Part shown: positions 1 to 64,000 of the stretch, piece by piece | Layout of the letters: each line of letters starts with the position of its first letter | Numbering within the stretch: the stretch's first letter is position 1 | NCBI RefSeq assembly: GCF_000315625.1 | Contig: NW_005434557.1 | Location: 134,386 to 198,385 of the forward strand | Direction of reading: 5' to 3' | DNA from: Guillardia theta CCMP2712 | Taxonomy: Eukaryota > Protista > Cryptophyta | Length of the DNA stretch: 64,000 bases | Program-made: the position numbers and the translations under genes | The notes under the pieces: generated by a model | The model's database searches: none | Told to the model about the DNA's origin: nothing | The model's input: the letters and a program-made list of their open reading frames with translations, nothing else

Positions 1-23
1 AGGAGCTGGAGCAGGAGCAGGAC

Positions 24-90
<67 letters not shown>

Positions 91-413
91 AGCAGGAGGA
101 AGAGGGGCTCATTAACTCGCAGGAGGCTCAGCGGCTGAGGAAGGTTGAGGAAGCCAAGAAGCAAGAGAAAGCGAAGGAGACGGTGAAAGTGAAGGTGAGG
201 GGTGGGGGTGCTTTAGTGTTGAGAAGAGGGTGGGGGTGCTTTAGTGTTGAGAAGGGGGTGGGGGTGCTTGAGTGGTGAGAAGGGGGTGAGGGTAAAGCAG
301 TCAATCAGGTTGTGACGGAGCAAGACATGTCGCGAGCCATCGGGAGGATCGTCAAGGAAGCGAATCTGAACGAGCTAACAAGAAGAGACGTGAAGCAGAA
401 ACTACTGGTGAGC

Positions 414-480
<67 letters not shown>

Positions 481-662
481 CCTCCTGCTCCCTGCTCTCC
501 CCCCTCTCGTCCTCGTCCTCTTCACTTTCCCCTTGCTTGTTCGTCTCCTCTCTTCTCTCATCCCCTCACTCCTCGCAGGCCGTTTTCCCCTCAATCGACT
601 TGCTGGGCAACAAGGAATTTATTCATCAAGAGATTGAGAAAGCCGTTCGGGCCTGCAGTTAG
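1..662 (+). CDS. 3' part of a DEK C-terminal domain protein (5' truncated by window)
   Basis: Exons at about 123-195, 309-407 and 579-662 splice to ...VTEQDMSRAIGRIVKEANLNELTRRDVKQKLL|AVFPSIDLLGNKEFIHQEIEKAVRACS*, which matches the DEK_C pattern (I..IL...DL..LT.K.VR..L...F..DL..KK.FI). Confidence 0.6.
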
Positions 663-739
663 ATGGAATGGGAGATGGAAGGGGAGGCGGAGGAGGACGA
701 GTGAAAGAGAGCAAGCTATGAAATTTCGTTCGCCAACAC

Positions 740-2988
740 TCACATTGGAAACAATTTGCTCTCCTCAATGACATTATTTACAGTGCTAAGGTCCCACCCA
801 CCACATCCACCTCCTCTCCCTGCCCCTGCCCCTGCCCCTGCCCCTGCTCCTGCTCCTGCCCCTGCTCCTGCTCCTGCTCCTGCTCCTCGACCCGCGTCTT
901 CTCTCCTCAAGTAGCAGCAGCTTGGCGAGCAGGGTCTCATCCCCATCGCCTCGCACGCCTCCCCCCATCCGATCCCCCAGTCTCCCAGTCTCCGATTGAC
1001 GAGAACAGCCCCGCTGCCCTCCCGAGGCACTAGGCAAGTCACTCCTCCACACACATCCGCAAACAGACCCTCCTCCTCCTCCTCCTCCTCCTCCTCCTCC
1101 TCCTCCTTCTGTATCAATTTCAAGACAGTCCTGAGTTGAGCCTCTGTACCAGGGCGGTGGTGTGGAAGGTTGAAAAGCAGGAGACCACCGAGCGAATGCC
1201 TGGAGGAGACGGAGGAGGAGCGGAGGAGACGGAGGAGGGAGAAGAGAGGGACGAGCTGTGAAAGGTCGAAAGGGATGTCGACGATGATGCAGTCAAACCT
1301 GATCAACGTCAGCCCCCCCTCTCTTTCCTTGACTGCTTACCGTGAATTTGAGCTCGACCTCCCTCTCACACCTTCACCTGCTTGTGTTTGTGTTTGTGCT
1401 TCTTCTGTCCATCTTTCCAGCACTTCCCAGGCGTCACCCGTAGAGACAGACAGGCGCTCATCCTCGGACAGGCCGAAGAGAGCTCGCGAGAGGAGGAGAA
1501 GAAGCGGCTCCCGTTCAACCACCTGATGGAAGTCATGAGGCTCCGCATGACTCACCTCTCCTCCCCTCCTTCCCTCCTCCCTTCCTCTCCTCTCTTCCTC
1601 CGTACGCTGCTCCGTTCTCTCCCCTCCCTCCTCTTCTCTTCATCGTACGCTGCTCCGTTCTCTCCCCTCCCTCCTCTTCTCTTCATCGTCTCACGTGCAC
1701 ACGGACCGACGGCAGATGGGTCAGGATCCAGCCAGGCATGAAGCCTCCTCCGAGCCCCAGCACCTGCTGTCTCTCAGCTCGCGTCCTGCTATCAACTTCT
1801 CACCAGCACGGAAAGCTCGTCCGTACGGGGGGCGAGCGGGAGGAGGAAGAGAATGCATCGGCAGTACCAGGAGGTTATGTGGCATGCCAGCTGGATCCGA
1901 GGAAGAGGAGGGAGGAGAGGAGAAGAATAGCAAAGACAGCTCCCCATCACTTCGCTCTCGACAAACATCACGAGCTGTGGGCGCCATCGCTGCATCGCCT
2001 GAGAGCGCATGAGGAAGGAGACAATGATCCGGAACTCACCATTCTTCTCATCCCCTCGTACTCCAGCACCACCACACACTCCGCATGCTCCAACGCCGAA
2101 GCAAACAGCACATGCACGCTTTGCAGCCACTCGCGCTCCTTGTACAAACCTACTGCGAAGCTGCCGCCCCCCCCTCCTTCTCCTCCCTCGCCTCTTCCCC
2201 TGCTTTCTTCTCCTCTTGCTTGACCCTTCACCTCCTCCTCCTCCTCCTCCTCCTCCGTCGCTTGCATTCGACATCCAACCTGCCACTGGTATGAGCGACT
2301 CTCAAGGAGCTAACGGATCACCGCCATGAGCGAGTCCAGCGCAGCAGCAACGGCCGTCTCAAGCCGCTGGACGGGAGGAAGAGGATGAGACCTGAGCTGC
2401 CGCAGAGCGAGTAGGGTCCAGACGACGTTGGTCTCCTGCTGGAGGGTCAGACCCCTCCTTACTCTTAGGAGTTCACCCTGAGAAGGAGCTCGGCCAAGGG
2501 AGGGGCGAGAGACAAGACGCTCATGGCGGTGAGGAGGCAGAGACTGAGACGAGAGGAGAGCAGCAAGTCATCTTCCTCCGCCTCCTCCAGCATAAGTCGC
2601 AAGGGCCTCGACAGCACGTCCACTCCCCTCGCCAGCAGACGCGTCGGCAGCGAACCCAAGCTCAACACATACGCCCCTCCTCCCTGCCGGCGCTGCATGA
2701 CGGCGCAGCCATGGGATTCCGTCACTGTCACTCCATACTCTATGGCGCGAGAGAAGCGCTCAATGACGGGCAAGGCCTGGCACAGTGGGTACGAAAGGAG
2801 CGAGCGGAGGAGGAGGAGGAAGTACCGCTCGTTGGTGAACTTGCGGCAAGTGAGAGACGCAAGCAAGGGAAGGAGAAGGAACTCACAAGCTTCTTCAGCT
2901 CCAAGCTTAGCGCCCTCTCCTCCCTCCCTTCTCCTCCTCCCCCCCCCTCCCCATCCTTGGTTCGGATGTTAGTTTGTGGGGTCGCCAT
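740..2988 (-). CDS. Class I SAM-dependent methyltransferase, METTL13 C-terminal/spermidine-synthase-like (multi-exon)
   Basis: Spliced exons give VLGLGGGFMPGWIL (motif I), VVEREPLLLLLSRALFGLSEDERLSVSTGDAWEVL and RFDCIIVDIP. The start at 2988 is tentative. Confidence 0.7.
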
Positions 2989-3025
2989 TGTTTGACGGTA
3001 TGAGGGGCACCCGCGAGCAGTCGCA

Positions 3026-6000
3026 ATGAAGGCAGTCTTGCTTGCGATTACTGTGGCGACGATGGTGGCGAGTATAGGAGGAGGAGGAGGAGGAGGAGGA
3101 GGAGGAGGAGGTGAGAGGGGGCCTTCCACGTCTGTCACATGGAGGAGCGAGCGAGCAGGAGGATGTCTGGGTCCTGGCCAGCGAGTTGCGATCAGGTGAA
3201 AGACAGAGCACTGAGATGGATAGAAGAGGAGAGGAGAGGAGAGGAGAGGAGAGGAGAGGAGAGGAGAGGCGAGGCGACGAGAGGAGAGGAGAGGAGAGGA
3301 GAGGAGAGGAGAGGAGAGGAGAGGCGAGGCGAGGCGAGGCGAGGCGAGGAGGGGGGGAGAGGAGGTGCTGATAGGAGCATGTGCAGCAGGAAGCTTCCCT
3401 CCCTCTCCATCCTTGTGCTGCAGCGGCTAGCGGGAGGGCGATCTCATCGTATTCTGCTGCCTCTGAGCTCTTTTCGCTGATGCCTTGACAGGCGGAGGCA
3501 AACGAGTGCGAATGGCTCTCGAAGCTTCAGGAGGAAAGTCTGCTGCAGCTGCGCGATGGCCGGTGCGTGCGCGTGAGAGAGAGGAAGTGAGGAAGGGATA
3601 GCAGAGGCAAGAGGAGGGTAGCTGTCTATCGCAGACGAGGGTAGCTGTCTATCGCAGACGAGGGTAGCTGTCTATCTCAGACGAGGGTAGCTGTCTATCG
3701 CAGACGAGGGTAGCTGTCTATCGCAGACGAGGGTAGCTGTCTATCTCAGACGAGGGTAGCTGTCTATCGCAGACGAGGGTAGCTGTCTATCTCAGACGAG
3801 GGTAGCTGTCTATCTCAGACGAGGGTAGCTGTCTATCTCAGACGAGGGTAGCTGTCTATCTCAGACGAGGGTAGCTGTCTATCTCAGACGAGGGTAGCTG
3901 TCTATCTCAGACGAGGGTAGCTGTCTATCTCAGACGAGGGTAGCTGTCTATCGCAGACGAGGGTAGCTGTCTATCTCAGACGAGGGTAGCTGTCTATCTC
4001 AGACGAGGGTAGCTGTCTATCGCAGACGAGGGTAGCTGTCTATCGCAGACGAGGGTAGCTGTCTATCTCAGACGAGGGTAGCTGTCTATCGCAGACGAGG
4101 GTAGCTGTCTATCGCAGACGAGGGTAGCTGTCTATCGCAGACGAGGGTAGCTGTCTATCTCAGACGAGGGTAGCTGTCTATCGCAGACGAGGGTAGCTGT
4201 CTATCGCAGACGAGGGTAGCTGTCTATCTCAGACGAGGGTAGCTGTCTATCCCGTTGCTTCCCTCGGGCTTCTCACATTGCAACTTGTTCAGATTGGAAA
4301 TTTTTCTCGGGAAGGCACGACGATGATTCACAAGCCGAATAACATGTCTGTTCCGGCTGCTGCTGCTGCTGCTGCTGCTCCTCCCTCCTCCCTCCTCCCT
4401 CCTCCCTCCTCCCTCCTCTCTCCTCTCTCCTCTCTCCTCTCTCCTCTCTCCTCTCTCCTCACCCCTCACTCCTCTCTCCTCTCTCCTCCTAGTCCTCCTC
4501 CTCCTGATGGTAGTGCTGAAGCTTCATTTCTTCGACTCCAGGAGGGTCAAAGGGAACGAGAGCACCAAGAGAGTGAAGGTGAAGAAGCTGAGCAACCGAC
4601 AGCTCGCCAACATCGCGCGGGAGAAGTTCAAGTGGCAGCTCCTCCTGTTCTGCACCTGCGCCTGAAGCCTCACAGGTCCAATTTCCTCCAGATGTTCGAG
4701 CAAGTTGATCCGACCCGCGACCCCGTCGTTGAGTGAGTCGCTTTTGCCCTCTCCCTCCCTCCCTTCTTTCCCTCCCTCCCTCTTCCTCCTTGAGACCCGC
4801 TGTGAGCTCTGCTCTCAGGCACTGGAAGAAGCCGCAGGAGATGTTCTTGAACCCTCTCCCCGGACAGGTGACGTCGAATGAGCAGGAGCAGGAGCAGCAG
4901 TGAGGAGCAGAGTGGAGGAGGAGGAAGTAAAGGACCAGGACCAAGACCAGGGCCAGGAGGAAGGAGGACGGGGAGGAGGGAGGAGCAGGAGCAGCAGCAT
5001 CTACTCTGACTTTCAACGGCAGGACTCTCTCTACGACCTCACTGCCAACTCTGAGATCAAGGAGGTAATCGACGAGCTGCACGAACTCGAGAATGCTCAA
5101 CAAGCGACCTCGTTGCAAGAATTCTTCCAGTGCGTCCACAACGGCACAGCCGTGAGGTGATGCCTGCAAGCGACTGAACCCTAAACCCTTCACCTAAACC
5201 CTTTACCTAAACCCTTTACCTAAACCCTTTACCTAAACCCTTTACCTAAACCCTTCCTTTACCCTAAACCCTAACGGCGAGCTCAGAGGTCTGACGCGTG
5301 TGTAGGCCTCCTTCCAATACCCTCGGAGACAGACTCGATGTGAGCCTCGCCCTCTCCCTTTGCCTTTCCCTCCCCGAGGCCTTGCACAATCAGCTCGTCC
5401 TCTCACTGACTTGATCGCCTCAGATCTTCGAGGAGGGCAAGATCTCCAACTGCTTCCCTCGCGGGTTCTCGTTCAAGGTGAGGCTCCATCTGTCGCCTCC
5501 AGCTGACGTCGAGCAGGGTGAAGCTCTCTCTCTCGCTGCCAAGCAGCAGAACGTCAGTCCTATCACATCCCTTCCATGTCTGACCATCTCAAGTCCAGCT
5601 AGAGGCTGTGCAGGAGTTGCTGGAGGAGGGAGTGGATATCAACTACAGGAACGTTGACGGGGATACAGCTCTGTGAGGGCACACTCGCAGCACCAAGTGA
5701 AGGATAAGATGATGGATTTGTGCAGTCACTTGGCGAGCTACAACGGAGATGAGGAGATCGTTGAACTTCTCTTGAAGGCTCGTGACTTTCTTCCCCTCTC
5801 GTTCATCTTCTTGTCCATCTCACTTGTGTCTTTGAGCAGAATGGAGCAGACGCATCTGCAGTCAATGAGTACAACTCGACGGTTCTTGACTACTGCATGT
5901 CTGCATCGAGCCTCGTCTCCTCCTTCTCTCACTGCCTCCTCGCAGTTGGTCTGCTGACCCCTTGGCCAACTTCACCATCGAAGGGATCCGCTACAACCAA

Positions 6001-6474
6001 CCTGCCCCATGTCAGGCCCTCCCTCCCTCCCTCCCTCCCTCCCTNNNNNNNNNNNNNNNNNNNNNNNNNNNNNNNNNNNNNNNNNNNNNNNNNNNNNNNN
6101 NNNNNNNNNNNNNNNNNNNNNNNNNNNNNNNNNNNNNNNNNNNNTCACTCACTCCTCTCCTCTCCTGCTCCTCACCCACTCGCAGGTCCTTCTAAGCAAC
6201 GACGTGAGCGTATCCGCAAGCTGCTGGTGGCGGCAGGAGCGCGTGAGGTGGGCAGCTGGCGGGGAGAGGCAGTTGGCGGGTTTCTCTGAGCGGCGACGCA
6301 GGGAGTACACAACTTGTGGGGCTGGACAGAAAAGATCGAGAAGAGGAGGCTGATGGAGACCTGGTGGGGGATGATGTGGAAGGAGGAAGGAAACTGACTG
6401 GGCTCTGCTCACAGGGACAAGTACGTCCATAAGATGCCACTTGACCTCCTTCAGGTTGCAGCGAGCAACCAGAC

Positions 6475-6531
<57 letters not shown>

Positions 6532-7038
6532 ACTGCTCCACCTCATAATTTGCTATAGATGTCTATCGACTTCGGTATGGTCCCATTGCATAAGGTCGCC
6601 TATCGCTTCCCCAAGGATGTCGTAGGTGCCGTCTGGATGCTCGCTTCCCCACCTGACGCAGCAGCAGTCACCGAGAACGAGCTTGTTGAGGAGCAGGCGA
6701 GGAAGATGGGCATGAACTTCTCAATACCGCCAGGGGATGAGGTGCCGCGAGCCGTTCTTGCTGCCGCCCCTGACGCTTCCACAAGGTTCAGATGGGCACG
6801 ATCCACGAGCAGGAGCAGTCGCTGCAGGTGAGTCAGGTCAACAGAGCCTTCAACTGACCCCAACCCAGCGAGGGTCTCACGTCCCCAACGTCAATGAGAT
6901 GCTGGACCGGTGAGCAACGCCGAGCCATCGTGCAGCTACTCAATCCCTTGCAGGTTAGACGAATTGTCATTCGCAAACAGCACGGAGGATCCGGACTCCA
7001 CCTCGGACGGGCCCTCTGCTTCCTTAGAAGTCTACTGA
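3026..7038 (+). CDS. Ankyrin-repeat protein with N-terminal signal peptide (many exons, spans assembly gap)
   Basis: MKAVLLAITVATMVA signal. Exons 5518-5881 give EALSLAAKQQN|LEAVQELLEEGVDINYRNVDGDTAL|HLASYNGDEEIVELLLK|NGADASAVNEYNST. Last exon ends ...SASLEVY*. Confidence 0.75.
3614..4251. repeat. Intronic 23-bp minisatellite GAGGGTAGCTGTCTATC[G/T]CAGAC, about 27-28 copies
   Basis: Head-to-tail units with a single G/T variable position and no spacers. Confidence 0.97.
5179..5274. repeat. Intronic telomere-like repeat (CCCTAAA-derived 13-mer CCTAAACCCTTTA)
   Basis: CCCTAAACCC at both ends with 13-mer units between. Confidence 0.8.
6045..6144. other. Assembly gap (100 N) next to a (CCCT)n tract
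   Basis: Run of N. Confidence 1.
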
Positions 7039-7353
7039 AGCGGGCACGCTGGGTGCGTTGTCGGAGTAAAGTCGGGCCCTCAGCCTGAGTGCCCGGCCCG
7101 GCGTTAGGGTCACCTTCTCTGAGTAAACTTCGCCGCTATCCTGCCAGTACCAGGCTAATTGGAATCCAATCGACAAGGCAGCGAAACCCTTTACTCCAAC
7201 TGTAGTACCGTCAAGAGCGGGGAGGTGACCAGCCTGACTCAGTGATGGTGCCATGCCGGCCGGGCCCGGCCCGTCGATGATCAGGCTACCAGGCGGTCGG
7301 GCCGGTGACGGCTCGAACCGTGATTGTCATCGCCCTCTTTCTCAACGCGGGCA

Positions 7354-10300
7354 ATGGCGGGCGGGGAGGGGCTTCCGTACGGGGTGGCAGAGAGAGGATG
7401 GAGCACAGCATGGCGGCTGAAGAGGAGATTCCAGCGCTCGTGCGAGGATGAGAAGGGACGGAAAATCTTTCTCCTCCGAAATGACGATGCTGATCGCGTT
7501 TTCTCGCTCCTCCCTCCTGGCTCTGCCTTCCTCAGGTCTCAGGCCTCAGCTCGGGCCGGCATGCCAGTCGTCTTGTCATACCGGCTGAGGGTGTCTGTAC
7601 ACCACCATGCTCTCAGCGGAGTCGTTGCTAGGTGGAGGATGCGGAAGCAGGGACCAGCGTCTTGTGTGCTGGATGATAAGTCGCTGAATCTTGTCGAAAG
7701 GATTAGCGGGAGGTGGCTGGGAGAGTTTGAGAAGTTCCTAGTGGAGGTAGCCTCCTACCGCAACTTCATCGATCGCGATGTCTCTGCGATCTTCGTGAGG
7801 CTCGAGCTCAAGTACCGTGACCTCCTCATCTGTCGCTGCCGCGCTCATCAGCTGCTGATGTGCAAGATGGAGGAGGAGGAGATAGAGACGGCTGTGATCG
7901 TGCTCAACTTCGAAGCTTGCTCCATCGAGCTCCATGACTCCACACAAACTCACATCATCACAAGTCTAGAACAAGCACTCAATGCGTTTCACGTCCGAAG
8001 GAAGCACAAAGCATCGCCGCTTCTGCTCAAAGCCAACAAGAACGCTGGATCGAGTATCAGCATGAAGGGAGCAGAGTTTGTGGGGAGTTACAACATTGAA
8101 TCAGTTGCAGAAGAACTGAGTCGAGCTATCAGTGAGAGACAAGACGAGCACATGCAGGTGTTGCTCAAGGCGATGCGTGGATCGATGGTGCTGCTGGACA
8201 AGGCGGGTCAGGTGTTGGACGACAGGATGCAAGCGATACTGAGCCATGTCCTCATTGACTATGAGACAGAACGTGACTTGCACACAGACACAATCGCAGT
8301 GCTCAAAGCTCTCTTCGATCTAGAGCCCGACCTGATAAACCTGTTTGGACCCAAGTTGATCGCAAAGCTTGAACTTGCAGCTGACAATGGCACAAACCTT
8401 CAACGTGCGATGGCGAACATGGATTCTTTGCTGCAGCACTCTTTGCCATCACGCAAATTCTTCTTGAAGAACGATCAGTTTCAGTCTTTGATCTGTAGGT
8501 TGCATCATCGGTTCAGTCCGGTGAAGGAACTCAAGGCGGATTATCTCGACGAGTGGAATGATACGGACAGCAGAGACGAAGAGGAGGGTAACCTTGAAGT
8601 GCGTGATGAGGCACCTGCGTTGACTCCGTTTCTTTAGGTGTGATAGATGTCGAGTACCAGCGCATCGAGGATGTGAGTCCGAGCTGAGACGTTTCTGTGC
8701 TGCTTCCGTTGAATTGTTTGCCAGGGCGAGGCCGAGGATATGAGACAGTGTGTGAAGACGAGAGAGTATTCGTCAGCATCTGCCTTGTCCTACATGTCCA
8801 ACTCACGGGACCTGGCGTTCATGTCTCCCAAGTCTTCTTCAGCCCTTCCCAGCCATCGCTCGCAAAATGGAGGAGAAGAGTCGACATCCTCGCCTGCTTG
8901 CATCCCCAAGCTGAAACTTGTTGGCCTGTCAGCGTTGGACTCTCCCATGAGGTCAAGCACGCGGTCGAGTAGAAGGCAGGTCGCTCTCCCTCACGTTGCG
9001 ATTCATCTCGATAGTCCGCAGTCTGCTGCAGATTCAGCCACGCGCAGGAACAGTCAGTTCCCCTCCTTGGACCTGGACAGCAGCCGCCTTGGCGTCTTTG
9101 ACAGAAGATCGGCCCTCGAAGAGCTCCAGCTTGTCGCTCAGAATGTGAGCAGATACTACATCGCTGCTGACATGGCGGCGATGTCTTCACAGCGACCAGG
9201 ACACGCCAACGTGTCCCCAGAGAGCTGCAGGGACGAGGAGACTTCAGGCGATCGGGACATGGCACAGTCGGAGAGCGCTTCGAAGTCATCGTACGTAGCT
9301 GGGCGGAAGCTGGACATATTCTTGGTCATTCTTCAGCTTCTCAGTGTGATGAACATAGAGAGCGACTGGATCGAGCAGCACGTTAACCTCTTGTTCCTTG
9401 AGTTCAGCCACTGCTTCCGTACCTCTTCCCTGCCCGATTGCCTGCCGGCCCTGTGCGAGGTTCTCAAAGGCTACCAGGCGGTTACAGAGAGAAGGCTCGT
9501 GGAGTTGTCAACTCTCTTGGGGTCTTTCAACGACTTGTCAAAGGTCGGGAGCGACTCGCTGACGGCCATCAACAAGGTCGACCTCTTCGTCTTCCGACTC
9601 AGCGATCAGTTGTCCTGTGCCACTGACTCGCCCAACGTCTTCGGCAGCTCAAGTCTTGCCCTAGCCTTGAAGATGCTCTCCTCTTACGTCAATCTTCGCA
9701 GCTCACACCTCATCAAGATGCACGTGATCTTTCTGTGCATGGAGACTTTGCTCAAGGTCAAGTACATTCTCATGGCGAACAGTGCGCTGATAGCTGACTT
9801 CAACATCCTGTACATCGTTTGCTTTCACACTTGGCTTGAGCTAATGGATTCCTTGGTGGTACAACTCTTGGAGGAGAGCTTCCAATCGTATTGGTTCTCC
9901 ATCATATTTGAGGACGAGGTCTTTTGTGAAATCGTGCAGGAATACTCCAAGGCCGTTAGCTCAGACGACATGCTTGGTCTGGACTTCAAAGGCTATGAAA
10001 CGTTCTTGTACGCTCAGGGGGACATTCATGGAGGCGATGGCTACAGAGCTGTCGAGGCCTTGAAGGTTCAGGTTTTCAGGCACTACAGCATCTGCATGAA
10101 GATCTTGAACGTCAGGTTCGAGAAGAGCAGCCGGTTGAACGAGTTCCTGAGAGCATCTCATGAACCGACGCACGATGAGAACGCCGTCTCGTTTGATCTG
10201 CTGTGCTCGAAGTTTGCGTTCCTCATATCAGCCAAGGCAGGCATCGTGTTGGAGAGTTTGCCATCCACACCTCGTGGCGAGGAGATGGCTCTTGTCCGAG

Positions 10301-13300
10301 AGATCTTCGCCTTCCTCGTCACCTGCTTCGAGAGCGGTGTGATGCAAACCTTCATGCCGAGGATGCTCATCGACGACTACGTTGGCTTTCACTTCCTGGG
10401 GTTCCTCAGGTTCTCGCAGGTCGTCGGCGATCGGGTGGCGTCGGAGATGTCGAGGCTTCACCTCCACGTGCTCATCCAACTCTCAGGCTCGCAGACTCCC
10501 TCCATCAAGCAGCGGTTTACAGCTCTGCGAGTGGTCAACTGGATCTCCTTGCAGATGGATCTGGAGTACGAGAGCAACGGGCACGTGGGAGTAGACTTGA
10601 CGTCTGTCGCTGACACTTCGCGATTCACTCCCAGCGTCAAGATGTCCAGCTCGAAGAAAGTCAGTCGGAGAACAAGAAACGGCCTGAAAAGTCGAGACAA
10701 AGACAAGTCGCTCAGAGGCGGCACAAGAGCTTGTGATGACTCGCTCGAGATGCGGCAGCCCGTTGACCCCTCCATGACCGACGTCGAGAATGAGAACTGC
10801 AACAGCAACAAGAAATCGTCAAAGAAGAAGTTGAACTTCAACCAGGAGCACTTTAACGACTCCTCAACTCTCCCGATACACAAACGACCAGCCCCTGAGA
10901 GCTTGAAAGATACGAAGACAAGACAAAACTTGGAAGGCTACAAGTCCGGTTCTACAGGATCATCCATTAACAGAGGTCAGACCTCTGCTTCTCCTAACAC
11001 AAAGGCGAATTCAATAACCATACTGGGGCTGAAGCTACCAGCCGGGGCGGTGAAGGGAGGGGGGAGCGGGGGGACAGGAGGAGGGGAGGGGAGGAGGGGA
11101 GGAGGGAGGGTGGGAGTCATCGACGGGGTCGGAGAGCGAGGACTCGCTAGGAGACGTGGACATCGAGGAGTACAAGCGGCTGCGGAGCACGATCAAGCTG
11201 CGGCTAGACGACGACCAGCACGAGCTAGCCGGGGTGCCGGAGGGGGAGGAGAGAGGAGAAGGCGGGCGAGAAGATCGAGGAGGAGGAGGAGGAGGACGGG
11301 GGAGGGAGGAAAGCGAGGGGGAGGAAAGCCGGGAGGCCTAGGGCTGAACTTGGCGGGAGTGTCGGCAGGAGGAGGAGGGGGAGGGAGCGGGGGCGACGAG
11401 GTCGGGGAGCGGGAGCCACCGTCATGGGTGAGGCAGCACAGCAAGGCGAGGGAGGAGGAGGGGGAGGAGGAGGGGGAGGCCGAGGTGGAGGTTGAGTTCG
11501 AGAAGGCGACGTTCGGGGGGGAGGAGGACGTAGAGGGGAGGGCGGTGAGGGCAGTACCGATCCAAGCGGAGCGAGAGCTGGAGAACGCGGGGGCGGTGGA
11601 AGGAGCGATCGTGGTGGTGGAGCGAGGAGGCGTGTCGTTTGTGGAGAAGGCGCGACGAGTGACAGCGGCGGGAGGGATCGGGATGATCGTGATCAACACA
11701 GCGGAGGAGCTGTATCGATGCACGGGGGCAGGAGAGGACGTGAAGATCCCGGTGGTCTGCGTCCGGAAGGGAGGAGGAGAGCAGCTGGAGGACGGGGCGA
11801 GCGTGCGGCTACGGGGAGTGAAATACGGGTCAGGGGTGATGGTGTTCACCAAAGGAGGGAGGAGGAGGAGGAGCATCGGAGGGACAGAGGGGAGCAGGTC
11901 GGGGCAGGGGCAGCAGGGGAGGGGAGGGCTAGGGCTGAAGCTACCAGCCGGGGCGGTGAAGGGAGGGGGGAGCGGGGGACAGGAGGAGGGGAGGGGAGGA
12001 GGGGAGGAGGGAGGGTGGGAGTCATCGACGGGGTCGGAGAGCGAGGACTCGCTAGGAGACGTGGACATCGAGGAGTACAAGCGGCTGCGGAGCACGATCA
12101 AGCTGCGGTTGAATGACAGCGATCATGAACTTGCTGGCTCAAGGCACATGGAGGCGAGGGAGGTTGAGAGCGTTTCAGGTATCTCGAGGCATCGCAGCTC
12201 TTTGCCCCTCATTCGGCTGCTCAAGCCTCTTCCTCGCTCTCCCTCGTCTCGTCGCGATGAGTTCGTCGTTGAGTCTGAGGACTCTGGCGCTTTTTCGCTC
12301 TTGTCCAAGTCAGTCGACAGCTCAAACCCCAAGTTTCAGCTGGCCATGTGCAAGTCCCTTGCTGATAAGGAAGGATTTCAAGTGAAAGACAAGGACAAGG
12401 ACAAGAGCAGGTCGTCGCGTTCACTTCAGCTGGGGCCAGAGGCTTTATCGAAGAACTCAACATATTACCGTGGGAGGGAGACGAGAATCTTGTACCAAGA
12501 CTTGGAGTTTCATTGCATGGTGCTTGAGCTTGCGCTGAAGCTTCTCATGTCTTCCGACGGTCCTCTCTTGGACTGGTACCACTTGCAGCAGTTTCCCCTC
12601 GAACATCATCGCCCGAATCTCGCGTTCCTCCTTCGGACTCATCTGAATCATCCTGCCAACGAGGAAGTCCTCTCCCTCCTCCTCCCGCGCATCCTAGCGC
12701 TGGGAGAGAAGGGTCATCGGCTGATGAAGCTGCTCTGCTCCAAGCTCTTCGACCCCTCCAGGTACAGCAACCGCGACCCCAACATCCGCTACCGGGGAGC
12801 CTTCGGGACGGTCTACAAGGCCTCCCTCACCTCCGAGCCCTTCCAAGTCGCCGTCAAGGTGATCGAACTGCCCAAGACCATGACAGACGCTTGTACGTTG
12901 CTGGACTTGTACACTGAAGTCGCCATCATGGAGGCGCTGCACAAGGAGGCGCGTGTCTGCTACTTGTACGACTATGGAGTGGATGCGAACCACTGCTACA
13001 TCGTTACGGCCTGGTACTCCATGTCCTTGAAAGAGTGGAGGACGAGGCAGTGCAAGGACGTCCTCACAGCGCAGACCGTGCTGCTGCTCAGCATAGGCAG
13101 CCGAGTCATCCAGGCTGTTTGCCGCCTGCACCATGTTGGGGTCGTTCACTACGACCTCAAGTGCGACAACGTGCTGGTGATGCCGCTCAAGGGTGAGACT
13201 GAGGAGACGATTGTGAGGCAACGAGGCCCGTCCCCCGACTTTGAGGTGGTGCTGGCTGACTTCGGTGAGAGCAAACTCTTCTCCGCCCACCAAGACGCCT

Positions 13301-14471
13301 GCACCGTCCGCAACCGAGGCACCGAGTACAACAAGAGCCCCGAGATGCTGACGGTCGCCAACGCCTCGAGGAAAGAGAAGGCGAGCTATGACCGCAGGAA
13401 GAAAGGAGGAGCAGGAAAGCCCTCCGACGTCTGGGGCCTCGCGTGTCTGCTGTACGAGCTCTTGACTGGAGAGTTTCTCTTCTACGACGAGGATTGGATC
13501 CGTTTCTTCATACGGGTGACGGGGAGCAGCACTGAGGACCTGCTCCCCTCGGACAGGCTCGCTCCTCTCCAGCAGCTGCCTCAGGGCCACCTCCTCGTTG
13601 ACTTCTTCAAGGCGATCCTGATCCGCGACCCCAACCTCCGCCCGTCCGTCCTGGAGGTTCAGCAGCGATGGGAATCCGTCTGTGCGAGCATGTCAGTGAG
13701 GCTGTCGGTGGAGGACCTCAGCCCGTCTAGTTCGCACGTGCTGGACTTGACGGCCAGCAGCGTCGGGCAGAACCTCGTCAACGCCAACGGCTTCCTCTAC
13801 CGCGAGCGACCGCTGGCCTCTGAGGCAGACCTGCGGCTGCGCGGGAAGTCAGCGGTCAAGGTCGCGCACTGCCTGCTGGTAGGGCGAGGCCGGAGGAGGT
13901 GGAGATGGTGGACGGGAAACGCGTCAGCTCCTTTCGCGACCTCGGCGTCGGGTACCTCCTCGACTGCACCGGCAGCGGCGCGAGCGAGCATGGGCTGCCG
14001 GGAGTGAGCTGCTACCACTCGGCGCTGCCGTCGCTCTTGTCGGGGAGGGAGACCAGCGGGGGGCAGGGGAAGGAGGTGGAGGTGATGCCTGGCATCTCAG
14101 GCGACTTGCCCATCGCATACCTGGCGAGCGACCTCAAGATGGTCGAGATGGCGCGGCGGGAGGGGCTCGCGGTCCTCATCTTCGACGAGGCCGGTGGCGG
14201 AGTCTGCGCCGCCTGCGTCGCCATTGCGTGGCTGATGCAGGCGGAGAGGCTGCCGCTGATGCAGGCGTACCTGCACGTGAAGGAGAGGATCCCCTTCCTC
14301 GACCTCCCCGTCCCCTTCATACACTTGCTGGGCTCTTGGAGGCTCGTCATCATCGACAGGCAGCGGCACGAGGATCAGGAGGCTCCTCGCTTCGAGAACC
14401 TGACTGGCTCGCTTCACACCCCCCGCCAGCTCTCCTCCAGCAGACTGTACTCGCGACCTGGTAGCGCGTAG
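7354..14471 (+). CDS. Giant Ser/Thr protein kinase with PA domain and C-terminal dual-specificity-phosphatase-like domain
   Basis: Exon 7354-8588, introns 8589-8637 and 8673-8723 join the 8740-14007 ORF. PA domain (GAIVVVERGGVSFVEKARRVTAAGGIGMIVIN...IPVVCV). Kinase motifs GAFGTV, VAVK, HYDLKCDN, DFG, SPE, DVWGL. DSP-like domain in ORF 13899-14471 after a 1-nt frameshift near 13882. Confidence 0.85.
11026..12108 (+). repeat. About 180-bp direct repeats (11026-11203 and 11932-12108) flanking a purine-rich PA-domain cassette
   Basis: Near-identical gggctgaagctaccagccggggcggtgaag...gagcacgatcaagctgcgg in both copies. Confidence 0.92.
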
Positions 14472-14750
14472 GAGGGGACGCTAACAAGTTAAACTCATTG
14501 AAGTGACTCGGTCTCGATCATTCGTCTCTTAGCCTTCGCCTCCTCCCTGAGTCGACTTGCTCCGCCTCCCCGACACTCGCCCCGGGTACACGGTCCTCCG
14601 TCTCCTGCTGTCTAGGATTCTTTGCTAGTGAGGTTGATGCTGACTTTGTTCTCTTGTTAAGTCTTTCTCTGGGGCGGACTTATGGACCTCTTTTTCCAGT
14701 TGAGTAAACTTTACTCCTTGACTTCTTGGGCTCACCGATACCAGGCCGCA

Positions 14751-16699
14751 ATGGCGACGGTGGAGGCGCTCCTGGCTCGCGCGATGGCGCGGCGGAGGGA
14801 GAGGGGTACGGAGAAGACGGAGAGAAGGCCTAGGCTAGAGGACGTTGTTGCTGCCTGCAGGAACGAGAAGTATCAGACGTTCTGGTCCGACTGGCTTGCT
14901 CAAGCTCTCGCTGTTCCTCTGGAGTCGATAACCCCTGCATCCTCGGCTTCCCTGTCTTTTTCTTCCCTCTCTCCTCCTCCTCCTCCTCCTCCTCCTCTCG
15001 TTCATCAACTACCCGCTAACCCTCCGCACTCTCCTCCTTACCTGGAGGCCGCTGATCGCATTTGGCAAAGGACGGAAGAGCGGAGAGAGCGGGGAGAGCA
15101 GGCAGATCGCATTCTACTGTCCGCTGCTACGGTTGTGATAGCGAAAGCGAGGCTGATGGGAAGGCCGCAAGAGCAGGTGAAGACGCTGCGAACCCCGTCC
15201 TTCGACTTCGTTCCCCTCAAGCACGGTGTACCCCCTCCTCCCTTCCCTCTCTTACCTCACACCGCCATGGCCAGGCACCGGCATTCGGGCCGACGCCTCC
15301 TTCAGAGCAGGAGAGATCATCGAGAGGGTGAGGAGAGAGATGGCAGGCGAGGAGCTGCAGCTGCTCCATCAAGGAGTTGAGGACGAGTGGGCGTTCCAGC
15401 TGGGAAGGTCGCTGGGGGATCGCGGGTCACGGGTGAGGGCGCTGGACTTGAGCAGCAACCGCATCGGGCAAGTAGGATGTGAGGTTACGTGACTCGTCCT
15501 GCTCGCTGGTGACGAAGTGACAGGCGACGGGATCGCCGAAGGCTTGTCGAGGAACAGCAGCCTGCAGGAGCTGAACCTGTCGCACAACCTCATCGACCTG
15601 GTGGCGTTGGAAGTTTTGAGTGAGAAAGCATGGAGGAGGAGGAGGAGGAGGAGGAGTGGCGCTGAAGGGAAGCAGGCGATGGACTTTTGTTGAACTCTTC
15701 CATCACTTCTCTAGGCTCCTGCGCTCCCTCCCTCCTCCTCCTCCTCATTCCCGTGCCGTGCAGATCTCAGCTACAACAAATTCTCCGCCTCCCACGACCG
15801 ACCGGCTAGCAGGTGAGCAAAGCCTGCAGAGGTCAAAGCTCAAGTGACTTGAAGACAGAAATAGACGCGACGAGGTTCTTTTCTCCTCCCCTCCTCCTCC
15901 TTCCCTCCTCCCTGCTCTTCTCCTATCCCTTGACCTTGGCAGCAGCCCTCGCACTTGTATCCTCTGCCGCATCAAGTAGCTCCCATGGGGTGACCTTCCT
16001 CCTCTCATTCTGAGTCAGGTCACGCACGTGGAGGAGGAGAAGAGCCACAGGCTGCGAAGCTTCAGGAAGTATCTGAGCTGGACGACGAGCCTGACGAGCC
16101 TGGTGGAGGAGGAAAGGGGAGGGGAGGAGTCACGCTGAGAGGAGGCGGCAGAGGCTTGCGGGATGTGAGCTGAGAGGAGACGCGTGGGTGAAGATCTGTA
16201 CGAGACGCGAGAGGGGAAGGAGGAGAAGCTCACTTACTGCAGACGAGGGGCTCAGCTTCTGCCGCTCCCTCACCTTCCTCGACATCGCCGGCAACAAACT
16301 CGGTGAGTGGGACTAGCGGAGCAAGCAGCTGACGTGAGAGACAGGCGAGGATGGCTGCGGAGTTTTGGGAGAGCTGCTGAATGTAATGGGAAAGAAGGGA
16401 GGGGATGGAGAGGGGAGCAATGATAAAGAGGAAGGAAGGACGGAAGGAAGAGGAGATGGGGAGGAGGAGATGGGAGGAGGAGATGGGAGGAGGAGATGGG
16501 AGGAGGAGATGGGGAGGAGGAGGTATGTAGGTGAACAGGAGGAGATAGTAACGGCCTGCAGCATTCTAGGTTAATTGTTTGCATCGCAAGTCACAACTCG
16601 TTTCAAGCCTCAGCCCTCCAGTGTCTGTCTGATCGCCTGGTGGGAAATTCAAACCTCATCGAATTGAGTCTCTCGAGCAACGGTATTTCTTTTGTTTGT

Positions 16700-16791
<92 letters not shown>

Positions 16792-18384
16792 TTTGTTTTC
16801 TCTAGATATCTTCAACGTCGGCATGACTCCACTTGTCAGCATCGCTGCTTCTCTCCACAACCTTCACGTCCTCGATTTGTCACACAACAGGATCGGAGCT
16901 TGTGGGCTTGAGGTCAGCAAAGTTCCCCCCCGCATATCGTCTGATTCCTTCCAGTCGCTCCTCTCCCAACCCCATCGCCTTCTTCTCACGTCGCTCAATC
17001 TCAGTCACAACCAGTAAGAGCTTCCCCCCCTTCCTCCTTCCCCTCTCCTCTCTCCCTGCGCGCCCCTCCTCTGTCATTTCCTTTCGTCCTCGTCCTCTCC
17101 TACTCTTTCACCTTCCTCCTCTCCTCTGTTGGATCGTCTCCTCCTCTCACCCTCCTCTAGCCTAGGCGATAAGGGCGCCATGTCTTTAGCCCGCTATCTG
17201 CGTCATCTGCCGTTTCTTTCCTCCTTGTCGCTGTCAGCATGCCAGGTAGACAAACCTCCTTCTCCTGTCTCTGACTTCCTCTTCCACTTCGTCCTCCATT
17301 CCTCCCTGATTTCTTCCCTCTTCTTCTTCTTTCTCCTGTTTGTCGTCCTTGTCCTCGTCCATATTGACCCCCCAGCAGATTCACGACGCAGGAGCAGGGC
17401 TGGTCGGCTCTGTCCTCTATACCAACTCCAGAATCTTTGAGCTCAGGCTGTCGCACAATCAGATCGCCGACGAGGGTCTGGAGCTCTTCGCCTCCTGGAT
17501 CCTCGTCCGCGGGCTGAGATCCAACATCGGAAGGATCAAACTGGACGCGAACCTCCTCGGTCCTGCTGCTCCCCTCGTCTTCCTCGTCCTCCTGTTCTCG
17601 CTGACAGACGAGGGCAGGTGACGGTAGCGTCCACTGGCTGAAGAAGGCTATGCAGACGAAGAGGAGTCTGACTGACATTTCCCTGCGAGGAAACAACGTG
17701 AGTGAGGGAGCAAGCAGACCAGCTGTCTTACCTTCCCCGCAGCTCTCCCGTCCTGCTCTCCGTGTGCTGTCAGAAGCGGTCGGCTGCCTGACTTCCCCCC
17801 GTCTTTCTCTTCCCCGTCTCAACCTCACGCAGGTCATGGCAAACGAGCACGTGGCTCGGTTGGACGTCCGCGACTGCTCGGAGGACGGAGGGTGAGAAGG
17901 CTGGGAGAAGTTGAGTTGACCAGCGAGTGAGAGATGGGCAGGGAGGAGCTGCGCGCCATCGTAACCTCGTCGTTCTCTCCTGCATGCTTGACGGCCTCGT
18001 GTCTCAGGAGGAAGTGTGCTCTCGGCGCAGACTTCGGGGGGAGGAGGAGCCTGTCGACCAAGGTGAGCACTCGACCTTCCTGACCGATGCTGACGTGGCC
18101 GCCTTCCAACGCAGAAGAGGAAGAGGACGAGGCTGTGAGGAGGCAAGCTGTCCCTGATGACGCTGACCGGGAAGGCAGGAGGAGGAGGAGGAGCAAGAGT
18201 GGAGGAAAGCTCAGCAGCAGCTTCGGGAGACTCTACTCAGGATGGGATTCCAGGTCAAATCCCCTCTGGTATCAGCCGACTCATTGTTTAGCAGGAGGCG
18301 GAGGTGCATGCTGTGCTTCAACATTGCTTCAACTTCGAGGATGCGATCCAGATGCTCAGCGGAAACCAACGCACCAGCATGTGA
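14751..18384 (+). CDS. RNI-like leucine-rich-repeat protein with C-terminal UBA domain (multi-exon)
   Basis: LRRs RVRALDLSSNRIG, SLQELNLSHNLI, LHVLDLSHNRIG and IFELRLSHNQIAD. Last exons read ETLLRMGFQ|EAEVHAVLQHCFNFEDAIQML (UBA MGF motif). Confidence 0.8.
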
Positions 18385-18514
18385 CAACATGTATGTAGAG
18401 GGGTGTCGGACAGCAATGAATCATGTTCAAAGAATAGCCTTCAATCAACACAAAAAGCATACAAAACTACTCAAACACGCGCGCCCATGCGCATCTCTAG
18501 CATCTTCTTGCTGT

Positions 18515-18907
18515 TTACTTCTTGCCCTTGCCAGTGTAAGGTCCATCGATGCCCTTGGCCTGGTAGGAGATGAACTCCTGGAGCTTCCTTGCGGCGTCTC
18601 CCTCAGACACGGCGATCTTGGCGGAGGCAACCTTAACGCACATCTCGTCGTCCTGGGAGTTGGCCTTGGCGCCAGTGTACTCCTTGTTGGCGTGAGCGGT
18701 GCATCCCCTGTGGTCGAAGATGGTGATGACGGGGGCGCGTCCGGACTTGTCCATGGCAGCCTGAGCAGGAACCTGCTGGAGGAAAGGAGCGACAGCGGCG
18801 GCGGCAGCTCCAGTCTGGACGACCTGACGGCGGGAGACGTCGAGGGACATGGAGGGGGAGAAGGCGGCGGCAGAGCCGATGAGAGCAGCGAAGGCAACAG
18901 AGCGCAT
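18515..18907 (-). CDS. cpeA: Cryptophyte phycoerythrin alpha subunit, long form, with signal, transit and twin-arginine lumenal peptide
   Basis: MRSVAFAALIGSAAA-F signal, SRRQVVQ...AQA Tat peptide, mature AMDKSGRAPVITIFDHRGC...DDEMCVKV with the bilin-binding FDHRGC motif. Confidence 0.97.
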   Translation of the reverse strand: MRSVAFAALIGSAAAFSPSMSLDVSRRQVVQTGAAAAAVAPFLQQVPAQAAMDKSGRAPVITIFDHRGCTAHANKEYTGAKANSQDDEMCVKVASAKIAVSEGDAARKLQEFISYQAKGIDGPYTGKGKK

Positions 18908-18939
18908 GGCGTATGCCTGGCGCTCGCTCCTGCTTGAGC

Positions 18940-18945
18940 TATATA
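18940..18945 (-). promoter_or_regulatory. TATA box of minus-strand cpeA
   Basis: GGGTATATAGCTCAA about 33 nt upstream of ATG, mirrored at the partner gene. Confidence 0.75.
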
Positions 18946-19939
18946 CCCGGAGACAGGGGAAGGAACTACCCCCACCCTCATTTCATTCCGACACTAGCAA
19001 GGGGGGGTAGAGGGCCCATAAAGGTCGTCGAGTACCCCGTACTTATCAGAGCGATCCAAGTTGGACCAGTCCTCTTTATAAAACAGTTTTACCATCAGGA
19101 GGTCGCAACGTCCCATTGACCCCCACAACCCCTGGTTGATCTAAGGAAAACTGGGGGTGGTTTGCTAGAATACGACGGTCAGAATAAACACGTCAGTTTC
19201 GAAATAGTAGATGTTCATCTTCAAATCACTGCGATCTCCGGGGAGATACCAAGAGTTTTTGTGAACCGAAAGCTTTTCGAAATATTTTCATAATACAAGT
19301 ATTTTAACGGCCTCAATTCTCCAGATTTTCTGTTTCTGTCGTGTCACAAAAGATGCGACCATAAATCCAACCTTGAACAGACCACCCTACCCCACCAATT
19401 ACCAGTGCAATTTCCGAAAACAGACTCGTACTTTGATGTTATCGTAGCTTTCCCCCATTGTGATGTCACTACGACTCCACCGCAGGAGGTTCAAAGTTTC
19501 AAAGTTTGATTCGGAAAGTTGTCAAAGTTTCCAGTGTTGGTCCGGGTACCCCCTACCCCGTTCTTCCCCCCCTTCCCTTAGCTCCTCAGGCTCGTCTTGC
19601 TGAAGTTGCCGACCATGTCGAAAGTTTGAGGGCAAAACTTTGTGGATTCGAGGCTGGTTAAAAGTCCATGTAAACATAAAAAAGTTTATAGTTTAAATGT
19701 TTGTATGGCTATATCCTTTTTTATTCTATAAAAGTTTTAAACTCAATTTGGAACCCACCTCCCCCTCCCCTACCCTACCCCTACTTTCGGAGGCATGGAT
19801 ATTGTACCCATCATTTTACCTTGAACTACCCACCTTCATGAGCTTCACCACCACCGTCGTTCAACATACACCCGATTTACGTCTACACCACCCTCGACCT
19901 TTGTTCCAGGGGTGGGGGTAATCCCCCCCCGTCTCAGGG

Positions 19940-19945
19940 TATATA
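19940..19945 (+). promoter_or_regulatory. TATA box of plus-strand cpeA
   Basis: GGGTATATAGCTCAA about 33 nt upstream of ATG 19978. Confidence 0.75.
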
Positions 19946-19977
19946 GCTCAAAGAGGAGCGTACGTCAGGTATACGCC

Positions 19978-20289
19978 ATGCGCTCTGTTGCCTTCGCTGC
20001 TCTCATCGGCTCTGCCGCTGCCTTCGCTCCTTCCACTCCCGCTCCCCGCCTTCGCTCCCCGGCCACCTCCCTCTCCATGGCCATGGACAAGTCCGGACGC
20101 GCTCCCGTTGTCACCATCTTCGACCACAGGGGATGCACCGCTCACGCCAACAAGGAGTACACCGGCGCCAAGGCCAACTCCCAGGACGACGAGATGCTCG
20201 TCAAGGCCCAGTCTGTCAAGATCGAGGTCTCTGCTGCCACCGCCGACTCCGTCCTCCAGCAGACCATCTCCACTCTCAAGAGGAGATAA
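19978..20289 (+). CDS. cpeA: Cryptophyte phycoerythrin alpha subunit, short form, no Tat peptide
   Basis: MRSVAFAALIGSAAA-FAP signal and transit peptide, mature AMDKSGRAPVVTIFDHRGC...DDEMLVKAQ. Confidence 0.97.
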   Translation: MRSVAFAALIGSAAAFAPSTPAPRLRSPATSLSMAMDKSGRAPVVTIFDHRGCTAHANKEYTGAKANSQDDEMLVKAQSVKIEVSAATADSVLQQTISTLKRR

Positions 20290-20497
20290 GCGGATCGCTC
20301 AAGAGATCAGCGGATCCTTATTAGTTCGCATGGCCCCATAGGCTCGTAGATTAGAGTATTATATGAGTGAAGCGTATTCTTTCGATGCCATTTCGTCTCT
20401 GGTCTTAATCTCTCGCTGCATCGAGATTCTTTTTGAGCCTTCATATTGTTCACTACATCGAGAAATCCTTGTTGAGCCTCTTCATCTTTTTCACTGT

Positions 20498-22656
20498 TTA
20501 CATTTCTACACGTTTTGATTCGGGGAGGCTGAGGGGACTTGTGCTTGCAGGCACGCAGAAGTTTGAAATCTGCTCCCTCCATGAGAGGATCTCCTTGGCA
20601 TCCTGCATGAAAGTCAGCCGGAGCTCCCTGCAAGCTTTTGAAGTTCCTGTAGGGACAACCCTGACAGACGAGCACACAAGTTCCTGCTCCCTTCCTCCTT
20701 CGGGGAGTCGTCCGACTCGTCCGCCTGAGGCACCGAAGAGAATATTCTGCACGCGAGGGTCTGGGAAGCATGGGAAGCCTCAGTGGGAAAGATTGGGGAG
20801 CAAGGGAGAAACCCGACCTGACGAGCAGAGACTCTTCTCTCTGGGTTGAATTGCAGGCAAGACGTGAGGAGCTGCATCCATGCCTCCACCTCGCACAGGA
20901 CGGCGCTTGCGTTCTTCCTTCCCCCGATCACGAGGAGGGAAGCTTGGATCGACTGCTCCAACTTGCGGGGGAATCTAATGGCATCGCGATCAACTACATC
21001 ATTGTTATCCCGATGCTCACATTGGCCAGAAGTTGAAGTGTCGATAGCAGGACATCGACTGCAGATACTCGTGCTCCTCAGGCGTTCCCAGGAGAGTGAA
21101 GATCTGCATCAGCTGCTGCTGCATAAGGTTCACATCGCCAGCATCGCAACGGCACCTGATCGCTGTTGAAGTTCCAGTGACGAGAGACGGTGCATGTGCA
21201 TCGCGCATCGTTGCGGCCTTGAAAAGCGGGTCTCTGCCATGAGCCATCAACACCAGAGGCAGCAGGGGAGGAGGTACCCCAAGCAGCATCTCAAGCACGA
21301 TGCAGCCCAAGCCCCACATGTCCACCGAGTTCCTGGGCAGAGTCATGAGAATCAAGGCTGTGAGGACAGGGCAAGTCAGTCGCACGAGTATTTAGTGCAG
21401 CCCATGATCAATTCTGCCATTCCTGTCAGACAGCGCCTAGCTCAAGCCGTGCAGGAGGATCGAGGCGTACCAGGAGGACGATACCAGAGGGTTACGAGCT
21501 CCTTCTTCACTTCCTTGTGTCCCTCCACGCGACTGAAGGGAGAGATGTGAGAGGCGACGTCTCAGTTGCAAGGTAAACATCTCATACCACGCAAGCCCGA
21601 AGTCGCAGATACCTGCAACGCTCATGTCAACAAGTCAACCAGCATCGCCTTGTGAAACTTACAAACAGATCCGTCGCATCGAATCAGGATGTTGGACGTT
21701 TTCATGTCCATGTGGACGATCTGCGATTTGTGTATATGATCGATGCTGCTCCGAAAGTGAGCACGCCCTCTTCCTTGAAAAGATCCAAGGTTCTCACCCA
21801 TGAAGGATCTGTGCGCTCCAACTTTGAATCAGGTCGAGGGTGAGAAACTTGGAGTGGCGGTGTATGTACTGATACAAGTCTATCTCTGCCATCTCCATGA
21901 CCACCATGTCCCCAACCTCGGAGGCAGCGACGATCTCTACGATGCTCGGATGCCGCCCGACGGTTTGGAAGGACTTGAGCTCATCCTGCAAACTTTGGAG
22001 CACGAGGGAGTAGCTGAACTCATCGTCCCCCTCCTGCTCGTCTGATTCCGTCCTGCGCCCATGTCAAACGTGATGGTACATCACCGCATGGGCATGCAGG
22101 CCATTGCGACCTGTCGAACGGAAGATCGTCGAAGTGATCTTCTGGTCGAACCATCTTTAGGGCCACCATCCCTCCCCCTGAATCCCATGCCCTGAACACT
22201 TGAGCGAAGCTTCCTTCTCCTATGATGTCGTCCAAGCTGCAACATTCATATCAGTCACTGCCTCTGCACTTCCAACCTCCTCCACCTGTAATCAACCTCC
22301 ACAGCCAGAGGCAGCCCCGCAAACCCGCTGGCCCCTTGCCCACTCATGCCTTGCGATGGAGTGCCGCGGGACGGATCTCTCTCCGCATCCGAGACTCTAG
22401 CAGGGGATTGTGTTCTTTCCCGAGTTCTTCCTCTCGTCTTTGCTCCTACTTCCTCCTCATCGCTGAAATCTTCTTCCTGCCCAGCAACACCATCTGGATA
22501 TGACCGCGGCCAAAGATTCAAGTTACACGGCCCCGATCGCGCTGCTCGGGTCATCTTGCGGTTCGGGGAGCAGGAGGAACCGCTCTGGCGAGGAGGCAGC
22601 GGGCAGGGGGAGAGGCTGGAGGGTCTCGCTGGCATCACACGCGGAGGAAGGGACAT
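20498..22656 (-). CDS. CMGC (CDK-like) Ser/Thr protein kinase (multi-exon)
   Basis: IGEGSFAQVF, VALK, IVHMDMKTSNILI, ICDFGLA, SWY..ELIMG, VDMWGLGCIVLEML, LQFNPERRVSA. 3' end approximate. Confidence 0.85.
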
Positions 22657-22983
22657 GGCGGTGTACCAACTTTCAACTCACTTGCGCTCTACTCCATCGT
22701 CAAGTCCGCCGCGGCGGCAAAAGATTCTTGCAACGGTTCATTGACAAACGTAACCGTATTATAACGATACGTTACATAAGATATTCGTTACAATAACGGT
22801 TACAGCCCTCAACTACGTCCTCCTCATAGCCCGGCCACAGCTGCCCCAGCCACCCCCGCGCTCCTCCCGCGCTCCTCCCGCGCTCCTCCCGCGCTCCTCC
22901 CGCTCCTCCCGTCCCTCTCTCCCGCCTTCTCTTCCCTCCTCGCTCCTGACTTGCCTCTTCTCCTGGCACGCCGCTCGGCTCCG

Positions 22984-25559
22984 ATGCGACCTTCCTCGCC
23001 CCCTCGCTCCTTGCTGCACTTTGTGCTCGGGGTTGCGGTGGTGGCTGCGGCGGCGGAGAGGATACCATGCAGGGAGGAGCCGCTTCCTCCCCTCGTCGCT
23101 TGCCCTCAAGGCCAATCATGTCCCTTCGAACAAGTGCATATCTCCATAGGGCGATGGCAGGCGGGCGCGGGCTGGGAGATGACGGTGACATGGACGTCTC
23201 AGGTGGCGACAAGACCAGAGCGGAGAGCCACTGAGTGACTGATGCCTCTGACTCGCGTCTGCAGGCGCTTGCGGCCGGTCAAGTACCGTCTGTGAGAGTG
23301 TCGGAGCGCAAGGAAACTCTCACCGGTGAACCTCCTCCTTCTCCTCCTCCTCCTCCTCCTCCTCTTCCTCGTAGCTTCTCCTTGCTACTCCTAGTTACTC
23401 ATCTTCTTGCCTCCTCCTCGTTGCTCCTCCTCATAGCACCGCAGCGCCATCGGGATGCGTCGCTGATTTTGTGGGGGAGACGACCAATTACACATACACT
23501 TCATCGGGAGGTGAGGAGACTCGTCAGCCTGCTCTGCATCTCATGCCCCACTCAGGCCCATTCTACTCTCCTTCCACCAAGTTCTACGTCTCTCCCTCCA
23601 TCCATCATGTCGTCATAGGAAAGCTCCGCCCCTCCAAGTTCTACCACTATCAGGTTGAGCCCCATCTTCGTTCCTGTCTGCCTCAGCTCCTCCTCACGTG
23701 CCGTCGGTCAGGTTGGCGTCAAGCAGCGCAAGGCCATTGCAGCAGGTCGCGCGCCCTCACTCCTGGCGTGACTGGGCTGAACTCATGGCAGGGAACGACC
23801 AATATAGAGACACGGTCTTTCGTTTCAGGACTCCTCCTGCTCCAGGACAAGCCCCCAGGTTTGTCATCCTTGCTTCCGTTGCTCCTCTTGCTTCCTTTTC
23901 TTCTGCTCCCGTGGCGTGTTGTGCATGCCGCTGATGGAAGATGCCAGCGCTCAGCTTACTGGATCCGAGGTAATGAAGATAGTCGTCATCGGCGACCTCG
24001 GGCAGACCATTCACAGCCAGGTGAAGACGAGCAGGAGAGGGAGGGAGGGAGGGAGGGAGGGAGAGGAGAAGCGAGGGAGAGGAGAAGCGAGGGAAGGGAG
24101 AGGGAGGGATCGGAAGCTGAGGAGGAGGAAAAGGAGAGAGGAAACAGGGAGGGAAGGAGGGAGGGAGGGAAGAGAGAAGGAGGGAGAGGGAGGGAGGGAG
24201 GAGCTCCTGACTCGCTGGGTATTGCAGCATACCATGGAGAAGGTGGAAAGCAGCTTGAGAGCATCTGAGAATTCCTACGCCATGAGCTGGATCATCGGAG
24301 ACCTTCCTTATGCTGACGGCGACGGGCACAGATGGGACCCGTGGGGGAGGATGATGGAGCCAGCGTCCGCAAGGTCGATCCGCCTCCTCCTTTCGCGTTC
24401 TTCCTCTCCCTGACTTGCTGCTAGTCTGCCACTCATGGTCCTTCCGGGCAATCACGAGATCGAGCTCGACGCGCAGACGGCAGAGGTGAGGAAGAGGAAG
24501 AGGAGGAGGAGGAGGAGGAGGAGAGAGGGGAGGGGGTTGAGGAGGAGGAGGTTGTTTTCTGCGCCTGAAGCCTCTGCAGACCTTCACAGCGTATCGTCAC
24601 AGATTCAGAATGCCCAGCCAGCTGCCGGAGAGGACGGGGCCAGCACGGGGCAACGACATCCTGTACGAGGGAGGAGCAAGCTTTTACAGCTTTGAGCTGG
24701 GCCTCGTCCACTTTGTCTGCTTGAACACCTACAACACTCGGGGAGCGATGCATGACGTCTCCTCGGATGTGCAGCGGAAGTGGCTGGAGGAGGATCTCAA
24801 GGCGGTTGACAGGAGGAAGACGCCGTTCGTGGTTGTCGGGATGCACGCGCCCTTCTACAACAGCAACAGGAACCACCAAGGGGAAGCTGAGACCGAGCTG
24901 ATGAAGAGCTGGGCAGAGCAGATCCTGAACCGCTACTCGGTGGATGTTGTGTTCGCCGGGCATGTGCACTCGTACGAGCGGAACTGGGGGGTGGCGACGG
25001 GAGGGAAACTTTCGTCCTCAGCTCCCTCCTACATCAACGTGGGAGACGGAGGGAACCACGAGGGCCTCTACGACGATTGGCTGCCGCAGCCTCCATACTC
25101 GGCCTACCGCAACGGCAAGTTCTTCGGGCACGGCGAGCTGTCTGTCTTCAATGCCTCGCACATGCGGTGGACTTGGATCCCCAACCCGAAGCAGGGAGAG
25201 CAGGAGGAGGACAGCGTGTGGATCGTCCGACCCGTCAGCAGCGGGAGCAAGCAGCAGCAGCAGCAGGATACCATCCTGACCAGCGGAGAGGAGGGAAGAA
25301 ACCCGCCTAGCCCCATGTCAGCCGCTCTCCCCCTCACCCTCCTTGGATTCGTCCTCGGTGCTTTCGCGTACGTCATCAGCAAGAGGGTGACGAGGGAGGA
25401 AAGGGGAGGAGGGTCTTCCTATGAAGTGTCAAGCGCCCCGCTGCTCAAGCAGGTACCTTCATATCCCTTCCCTCCTTTCTTAACCCCCCTTTACCCTTCC
25501 CCTCACCCACCCCCTTTGCCTCCTAGGGGTCCCTGAGATCTTTCGCAGTCTCCAGCTGA
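22984..25559 (+). CDS. Purple acid phosphatase with signal peptide and C-terminal TM helix
   Basis: EQVHISI, metal-ligand motifs GDLG, GDLPYADG, GNHE, VGMHAPFY and GHVHSYER. Hydrophobic LPLTLLGFVLGAFAYVI near the C-terminus. Confidence 0.93.
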
Positions 25560-25821
25560 TATCGAGGTGAAGGCAGAGAGCTCAAGCACTCGTCTCATGC
25601 ACGATCACACCTACGTGAGTCGAACTTTCCTGACCCCCCCCCACCCTCCCCACTCTCATCCAGCTCCTCCTCTCCTCCCCTGCCTCACTCCTGCGGTGCT
25701 GCAGGCATGAGCGTGTTGTAGCTGGCGGGACTTCAAGAAGAGACTCTCACGCTTCACTTCACTGCAACTTCTCCGTTTCTCTCCCCACGTCCACAGGCCT
25801 CCGGGCAACGGGCCAACCCCT

Positions 25822-25884
25822 AGAGGGTCTCGGGCGACAGCCAGTCCAAGGACTTTTGCGCTTGTCGCCGTCATGGCCTCCCGC
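25822..25884 (-). promoter_or_regulatory. Eukaryotic type II SECIS element in 3' UTR of the DsbA/FrnE gene
   Basis: Minus strand reads AUGA-C-GGCGACAAGCGC-AAAA-GUCC-UU-GGAC-UG-GCUGUCGCC-C-GA-G: AUGA/GA core, GGCGAC/GUCGCC stem, unpaired AAAA and apical ministem. Confidence 0.88.
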
Positions 25885-25944
25885 AGCCATCGCGCCATTT
25901 AGACAAGGGGGAGGAGGAGGAGGAGGAGGAGGAGGAGGAGGAAA

Positions 25945-27430
25945 CTAGTCTAGAACCTCGCGGAACACCTGCTCGAAGACCTCCGGAGGCTGGGCGCCTG
26001 AGAGTCCCTCCTGCATGTCTGTAAGGAGGAGGAGAGGGTTGAGCTCGTTCGCACCTCTCCATTGATGATGAAGAAGGGAACACCAGAGACGCTGCGGCCG
26101 AACTTCTTCTTCTCGGCCTCAACCTGATCACTGTGAGAATAAGAGCAGAAGAGGGGGAGGGAGAGAGGGGAGGGGGAGAGGGAAGTAGCGACAGGAGTCG
26201 TGTTGGAGGAAATCACAGTGAAGAGATTGAGGCATCAGCAGCACCTCCTTGGCGAAGGCCTGCGGGTTGGAGATAACGCCCGCTGCCTCCTGGTGCTCCT
26301 GTTAGCCCCGCTGTCCTTCCCTCTTCCTCTCCGTCCCCTAAGTTTCCTCCTCTACCTGTCGATCGAGACCGACTTTCTCCGCCGCCTGCCACAGCTTGTC
26401 ACATGCTGAGGAAAAGGGTGGGGAGGGAAGGAAGGAAGGACCTGCTCCAGGACCTGAGGGTCTCCAATGTACTTCTCCTGCGAGAAGTAGTTCCTAACGC
26501 TTCATGTCAGCTCCTCCCCAGTCACCTCCCTCCACCCACATGAAGAGCTCTTCCATCAGCTCGTCCTGCTTCCCCTTGGTCCCCGCCCAATAGATCAGCC
26601 GGTGAGCTAAGAGAAGCGCGTCAGCTCGCCCCCCCCCCTCCCCTGCCTCCCTCCTCCTCTTCTCACAGTCGAAGGTGTTTCCCGTCATCCCACCCATGCT
26701 GAACTTCACGCCGACGCTGCATCGCAACCCGTGAGGTCACAGGACGAGGGCGGACAAGGTTGGCTCACTTGTCGAAAGCCTGGGTGAGCCGGGGCATCTG
26801 CCATCCGGTCAGTCTCCTCCTCGTCAAGTCGCACGAGTGACCATCATGCGAACTCTGTCGGCCCCGAACTTCTCGTGGTACATCTCAAGCTTGTTCCGAC
26901 CCTCCTTTGGAGCCTCAGGTTGAAGCTGGAAGGGTCTGGTGGCGAACAGGTCAGGGAGGGACAGGGAAGCATTGAGCTGCTCACCGCCAGTTCACTTCGA
27001 ACTGAACTTGTGGGAATTTCTTCATCGCCTGCTCCAGGTGACGCTTTCCCACGAAACACCTGGAGGGGGGGGTAAGGGGCGACGAGGCTAGACGGGCCTC
27101 ACCATGGTCAAATGGTGTCAGACACGATGTCAACAACAATGCGCTTGGCGGCAGACATGTCAGCAGCTCCTCCGCCTGGCAAGTCGATCCATGAACACAA
27201 ACACATCAGTGATCAGACATGTACTCACGTAGGTGCAACGCAGAAACAGTGGTGGGGCAATGTCGCTGAGGGGAAGCAACTAGTGCTGAAAGGCGCTTCG
27301 CATGCATGAGACAAGAGAGTCGGCGCGATTGCAAGGAAGGCGCAAAGGAGGATGATACTGCATGAGCACTGGTGATCAAAGCAAACAATCCAACACTGGG
27401 GAGGAGGCGCTTGCTGTGGAGCCGGAACAT
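25945..27430 (-). CDS. DsbA/FrnE-family thiol-disulfide oxidoreductase; selenoprotein (UPWC) with bipartite targeting presequence
   Basis: Spliced IVVDIVSDTI-[TGA 27108-27110]-PW|CFVGKRHLEQA...NWRPFQLQP...GNTFDSHRLIYWA...VSGVPFFIING...SGAQPPEVF. SECIS downstream. Exon 1 (27229-27430) encodes signal plus SSSFAP transit peptide. Confidence 0.92.
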
Positions 27431-28555
27431 GCTCAAGATGCCTCCGGTGACTGACAAGCTTGACAAGAGGAGAACTTCTGATGAAAAAGCGAACATCACA
27501 AGCATTTCAAGATCAGAGCGGGGTAACGGAATCATGAAGCATGTGAGAGTGGTTTGTAAAGCAGCATATTATGAGACCAGCAGATGAGAAGTGCATACAA
27601 AAGTTCACCCTTGAGTACCTCCCACTTCCTCCTCTGGTAATCGAACTGTGCGCCATATCCCTTGACCCTACTTCCTCCTTAGTCTCAACCCATTACTCTG
27701 TACGTCTTCTACTCACAACTGCTTTTGTCCTTCGCCTGGAGCATCATTCTCTCCTATGTTGTTCTTGTCAACCCTTCTCCCAGAACTCTCACGTCCATCA
27801 GTCTCTAGGAACCCATCACTTCTTTTCATATCATGGCATTCAGCTGTTTTCTTTGAATTTCTTGTTGAATACTATTCCACAACTTCCCTACGATCCACTT
27901 CTTCGACACTTCCTCATACCTGATTCTGCGCCCATTACACCTCATCCCAACCCTTGCCTTGGTGCCTTTGTCTTTCTACCTGCCTTCCTGCTTGTCTTCC
28001 TACCTGACGTCCTCCCTCCCTCCCTCCCTCCCTCCCTCCCTTCCTCCCTCCCTCCCTCCCTCCCTCCCTCACTCCCTCTCTCAGTCTTGGCACAAGATCA
28101 TGGGACAGTATGCACCACCCCACCCCTGCAATTTAATACCCCCTCTACCCTACCCAATACGCTCAATGCCCCTATCCCCTTGAAATTCAGTTGTAAGGGG
28201 GGGTGATGAAACTAAAAGATAGGATGAGGAGGGTGGGGGTACGTCTGTCATTCGTGAAAGGGAGTGGGGTGAAAGAGGCAAAGTTCGAAAAGGGGTGGTG
28301 GGGGTGAAAAGGTACCCCTTCATTACTCTGATAAATACCTGGTTTTATAGGGGTACTTCCATGTTTTTGCTATCTGGGGGTGGGTGGGTCCGCGGTTCAT
28401 CAATTGATGCGGGGAGGTGCATCGATTGAAGCGGATCTGAAAGGAGGGGTCATTATGACCTCAAAAAGAGGGGTAGGGGTGAAAATCTCCAGTCACAGAC
28501 TCTCTTGATGGCGATGGTGATAGCGATGGCTGCGCAGGAATAGTATCAGGAAATA

Positions 28556-28787
28556 GAGAGTCAAGGAGATGATAGTAGAGTCAAGGAGATGATAGTAGAG
28601 TCAAGGAGATGATAGTAGAGTCAAGGAGATGATAGTAGAGTCAAGGAGAGGATAGTAGAGTCAAGGAGATGATAGTAGAGTACACAAGGAGATGATAGTA
28701 GAGTCAAGGAGATGATAGTAGAGTCAAGGAGATGATAGTAGAGGCAAGGATATGATAGTAGAGTCAAGGAGATGATAGTAGAGTCAA
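28556..28787. repeat. 20-bp minisatellite GATAGTAGAGTCAAGGAGAT, about 11-12 copies
   Basis: Tandem units with few variants and no spacers. Confidence 0.95.
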
Positions 28788-28799
28788 CGAGTATCCTTG

Positions 28800-29402
28800 A
28801 TATGGTTCCTCGACCCGTCCAGGTCCTAGTCCCGGGCCCTAGCCTGAAGGTTTCCTGAGAAACGGTCATAGGCTGGGCATGAGAAGGCCATCGATCTCCT
28901 TCCAACGCTCTCTGTCAAGGCGATCAAGCTGCTCCCTTGGTCTTGACAGATCCCTTCGGAGCTCCCTATAACCTTCTGTTCTCGAGGCTGTCCCGTGTCT
29001 TCCTCATATGGCCTCCCTGAGCAGAACAAATCTGATAGTACTGTCTTCCCTGATCAGACCCCTTGGCAAGGCCAGCTCTTCGAACGTGTAAGGGTTGAAG
29101 ATGAACCTGGGCTCCCCACTGCCGTCCAGGATCTGCAGCGACCCGACACACCAGAAGGCCTGCTGCTTGATGCCCTCGTTCCTCTGCGCCGTGCTGATCT
29201 GGTGGGCGTAGTCCCCGCAGGCGCATCGGTAGATCGTGTTTGTCGTCACATCCGGCAGCTTGCAGTGCTTCTGGTCCAGGTCTGCAGGACGTCCATGAAT
29301 CCGCACCTCACCCCGGACGCATAGGCCAGCATCGCATCGACCGAATGACTTAGTATCGTGACAGGCGACAGCTCCAGACCGAACCGTTCTGCGTACGGTC
29401 AC
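28800..29402 (-). pseudogene. Fragment of an unknown Cys-rich protein
   Basis: Coding-like GC3 bias. CKLPDVTTNTIYRCACGDYAHQI...AFWCVGSLQILDGSGEPRFIFNPYTFEEL. No clear start, and the frame breaks down toward the minisatellite. Confidence 0.4.
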
Positions 29403-29673
29403 CGTATCCTACCCGCGGGTCAGGCTTGCCGGCCGGTCAAGCAGCGGCAGACCATGCTGAGCCCCCGCGGGGTAGAGCCGCAAGCACGCGCGGCCTGCGG
29501 CAGCCTCCGTCAGCACCGGGCCCGGGGATCACCGGGCGAGGCCGGCCGGGCTAGTCACGGTCGCACTGAGGACTTCGCAGCTTTAAGTTTACTCAGTAAA
29601 AGATTCACCCACACGTGCCGGCACCGCCTCCTCCGCCTACCCAGGAGACCCTGAGTCAACCGCAGTCAACCCG

Positions 29674-31944
29674 CTAGTCCACTGAGTCACTACCGCTCCT
29701 CATCTCACCCTGTTGCTCCTCCCGCCTGCTCGCACTGCTGGCCTTCGTGCCGAACGTTGTCTTGTCCTTGTCGAGGTATGGCTTCTTCAACGATCGCCAG
29801 ATGTCGAACCCATCATACTCCTCGAACTCCTCCACGTCTCCTGCCGCAGCGGCTGTCGGTGTGCGGACCGATACTAGGGGAGAAGGAGGAGGATGAGGAA
29901 AAGAGCAGGAAGGTGAAGATAGTCGTGAGTAGGAGGAGCAGGAGCAGGAGCAGGACGGGTTAAGAGGGTGAAGAGAAGGAGTAGAAACCTATGTGATCCA
30001 GCCGGACATAGGTGTCGCATCCATGACCCTGCACCAGCATGACGGGATAGCCCGGCAGACAAGCCTCCCGTCTCCTGTCCTCCACCTCACCTCGACTGAA
30101 TAGAGTTTCACGTCTCCTCCGAAGTACTGTACACCGTCAGCGACTCTCAGGTGCCTCCAACTCTGCACCTGAGCATAGAGGCGAGAAACAGGAAGGCCGA
30201 AGCCCAGCCCTGCCATGGGCGAAGTCTCGAGCACAGCTCGATCCACCTGAGCCAGGCCAACCACTATCAGCCCTCCTCTCAACAGGCATCGGCAACTCCA
30301 CCATTCCCAGCCCTGCCGTGTCGAACTCGTCGTCGAGCCGATTCTCCTGGTTGCAAGTGCTGCGGGCGCGGCTGAGCAACTTGCTACCGAGAGGTCACGC
30401 GACGCCCACCTGAACCCGAAGTCGAAGATCTTGTTGACGAACTCGCGCGGCACTCCTCCCCCCTCATCCGAGATCCTGATCGTCATGTCCGACGGCCCTC
30501 GCGCGAGCAAGAACTGCCTCCGGCTCACACGGCGAGCGCAGGAAAGCATGTCACCTTGATGGGCGGCAGCCCGTCCTTGTTCATCAGGTGGCGCTCGCAG
30601 ACGGCTCGCATCGCGTTCTTGAGGAGCTCAAAGATGATGTACTCGAGGTGCGTCGGGATGTAGCTGGCGGGACTTCAGCCATGGCCAGGGAGCGGGTCGG
30701 TCGCACCTGCAGAGGATGGAAGTGTCTCCCTCGACAACGTACTTCGGAGAGATGCCGTAGGTCCTGCAAGCGATCTTGAGCCCCGGGGGTCTCGATGCTG
30801 CGCACGAGACCTCTGGCAGATGTTCTGTGCCTCTGGAGCAACGTGCTCGAGGACCTTGAGGGGAGAGAGCTCCTTGCAGATCACCCCGACGTAGCCTGTC
30901 ACGTGTGGTCCTCACGTGACTCGAAGGGGGAAGGGTTGGATGCTCACCAGGCTGATGGTGGTGTAGGGCGATGAACTGTTCCGCGATCACTCGGCGACTT
31001 ATCCGGCTCTGACACCCAGGATAGTCAACTCGTGCTCACATGGAGCGAGAGCGGGAGCAACCATGATCATGTCTGCAAGGAATTTGTTGCAATTCAGTCG
31101 CTCTGTGCTCACTCGCAAGCTCGCCTCGTAGATTCCTCTGCACAACGTCATGAGTTCAGCTATGCATCAATTCAACATCAAAAGCTGACGCCGTCACCTT
31201 GCTAGAAGCGGAACAACCTGCACGCCCTCTTGAACCAACTCCTTCAACAGCAGCACGAATTGCTCATCCTGACATGGTCAAATCACGCGCAACCCATTTC
31301 GTGCTCCCTCAGTACCTGGTTAATATTCACGACTTTTGGGAAATCCACAAGCTTTGCAAACGCGCGGTGGTATATCGCATGGACACTCTGAACCAGCAAG
31401 CCAACAAGGGTCAATCATACAGGTTGCCCAGTGGCTCCTGCTTGCCTGAATGTGCGGATTCTCAACAACAATGTATGGCAGGGTTTGTATGTCCAACAAC
31501 CTTCTTGCCAACCTGATACAGAGCTCCCTAGTGTCCAGGATCACAAGACATTCGAAGTGGTAATAGGAACCTCTGAACGTGCTGGGCGATAGCGATCAGC
31601 CTCTCGTTATTCACTTTGTGCCCGGACGACATGAGCTCGTGTATGGTCAACCTAAGAGAGGGACACGAGGCCTCATCTCCGCAGCCTCAGCACGACAGCA
31701 GCAAGGTCACCGGTGAATGGGAAGCTCAGCATACTTCTGGATCGTTTGGTCGTAGAAATTCAACCGGATCCTATCGACACTCTCAGCACAACAACGGCCA
31801 TAGTGCTCGCTACCTGTCCGAGAAGGCCCTCCTACCATCCCTCTTCCTCGGCTGGTTCCGCTGCCATCCACAGACGTGCGGGTACGGGGCGTTATCGCAA
31901 GGAAGCGCCCTCGAGCAGCTCCAACCAAGGCGCTGGAGTTTCAT
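29674..31944 (-). CDS. Mitochondrial pyruvate dehydrogenase kinase / BCKD kinase family (multi-exon)
   Basis: [49 protein letters not shown] (N box), [11 protein letters not shown] (G1), [21 protein letters not shown] (G2). Confidence 0.93.
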
Positions 31945-32221
31945 AGCGCGTGAAAGAGCCCTAGGTATCAGCTCGTGCCAGCAGTTGAGCTCAACAAGTC
32001 ATCTCGCCCTCCCAAATCTCATCACCTGCATGGTTGTCATCCTAGTCATCGCATCCCCACCCTTCCTCGCTACTCCGATATCCTTTCTCTGGGTTCCTCC
32101 ACCTCCCCTTCCACTTCACCTTTTTCTAACTCAGCCCAATCGCTCATCTTTTCTTGTCCTCCCAAATTTCATTTCTCACCCTCACGCTATTATCTCTTCC
32201 TCAATCTCGTGCCCTTCCTTT

Positions 32222-32646
32222 CCCTCCTCCTCCTCTCATCTCGCACAGCAAGACAGTCCACCGCCATCATGGCTGTTGACCTTCTCTCCTCGTGCTACAT
32301 GTTGCATCCCTGGTAGGAGCGAGCAAGAGTGAAATCTCTTGCTCACTGTAGCAAATAAGATGCTCAAACACACACACACACATACACATACAGCTCCTCG
32401 TTTCTTGCTCTTGTCGACATCATAGCAATGCTGCTGTCCTGATCTACATTCTCTTCCCCCCTCCCTCGCTCAATGTGCGCTATTACACACGTAAACCTCT
32501 ATACCCTCCTCCTCCTCTCATCTCGCACAGCAAGACAGTCCACCGCCATCATGGCTGTTGACCTTCTCTCCCCGTGCTGCATGTTGCATCCCTGGTAGGA
32601 GCGAGCAAGAGTGTAATCTCTTGCTCACTGTAGCAAATAAGATGCT

Positions 32647-32702
<56 letters not shown>

Positions 32703-32788
32703 GCTTCTCGTCCTCGTCTACTTTCTCCTCTCTCTTGTCAACATCATAGCAATGCTGCTGTCCTGATCTACATTCTCTTCCCCCCTCC
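32222..32788. repeat. Tandem duplication, two copies of about 245-285 bp (32222-32465 and 32503-32788) containing (CA)n
   Basis: Near-identical ccctcctcctcctctcatctcgcacagcaagacag...ctacattctcttccccc. Confidence 0.92.
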
Positions 32789-33189
32789 TTTCCTCTCCAT
32801 CTCTCCCTCTCCCTGGGCGCAAACCTGCATTTCGATACGACCAGAATACTTCGTTTACACCCTACCCCCTCCTTTTCATGTCTACCCCATCATGCACCTC
32901 TTGTGACCCGACCAAAAGCATTAAAATGTACCCCACCCATAAGTACCCTACCTACCCCACAAACCATGTTACGATCCTTTCGAGTTGCAATTTATTTCCT
33001 CCACCGACACCGCAACCAACTCCTCCCCCCACCCCCCCCCCTTCCTTCCCCCCCCGCTCCTCCTCCTCCTCCAGCTCTTCTCCCTCCTCCTTCTCCCTTG
33101 ACTTTCCCACTCATCTAGTCCTTAAGGGTCTCTTGCATCTGATCGTCAAGCCCTTTGAGCGCTGAGCTCGCTCGCTCTAGCAAACTCAC

Positions 33190-35047
33190 TCGTTCTTGTT
33201 TTTCCTGCACGCCATGTCAGACTCGACTCAAGGCCGACACTAGATGAGGGAGGGGACAACACTTGTTGTAGGCGCAGGTAGGAACGAAGCATTGAGTGTC
33301 ACTAACCCGCTCTTGCCCTTGGTAGAAGCAGACGTATACAAGTATACCTGATGAAACGGGCAAAGTAAAACAAGTCACAATGAGTGGAAGAAGGAAGGAG
33401 GGAGGAGGGAGGAGGGAGGAGGGAGGAGGGATGATTTAGGCAAGCGACTCACTTGGAGCAACGTGGCCACCGCAAACCAGCCCGCAGCTACTCCGAATAC
33501 CTTCAAGACAATGTGAGCCTGAATGGAGGAGGAGGAGGAGGAGGAGGAGGAGGAGGAGGAGGAGGAGGAGGAGCCCTCACCATCCATGGAGGCAGCAGAT
33601 CGCCGCATCGCGCTCCGGTGACAACCAAGATATTCAAGGGGATGCGGAAGATGTTCATGACAGAGGCCTGCGAGCTGTCAGAACAGCTGCCGCTGGGGAG
33701 AGAGGTGGTGTGCCTGCAGGGAGTCTGGCAAGAAGTGCGATCTCATCGTTGCAAGCGCGCCGAACGAGGCACCGACGCAGGCCTCAAGGAGGAGGAAGGA
33801 GGTCAAGACCTGGTCAGAGGGGCTCATCAGGGGGCCCGAGAAGGGGGGAAGGGATAGAGTAGGGCGGCTCTCACCACGAAGAAATCCTTGACGAAGATGG
33901 GGACGAGCATAGACAAGGAGGCGAGAGCGAAGATGAAGACGCATCCTCTCTCCACGCTCATGACCTTGATCATCCCCTCGAACGTCTGCCCCCCCAGCGA
34001 GATGCACACCATCATGGACGAGAAGATCCAGCCCTGTCCCTGCGAGAACGCTGCGAAGTCCATCTTTCCCTTCTCGCCCCCAGGCACCATCCCGGCCAGG
34101 GTGGGCACCCACATGATGACGAAGGTGTACATGGCTCCCTCGAAGAAGGACTGGATCAGCCCCAGCAGCAGGATCCTCTTGTCGTTGACGATGCACATCC
34201 AGGCGTCCTTGAACATGTGCTGGTCGTCGTCCTTGCCGTCTCCCGTCCTCTCGCGACCCCCATAGTTCTCCGGCCAAAAGCAGACGAAGACGAGCACGAG
34301 GGCTGTGAGGAAGATGGCGAGCTGGAAGGGCCCGATGTTCCCGAAGTTATCCGCCGACACTTGAGCGAGCACTCCTGCCAGGACCGCCATGATGCCGTTC
34401 CCGACCTGAGCAATGGCGAACGTCTGCGCGATGTCGTCCTCAGGGAACCCGCGCTTTCTGTGCTCGCTCACCATCCAGCTCTCGAAGGCACTGAACAGCA
34501 GGGACGTTGACATGCCTCCCAGGACCCTCCCGACGATGAGCAGGGTGGTGTCATTGAAGTGCTCCAGCACGTTGATGACGAGCTCCAGCACGCAAAAGGC
34601 AATGCAGCCCAGCCTCCTCCCGTACTTGTCCACGTAGAGTCCCAGGAACGTGCCGAAGACGGCCGAGGAGGTGAAGCCAATCGCGTAAAGTGTCCCCACA
34701 GGTTGATTGTACTCTGTGTACAGAGTGTACATGTGCGTGCCCTGCAGCCAATCTGCCAGCATCGTCAACAAATAGACGACCAGCCATTGGCGCTGGAAGG
34801 CTTTGAAGTCTTTCGATGATGCTTTGCTCCTTTTTTCTTTCTTCGCTTTCGGGTCTTGTTTCTTCTCAATCCTGCTCTCAACAAAGAAGACCACAGCCCA
34901 CAAAGCCAAGCAAGCCAGGAACGGTTCTACAGCCCAGGCAGGCCACTTCCTGTGCAGCCATGAGAGCATGAAAGTAACATCGCCATCAGCCTTGGCCTTG
35001 GAAGCAGTGCTCAGCATGAAGCCCACGATGGCAGGGGCAAGCCGCAT
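33190..35047 (-). CDS. MFSD5/MOT2-like molybdate-anion transporter (MFS)
   Basis: FQRQWLVVYLLTMLADWLQGTHMYTLY, GRVLGGMSTSLLFSAFESWMVSEH, QSFFEGAMYTFVIMWVP, VMNIFRIPLN. 3' end approximate. Confidence 0.92.
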
Positions 35048-48600: not shown

Positions 48601-49200
48601 AGATGTTCGTTGATGTCGCATACGAGTGGTGGATGCAAGGAAATGCAGAAAAAGGGTATCCACCTTTCAAAAACCTGGAACCGAGTGATTTTGCCGACCA
48701 GAATGCAAGGAAACGTTTGAGTGACTTCAGGTATCTGATGGGCAAAATAGACCAATGTGCACAGGAGAAAGGAGTGTATAAGGAGAACGCAACCATGGAG
48801 GAAACCAAGGAAATCTTCAAGCAGTGCGTGGAATGCTTGAAACTACCGATGAAAGAAGGGAGGCAAAGACGGACCTGGCAGTCTGTAGCGACCTGGTGCA
48901 GAGAACAAGACGGATTCCAACATTGAGAGCCAGTAGAAAGACAACTGAGATGATTACCGTGACAGAGTTTCTAACAAGATGTATCACGTATGCAAGTGCC
49001 GATGGATGTTCCACAGAAAAAGTGAGTGGTAATGGACGTGCAGGAATGAAGGATGAAGGTGATGGTAGACTAACGGAGTTTGAGGTTGTCTGTATCCTTG
49101 CGAAGTGGCGAAATACTGATCATATTTGAATCGTGAGATTGTAGTTCAAGATCATTCTGTACATCATACATCCATTGTCATATGGCTAGCTATGATGTAC
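45640..49200 (+). mobile_element. Crypton-type (tyrosine recombinase) DNA transposon or derivative; boundaries approximate
   Basis: Lower-GC, microsatellite-free block containing a spliced YR gene. No TIR or LTR seen. Confidence 0.75.
46141..48926 (+). CDS. Crypton tyrosine-recombinase-like protein, 5 exons (46141-47368, 47423-47605, 47660-47723, 47777-47826, 47881-48926)
   Basis: N-terminal Cys/His finger, WNLICRASN, HQKNDQ, HIYANPLNPDICPLLALG, GSHSVRKGSAT, EAAGDQYVGR, C-terminal LPEDFLWP...WW..G...RKRLSDFRYLM domain. Confidence 0.88.
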
Positions 49201-49339
49201 AGAGGAAAGGAATGCTCTCATCTACTCAGAATCGCCAACAGCACTGTGTTTCTTCCTCTTCTGAAGCCATTACGCAAAATTTATAGGATATTTATTTGCT
49301 GTCTTTCATCTTGTTCTGAGAAATGGAACAAAGTTCTGG

Positions 49340-50692
49340 CCAAGGCTCGAACAGTCCCGACTACCATGATTGCCGAGGCACTTGCGAAAGTCGCTCAGGC
49401 AAAGGAGAAGTTGCTTGCCAAGACAGGCGATGTTGAAAAGGCATGAGCTCTAGTCCGGCTGAGAGAGGCAGAGCACGATCTGACTGTGCTCAAGGGAGCT
49501 GACGGTGAGCTTGAAGGCGACGAGAAGAGAGTGGAGGCACAAGTGCGGCTGAGGAGACAGGAGCTCAAGCTAGCCGAGCACAAAGGCGAGAAGGAGTTGG
49601 CGCATGCTGAAAGAAATTTAATGGAGGCGAATCTCAATCTCTCTGTGGCAACTGCGAGTGAATTGCTCAGAAATGCAAGAGAGGAAGATCTTCCTCGACT
49701 TACAAGGAACTCGAGGTTGCAAGGTATGCTCTGATCTCACACCAAGGTGATGGCGCAGGCAAGTTCCTTTCAGGTGAGTCTTGATGCTGGCCCGGAGTTG
49801 TATACCCTCACTGCGTTTTGTGCAGTTCTGTGTGAAATGGCCGCCAAAGATAACGTAATAGAAGTGGCGAAGAAATTGAAGAAATGCCTGAACGAGAGCC
49901 TTGATAGAGGATGGAAGGCAACATCATCACGGGTACAAGCAAGCAAGCAATTCAGTGATTTGAACCCAATCAACAAACTAGTCATGAAAGAGCAAGACGC
50001 TGAGGAATCTTACGTCTGCGTAGTTGCTCTGGGAGTGGAAAGTCTCTTTGCGCTGCCGATTACTTTGTTCGGAATGAAGGTGACAGCATTTGTTTCTCTT
50101 CAACCCTGTAGAAGGGGACCAGACATACCAAGTGCAACCCATCTACAAGAACTTGCAACTCATCACGCAACTGATGAGCAAGGCATTAGAGTGCGATCTT
50201 AGTATCTTGACCAAGCAGTAGGTTGGATCGATGAAGCAAACAGGTCCTCTAACCGCATTGAATTTCAATTTCAGTACCGGACGACCAAGCGGGTGGCATG
50301 TGCTGGGAGTCCTCGGTTGGCTGTGGGATGAGTTGACCACCATCGCCCCGGTTTCTATAGAAGAGGCAGCTGGATGGAAAACGCGTTGGGTGCTTGTGGA
50401 CGAGGTGATTCCTCCTCGGAAAGACGATACTCGCTTTTTCTCAATAATCGCAAAACTCGTGTTATTGACCAACTCTGGAATCAACTGCATCATGTTGGGG
50501 ACCAACGCTCTGGTCATGAATTTCGTACAAGTTACGCGAGTGTCTGAAGACGGTCGCGAGGCTGGTCGAATGCTCTGCTTGACACGTCGCTCTCTTCCTC
50601 CATACATCTTGCCGTCAAACAGTGCTCAAAAGGCCCTGAACAGGATTTTCGGTACACCGCTCTCAGTCATAGTTCGCCGCTCTAAGTCATAG
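49340..50692 (+). pseudogene. Degraded coiled-coil plus NTPase-like (possibly Crinkler-like) gene
   Basis: Coding-like fragments interrupted by stops. Walker-B-like WVLVDE followed by CIMLGTNALVMNF. Confidence 0.35.
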
Positions 50693-51394
50693 TTCACCAA
50701 ACAAGTAAAAATGGATTGACTTGGTACAAGATCATCAAGTTGATCATATGACGAGACCTGGTCCGGAACGAAGGTTTCCGTTTCGAGCTCGACGAGTCAC
50801 ATCTGAGTAAGTACACGGTTCAACGGTTGTCAAGTACGATCTTTGCAGTGAACGAGTTGGATTGTTTTGTTCACTCTCATCCCCAGAACGTGAAGAAAGC
50901 ACGAAAAATGACAATTGTCTGGACGTTGACAGAGAGTGTATGAAGCTCAGCTTCTGTTTGATGAAGTCATCATCAGGTGACTTGCTGCGCCAACTGCACA
51001 TCACGATCGGAAGCAGAACGTCTACCTCATCATGAGGGCTCATCGTCGATGCTTCCGCAAAGGACCGTCCGTGATCGGCAGAGTCTCGGCCGGGCCGCGT
51101 CACGCCGGGTTGCTCAGCTCCTCCGATCACCAATCGGACGGCGCGACTCGTGAAGACTTTGTTCGCGTGACCAACGTGATGAACACAGACCGTCTGGGGA
51201 ACTTCAAGCCCAGCTCGTCATCGGCGACCCGCCGGATCCGTCAGAGGAGCTCGGAACTCGCCGTCATGAGTCCGACTGGCGGGCCGCCGGGGGGCCCGGA
51301 ACGAGCGGGGATGAGGGCGTGGCTTGGTTGTTTCTGGGATCCGGTGCGCAACATGTCGGGATCAGTAGGAGATGGTTGCGGGTAGGCGGCGACG

Positions 51395-54030
51395 ATGCGG
51401 CGACCGCTGCCTCCTCCTCCTCGCATGCCCACCAGCCTCGAGCTCCTGCTCCTGCTCCTGTTGGCATGGACGAGCGTCGGCGAAGCCATGGAATCATGCA
51501 GAGCAGAGGACGGGAGAAAAGAGGTCGAGGAAGGACCGGGAGAGGCGATTTCAGAGCGGGCGAGGGCAGCCCTGTCCTCCTACGAGAAGCTACACGCGAG
51601 GATACTTGATCCGAGAGAGAAGAAGATCAAGAGGAAGTTCCTCGTCCTGCAGGTGAAGAGCATGCTTCCTTGTCGCTGGAAGACGCGTCTGTTGCTGATA
51701 CTGTATTGCTCCAGCCTCTGCTCGGGATGGGGAACTCTCAGATAGAGGAAGCGACTGCCCTGCTGCTGGCGATGCAGACTCGGCGAGCTCTTGTTATCGA
51801 TCTCTTCGACAGGAGGTTCCGCGCTTGTCGGGGCGAGTGTGCTGGTATCCTCACTTTGTTTCTCGCCATCACTGCCGCCACCTCCTGCCATCGCCATCTC
51901 GCTCCAGTGTCGGAGACGGCGGTCCATCATGGTACGCACCGTATCTTGAGACGTACAACAGATCGCACATGGACATGGACAAGGTCTCTCAGCCGATGTC
52001 GATCAGCATGGCTGACAAGAGCCTGGTAGGAGCGGCTTGCGACCTTCCTCCAGAACAACTCTGAGACGAGCCTCCTCCCGGAGGTCAAACCCTGATCTCC
52101 ACTCCTCGCACATGCTCCTGCACTTGTGCGCCTGCTTGCTGGCTCACGCAACTTCTGGTGCAGTTCCGAGAGCATCTATACGCTCAATTCAACGAACTTG
52201 TTGCATGCAAGGTCAGCCTGTCTCCTTCCTGTCTTCCTCCTCCTCCTCCTCCTCCTCCTCCTCCTCCTCCTCCTCCCTGACAACCGACACATTCCAATCT
52301 TGACGCCTCCTCTCCTCCTCTTACCCTCTTCCTCTCAAACCCTCTCTTCCTCTCTCCTCCTCCTCTTCTTCCCCTTCCTCCTCCTTCCACCTCTGAAGCG
52401 ATGACGAAGCGATGGGATCGCGCGCTGACCGGCAAGACTGTGGCGAGTCGGGGAAGGTTCCTGGGGTACCTGCCAGGTGAGGCAGGAGGCTCCAAGGCTG
52501 CTAGTGAGAGGACACAGCCTACCACAACCAGCATCACGGGAAGTGGCTGAGACAAACCTTTGGGGCCTTCTTCTTCCACTTTGCCCTCAACTTTCTCCAC
52601 CGGCCGTCGAAGGAGGTCAAGCTCAAGGTTTGTTTGCGCTGGGAGTGCTGGGAGGCGAGTGAGGGGAGAGGAACAGGTGCAAGGGATCAGGAGCAAGTAT
52701 CTGCTTCACAGCAACTGCTCGATAGGAATCCACATACGGTGAAACATATCCTTGTCCTCTGAAATTGCTGTTGTATCCCCATCCCCCTCCTGCTCTGCTC
52801 TGCTCTGCTCTGCTCTGCTCTGCTCTGCTCTGCTCTGCTCTGCTCTGCCCTGCTCTGCTCTTCTTCTCTTCTCACTCGCTGTCTCAAGGTGGGGGAAACC
52901 CTCCGACCACTATCACTACGTCGATCACAACAGGCCGGAAGAAAGCCTGAAGAAGTACCTTGACTGCAGGTTTAATTTCTTACCTCGCCCCAGTCCCCCC
53001 TTCTCATTCTCCTCCTCCAGCCTCCAACTCTGCCCCAACAAGAACACTACTGTCTACCTGCTAGCGACGGACTCGGTCTCCCAACTCTCATCAGCATATT
53101 CTGCATGCCTGACGGCCTGGCAGCACTGGGTCCGCAAGGAGTTCCGCAAGTTGGTTCCCGACCAGGTCAGAGTTTGGAGCAGCAAACACTCAGTAAAGCC
53201 TGACAATCGCCATCACGTTCATGTAAGCTGCGTGCTGGGCTAGTCTTGCTCCTTTCTTACTCGTCGATGCTCCTCCTCTTCCCAGGCACTGACGGAACAG
53301 ATCGCCCTGGGGGAGTGCGATCATATCATCACAACCAGGTCTAGTGCGAACCCTTCTCTTCCTTTTCTCGGACCCTCCCTCACGTCCTCCCCTTTCTACT
53401 CGCCCTCACCCTTGTCCAACTACCGATCCCAACCCATACTGTCACATCCACTAATCTGAAAGAATTCTTGATCTCATCGCATTGATCTCAGGCTTTCAAC
53501 CTTCAGTTTCTCTATCCATGCGCGAGCGAACAAGCGGCCATGGGTAGTCGCCAAGGACTCTCCATCATGCAAGGTTCTGCTATCAGGACTTTGAGTCGAA
53601 CAAGGCGGTTCTAATGATTGAGGTGCTACAGAGATTGAGCCACAGTCAAGATGGACTGTTTGCAGATCCACCAATCCATGACAAGTCAGTTTCCTGCACC
53701 CTAATGTCTATTGTACCCTCTCTCTGCTTCCTCTTCTCTGTCCTCCCCTCTCCCTCCCTCTTCTCTGCTCTTCCCTCTCCCTCTCCCTCTCTCTCTTCCT
53801 CTTCGACAAGCCCCTTGCTCTTCCTCGCAGTCATCAAGGCCAAGAGGTTGTGACGATGGAGATGCAGGTGGCCGTGGCAGAAGAGCTACTTCAAGGGCCT
53901 TAGCTGCTTCACACACTTCAACAACTCTCTTCTCTCCGCAATGAACGGATACAACGGCGGCGGCGGCAGCAGCAGCCAGGCCTGCTTAATCTCTCCTCTC
54001 TGTCCTGTCTGAGGAGCTGGGACTGATAAG
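51395..54030 (+). CDS. Fucosyltransferase-like glycosyltransferase (GT23/GT37/NodZ-like), multi-exon
   Basis: N-terminal hydrophobic segment, GMGNSQ, IGIHIR, VYLLATDS, ALTEQIALGECDHIITT|..STFS. 3' end approximate. Confidence 0.75.
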
Positions 54031-54204
54031 GGTAAGGAGACTCACTTTCGCAACTGGGAGCATGATAAACACGCGCGCGTTCGTCGATGAGTTTTCACTT
54101 GTTTTACTAGAACAACAACAAACCATGACACATCTCGACCATTCACATCACATCTTGTGTCTACTCACATGAGAGTGAACAAGCGCGCCGACCCTCCGCT
54201 TCCT

Positions 54205-54669
54205 TCACGCCGTCCTTGACTTGATTCCTCGCCCTCGCTTCGCAGTCTTGACAACGGGTTGGCCCTTGCCGGCCCCGATGCTGTTCTTGACCACCGCCTT
54301 GGAAAAGCTCGAGCTCTCCGACGTCTTGCACCACTTCTCGTACTCGTCAATGTGCATCCCGTCCGCGCGCGGCATGCGGTTGCGATGCCACTGAGCTAGC
54401 CGCTTCTGGTAGTCGGCTTCTCGCTTCGCCTTCTCCTCCGCATTGAGCGCCTCTATCATCTCTTTCCTCGTGTTCAAGTCCCTCGACACCTGCAGCTTCA
54501 GCTCTTGGATGTTCTGGGAGGCTCCTCTGAGGCCGAGGGTGAGCGAACCGTCGCGTGCCGGGTGAGGATCAGGTCGTCGAAGAGAAGCAGCGTCTTTGGA
54601 CGAGCGGGAGAGCACAGCATGCAGACGAGGCTCCAAACCCACGTGCGAGCGCGGAGGGTACGAGGACAT
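54205..54669 (-). CDS. Hypothetical protein (short coiled coil; structure uncertain)
   Basis: Coding-like exon 54205-54515 NIQELKLQVSRDLNTRKEMIEALNAEEKAKREADYQKRL... Confidence 0.5.
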   Translation of the reverse strand: MSSYPPRSHVGLEPRLHAVLSRSSKDAASLRRPDPHPARDGSLTLGLRGASQNIQELKLQVSRDLNTRKEMIEALNAEEKAKREADYQKRLAQWHRNRMPRADGMHIDEYEKWCKTSESSSFSKAVVKNSIGAGKGQPVVKTAKRGRGIKSRTA

Positions 54670-55611
54670 GCCAGACTCTCAGGAGGAACGGCAGAAGCAG
54701 TCCGAGGTTGGAGGACTGAGGAGGAGGAGAGGGAGGAGGAGGAGAGGGAGGAGGAGGAGAGGGAGGAGGAGGAGAGGGAGGAGGAGGAGGAGAGGGAGGA
54801 GGAGGAGAGGGAGGAGAGGAGAGGGAGGAGGAGGAGGAGAGGGAGGAGGAGTAGGCGAGGGCGGGGAGGACGCGATGAGAGGGATGATACAAGCCTGAAG
54901 AAGGGAGCTGATCGAAGGTGTTAAGTCAACATTGTGGGTGGGTGGTACCACCCCACCATACTAAATATACTCATTTGTTGGGAAATAGGGGGATGAGACC
55001 ATATCAAGTCAGGACCAAGAATGTACCAGACTCTAGGGGGGTGGGGTGGTGTAAGATGACTCTCGGAAGTACCAAAAGCAAAAAAGAGGGACTCAGGGGG
55101 GTGGTAGGGTACTTAGCTTTCCGTTCGGAACCTCGGAACTCCAATTTAAAGGGTGGGGTGGTATACATGAAAAGGGTAGGGTATACTACCCCACCCCAGG
55201 AATTGCCACCTATAGATTTGAAGGTCGAACGCGCCACTCGGACTCTCGAAGGGCAACTTGAAGAGTTTTGAAGTCAATGGAGGGGGTGGTAGGAGATGAT
55301 GGTAGGGTCCTGATGTGCCCCGGTGATCATGGATATGGGGGAGGGGGTAGGTGTCAGTAGGGTATGGAGAAATCAGTGAGTCAAACAGGAGGTAGGGGTG
55401 GTAGATATGGGATTGGGTGGGGTGGGTGATCAAGTGTATCTACTGTCGCTGACGGAGGACAAAAAAAGAGTCAAAAAGAATCGTGATGAGGCGGGCTTGA
55501 CAGTTCTTAGCTGTGTTGTCCTGGTGCCGCCCGAGTGCTCTGTCACACCATGCTGGTAATGATCCTCCTCCTCCCCCGACCGGCTCCTGCTCCTGCTCCT
55601 GCTGCTCCCGA

Positions 55612-55660
<49 letters not shown>

Positions 55661-55673
55661 GCTCCTGCTCCTG

Positions 55674-55704
<31 letters not shown>

Positions 55705-55857
55705 CGCTCCCGCTCCTGCTCCTGCTCCTGCTCCTGCTCATCATTTGCTTCTTCCCTGTTCCCTGCCCTTCCTCTCTCTCCCCTTCCCTCCCTTTCAATC
55801 CTCCCCCTGCTCCCGTCGGAACTTCTTCTCCCCTACACTCACCTCCCCTTCATCATC

Positions 55858-57683
<1,826 letters not shown>

Positions 57684-57879
57684 GGAGAGGAGACAGAAGG
57701 AGGGAGGAGACGGAAAGGGGGAGGAGGGACAGGAGGAAGGTAGGGAGACAAGAGGTCGGGGAGGAAGGCGAGATGAGCAGACGGAGGGGAAAGAGCAAAC
57801 CTCCTCCTGCTCCCTTCACGGTCTGCTGGCTGGGCGGAGATGATGCTTTCATCGCCTTCGCCGCTTCCCGTTGCTGCTG

Positions 57880-60072
57880 GTGAGGTCACGATAGCCAACG
57901 AGACCGAGCGGGAGGAAACCTGAGCTGTCGGGGACCCTGCACCGAGAGAGCCGGCTCGCTTGCTCCCCGAGGCATCAGGAGGAGGTGCGAGGGCAGCATG
58001 TGCCTGCTTGCTCCTCTTGCTCCTCGGCTGCTGGTCGGAGGAAGCATCGTCTGCCCTTGTCCTCCTCCTCGAGCGCGTGAGGGGCCCGTCTTGATCCATG
58101 TCGGGCGCCTCCTCCTCCCCTTCGCTCCCCTTGCTCTCCTCGATGAACCTGCTCAAGCCCCCTCAGCGTGATGCATACAGGGCGGGGAGGAGCGGAGAAG
58201 GAGAAGGAGATGGTGGTGTGGAAGTTCTGGTGGTAGTGGTGAAAGAGGAGGAGCAGGAGCAGGAGCAGGAGGAGGAGGGGGAGTGGGAGGGGGAGGAGGG
58301 GGGAGGAGATTACGGACCGGCCCTGTGTGGAGGACCATCTCTTGCTGCTCTTCCTCTCGTTGGGCTTACGCAGGCTGGGAACGTGAGCTGACGAGTTTTC
58401 GCCCTCCTGCTGCGACGGTTTCGACCTGAGCAAACAATCAGAGCGGCAGGGGAACAGCAGGAGCGGGTGCTGGACCGTGTCGAGACTGAACGCTGCCTCG
58501 AAGAACGTTCTTGAGCAGGGGCAGAGGCAGGAGCAGGAGCAGGAGCAGGAGCAGCCTTGCTCTTAGTCTGGGCACTCCTGCTACTTCTTGCTGGCGTCTC
58601 CTCGCTGCCGCAGGCTCAGGAGGTTCTGCAGCTGGTTGAGAGAGCCTCACCTGCTCTTCGCGGCTGCTCTCGCCTTGCTCTCCTCCTTGCTCTCCTGCGC
58701 TGCCGAACTCCTCGCGCTCCTCCTCTGCTCCTGCGGCTTCGAGGAGACAGCAGGAGGTTGCCTGCATGCCGGTGAGGAGCAGTAGGAGGGGAGGGAGGAG
58801 GGGAGGGAGCAGGGAAGGGGAAACCTTGAGGACCGCAACCCTCTCGCCTCCTTGGTGACTTCTGCGTGCACGCTCAGCTCAGACGGTCTCCGTTGCCTCT
58901 CTCACCTTGACACTCCTCCTCCTCCTTCTTCCCCCTCTCGTTGCTCGCAGCTCCCGCGGCAGACGCGCTCCTCCTCTCGCTCCTCGACTTGGCCAGCTGC
59001 GAGGCTGGGGTGAGCCCTTCCTCTTCCGATGGGCGACATACCGGTTTCATAGCAAGCTTCTGGTCCTCAATCTTCTGTGCTGCTTCCTTTGCTTCCTCCT
59101 CCTCCTCCTCGTTCTCCTCTTCCTCCTCCTCCTCGTTCTCCTCCTCTTCCATCTCCCCTATTTCCTCTTCCATCTCTTCCTCCTCCTCCTCCTCGCCGTC
59201 CTCCTCCTCCTCCTCCTTGCCGTCATCCTGCTAACCAGTAATAAGGAAATTTTTACATGGCTGAGATCAAACTTCCACCACCTCGTCGTCGTCGTCGTCG
59301 TCGTTTGCTTGCTTGTGAAGCTCCGTCGCCCTCTGATACTTCCTCTCTACTATCCCCAGCAGCCTCTCCGCTTCCTCAGCTCTTTGTGTCTGTTTGTCGA
59401 CCTGCTCATGGTTTAGGCAAGGAAGAAGAAATGAGCAGCAGAGGAGAAGGGCGAGAGAGGAAGGAGAGGGAGGAGGAGGAGAGGAGGAGGACAGGAGGAG
59501 GAGAGGAGGAGGAGGAGGAGGAGGAGGTGGTGGTGGTGGTGGTGGTGGTGGTGGTGGTGGACACCTCAACTCGGATGCTGTGGAGGAATTTCAGCTCGGT
59601 CTCGCGGAGGAAGTTGACTTCCTTGACCTAAAGGGGTGAATGAGCAGAGCGGAAAAGGGGAGGGGAGGGGATAGAGGTATGGAGGACGAAACGGCAGAGG
59701 CTGCCGGAATTAGAGGAATGAGAAGAAGAAACCTGTGACTGGAGCTTGGAGATCTGCTCAGTCAAAGTTTTCCTCTCCTCCTCCAGTTCCTCCTTGAGCT
59801 GCTTCAGCGATTCCATCCTCCCCTTTTGATGTCGTCAGGGCGGGAGGGAGGAGAGAGTAGAAAGGGGGCAGGGAGGAGAGAGTAGGGTGGTGGAGAAGAA
59901 GGAGGGAGGAGGGAGGGAAAGGAACCTGACTGTCCTCAAGCTGTGCTTGCCTGACAAAGCAAATCATCATCATCATCATCATCATTGCTCGACCTCTTCA
60001 AACAAGTTGAGACACTCACAAGCCTTCCGCCTTCTCCTTAAGAGCCACAAATTCTTCATCCTCACTGTCACT

Positions 60073-60122
<50 letters not shown>

Positions 60123-61986
60123 CTCCATGCTTTTGTTCGTCCTCCAGCTTCTTGTCCTCCTCCTCCTCCTCTCCCATGACGTCCGACGCCTCCTCCTCCT
60201 CAATCAATTCTTCCGTCTCGTTCCCATCCTCCTCGGCTTCCTGCTTCCTTCTGCTCTCCTCCTGCTCGCAGAGTCACGGGGTCAATCAACTCCCTTCCTC
60301 GCCACCTGCATGTCTAGCGCAAAAGAGTCGAGGTCCGTCATGAGGAACTTGATCAGCCTGATCATCCCCTCCAGGTCCCTGCGAGTAGATCAACCCTCCT
60401 CCTCGCTCGCGGGAATCGGCTGAGGAGTCTGTGCAAGACGAGGAGGGGAGAGGAGAAGAACAGCGCCGCAGGAGCGGTGGAGGAGACCAGACGACAGCAA
60501 GGAGGAGGTAGGATTATGTGAGTAGGACAGATGAAGGAGGAGCAAGGGAGGGGGGGAGGAGGAGATGAAGGGGCAGGAGCGGGGGAAGACAAGAGGAGTC
60601 TGTTGGACCTCTCAGCATTCTTCAGGGAGTCATGGGACTGATGGAGTTTGAGCTTCATGAGTTTCTCCTCCTCCCTCATCTTCTTCACATCGTCCTCCAG
60701 CTTCTGTCGCTCCGCCTTGGCCTGATCCATCTCATTGACATGCTGGTCCGTGAAGTGCTGACGACAATATCAGAAGCCCCCCCCCTCCTCCTCCTCCTCC
60801 TCCTCCTCCTCCTCCTCCTCCTCCTCCTCTCGCTCCTGCTCCTCGTCTCCTCCTCCTCCTCATCATCATCATCATCGCCATTGAGCGCAACCTGTCGCTT
60901 CTCTTTCTCTGCCTGAAGGTGCACTATCGCTCTCTCCAGACGATCCATCTCAGCAAGACGAGACTGCGCAGACGTCAGGAAGCAGCAGCAGAGGGCGGGC
61001 AGGAGGGGTGAAAGGTGTAGGAAGAGGAGCAGAAGGATGACAAGAGTAGTAAGAGCACGAACAGGAGTAGGATTAGCAGAGAGTGTTTTAGCACTAGGGG
61101 TAGCAGTTGCAGTGGGAGGAGGGTTGAGGAGGAGGGGAAGGAGGAGAAAGAGGAGGAATTGGAGGACGAAGCGTCAGCGACGGTGTAGAAGCAAGAGGAC
61201 AGGAGAAGTAGGAGGAGCGCAGCTGGTCATCTAGCTGCAGGAGGAGGCTGCACCTCATACTCGCTCATCTTCTCCTCCAGCCTCGTTCGTCTCTCTCGCT
61301 CCACTTCAACTTCCGCCAGGCTCCTGACCAACCCGTCAGCCCCTCCTCCTCTCCTGCTCCCTTAACACACTGCCCCTCCGTCCCCCTCTCCTCTCTCCTC
61401 TCCCGCTTCCTTCACATCAGTCGACTCACCGCTTCTTGTCGTCCTCGGCGCTCCGGATCCGAAGCCGCAGGCGCGAATTCTCTGCCTTGAGCTGCGGGAA
61501 ATTCATCACTAGACATGCGGCATACTGCCTCCTCCTCCTATTCATCATTCTCCTCCTCCTTCTCGTCCTCATCCTCGTGCTCGTGCTCCTCCAACCTGGG
61601 CGATGATGTCCTCTTGGGTCAGAGGTCTAGCATCCTGCTGAATGTTCGCCTGCTCGGGGGGAGTTCGTCAGAATGAGCAGATGGAGGACGAGAAGGGAAG
61701 AGATCAAAAGAAATAGGACGGGTGGAAGAGAGGAGAGGAGAGGAGAGGAGAGGAGAGGAGAGGAGAGGAGAGGAGCAGGGAGGGAGGATGAGGATATTGA
61801 GTCAAGTGATCGCACCTGATTCTCTTGGGCATGCATGGAAGGGGAGGGTGACCGCCCGGCCTTTGCCTGCCGCTCCCCGTCACCCGTGAGATTGTCACAG
61901 AGGAAGAAGTCAAACCTGCATGGCAAGCGAGGAGAGCGTGAAGAGTCTTGATGCCGCCATCGCTTCGCTCGGAACGATCCTGCCAT
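57880..61986 (-). CDS. Long coiled-coil, acidic hypothetical protein (multi-exon)
   Basis: Exons LKAENSRLRLRIRSAEDDKK, MDQAKAERQKLEDDVKKMREEEK, MESLKQLKEELEEERKTLTEQISKLQSQ, VKEVNFLRETELKFL. Ends approximate. Confidence 0.65.
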
Positions 61987-62362
61987 GTTTGTCATCACCT
62001 CGCTACGTACTACTACGTCAGATGTGCATTCTTCTCCCTGCCCCTCCCCTTCCTCCCTAGGATGCTCTTTTCAAGTTTGGCGGTCTACACTGCTGACAAG
62101 CCAGCTTCTTCCTCTCTTGACGTCTCCATCATGAGCACTTCAGCTCAGTCTATCTTCATGGCCACTCGTCGCCTGTCGCTCGCTCCCTTCCAGCGCCGCG
62201 TTCCATTGCCCCATCGTGTACGTCTCCTCTCCATCACAGACTCTTGAAACTCCATGACCCAGCCTCCTCCCACCCTCCTCTCTCTCCCCTCATCCTCTCC
62301 CCTCCTCTCTCTCCCCTCATCCTCTCCCCTCCTCTCTCTCACCTCATCCTCTCACCTACTCT

Positions 62363-62394
<32 letters not shown>

Positions 62395-63249
62395 CTCCTC
62401 CTCTTCTCCTCCCACGCTCCTCTTCCCCTCCTCCCGCCCCCATCCGCCTCCACAGTAACTCAGTACCCCCCCACACCCACGTGTTGCCAGCTCTGGGATT
62501 CATGACCGGTACCTTTTCGACAATATTCTTTGAAAAGGGTGGGTGGTCTTGAACCCCCTAGGATCCGACCGGTGGATGGTGTGGGACGAGGGGGAAGAGA
62601 AGTAGGCGAAGCCAGTTACCCGCTCCTTTCCTGCCGCTCCGCTCCGCTCCCCGCTCCTCTCCTCCTCTCCTCCTCTCCCCGCTCCTCTCCTCCTCTCCCC
62701 GCTCCTCTCCTCCTCTCCCCGCTCCTCTCCTCCTTCACTCCTCTCCTCCTTCACTCTTCTCCTTCACTCCTCTCCTCCTTCACTCCTCTCCTCCTTCACT
62801 ACTCTCCTCCTTCACTACTCTCCTCCTTCACTGCTCTCCTCCTTCACTCCTCCTCTCCTTCACTGCTCTCCTCCTTCACTCCTCTCCTCCTTCACTACTC
62901 TCCTCCTTCACTACTCTCCTCCTTCACTACTCTCCTCCTTCACTACTCTCCTCCTTCACTGCTCTCCTCCTTCACTGCTCTCCTCCTTCACTGCTCTCCT
63001 CCTTCACTCCTGTCCTGTCCTGTCCTGTCCTGTCCTGTCCTGTCCTGTCCTGTCCTGTCCTTAACCCACATCACTCCCTTCACTTCGCCTCCCCTACTCT
63101 TTTTTCTCTGTCTCTGTCTCTGTCTCTGTCCCTGTCTCTCTCGCCTCAAGGTGTTGTACGTCAATAAAACGCGCGAAGAAAGAGAGCACAAAGCGCATCT
63201 TGTCGCTACGGCAGCAGAGGAAGCCAACGAAAGGTCTCCATGGAACGAT

Positions 63250-63348
63250 GAAAGGATACAGCATGCGTAGAGGAGAGGCTCAGAAAGGGTACAAAATGCG
63301 TAGAGGAGAGGCTCAGAAAGGGTACAAAATGTGTAGAGGAGAGGCTCA
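63250..63348. repeat. 33-bp tandem repeat (about 3 copies)
   Basis: atgcgtagaggagaggctcagaaagggtacaaa repeated. Confidence 0.85.
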
Positions 63349-64000
63349 TCGAGTAGCAACGAAGAGGTAGCAGGAGCAACAGAGCACGCCGAGTGAAGAA
63401 TCAAGTCATGGAACATTCATTCACGCCCTTGCTTCTTCACCACTAGCGCCGCAGTTAAAAATCTGGGAATTCCATGTTCGCCGCCTGAAGGTGTTTCTCT
63501 CCACCGACCATCCCGTTTGAAGGAGACGAAGGCAACTGATGCAGCAGCAAACACGTCCCTAGTCGAACGTTCTATCCCTTCCATCATTGCGATTCTCCAC
63601 CTCCGATGTTGTTCAACTACAAGTTGAGGGTCAGCCACACAGAAGGTGCTGATGAGTGAGGAAGAGGAGGAGTACGAGGATGAAGAGGAGAAGGACGAGG
63701 AGGAAGAGGAGAAGGAAGAGGAAGAGGAAGAGGAGGTGGTAGTGGTGGTGAACTAGGAAGAGGAAAAGGAAGCGGCGAGAGGAGGATGGAGTTTGGTGTA
63801 GAAACAGTATCATAGCATTGCAGGAGCAGGGAGGGATGACGTGGGCGAGGAGGTGAGGTCACGGGAGACTTGCCTGGCAGGAGGGCAGCTGAATCCCTTC
63901 GTTCCCTGTGGCCCCCCAGGCAACCCCACCATCATCATCTCCAGACGATGGGATCTCGGGACAACTTCGGTGATTCAGTCAGTCGCAGGAAAGGAAATGA

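Follow-up and report, generated by a model that had tools for sequence, protein, structure and literature searches.

A predicted form 2 SECIS element downstream of the gene for a putative DsbA/FrnE-like selenoprotein in Guillardia theta

The DsbA/FrnE-like gene and its in-frame TGA codon

The window analyzed here, a stretch of 64,000 nt from Guillardia theta CCMP2712, carries on its minus strand a gene encoding a DsbA/FrnE-like protein, which is followed by a 62-nt hairpin and, in convergent orientation, by a purple acid phosphatase gene (Table 1). All positions refer to the window, in which the interval 22945-30025 is identical to NCBI scaffold JH993081.1. The DsbA gene is read on the minus strand from an ATG at 27158 to a TAG stop codon at 25947-25945, and all of its introns are of the GT-AG type. 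Seven of the exon junctions are found as joints in RNA-derived contigs from three runs, and a 939-nt JGI transcript contig (L122), which ends at 25908, matches every exon at 100%. The coding sequence (633 nt) is in frame and contains a single in-frame TGA, giving a 210-residue product (with X at the TGA) in which the peptide around this codon reads ...KRIVVDIVSDTI-U-PWCFVGKRHLEQA....

Table 1. Positions of the genes, codons, and predicted SECIS parts at the locus
Feature	Position	Strand	Basis
DsbA/FrnE-like selenoprotein gene (predicted), 11 coding exons	25945..27175	-	RNA joints, transcript L122
DsbA exons, first six	27175-27103, 27059-26985, 26935-26842, 26797-26769, 26716-26667, 26606-26540	-	
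DsbA exons, last five	26493-26442, 26385-26356, 26289-26245, 26123-26055, 26010-25945	-	
In-frame TGA replacing the first Cys of CPWC (DTI-U-PWC)	27108..27110	-	Reading frame and homologues
(CCU)n microsatellite between DsbA stop and SECIS	25907..25941	-	Direct read; transcript assemblies break there
Predicted SECIS element, whole, form 2 (type II), 62 nt	25823..25884	-	RF00031, orthologue-only model R1, descriptor scan
AUGA, 5' half of the predicted kink-turn core (non-Watson-Crick quartet)	25871..25874	-	Direct read
GA, 3' half of the core	25830..25831	-	Direct read
GAG, invariant across orthologues	25831-25829	-	Alignment
Helix II, 5' arm (GGCGAC, bulged A 25863, AGC, G 25859)	25859..25869	-	Fold and covariation
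Helix II, 3' arm (G, GCU, GUCGCC)	25833..25842	-	Fold and covariation
AAAA, unpaired AAR motif in the internal loop, starting 13 nt after AUGA	25854..25857	-	Direct read
Ministem (helix III), GUC 25853-25851 with GAC 25846-25844, 3 bp, CUUG loop	25844..25853	-	Fold
Tentative helix I, GGG with CCC 25827-25825	25880..25882	-	3 bp in the Rfam alignment, inferred
Stop codon TGA of the convergent purple acid phosphatase gene	25708..25710	+	RNA joints; NCBI annotation agrees

When the spliced protein was compared directly with the retrieved homologues, residues 5-208 of the 210-residue product could be aligned with FrnE-like proteins of bacteria (35-42% identity), the lowest E value being 3e-51. This alignment assigns the product a DSBA-like thioredoxin fold, with U-P-W-C in the place of C-x-x-C. 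The motif SDT[VI]-CPWC-[FY][VI]GK is present in 77 of 120 relatives found with the annotated part of the protein, which indicates that the TGA stands for the first Cys. CPWC is also present in land-plant and green-algal DSBA relatives. Among searches with single exons, the sole PDB match of exon 2 was to residues 25-49 of FrnE (5cnw), directly after its CXXC, PDB searches with exon 1 and exon 10 gave no match, and only exon 10 matched in Pfam (PF01323, E 0.081). A profile made from a bacterial scaffold and the exons, for which the MAFFT alignment was poor, still retrieved the NCBI protein.

The public gene model, GUITHDRAFT_117897 (180 aa), corresponds exactly to residues 31-210 of this product; it starts at Met31, past the TGA, and its PF01323 assignment was precomputed on the annotated C-terminal 180 aa. 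The 5' part is represented by an MMETSP open reading frame (P0001) that stops at the TGA and ends in ...VSDTI. An upstream presequence exon ending at 27229 yields an in-frame N-terminal extension, in which ...HLR is joined to GGAADM. As judged from the reading frame and the homologues, the true product is predicted to be a selenoprotein that is extended at the N terminus and carries a U-P-W-C site; this corrects the public model, begun at Met31 without the catalytic center.

Two apparent 5' forms of the DsbA transcript are seen on the minus strand in the region 27229-28000. One RNA contig spans 27228-27666 and then splices to 27716-28000, and P0001 begins with MGAE and is joined at about 27478. 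In one RNA contig of the X8 run, 27479 is joined to an inverted copy of the exon 3/4 junction; this contig was taken for an assembly chimera.

The hairpin and the convergent phosphatase gene

On the minus strand, positions 25884-25823 read GCGGGAGGCC-AUGA-C-GGCGAC-A-AGC-GC-AAAA-GUC-CUUG-GAC-UG-GCU-GUCGCC-C-GA-GACCCUC. A first-pass annotation had proposed a type II SECIS about 70 nt past the DsbA stop codon, and the AUGA indeed lies 70 nt after the TAG at 25947-25945 on the same strand; the letters that it had named (AUGA, GA, GGCGAC/GUCGCC, AGC/GCU, and AAAA) were all found in place. Its ministem, drawn as GUCC-UU-GGAC, had to be revised, as it would leave a loop of 2 nt, and the feasible form has 3 bp and a CUUG loop. 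Helix II is formed by GGCGAC 25869-25864 with GUCGCC 25838-25833 and by AGC 25862-25860 with GCU 25841-25839, giving 9 pairs in G. theta, i.e., 9 of the 10 consensus pairs; at one helix II position, G 25859 stands opposite G 25842, forming G.G. The position adjoining the core is C.C or C.U, and AUGA and GA are predicted to pair as tandem G.A in a non-Watson-Crick core. Helix I of the G. theta element is short or ambiguous: besides the three pairs listed in Table 1, the minimum free energy fold offers an alternative lower stem of GGCC 25878-25875 with GGCC 25816-25813, into which a further hairpin is inserted. The folding energy of the 86-nt stretch is not lower than that of its shuffles (z -0.07), and the case for a SECIS thus rests on motif, position, and conservation rather than on stability.

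The search with the Rfam model SECIS_1 (RF00031), which the first-pass annotation had put forward as a check, gave a mixed outcome: the match is full length (1-64) and is the sole one in the whole 64-kb window on both strands (128 kb), but its score of 22.9 bits lies below the gathering score of 35. The corresponding E value is 6.6 after correction for 4227 families and about 0.0016 for the single family. The gathering threshold of an Rfam family is the curators' cut-off and not a biological feature. A descriptor of our own, requiring ATGA, AAA 12-17 nt later, GA, at least 8 helix pairs, and a dG of -15 or lower, found exactly one site in the same 128 kb, the element at 25884-25823. An exact search for the SECIS sequence in metagenome contigs gave no match. 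Many sub-threshold matches to miRNA families (e.g., at 15627-15757, 40577-41026, and 56772-56990) fall on low-complexity GGA/CCT inverted repeats elsewhere in the window.

Splicing of the purple acid phosphatase gene, which is convergent with DsbA, takes place at 25453-25548 and at 25615-25704, the latter being its last intron. The gene ends in GCA-TGA, and its last coding exon consists of these two codons only. After splicing, the phosphatase stop codon is 112 nt from the end of the SECIS, rather than the approximately 270 nt given by the first-pass annotation, a figure that seems to have come from the end of the unspliced open reading frame at 25536. The phosphatase stop is 234 nt from the DsbA stop, and RNA contigs joined to the last phosphatase splice junction continue over 25705-25899 and 35 further letters. 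The suggestion that the two 3' UTRs may overlap is thereby strengthened, with the stops 234 nt apart and the phosphatase-joined RNA running to at least 25899.

The SECIS is covered without gaps by RNA contigs of unstranded assemblies, which are joined to the exons of the phosphatase and not to those of DsbA. The reason is the (CCU)n repeat, which interrupts both assemblies and in which the DsbA contigs stop from the opposite side. Similar (CCT)n/(GGA)n runs are scattered through introns in the window and also break transcript assemblies. The DsbA transcript itself probably covers the SECIS. In orthologues, the DsbA UTRs continue for 149-229 nt beyond the SECIS and end in an A run, which makes it very likely that the two 3' UTRs overlap in G. 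theta.

Orthologous elements and covariation

The nearest relatives of the annotated protein share 55-68% identity with it, are 180-198 aa long, and all start just past the active site, as expected for selenocysteine (Sec) forms trimmed by gene callers. Transcript contigs of ten close relatives were compared, two of which (L129 and L130) start just 3' of the Sec codon. In all orthologous contigs that extend far enough upstream, a TGA is in frame at ...VSDT[VI]-U-PWC[YF]V[GA]KR. The orthologues include one from the cryptophyte Baffinella frigidus and one with a EukProt label starting with "Tamp," which we take to be Teleaulax. Roughly 35 of the 120 nearest DSBA proteins, most of them from protist or algal transcriptomes and one labelled Goniomonas, start just past the CPWC position, which suggests that many further Sec forms have gone uncalled. 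No relatives of the annotated G. theta protein (P0002) were found in the metagenome contigs.

Nine distinct orthologous transcripts, from cryptophytes and unassigned relatives, carry a hairpin built in the same way, 35-227 nt past the stop codon. In each, C-(A/C)-AUGA is followed by a base that is mostly unpaired and by a helix interrupted by a single bulge. An AAA then stands exactly 13 nt from the AUGA and is followed by a ministem of 3-6 bp at the matching place, and the returning helix strand is separated by one base from the GAG. The nine elements were aligned with that of G. theta by MAFFT, giving 10 sequences in which the C two bases upstream of AUGA, the AUGA, the AA, and the GAG are invariant. 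RNAalifold recovered helix II and the ministem from this alignment. Changes on both sides were found at all 10 helix II consensus pairs, and 87% of the helix II cells hold standard pairs, compared with 61% in 500 shuffles. When the 3' partners were slid by 1-3 columns, the paired cells dropped to 39-49%. The covariation score was 0.72, compared with 0.24, and was reached by none of the 500 shuffles. Lower stems are possible in most orthologues, but they are out of register.

The nine orthologous elements, with G. theta left out, were used to build a covariance model (R1), with which the entire window was searched, all filters being switched off. Its top match was 25888-25816 on the minus strand (22.8 bits, E 3e-4), and the runner-up in the window reached only 13.7 bits. 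RF00031, R1, and the descriptor scan of the window revealed no second SECIS-like site after the DsbA gene. RF00031 found none of the eight orthologous elements that were searched (L123, L127, L129, L132, L133, L135, L137, and L139) at E values up to 10, all of them scoring below about 19 bits, indicating that the Rfam model is weak for this lineage and that the sub-threshold score in G. theta is no counterevidence. The lack of a covariance-model hit, which the first-pass annotation had named as grounds for rejection, is too strict a standard for this lineage, since the Rfam score is sub-threshold here and the model misses all eight orthologues.

One orthologous contig (L131, JGI 3300013295) keeps the in-frame TGA and has no recognizable SECIS in its 254-nt UTR (808-1061), which has TTAGA repeats throughout and a poly(A) run at its end. 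This contig may be chimeric or may carry a different element.

Proposed function, alternatives, and comparison with known systems

The hairpin at 25884-25823 is very probably the functional SECIS of a Sec-containing DsbA/FrnE-like thiol-disulfide oxidoreductase of G. theta, a reading drawn from sequence and its conservation. The earlier view that the hairpin supports Sec recoding gains from the presence of all form 2 features, from the in-frame TGA at the catalytic Cys, and from the covarying hairpin in nine orthologues. In eukaryotic selenoprotein synthesis, SBP2 binds the SECIS and Sec is inserted at the UGA. In the G. theta mRNA, AUGA and GA would pair as the tandem sheared G.A of a kink-turn, the unpaired AAAA would be kept at a fixed distance from it by helix II, and the ministem would close the top, as in form 2. 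SBP2, bound to the core, would then recruit eEFSec and Sec-tRNA(Sec) to the ribosome, and the UGA at 27110-27108 would be read as Sec to give the U-P-W-C redox center instead of causing termination after 16 residues of the mature domain. SBP2 binding and actual Sec insertion at DsbA are thus predicted from the likeness of the element to established SECIS elements.

Other explanations of the TGA and the hairpin were considered. The hairpin could have arisen by chance. The TGA would then be a true stop, with translation starting at Met31 as the NCBI model has it, or the gene would be a decaying pseudogene. The start of the NCBI annotation at Met31, the TransDecoder open reading frames in MMETSP that end at the TGA, the sub-threshold Rfam score, and a fold no more stable than shuffles are all consistent with this, but a protein started at Met31 would be without the entire CXXC center, and the stretch of 16 codons that precedes the TGA is also conserved in bacteria, plants, and algae. 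In addition, nine diverged orthologues have both the TGA and the hairpin, the latter with compensatory changes, and the model built only from orthologues selects 25888-25816 out of 128 kb, making chance a highly improbable source of the element. Covariation proves that a structure is selected and not what it does, and a conserved DsbA 3' UTR hairpin might instead act in stability, localization, or 3' end formation, with the UGA recoded by something else. This is only slightly easier to entertain and still very improbable, as the invariant letters are the ones that define a SECIS (AUGA, AA at 13-nt spacing, and GA), the element is found only alongside the in-frame TGA, and the searches past the DsbA gene offer no second candidate.

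The element could also belong to the phosphatase transcript, as a 3' UTR structure on the plus strand, given that the RNA contig over 25705-25899 is joined to the last phosphatase splice junction and that the phosphatase stop is so close. However, the plus-strand letters (UCAU...UUUU...UC) correspond to no known motif, and in nine other species the hairpin follows DsbA, in the DsbA sense, with different downstream sequence, leaving this assignment with almost no probability. None of the three explanations fits easily with the finding that the TGA, the SECIS letters, and the covarying helix are conserved together in the sense of DsbA.

A broader reading, in which a functional DsbA SECIS is combined with the convergent arrangement, is speculative and unlikely to hold as a whole. 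In it, the 234-nt interval appears to be transcribed from both sides, and the phosphatase mRNA would carry a perfect antisense copy of the SECIS. Through pairing of the UTRs or through transcriptional interference, expression of the phosphatase could then become linked to Sec insertion or to DsbA mRNA stability. The nine orthologues would, in the same reading, define a DsbA SECIS subtype, with invariant C-N-AUGA and GAG and a 13-nt spacing, that is missed by Rfam.

The G. theta element resembles eukaryotic SECIS form 2 (RF00031) in its AUGA...GA core, its helix II, the unpaired AA(A) about 12-13 nt from the core, and the ministem, and also in its 3' UTR position in an mRNA with an in-frame UGA. 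It differs in its score (22.9 bits versus 35), in its short or ambiguous helix I, and in the C.C or C.U next to the core. The G. theta lineage is at the edge of RF00031, a model trained mostly on animals. The covariation-backed SECIS elements described here, from cryptophytes and related unassigned lineages that are poorly served by Rfam, could improve the detection of algal selenoproteins.

Sec-containing DsbA proteins, with Sec at the first Cys of the CXXC, have been described in bacteria, Micromonas, Ciona, and amphioxus (PMC2874816), and in Ciona and Micromonas they are associated with a form II SECIS (PMC2874816, PMC7539508). The DsbA proteins of Ciona intestinalis, C. savignyi, and Branchiostoma floridae belong to the same protein family as that of G. 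theta, and Sec likewise replaces the first Cys of the CXXC (PMC2874816). The animal genes were similarly misannotated, with the Sec exon taken for UTR, and the Ciona DsbA SECIS is of form II with a minihelix and, as in G. theta, scores modestly (COVE, 17.9-22.4; PMC2874816). In the C. savignyi element, CC replaces AA (PMC2874816), whereas the AA is invariant in G. theta and its orthologues. The animal elements come from a different kingdom, and the likeness to them is one of description and not of sequence.

DSBA belongs to the Sec families with the widest distribution in algae, and 14 selenoproteins from 12 families have been attributed to G. theta (PMC7539508). Neither the text nor the supplement of that study states whether DsbA is one of the 12 G. 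theta families, and covariation across cryptophytes is absent from its text (PMC7539508). FrnE of Deinococcus radiodurans (5cnw) and the bacterial and plant FrnE/YwbO-like DSBA proteins (PF01323) are full-length homologues of the G. theta protein, at the 35-42% identity given above. Unlike it, the FrnE/YwbO-like proteins use Cys, in the motif SDT-x-CPWC-[FY]-[VI]-GK, and need no SECIS. Knowledge of Sec decoding is unchanged by these results, and the use of Sec by G. theta was already known. The element is an ordinary case of a known kind, in a Sec-DsbA family already recognized in algae, to which the present analysis adds covariation across cryptophyte-like orthologues, a corrected gene model, and a corrected distance to the neighboring gene.

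Follow-up and report, generated by a model that had tools for sequence, protein, structure and literature searches.

An expressed multi-intron nuclear gene of Guillardia theta that very probably encodes a DsbA/FrnE-type selenoprotein with a U-P-W-C active site

Introduction

The locus described here raises the question of whether a TGA codon that interrupts an otherwise open, intron-containing frame on the minus strand of a Guillardia theta CCMP2712 contig (NW_005434557.1) is a stop codon or is read as selenocysteine (Sec). An earlier note, made from the sequence alone, had proposed the latter and described the gene as a hidden selenoprotein of the DsbA/FrnE type, with the TGA at positions 27108-27110 encoding the first residue of a UPWC active site. 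Positions are those of the window, i.e., the whole stretch of 64,000 nt that was analysed.

DsbA selenoproteins have been described before. A published survey ranks DsbA among the most widespread Sec-containing proteins of algae and counts 14 selenoproteins, belonging to 12 families, in G. theta (PMC7539508). DsbA selenoproteins with a UxxC site (DsbA 1/2) were found in the GOS marine metagenome data (PMC2398784), and others are known from Micromonas, Ciona and Branchiostoma, in which the TGA-bearing first exon was misannotated as UTR (PMC2874816). Here, we combined gene modelling, transcript contigs, homology, SECIS searches and a genome-wide search for the Sec machinery, and we conclude that the locus is very probably an expressed, multi-intron nuclear gene of G. 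theta for a DsbA/FrnE-type selenoprotein with the active site U-P-W-C.

Materials and Methods

Genome searches covered the 87.1-Mb, 669-contig assembly, in which DSBA paralogues were located by a PF01323 search. Homologues were collected with an intron-less paralogue on contig C67 as bait, and bacterial genes annotated as "DsbA family oxidoreductase" were fetched from plasmid and chromid records, giving a comparison set of five proteins (from Ralstonia, Stenotrophomonas, Sinorhizobium, Pseudoalteromonas and Microvirga). The assignment of the window protein to PF01323 goes through these bacterial homologues, which were themselves matched to Pfam. Transcript contigs from four runs, each from a different study, were compared with positions 25400-27500; the comparison was made at the contig level, at which rare variants could stay hidden.

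SECIS elements were searched for with the Rfam model SECIS_1. A genome scan at the gathering threshold found no SECIS that reached the Rfam cut-off of 35 bits; therefore, the E-value mode was used, with the SECIS of two thioredoxin reductase (TXNRD) genes as controls. In addition, we used our own descriptor, consisting of ATGA-N, at least nine pairs (one mismatch and one bulge allowed), AA at 10-14 nt and N-GA. A MAFFT alignment of the two TXNRD SECIS was structurally not sensible, and no covariance model was built.

Results and Discussion

Gene architecture

When the minus strand was read from 27600 to 25800, the stretch quoted in the earlier note (ATG 27158, the TGA, CCA TG and the intron) was found exactly as claimed. 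The ATG at 27158-27156 opens a frame of 16 sense codons, followed by the TGA (27110-27108) and CCA TG, and past the intron (27102-27060) the frame resumes as G TGT TTC GTG GGA AAG CGT, which reads PWCFVGKR. The assembled model consists of 11 coding exons and 10 GT..AG introns of 43-121 nt (Table 1). Together, the exons form a 633-nt frame, in which the TGA is the sole internal stop and which ends with a TAG at 25947-25945. The product from ATG 27158 is 210 aa long with the TGA as residue 17; the spliced precursor from ATG 27430 is 283 aa long, with the putative Sec as residue 90. Further upstream, 1.1 kb from the gene, a unit of about 20 nt (CTCTACTATCATCTCCTTGA and variants) occurs in approximately 11 tandem copies at 28560-28790 on the minus strand.

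Table 1. Features of the selenoprotein locus, in window coordinates
Feature	Position	Strand	Basis
5' coding exon, spliced major form	27229..27430	-	Open frame from ATG 27430 to ATG 27158 across 27228-27176
5' intron, 53 nt, GT..AG	27176..27228	-	Spliced in 3 of 4 runs; transcript joint 27174/27228 (cut +1)
Exon with ATG 27158 and putative Sec codon: beta-1 strand IVVDIVSDTI, then U-P-W (partial)	27103..27175	-	Transcripts and alignment
In-frame TGA, very probably read as Sec	27108..27110	-	Aligned to first Cys of CPWC/CPFC in five bacterial homologues
Core coding intron 1, 43 nt, GTGAGG..CTCCAG, splitting the Trp codon of UPWC	27060..27102	-	Joint in 4 of 4 runs
Coding exons 2-4	27059-26985, 26935-26842, 26797-26769	-	Model and transcript joints
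Coding exons 5-7	26716-26667, 26606-26540, 26493-26442	-	Model and transcript joints
Coding exons 8-11	26385-26356, 26289-26245, 26123-26055, 26010-25945	-	Model and transcript joints
Ten exons after intron 1: remainder of the DSBA-like thioredoxin fold with its GVPFF cis-Pro loop	25945..27059	-	Alignment reaching the ends of the bacterial proteins
Type II SECIS-like element	25823..25884	-	Rfam SECIS_1 (22.9 bits) and own descriptor

The TGA in the mature transcript

Sixteen runs contained 18%-46% of the sampled words from a 1.7-kb stretch of the locus, which is approximately the value for an intron-free copy. In the contigs of the four runs compared in full, nine of the ten coding joints were present at the modelled positions in every run and the remaining one (26797/26842) in three; the joint adjoining the TGA (27059/27103) was among those present in all four. 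Neither mismatches nor indels were reported in the contigs over 25400-27500, and the segment 27100-27174 was a perfect match. Because the contigs are identical to the genome across the TGA, this codon is part of the mRNA and is neither a sequencing or assembly error nor spliced out. Both objections foreseen in the earlier note, i.e., a TGC or TGT in the reads and removal of the TGA by splicing, were thus answered by the contigs of four runs from four studies: the mature mRNA carries TGA, and splicing at the single joint 27059/27103 leaves it in place. An origin of the TGA in an assembly or sequencing error, or its removal by an alternative splice, is set against letter-identical contigs in four runs and a single joint, and its probability is close to nil.

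The contigs of the coding gene and those of a convergent gene both break at a (CCT)n repeat (25900-25950), so that no single contig joins the coding region to the SECIS-like element described below. At the other end, the contigs of three runs end at 27479. There, the contigs of two runs from different studies carry the same 12 extra letters; in one of these runs, the contig then continues with the reverse complement of its own start. These letters are not encoded anywhere in the genome, and an upstream exon at this point was therefore rejected; they probably represent a 5'-end cDNA hairpin or an assembly artefact.

Homology on both sides of the TGA

In local BLASTP comparisons, the window protein was 33%-37% identical to the five bacterial proteins over residues 5-208 (121-128 bits), and in all five the residue encoded by the TGA aligned with the first Cys of a C-P-W/F-C motif. 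The strand before the TGA is conserved (IVVDIVSDTI in the window protein vs. xIDIVSDVx in the bacterial proteins, giving the pattern (I/V)x(I/V)D(I/F)VSD), as are the downstream GK..L..A motif and the distal GVPFF cis-Pro loop (GVP in the homologues). Chance can be excluded as the source of this arrangement, because full-length homology flanks the TGA on both sides and the TGA falls exactly on the first Cys of CPWC. The Microvirga homologue matched PF01323 (DSBA) end to end (130.7 bits), and it also matched the solved structures of Deinococcus FrnE (5CNW; E = 2.9e-30) and SCO1869 (3GL5; E = 4.7e-33). Since its bacterial homologues match PF01323, 5CNW and 3GL5, the window protein is, as judged from sequence, a predicted DsbA_FrnE-type oxidoreductase with the active site U-P-W-C.

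The window protein and the FrnE-type bacterial proteins have in common the signature D-x-x-S-D-x-x-[C/U]-P-W-C and a V-P cis-Pro loop. They differ in two respects. Firstly, the cytoplasmic FrnE of D. radiodurans (5CNW) and Streptomyces SCO1869 (3GL5) have Cys where the window protein would have Sec. Secondly, the alignment with the five bacterial proteins revealed no C-terminal Cys in the window protein, which ends with ...FREVLD directly after the fold, whereas the Stenotrophomonas and Ralstonia homologues have a Cys-containing C-terminal tail. Such a tail is also present in D. radiodurans FrnE.

The same codon in paralogues and in a marine relative

The PF01323 search located two further genes in which this codon is likewise an in-frame TGA. 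The paralogue on contig C67 (L010:1408-2356; G000:C67:301695-302643) is intron-less and reads ...ELVSDTM-TGA-PNGYIGKRHL..., i.e., U-P-N-G if the TGA is decoded as Sec; a SECIS_1 match of 19.0 bits lies at L010 2290-2356, approximately 15 nt past its stop. Its N-terminus is basic and mitochondrial-looking. The paralogue on contig C30 (L011:1178-2231) has at least one intron and reads ...TCTQ-TGA-PHGYIGKKH... (U-P-H-G). Here, the descriptor identified an ATGAC...AAA...TGA SECIS-like element at L011 2179-2231, and Rfam SECIS_1 did not report this element.

Both paralogues resemble the window gene in the position of the TGA, in its context (SD-x-x-U-P and GK(R/K)H) and in the presence of a 3' SECIS-like element. 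However, their identity to the window protein is only about 31%, the latter being closer to bacterial FrnE-like proteins, and they have Gly in place of the resolving Cys, whereas the window protein retains the Cys of UPWC. The absence of introns from the C67 paralogue likewise contrasts with the ten coding introns of the window gene. A fourth PF01323 gene (L009; G000:C43:344876-345211) reads DVVSPYS, with Ser at the active-site position, as in kappa-class GST and HCCA-isomerase-like proteins.

The database entry of the C67 paralogue (UniRef/MMETSP, P0001, 233 aa) starts at the Met after the TGA, and all 120 of the C67-type relatives among the matches listed likewise begin with the Met that follows the Sec position. 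On these grounds, the whole C67-type subfamily appears to be truncated in databases. The claim in the earlier note about truncation by annotation is thus shown only for the C67 paralogue. In JGI metagenome contigs (L023:1100-1200 and L025, encoding P0008), which contain a 59%-identical orthologue of the C67-type paralogue, the sequence in frame upstream of the called start is ...VELVSDTM-TGA-PNGYIGKRHLENAM, with identical flanks. Therefore, the Sec codon is conserved in another marine eukaryote. These sequences show that selection maintains the TGA as a sense codon across the wider family and that gene callers systematically cut such genes short.

These observations bear on the reading of the TGA as a true stop. 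In that case, the gene would yield a short N-terminal peptide or, upon restart at the next Met (MKKFPQ...), a DSBA domain without an active site. Gene callers treat the relatives in just this way, as the 120 listed homologues illustrate. However, the conserved beta-1 strand is encoded by the 16 codons ahead of the TGA, and the TGA itself stands in place of the catalytic Cys; translation from the later Met would give a product devoid of both. In addition, a SECIS-like element is in place, and the same TGA position and flanks recur in two paralogues and in another organism. Termination at the TGA is thus very unlikely, and decoding as Sec is the reading that we follow below.

A SECIS-like element downstream of the coding region

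In the Rfam scan of 24000-27600, SECIS_1 matched once, on the minus strand at 25884-25823 (22.9 bits, full model covered). In E-value mode over the whole window, it was the only SECIS_1 match in 128 kb (both strands), with E = 6.6 over 4227 families and approximately 0.0016 for SECIS_1 alone. The element lies on the coding strand, beginning 61 nt past the stop codon, and in the mRNA its AUGA core would follow the UGA at a distance of approximately 655 nt. Its layout comprises AUGA-C, a nine-pair helix (seven contiguous pairs, a bulge and two more), an unpaired AAAA, a GUC/GAC mini-stem and a 3' C-GA. RNAfold recovered helix II and the mini-stem. The fold of the region was no more stable than those of shuffled sequences (RNAfold, z = -0.36), which is to be expected because the SECIS motif is defined by non-Watson-Crick pairs.

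The score of 22.9 bits is below the gathering cut-off of 35 bits. The best two SECIS_1 matches of the whole genome, with 27.2 and 24.4 bits, are directly downstream of two TXNRD genes, the SECIS of which have the same architecture as the element at 25884-25823. Thus, with Rfam SECIS_1, the elements past clear selenoprotein genes of G. theta reach no more than 19-27 bits, and scans at the gathering threshold therefore miss them. Our descriptor gave five matches in the 128-kb search space of the window, one of which was the element at 25884-25823, and exactly one match, at the expected place, in each of the two TXNRD and the two DSBA paralogue loci.

The SECIS region is also antisense to the 3' UTR of a convergent purple acid phosphatase gene (24610-25899, plus strand), and no contig assigns the element to the mRNA of the coding gene rather than to this antisense UTR alone. 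This neighbour encodes Metallophos and Metallophos_C domains and a C-terminal membrane anchor; its stop is at 25708, and it has two short 3' introns, with exons at 25545-25614 and at 25705-25899 or beyond.

The position of the element also bears on the possibility that the gene is a recent pseudogene, in which a nonsense mutation changed the TGC or TGT of the active-site Cys to TGA. One transition or transversion in the third position of the codon is all that this change would require. Nevertheless, transcripts of the gene are present in four independent studies, its ten introns are correctly spliced and its 633-nt frame is otherwise intact. A pseudogene would leave the downstream SECIS-like element as an unexplained coincidence, given the approximately 0.0016 matches expected in the whole window, and two paralogues bear the same "mutation". 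We consider this origin highly improbable and retain the interpretation of the TGA as a Sec codon.

Sec machinery and other candidate Sec genes of G. theta

The objection that the genome might lack tRNA-Sec, also raised in the earlier note, fails: a tRNA-Sec gene was found with 72.9 bits (over the cut-off), and ARAGORN likewise called it tRNA-SeC(TCA). This gene (L001:1500-1664, contig C65) has a tRNA-Ala(AGC) gene as its neighbour on the same strand, at a distance of 5 nt; owing to this arrangement, both may be transcribed together as a tandem unit. SepSecS (423 bits) and SelD (290 bits) were also present. With the models used, a bacterial selB model for eEFSec and a KTI12 model for PSTK, these two factors were not separable from their paralogues in the genome, nor was SBP2 specifically identified.

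Among other Sec genes, the two TXNRD genes end with GC-TGA-G-stop (GCUG), the classical Sec motif (SECIS at L006:1501-1563, minus strand, and L007:1501-1557, plus strand). A GPX gene (L018, contig C23) and an Rdx-family gene (L020, contig C53) have one in-frame TGA each. Neither locus had a SECIS_1 or descriptor match within 3.3 kb, so these genes could not be used as additional positives; their SECIS may be atypical or located at a greater distance.

Taken with the transcripts, the homology and the position of the SECIS-like element, the presence of tRNA-Sec, SepSecS and SelD supports with high confidence the central claim of the earlier note that the TGA at 27108-27110 encodes selenocysteine. 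We infer that recoding of the UGA (27110-27108) would follow the standard eukaryotic pathway, with Sec in place of the nucleophilic first Cys. The putative type II SECIS in the 3' UTR (25884-25823) would recruit the Sec-specific factors, and Sec-tRNA(Sec) would insert Sec where translation would otherwise terminate. The resulting enzyme might cycle between a selenolate/thiol state and a selenenylsulfide formed with the Cys three residues further on.

Presequence and the two 5' forms

Removal of the 5' intron (27228-27176), seen in three of the four runs, lengthens the open frame as far as ATG 27430, which is the first AUG past 27479, and adds 73 aa. This presequence has a basic start and a hydrophobic core (residues 9-20), followed by AHAVSSS|FAPS. 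With the cleavage site placed according to our own reading, the 45 aa after the Phe include eight Ser and Thr, six Arg and Lys, and one Asp or Glu. In cryptophytes and diatoms, a bipartite signal with an ASAFAP-type motif marks plastid proteins (PMC4329603), and the 73 residues are similar to such a signal. The 73-aa extension, with its signal-peptide-like part and its Phe-initiated, transit-like part, suggests that the protein may be directed to the ER and onward to the complex plastid.

The same intron was retained in one contig of the fourth run. The unspliced reading of 27176-27228 contains stops, and the upstream frame is thereby closed; retention would thus make ATG 27158 the start and yield the 210-aa form without a presequence.

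Relation to known selenoproteins

The description of the gene as "hidden" overstated its novelty. DsbA has already been published as a family of algal selenoproteins, and the algal survey includes the selenoproteome of G. theta (PMC7539508). The window gene is one more member of this known family, in a surveyed species. It shares with the algal and marine DsbA selenoproteins the DSBA-like thioredoxin domain, a very probable Sec as the first residue of CxxC and a putative type II SECIS in the 3' UTR. It also resembles them in having its TGA near the 5' end, which is why annotation tends to lose the first exon of DsbA selenoproteins. In contrast to the known set, it comes from a cryptophyte, has ten very short coding introns and bears a putative bipartite, plastid-type presequence.

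The Sec genes found here, three DSBA and two TXNRD genes, amount to five genes in two families. A list of 14 genes that contained all five would thus span at most 11 families, not the 12 given in the survey (PMC7539508). At least one of the five may therefore be missing from the published G. theta catalogue, or the survey may have classified them differently. A broader proposal would combine import of the Sec-FrnE into the plastid (stroma or periplastidial space), a switch to the cytosol by intron retention and at least one uncatalogued Sec gene; in this combined form it is tentative, and we regard it as rather unlikely.

Conclusions

The gene reading presented here replaces a truncated or split model by a precursor of 283 aa, in which residue 90 is Sec, very probably decoded from the TGA. 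It leaves the knowledge of how Sec decoding works unchanged, but with it the DsbA family of selenoproteins gains a well-supported member from a cryptophyte. Should the putative plastid presequence be functional, G. theta would have a selenoenzyme inside its complex plastid, which would bear on redox maintenance there.

Follow-up and report, generated by a model that had tools for sequence, protein, structure and literature searches.

A Guillardia theta selenoprotein gene with a putative plastid-import leader ending in LRGG

In four-membrane plastids, the sorting of proteins that reside in the periplastid compartment (PPC), a remnant of cytoplasm that lies between plastid membranes two and three, from those bound for the stroma is only partly understood, as are the site and the enzyme of periplastid leader removal. 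A gene of the cryptophyte Guillardia theta CCMP2712 brings these matters together. A sequence-only reading of the locus had proposed that a nucleus-encoded selenoprotein carries a complex-plastid presequence ending in LRGG, the C-terminus of ubiquitin. What does the first exon of this gene encode, to which compartment would it send the protein, and what is its LRGG ending for? We consider these questions here for a stretch of 64,000 nucleotides (GCF_000315625.1 NW_005434557.1:134386-198385), hereafter the window, with all positions counted from its first letter.

Gene structure and cargo

RNA contigs from four public runs were aligned to window positions 25941-27950, and eleven GT..AG joints define a minus-strand gene of 12 exons (Table 1). 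Translated exon by exon with the split codons carried over, the gene reads in frame over 852 nt (283 codons and a stop), and its introns, all GT..AG, measure 43-121 nt. Raw reads of run X17, 12 in number, cover the 3' end only and are uninformative on the start of the gene. Intron 1, with donor GTGAGT and acceptor CAG, interrupts an Arg codon. Its removal (splice 27175/27229) is seen in an X8 contig at a depth of about 600 and also in the MMETSP transcript ORF P0001, whose sequence ...ALHLRGGAADMSAAKRIVVDIVSDTI runs exactly up to the TGA, although X8 and P0001 are possibly one data set and hence maybe not independent. The remaining ten introns are confirmed by RNA from two runs, with the junctions of exons 3-12 present in contigs of X1 and/or X8. 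The coding part of exon 1 translates to 67 residues and, from Met 27430, the joined reading continues in frame as ...LHL-R/GG-AADMSAAKR-IVVDIVSDTI-U-PWC. The in-frame splice proposed from the genomic sequence is therefore present in RNA, and the spliced, high-depth X8 contig and P0001 both contain exon 1 rather than starting downstream of it.

Table 1. Features of the selenoprotein gene (positions in the window)
Feature	Position	Strand	Basis
5' UTR of the major spliced mRNA, about 50 nt, without AUG	27431-27481	-	ends of the X8 and P0001 genome matches
Exon 1 coding part: putative import leader to ...LHL plus Arg codon base 1	27229-27430	-	translation, RNA splice, P0001, frame check
Predicted signal peptide, residues 1-24	27359-27430	-	hydropathy, ASAFind cleavage-part score
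VSSS-F: alternative signal-peptidase site SSS/F, with F29 (then A, P) at +1	27344-27358	-	ASAFind diatom matrix
Transit-peptide-like spacer, residues 25-64 (40 residues)	27239-27358	-	composition
LHLRGG part 1: L65, H66, L67 and base 1 of R68	27229-27238	-	translation, frame check
Intron 1, 53 nt, GT..AG, phase 1	27176-27228	-	spliced in X8, retained in X1
LHLRGG part 2: last two bases of R68, G69, G70	27168-27175	-	frame check
Exon 2: GGAADMSAAKR-IVVDIVSDTI-U-P(W)	27103-27175	-	RNA joints, frame check; P0001 ends at its TGA
Sec codon TGA (predicted)	27108-27110	-	within exon 2
Exon 3	26985-27059	-	RNA joints, frame check
Exon 4	26842-26935	-	RNA joints, frame check
Exon 5	26769-26797	-	RNA joints, frame check
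Exon 6	26667-26716	-	RNA joints, frame check
Exon 7	26540-26606	-	RNA joints, frame check
Exon 8	26442-26493	-	RNA joints, frame check
Exon 9	26356-26385	-	RNA joints, frame check
Exon 10	26245-26289	-	RNA joints, frame check
Exon 11	26055-26123	-	RNA joints, frame check
Exon 12	25945-26010	-	RNA joints, frame check; stop TAG 25945-25947
SECIS-like hairpin, 3' UTR	25823-25884	-	Rfam SECIS_1, 22.9 bits, E 0.28, full model length

Both the X8 contig and P0001 follow the genome only as far as 27479-27481, with zero X8 depth over 27482-27548; because colinearity ends there, the major spliced mRNA has ATG 27430 as its first AUG. At the same point both sequences leave the genome, each with different letters. 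These non-genomic letters are absent from the window, where no upstream 5' exon was found, and in X8 they include the spliced exon 4/5 junction of this very transcript in reverse-complement orientation. The extra letters are probably cDNA or assembly artefacts that mark a true 5' end near 27480. A second form of the transcript is represented by an X1 contig, which keeps intron 1, has all ten others removed and is colinear with the genome to 27614. Its ORF halts within the intron after ...LHLREYMSDH, giving a product of the leader plus 9 residues, and its long 5' end holds in-frame ATGs at 27535, 27505 and 27496 and three out-of-frame ATGs before 27430. This form may be a regulated or non-productive isoform. 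Elsewhere in the gene, intron 6 (26607-26666, minus strand; 60 nt) is in frame and stop-free, and as a result a 77-codon ORF (26494-26727) spans exons 6 and 7, which automated ORF calling would fuse.

Exons 2 and 3 encode IVVDIVSDTI-U-PWC-FVGKRHL, in which a C-x-x-C active site is present as U-P-W-C at the start of helix 1, across the RNA-confirmed exon 2/3 junction. After the in-frame TGA the mRNA runs through ten more in-frame exons, and a match to Rfam SECIS_1 lies 60 nt beyond the stop, with a score (22.9 bits) that falls below the Rfam gathering score of 35. The pair of features expected of a eukaryotic selenoprotein gene, an in-frame UGA in a continuing ORF and a 3' UTR SECIS, is thus found here, the SECIS at a score below gathering. 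The fold start ...IVVDIVSD-x-x-[C/U]-P-W-C is shared with DsbA/FrnE-like proteins (PF01323), and exon pieces searched singly give weak, sub-threshold, colinear matches to that profile (E 0.15 for profile positions 84-111; E 0.081 for 154-175). The selenoprotein differs from that family in having Sec for the first Cys, in being eukaryotic, in its 12 exons and in its import leader. As far as sequence can tell, the gene product is a selenocysteine-containing DsbA/FrnE-like redox enzyme. A (cct)11 tract lies in the 3' UTR of the gene, at about 25908-25940.

A genome-wide PF01323 scan listed three other loci, and the small-exon selenoprotein gene was not among them. An in-frame TGA also occurs in another DsbA-like gene, L002 (G000:C67:300288-303911), which is almost intronless, with ORFs at 1408-1530 and 1570-2271 on the plus strand. 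It reads ...KRITIELVSDTM-TGA-PNGYIGKRHL, with the second Cys of the CxxC missing, begins with 30 extra residues, Arg-rich and of mitochondrial type, and matches PF01323 after the TGA (E 9e-14). An Rfam search of the 3.6-kb locus found no SECIS, and L002 is therefore either a pseudogene or a gene whose SECIS was missed. At L001 (G000:C43:343376-346711), ORF 1423-2079 encodes a DSBA-family protein without CxxC (…YFDVVSPYS…; PF01323, E 2.7e-13) that resembles a kappa-class GST or HCCA isomerase.

The leader and the LRGG motif

The predicted signal peptide consists of an n-region containing K and R (MFRLHSKR), an h-region (LLPSVGLFALI) and a c-region with A at -3 and -1 (TSAHA). The h-region is moderately hydrophobic, with a best 9-residue Kyte-Doolittle mean of 2.11, at the level (>=2.1) used in the genome survey described below. 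Residues V25-G70 (46 residues) hold 6 K+R, 0 D+E and 11 S+T (24%), a net charge of +6, and so have the acid-free, positively charged character of transit peptides of the stromal ASAFAP class. The ER signal peptide and Ser/Arg-rich stretch read earlier from the sequence are hence borne out as predicted features, on a leader exon that is real, and the combination of the two suggests a nucleus-encoded protein destined for the complex plastid, be it for the plastid or the periplastid space. The motif LHLRGG occupies residues 65-70, 9 residues ahead of the first strand of the DsbA fold, and is split by intron 1 into LHL(R) and (R)GG.

Orthologues of the leader were sought by word search with exon 1 and with P0001, which returned only the MMETSP ORF itself, and by a HMMER search of P0001:22-110 against 1.84 billion representatives, which returned only P0001; a contig look-up for P0001 found no encoding contig on record. 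Other leaders were looked for in the 64-kb window and none was convincing. The ankyrin presequence that had been likened to the leader does contain QRLAGG at about 3420-3440, but the two motifs differ: QRLAGG lacks the Arg and sits where the hydrophobic segment ends, 15-20 residues from the Met, and it was rejected as a member of the LRGG group. Near the ankyrin-region ORF a tandem array of about 20-24 nt units, gacgagggtagctgtctatcgca, occupies 3600-3760 (plus strand); another, gagtcaaggagatgatagta, also of about 20-24 nt units, lies upstream of the selenoprotein gene at 28540-28790 (plus strand), and a (ccct)n tract at 28010-28070.

The LRGG ending was followed through the 87-Mb assembly. 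A degenerate pattern for LRLRGG gave 353 matches, compared with 255 for the backwards pattern. Exact LRLRGG was encoded in 72 of 100 among the matches listed, where random codons would give 32% by our own calculation; the reversed peptide GGRLRL gave 193 matches, roughly one-third of them exact, and the LHLRGG pattern 64, of which 54 were exact. We examined 73 exact LRLRGG, 7 LSLRGG and 40 exact LHLRGG sites, with 20 exact GGRLRL sites as controls. A leader was counted where the in-frame upstream ORF had, 15-120 codons before the motif, a Met with a 9-residue stretch averaging >=2.1 in hydropathy no more than 32 residues after it. Such leaders precede 42 of the 73 LRLRGG sites, 13 of the 40 LHLRGG sites and 2 of the 7 LSLRGG sites, against 1 of the 20 controls (Fisher p 2e-5 for LRLRGG, 0.02 for LHLRGG and 1e-4 pooled). 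The counts are minimum values, since the procedure misses leaders split by an intron, that of the selenoprotein included. From Met to motif the surveyed leaders have a median of 42.5 residues (range 28-109), and the selenoprotein leader has 64. Ubiquitin itself is none of the surveyed sites, and Met directly follows GG in 3 of the 42 LRLRGG leaders. LHLRGG ends at least 13 other signal-peptide-like leaders in this genome. The LRGG ending of the selenoprotein leader is not a product of chance, and LHLRGG is an established variant of a widespread G. theta leader ending.

The survey also yields a set of candidate periplastid proteins, namely 55 loci (L004-L083 and L104-L143 in G000) in which a Met and a hydrophobic segment precede a spacer that ends in LRLRGG or LHLRGG; examples are L006, L009, L017, L026, L044, L047, L106, L115 and L142. 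At L026, L014, L007 and L030 the residue next to GG is Met. In the LHLRGG leaders L114 (SAAS/F), L111 (SCS/F) and L106 (VNA/Y) a likely cleavage site is followed by F or Y, and this possible aromatic +1 implies that F-type and LRGG-type signals can coexist and are not strictly exclusive.

The same ending recurs in proteins already assigned to the PPC. A text search of the PPC reference file of ASAFind 2.0 (PMC12136025 Appendix S3) finds 16 occurrences of LRGG. The G. theta set in it is built on heterologous GFP localisation and on homologues (PMC12136025), and in the sequences given there, reference leaders end in LRLRGG or xxLRGG immediately before the mature protein (slash): EF-1alpha (...SMLRLRGG/GKEKHH, the native N-terminus minus Met), 14-3-3 (...FALRLRGG/VDGE), RRM1, which is listed as GFP-localised (...SPLRLRGG/FRGD), cyclophilin (...QALRLRGG/GLPY), Ubc8 (...LIPLRGG/ANPT), starch synthase (...RMSLRGG/AGSD) and Cdc48 (...CMRLRGG/NVAM); the PPC ubiquitin precursor gt_155024 reads ...LRVRGG/MQVF (all PMC12136025). 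The LRGG-class members of this set are cytosol-type proteins located to the PPC. PPC proteins of the diatom T. pseudonana have the endings SLRGG (TrxH), DLRGG (Der1-1), QIRGG (sSec14), GRGG and ARGG (two Cdc48) and LRLGG (sDTC) (PMC12136025). In part 1 of Appendix S9 of the ASAFind 2.0 supplement, which covers the cryptophyte plastid set, an N-terminal LRGG occurs only in the G. theta FBPase, a protein without F at +1 that reads ...PQALRLRGG/SAATH behind a signal peptide, and none was seen in the F-type cryptophyte leaders of that part (PMC12136025). With LRLRGG or LHLRGG ending dozens of the genome's signal-peptide leaders as well as reference PPC leaders, the earlier suspicion that LRGG is functional is strongly backed at the level of sequence, as a class hallmark of leaders.

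Destination of the protein

We think it somewhat probable that exon 1 specifies a two-part import leader belonging to the LRGG-ended class that serves G. theta PPC proteins. By the cryptophyte rule, V rather than F at +1 leads to the periplastid space and not to the stroma. The PPC is favoured because the reference LRGG members are in the PPC, because F-type leaders in part 1 of Appendix S9 are without LRGG, and because the canonical site AHA/ leaves V at +1. Like the G. theta PPC leaders (Gould et al. 2006 as compiled in PMC12136025), the selenoprotein leader combines a predicted ER signal peptide with a transit-like stretch, with x-[RH]-L-R-G-G directly before the mature domain (PMC12136025). 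It differs from them in its longer spacer (64 residues from Met to motif, against the median of 42.5), which is acid-free, and in its SSSFAP element, intron-split motif and selenoprotein cargo. An acid-free spacer is typical of stromal rather than PPC leaders (ASAFind 2.0, PMC12136025) and counts against the PPC, as do the possible aromatic +1 residues of L106, L111 and L114 and the retention of intron 1 in one RNA assembly (X1).

A stromal destination is possible, if rather doubtful. The signal peptide would then be cut at SSS/F, the transit peptide would start with F-A-P in the ASAFAP manner and carry the protein through the inner two membranes, and LHLRGG would be irrelevant or lie near the stromal processing site. 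With stromal ASAFAP-type leaders (Kilian and Kroth 2005; Gruber et al. 2015, PMC4329603) the selenoprotein leader shares the signal peptide, the F-A-P and a Ser/Arg-rich, acid-free transit region, here of net charge +6. Scored with the published ASAFind diatom matrix, for which the published transit-score cut-off is 2, the site 28/29 (SSS/F) has the better 25-position score (6.26 against 4.54 for 24/25) and the better transit score (5.28 against 1.30), which also counts against the PPC, and the plastid UROD KAJ1495518, one of the entries in Appendix S9 (PMC12136025), has an AxA site with FAP a few residues on. Against this stands the cleavage-part score of 3.24 for AHA/ (24/25), a canonical -3/-1 site at an ideal distance from the h-region, compared with 0.98 for SSS/. 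The earlier description of the transit peptide as F-initial therefore stands if the cut is at SSS/F and falls at the canonical AHA/, where V is at +1 and F29 lies 4 residues past the site. 'F at +1' hangs on the cleavage position that SignalP gives, because ASAFind inspects only 2 residues either side of it and from 24/25 would miss F29. The leader further departs from the stromal type in ending in LRGG, an ending of PPC reference leaders that was seen in no F-type cryptophyte leader of Appendix S9 part 1.

It is improbable that the signal peptide delivers the protein no further than the ER lumen or secretory pathway and that exon 1 beyond it is a linker. DsbA-family enzymes often work in oxidising compartments, and this would be a natural place for a DsbA-like oxidoreductase; the h-region, moreover, is only moderately hydrophobic. 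A linker of 46 residues with this composition, acid-free and rich in K+R and S+T, would by arithmetic from its composition contain L[RH]LRGG, a PPC-type hexamer, with a chance of about 3e-5, and the LRGG class is represented in the reference set by cytosol-type proteins of the PPC. Least probable is a start at ATG 27158 (MSAAKR...), with exon 1 untranslated or regulatory and the intron-retaining mRNA the relevant one, perhaps for a cytosolic isoform: bacterial FrnE-like proteins start at about the position of M74, and in the X1 contig, with its long 5' end, the leader ORF ends in the intron, but splicing of intron 1 is seen at high depth in X8 and also in MMETSP, seven AUGs (27430 included) precede 27158 in the retained form, and the leader bears a motif that is functional genome-wide.

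Removal of the leader and its meaning

The C-terminus of ubiquitin is LRLRGG and is processed by deubiquitinases, viral papain-like proteases cut LXGG, and LRGG peptides serve as standard substrates of deubiquitinases. The periplastid membrane has a translocon that is itself derived from ERAD and dependent on ubiquitin. If the selenoprotein is a PPC protein, UGA would be decoded as Sec by the host cytosolic machinery using the 3' SECIS, the nascent chain would enter the ER lumen and its signal peptide would be cut at AHA/V. The transit-like part would then carry the protein over the periplastid membrane via the ERAD-derived, ubiquitin-dependent SELMA translocon, the leader would be removed at or just after GG, and a soluble U-P-W-C thiol-disulfide oxidoreductase would be released into the PPC. 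A ubiquitin-type peptidase may perform the cut, since ubiquitin itself ends in LRLRGG, and the listed PPC proteins of diatoms include a deubiquitinase, ptDUP (PMC12136025).

The motif lies at the leader/mature boundary and, in EF-1alpha, abuts the native start of the protein. By analogy we infer cleavage after GG, and with EF-1alpha (...LRLRGG/GKEKHH) as the model the boundary between leader and mature selenoprotein would fall after 27168; LRGG may accordingly mark the cut-off point of the leader. The last four residues of the leader are identical to the ubiquitin tail (six in LRLRGG leaders), and in natural ubiquitin fusions, too, the tail stands at the precursor/mature boundary, an arrangement found in the PPC ubiquitin precursor gt_155024. 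Unlike ubiquitin, the selenoprotein leader lacks a ubiquitin fold ahead of its tail, and its cleavage after GG is proposed by likeness. The T. pseudonana N-terminome supplements (PMC3774753), which list peptides without their preceding residues, contain no peptide starting after the RGG of TrxH, sSec14, Cdc48-2, Cdc48, Der1-1 or sDTC.

A more far-reaching reading, tentative and in our view possible rather than likely, is that LRGG is a ubiquitin-tail mimic cut by a PPC ubiquitin-type peptidase and that the selenoprotein leader is an FAP/LHLRGG hybrid. LRGG would be cut as preproteins leave SELMA, and competition between cleavage and onward import would settle whether a protein stays in the periplastid space or reaches the stroma. 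The PEXEL/TEXEL motifs of Apicomplexa are likewise short and conserved, stand at a set distance behind a signal peptide, are cleaved in transit and mark a trafficked class; they differ from LRGG leaders in sequence, compartment and protease, and the parallel is one of analogy only.

In the literature searched, we found no paper that joins LRGG or LRLRGG with the periplastid compartment, although an earlier description may exist. What is new here is an LRGG-leader member that is a selenoprotein, with an LHLRGG variant that is intron-split and combined with an FAP element. Were the ubiquitin-tail-mimic and hybrid reading true, it would be the first selenoprotein assigned to a periplastid compartment. 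More generally, dozens of G. theta genes, and diatom PPC proteins too, have a conserved ubiquitin-tail hexamer at the leader/mature boundary, and ubiquitin is used by the translocon that such leaders would meet. LRGG thereby offers a mutable handle on periplastid import, for alteration of the motif, for deubiquitinase tests and for prediction of the PPC proteome. The selenoprotein gene adds a redox selenoenzyme to the LRGG class and, with F-type and LRGG-type signals together in one leader, provides a natural test case.
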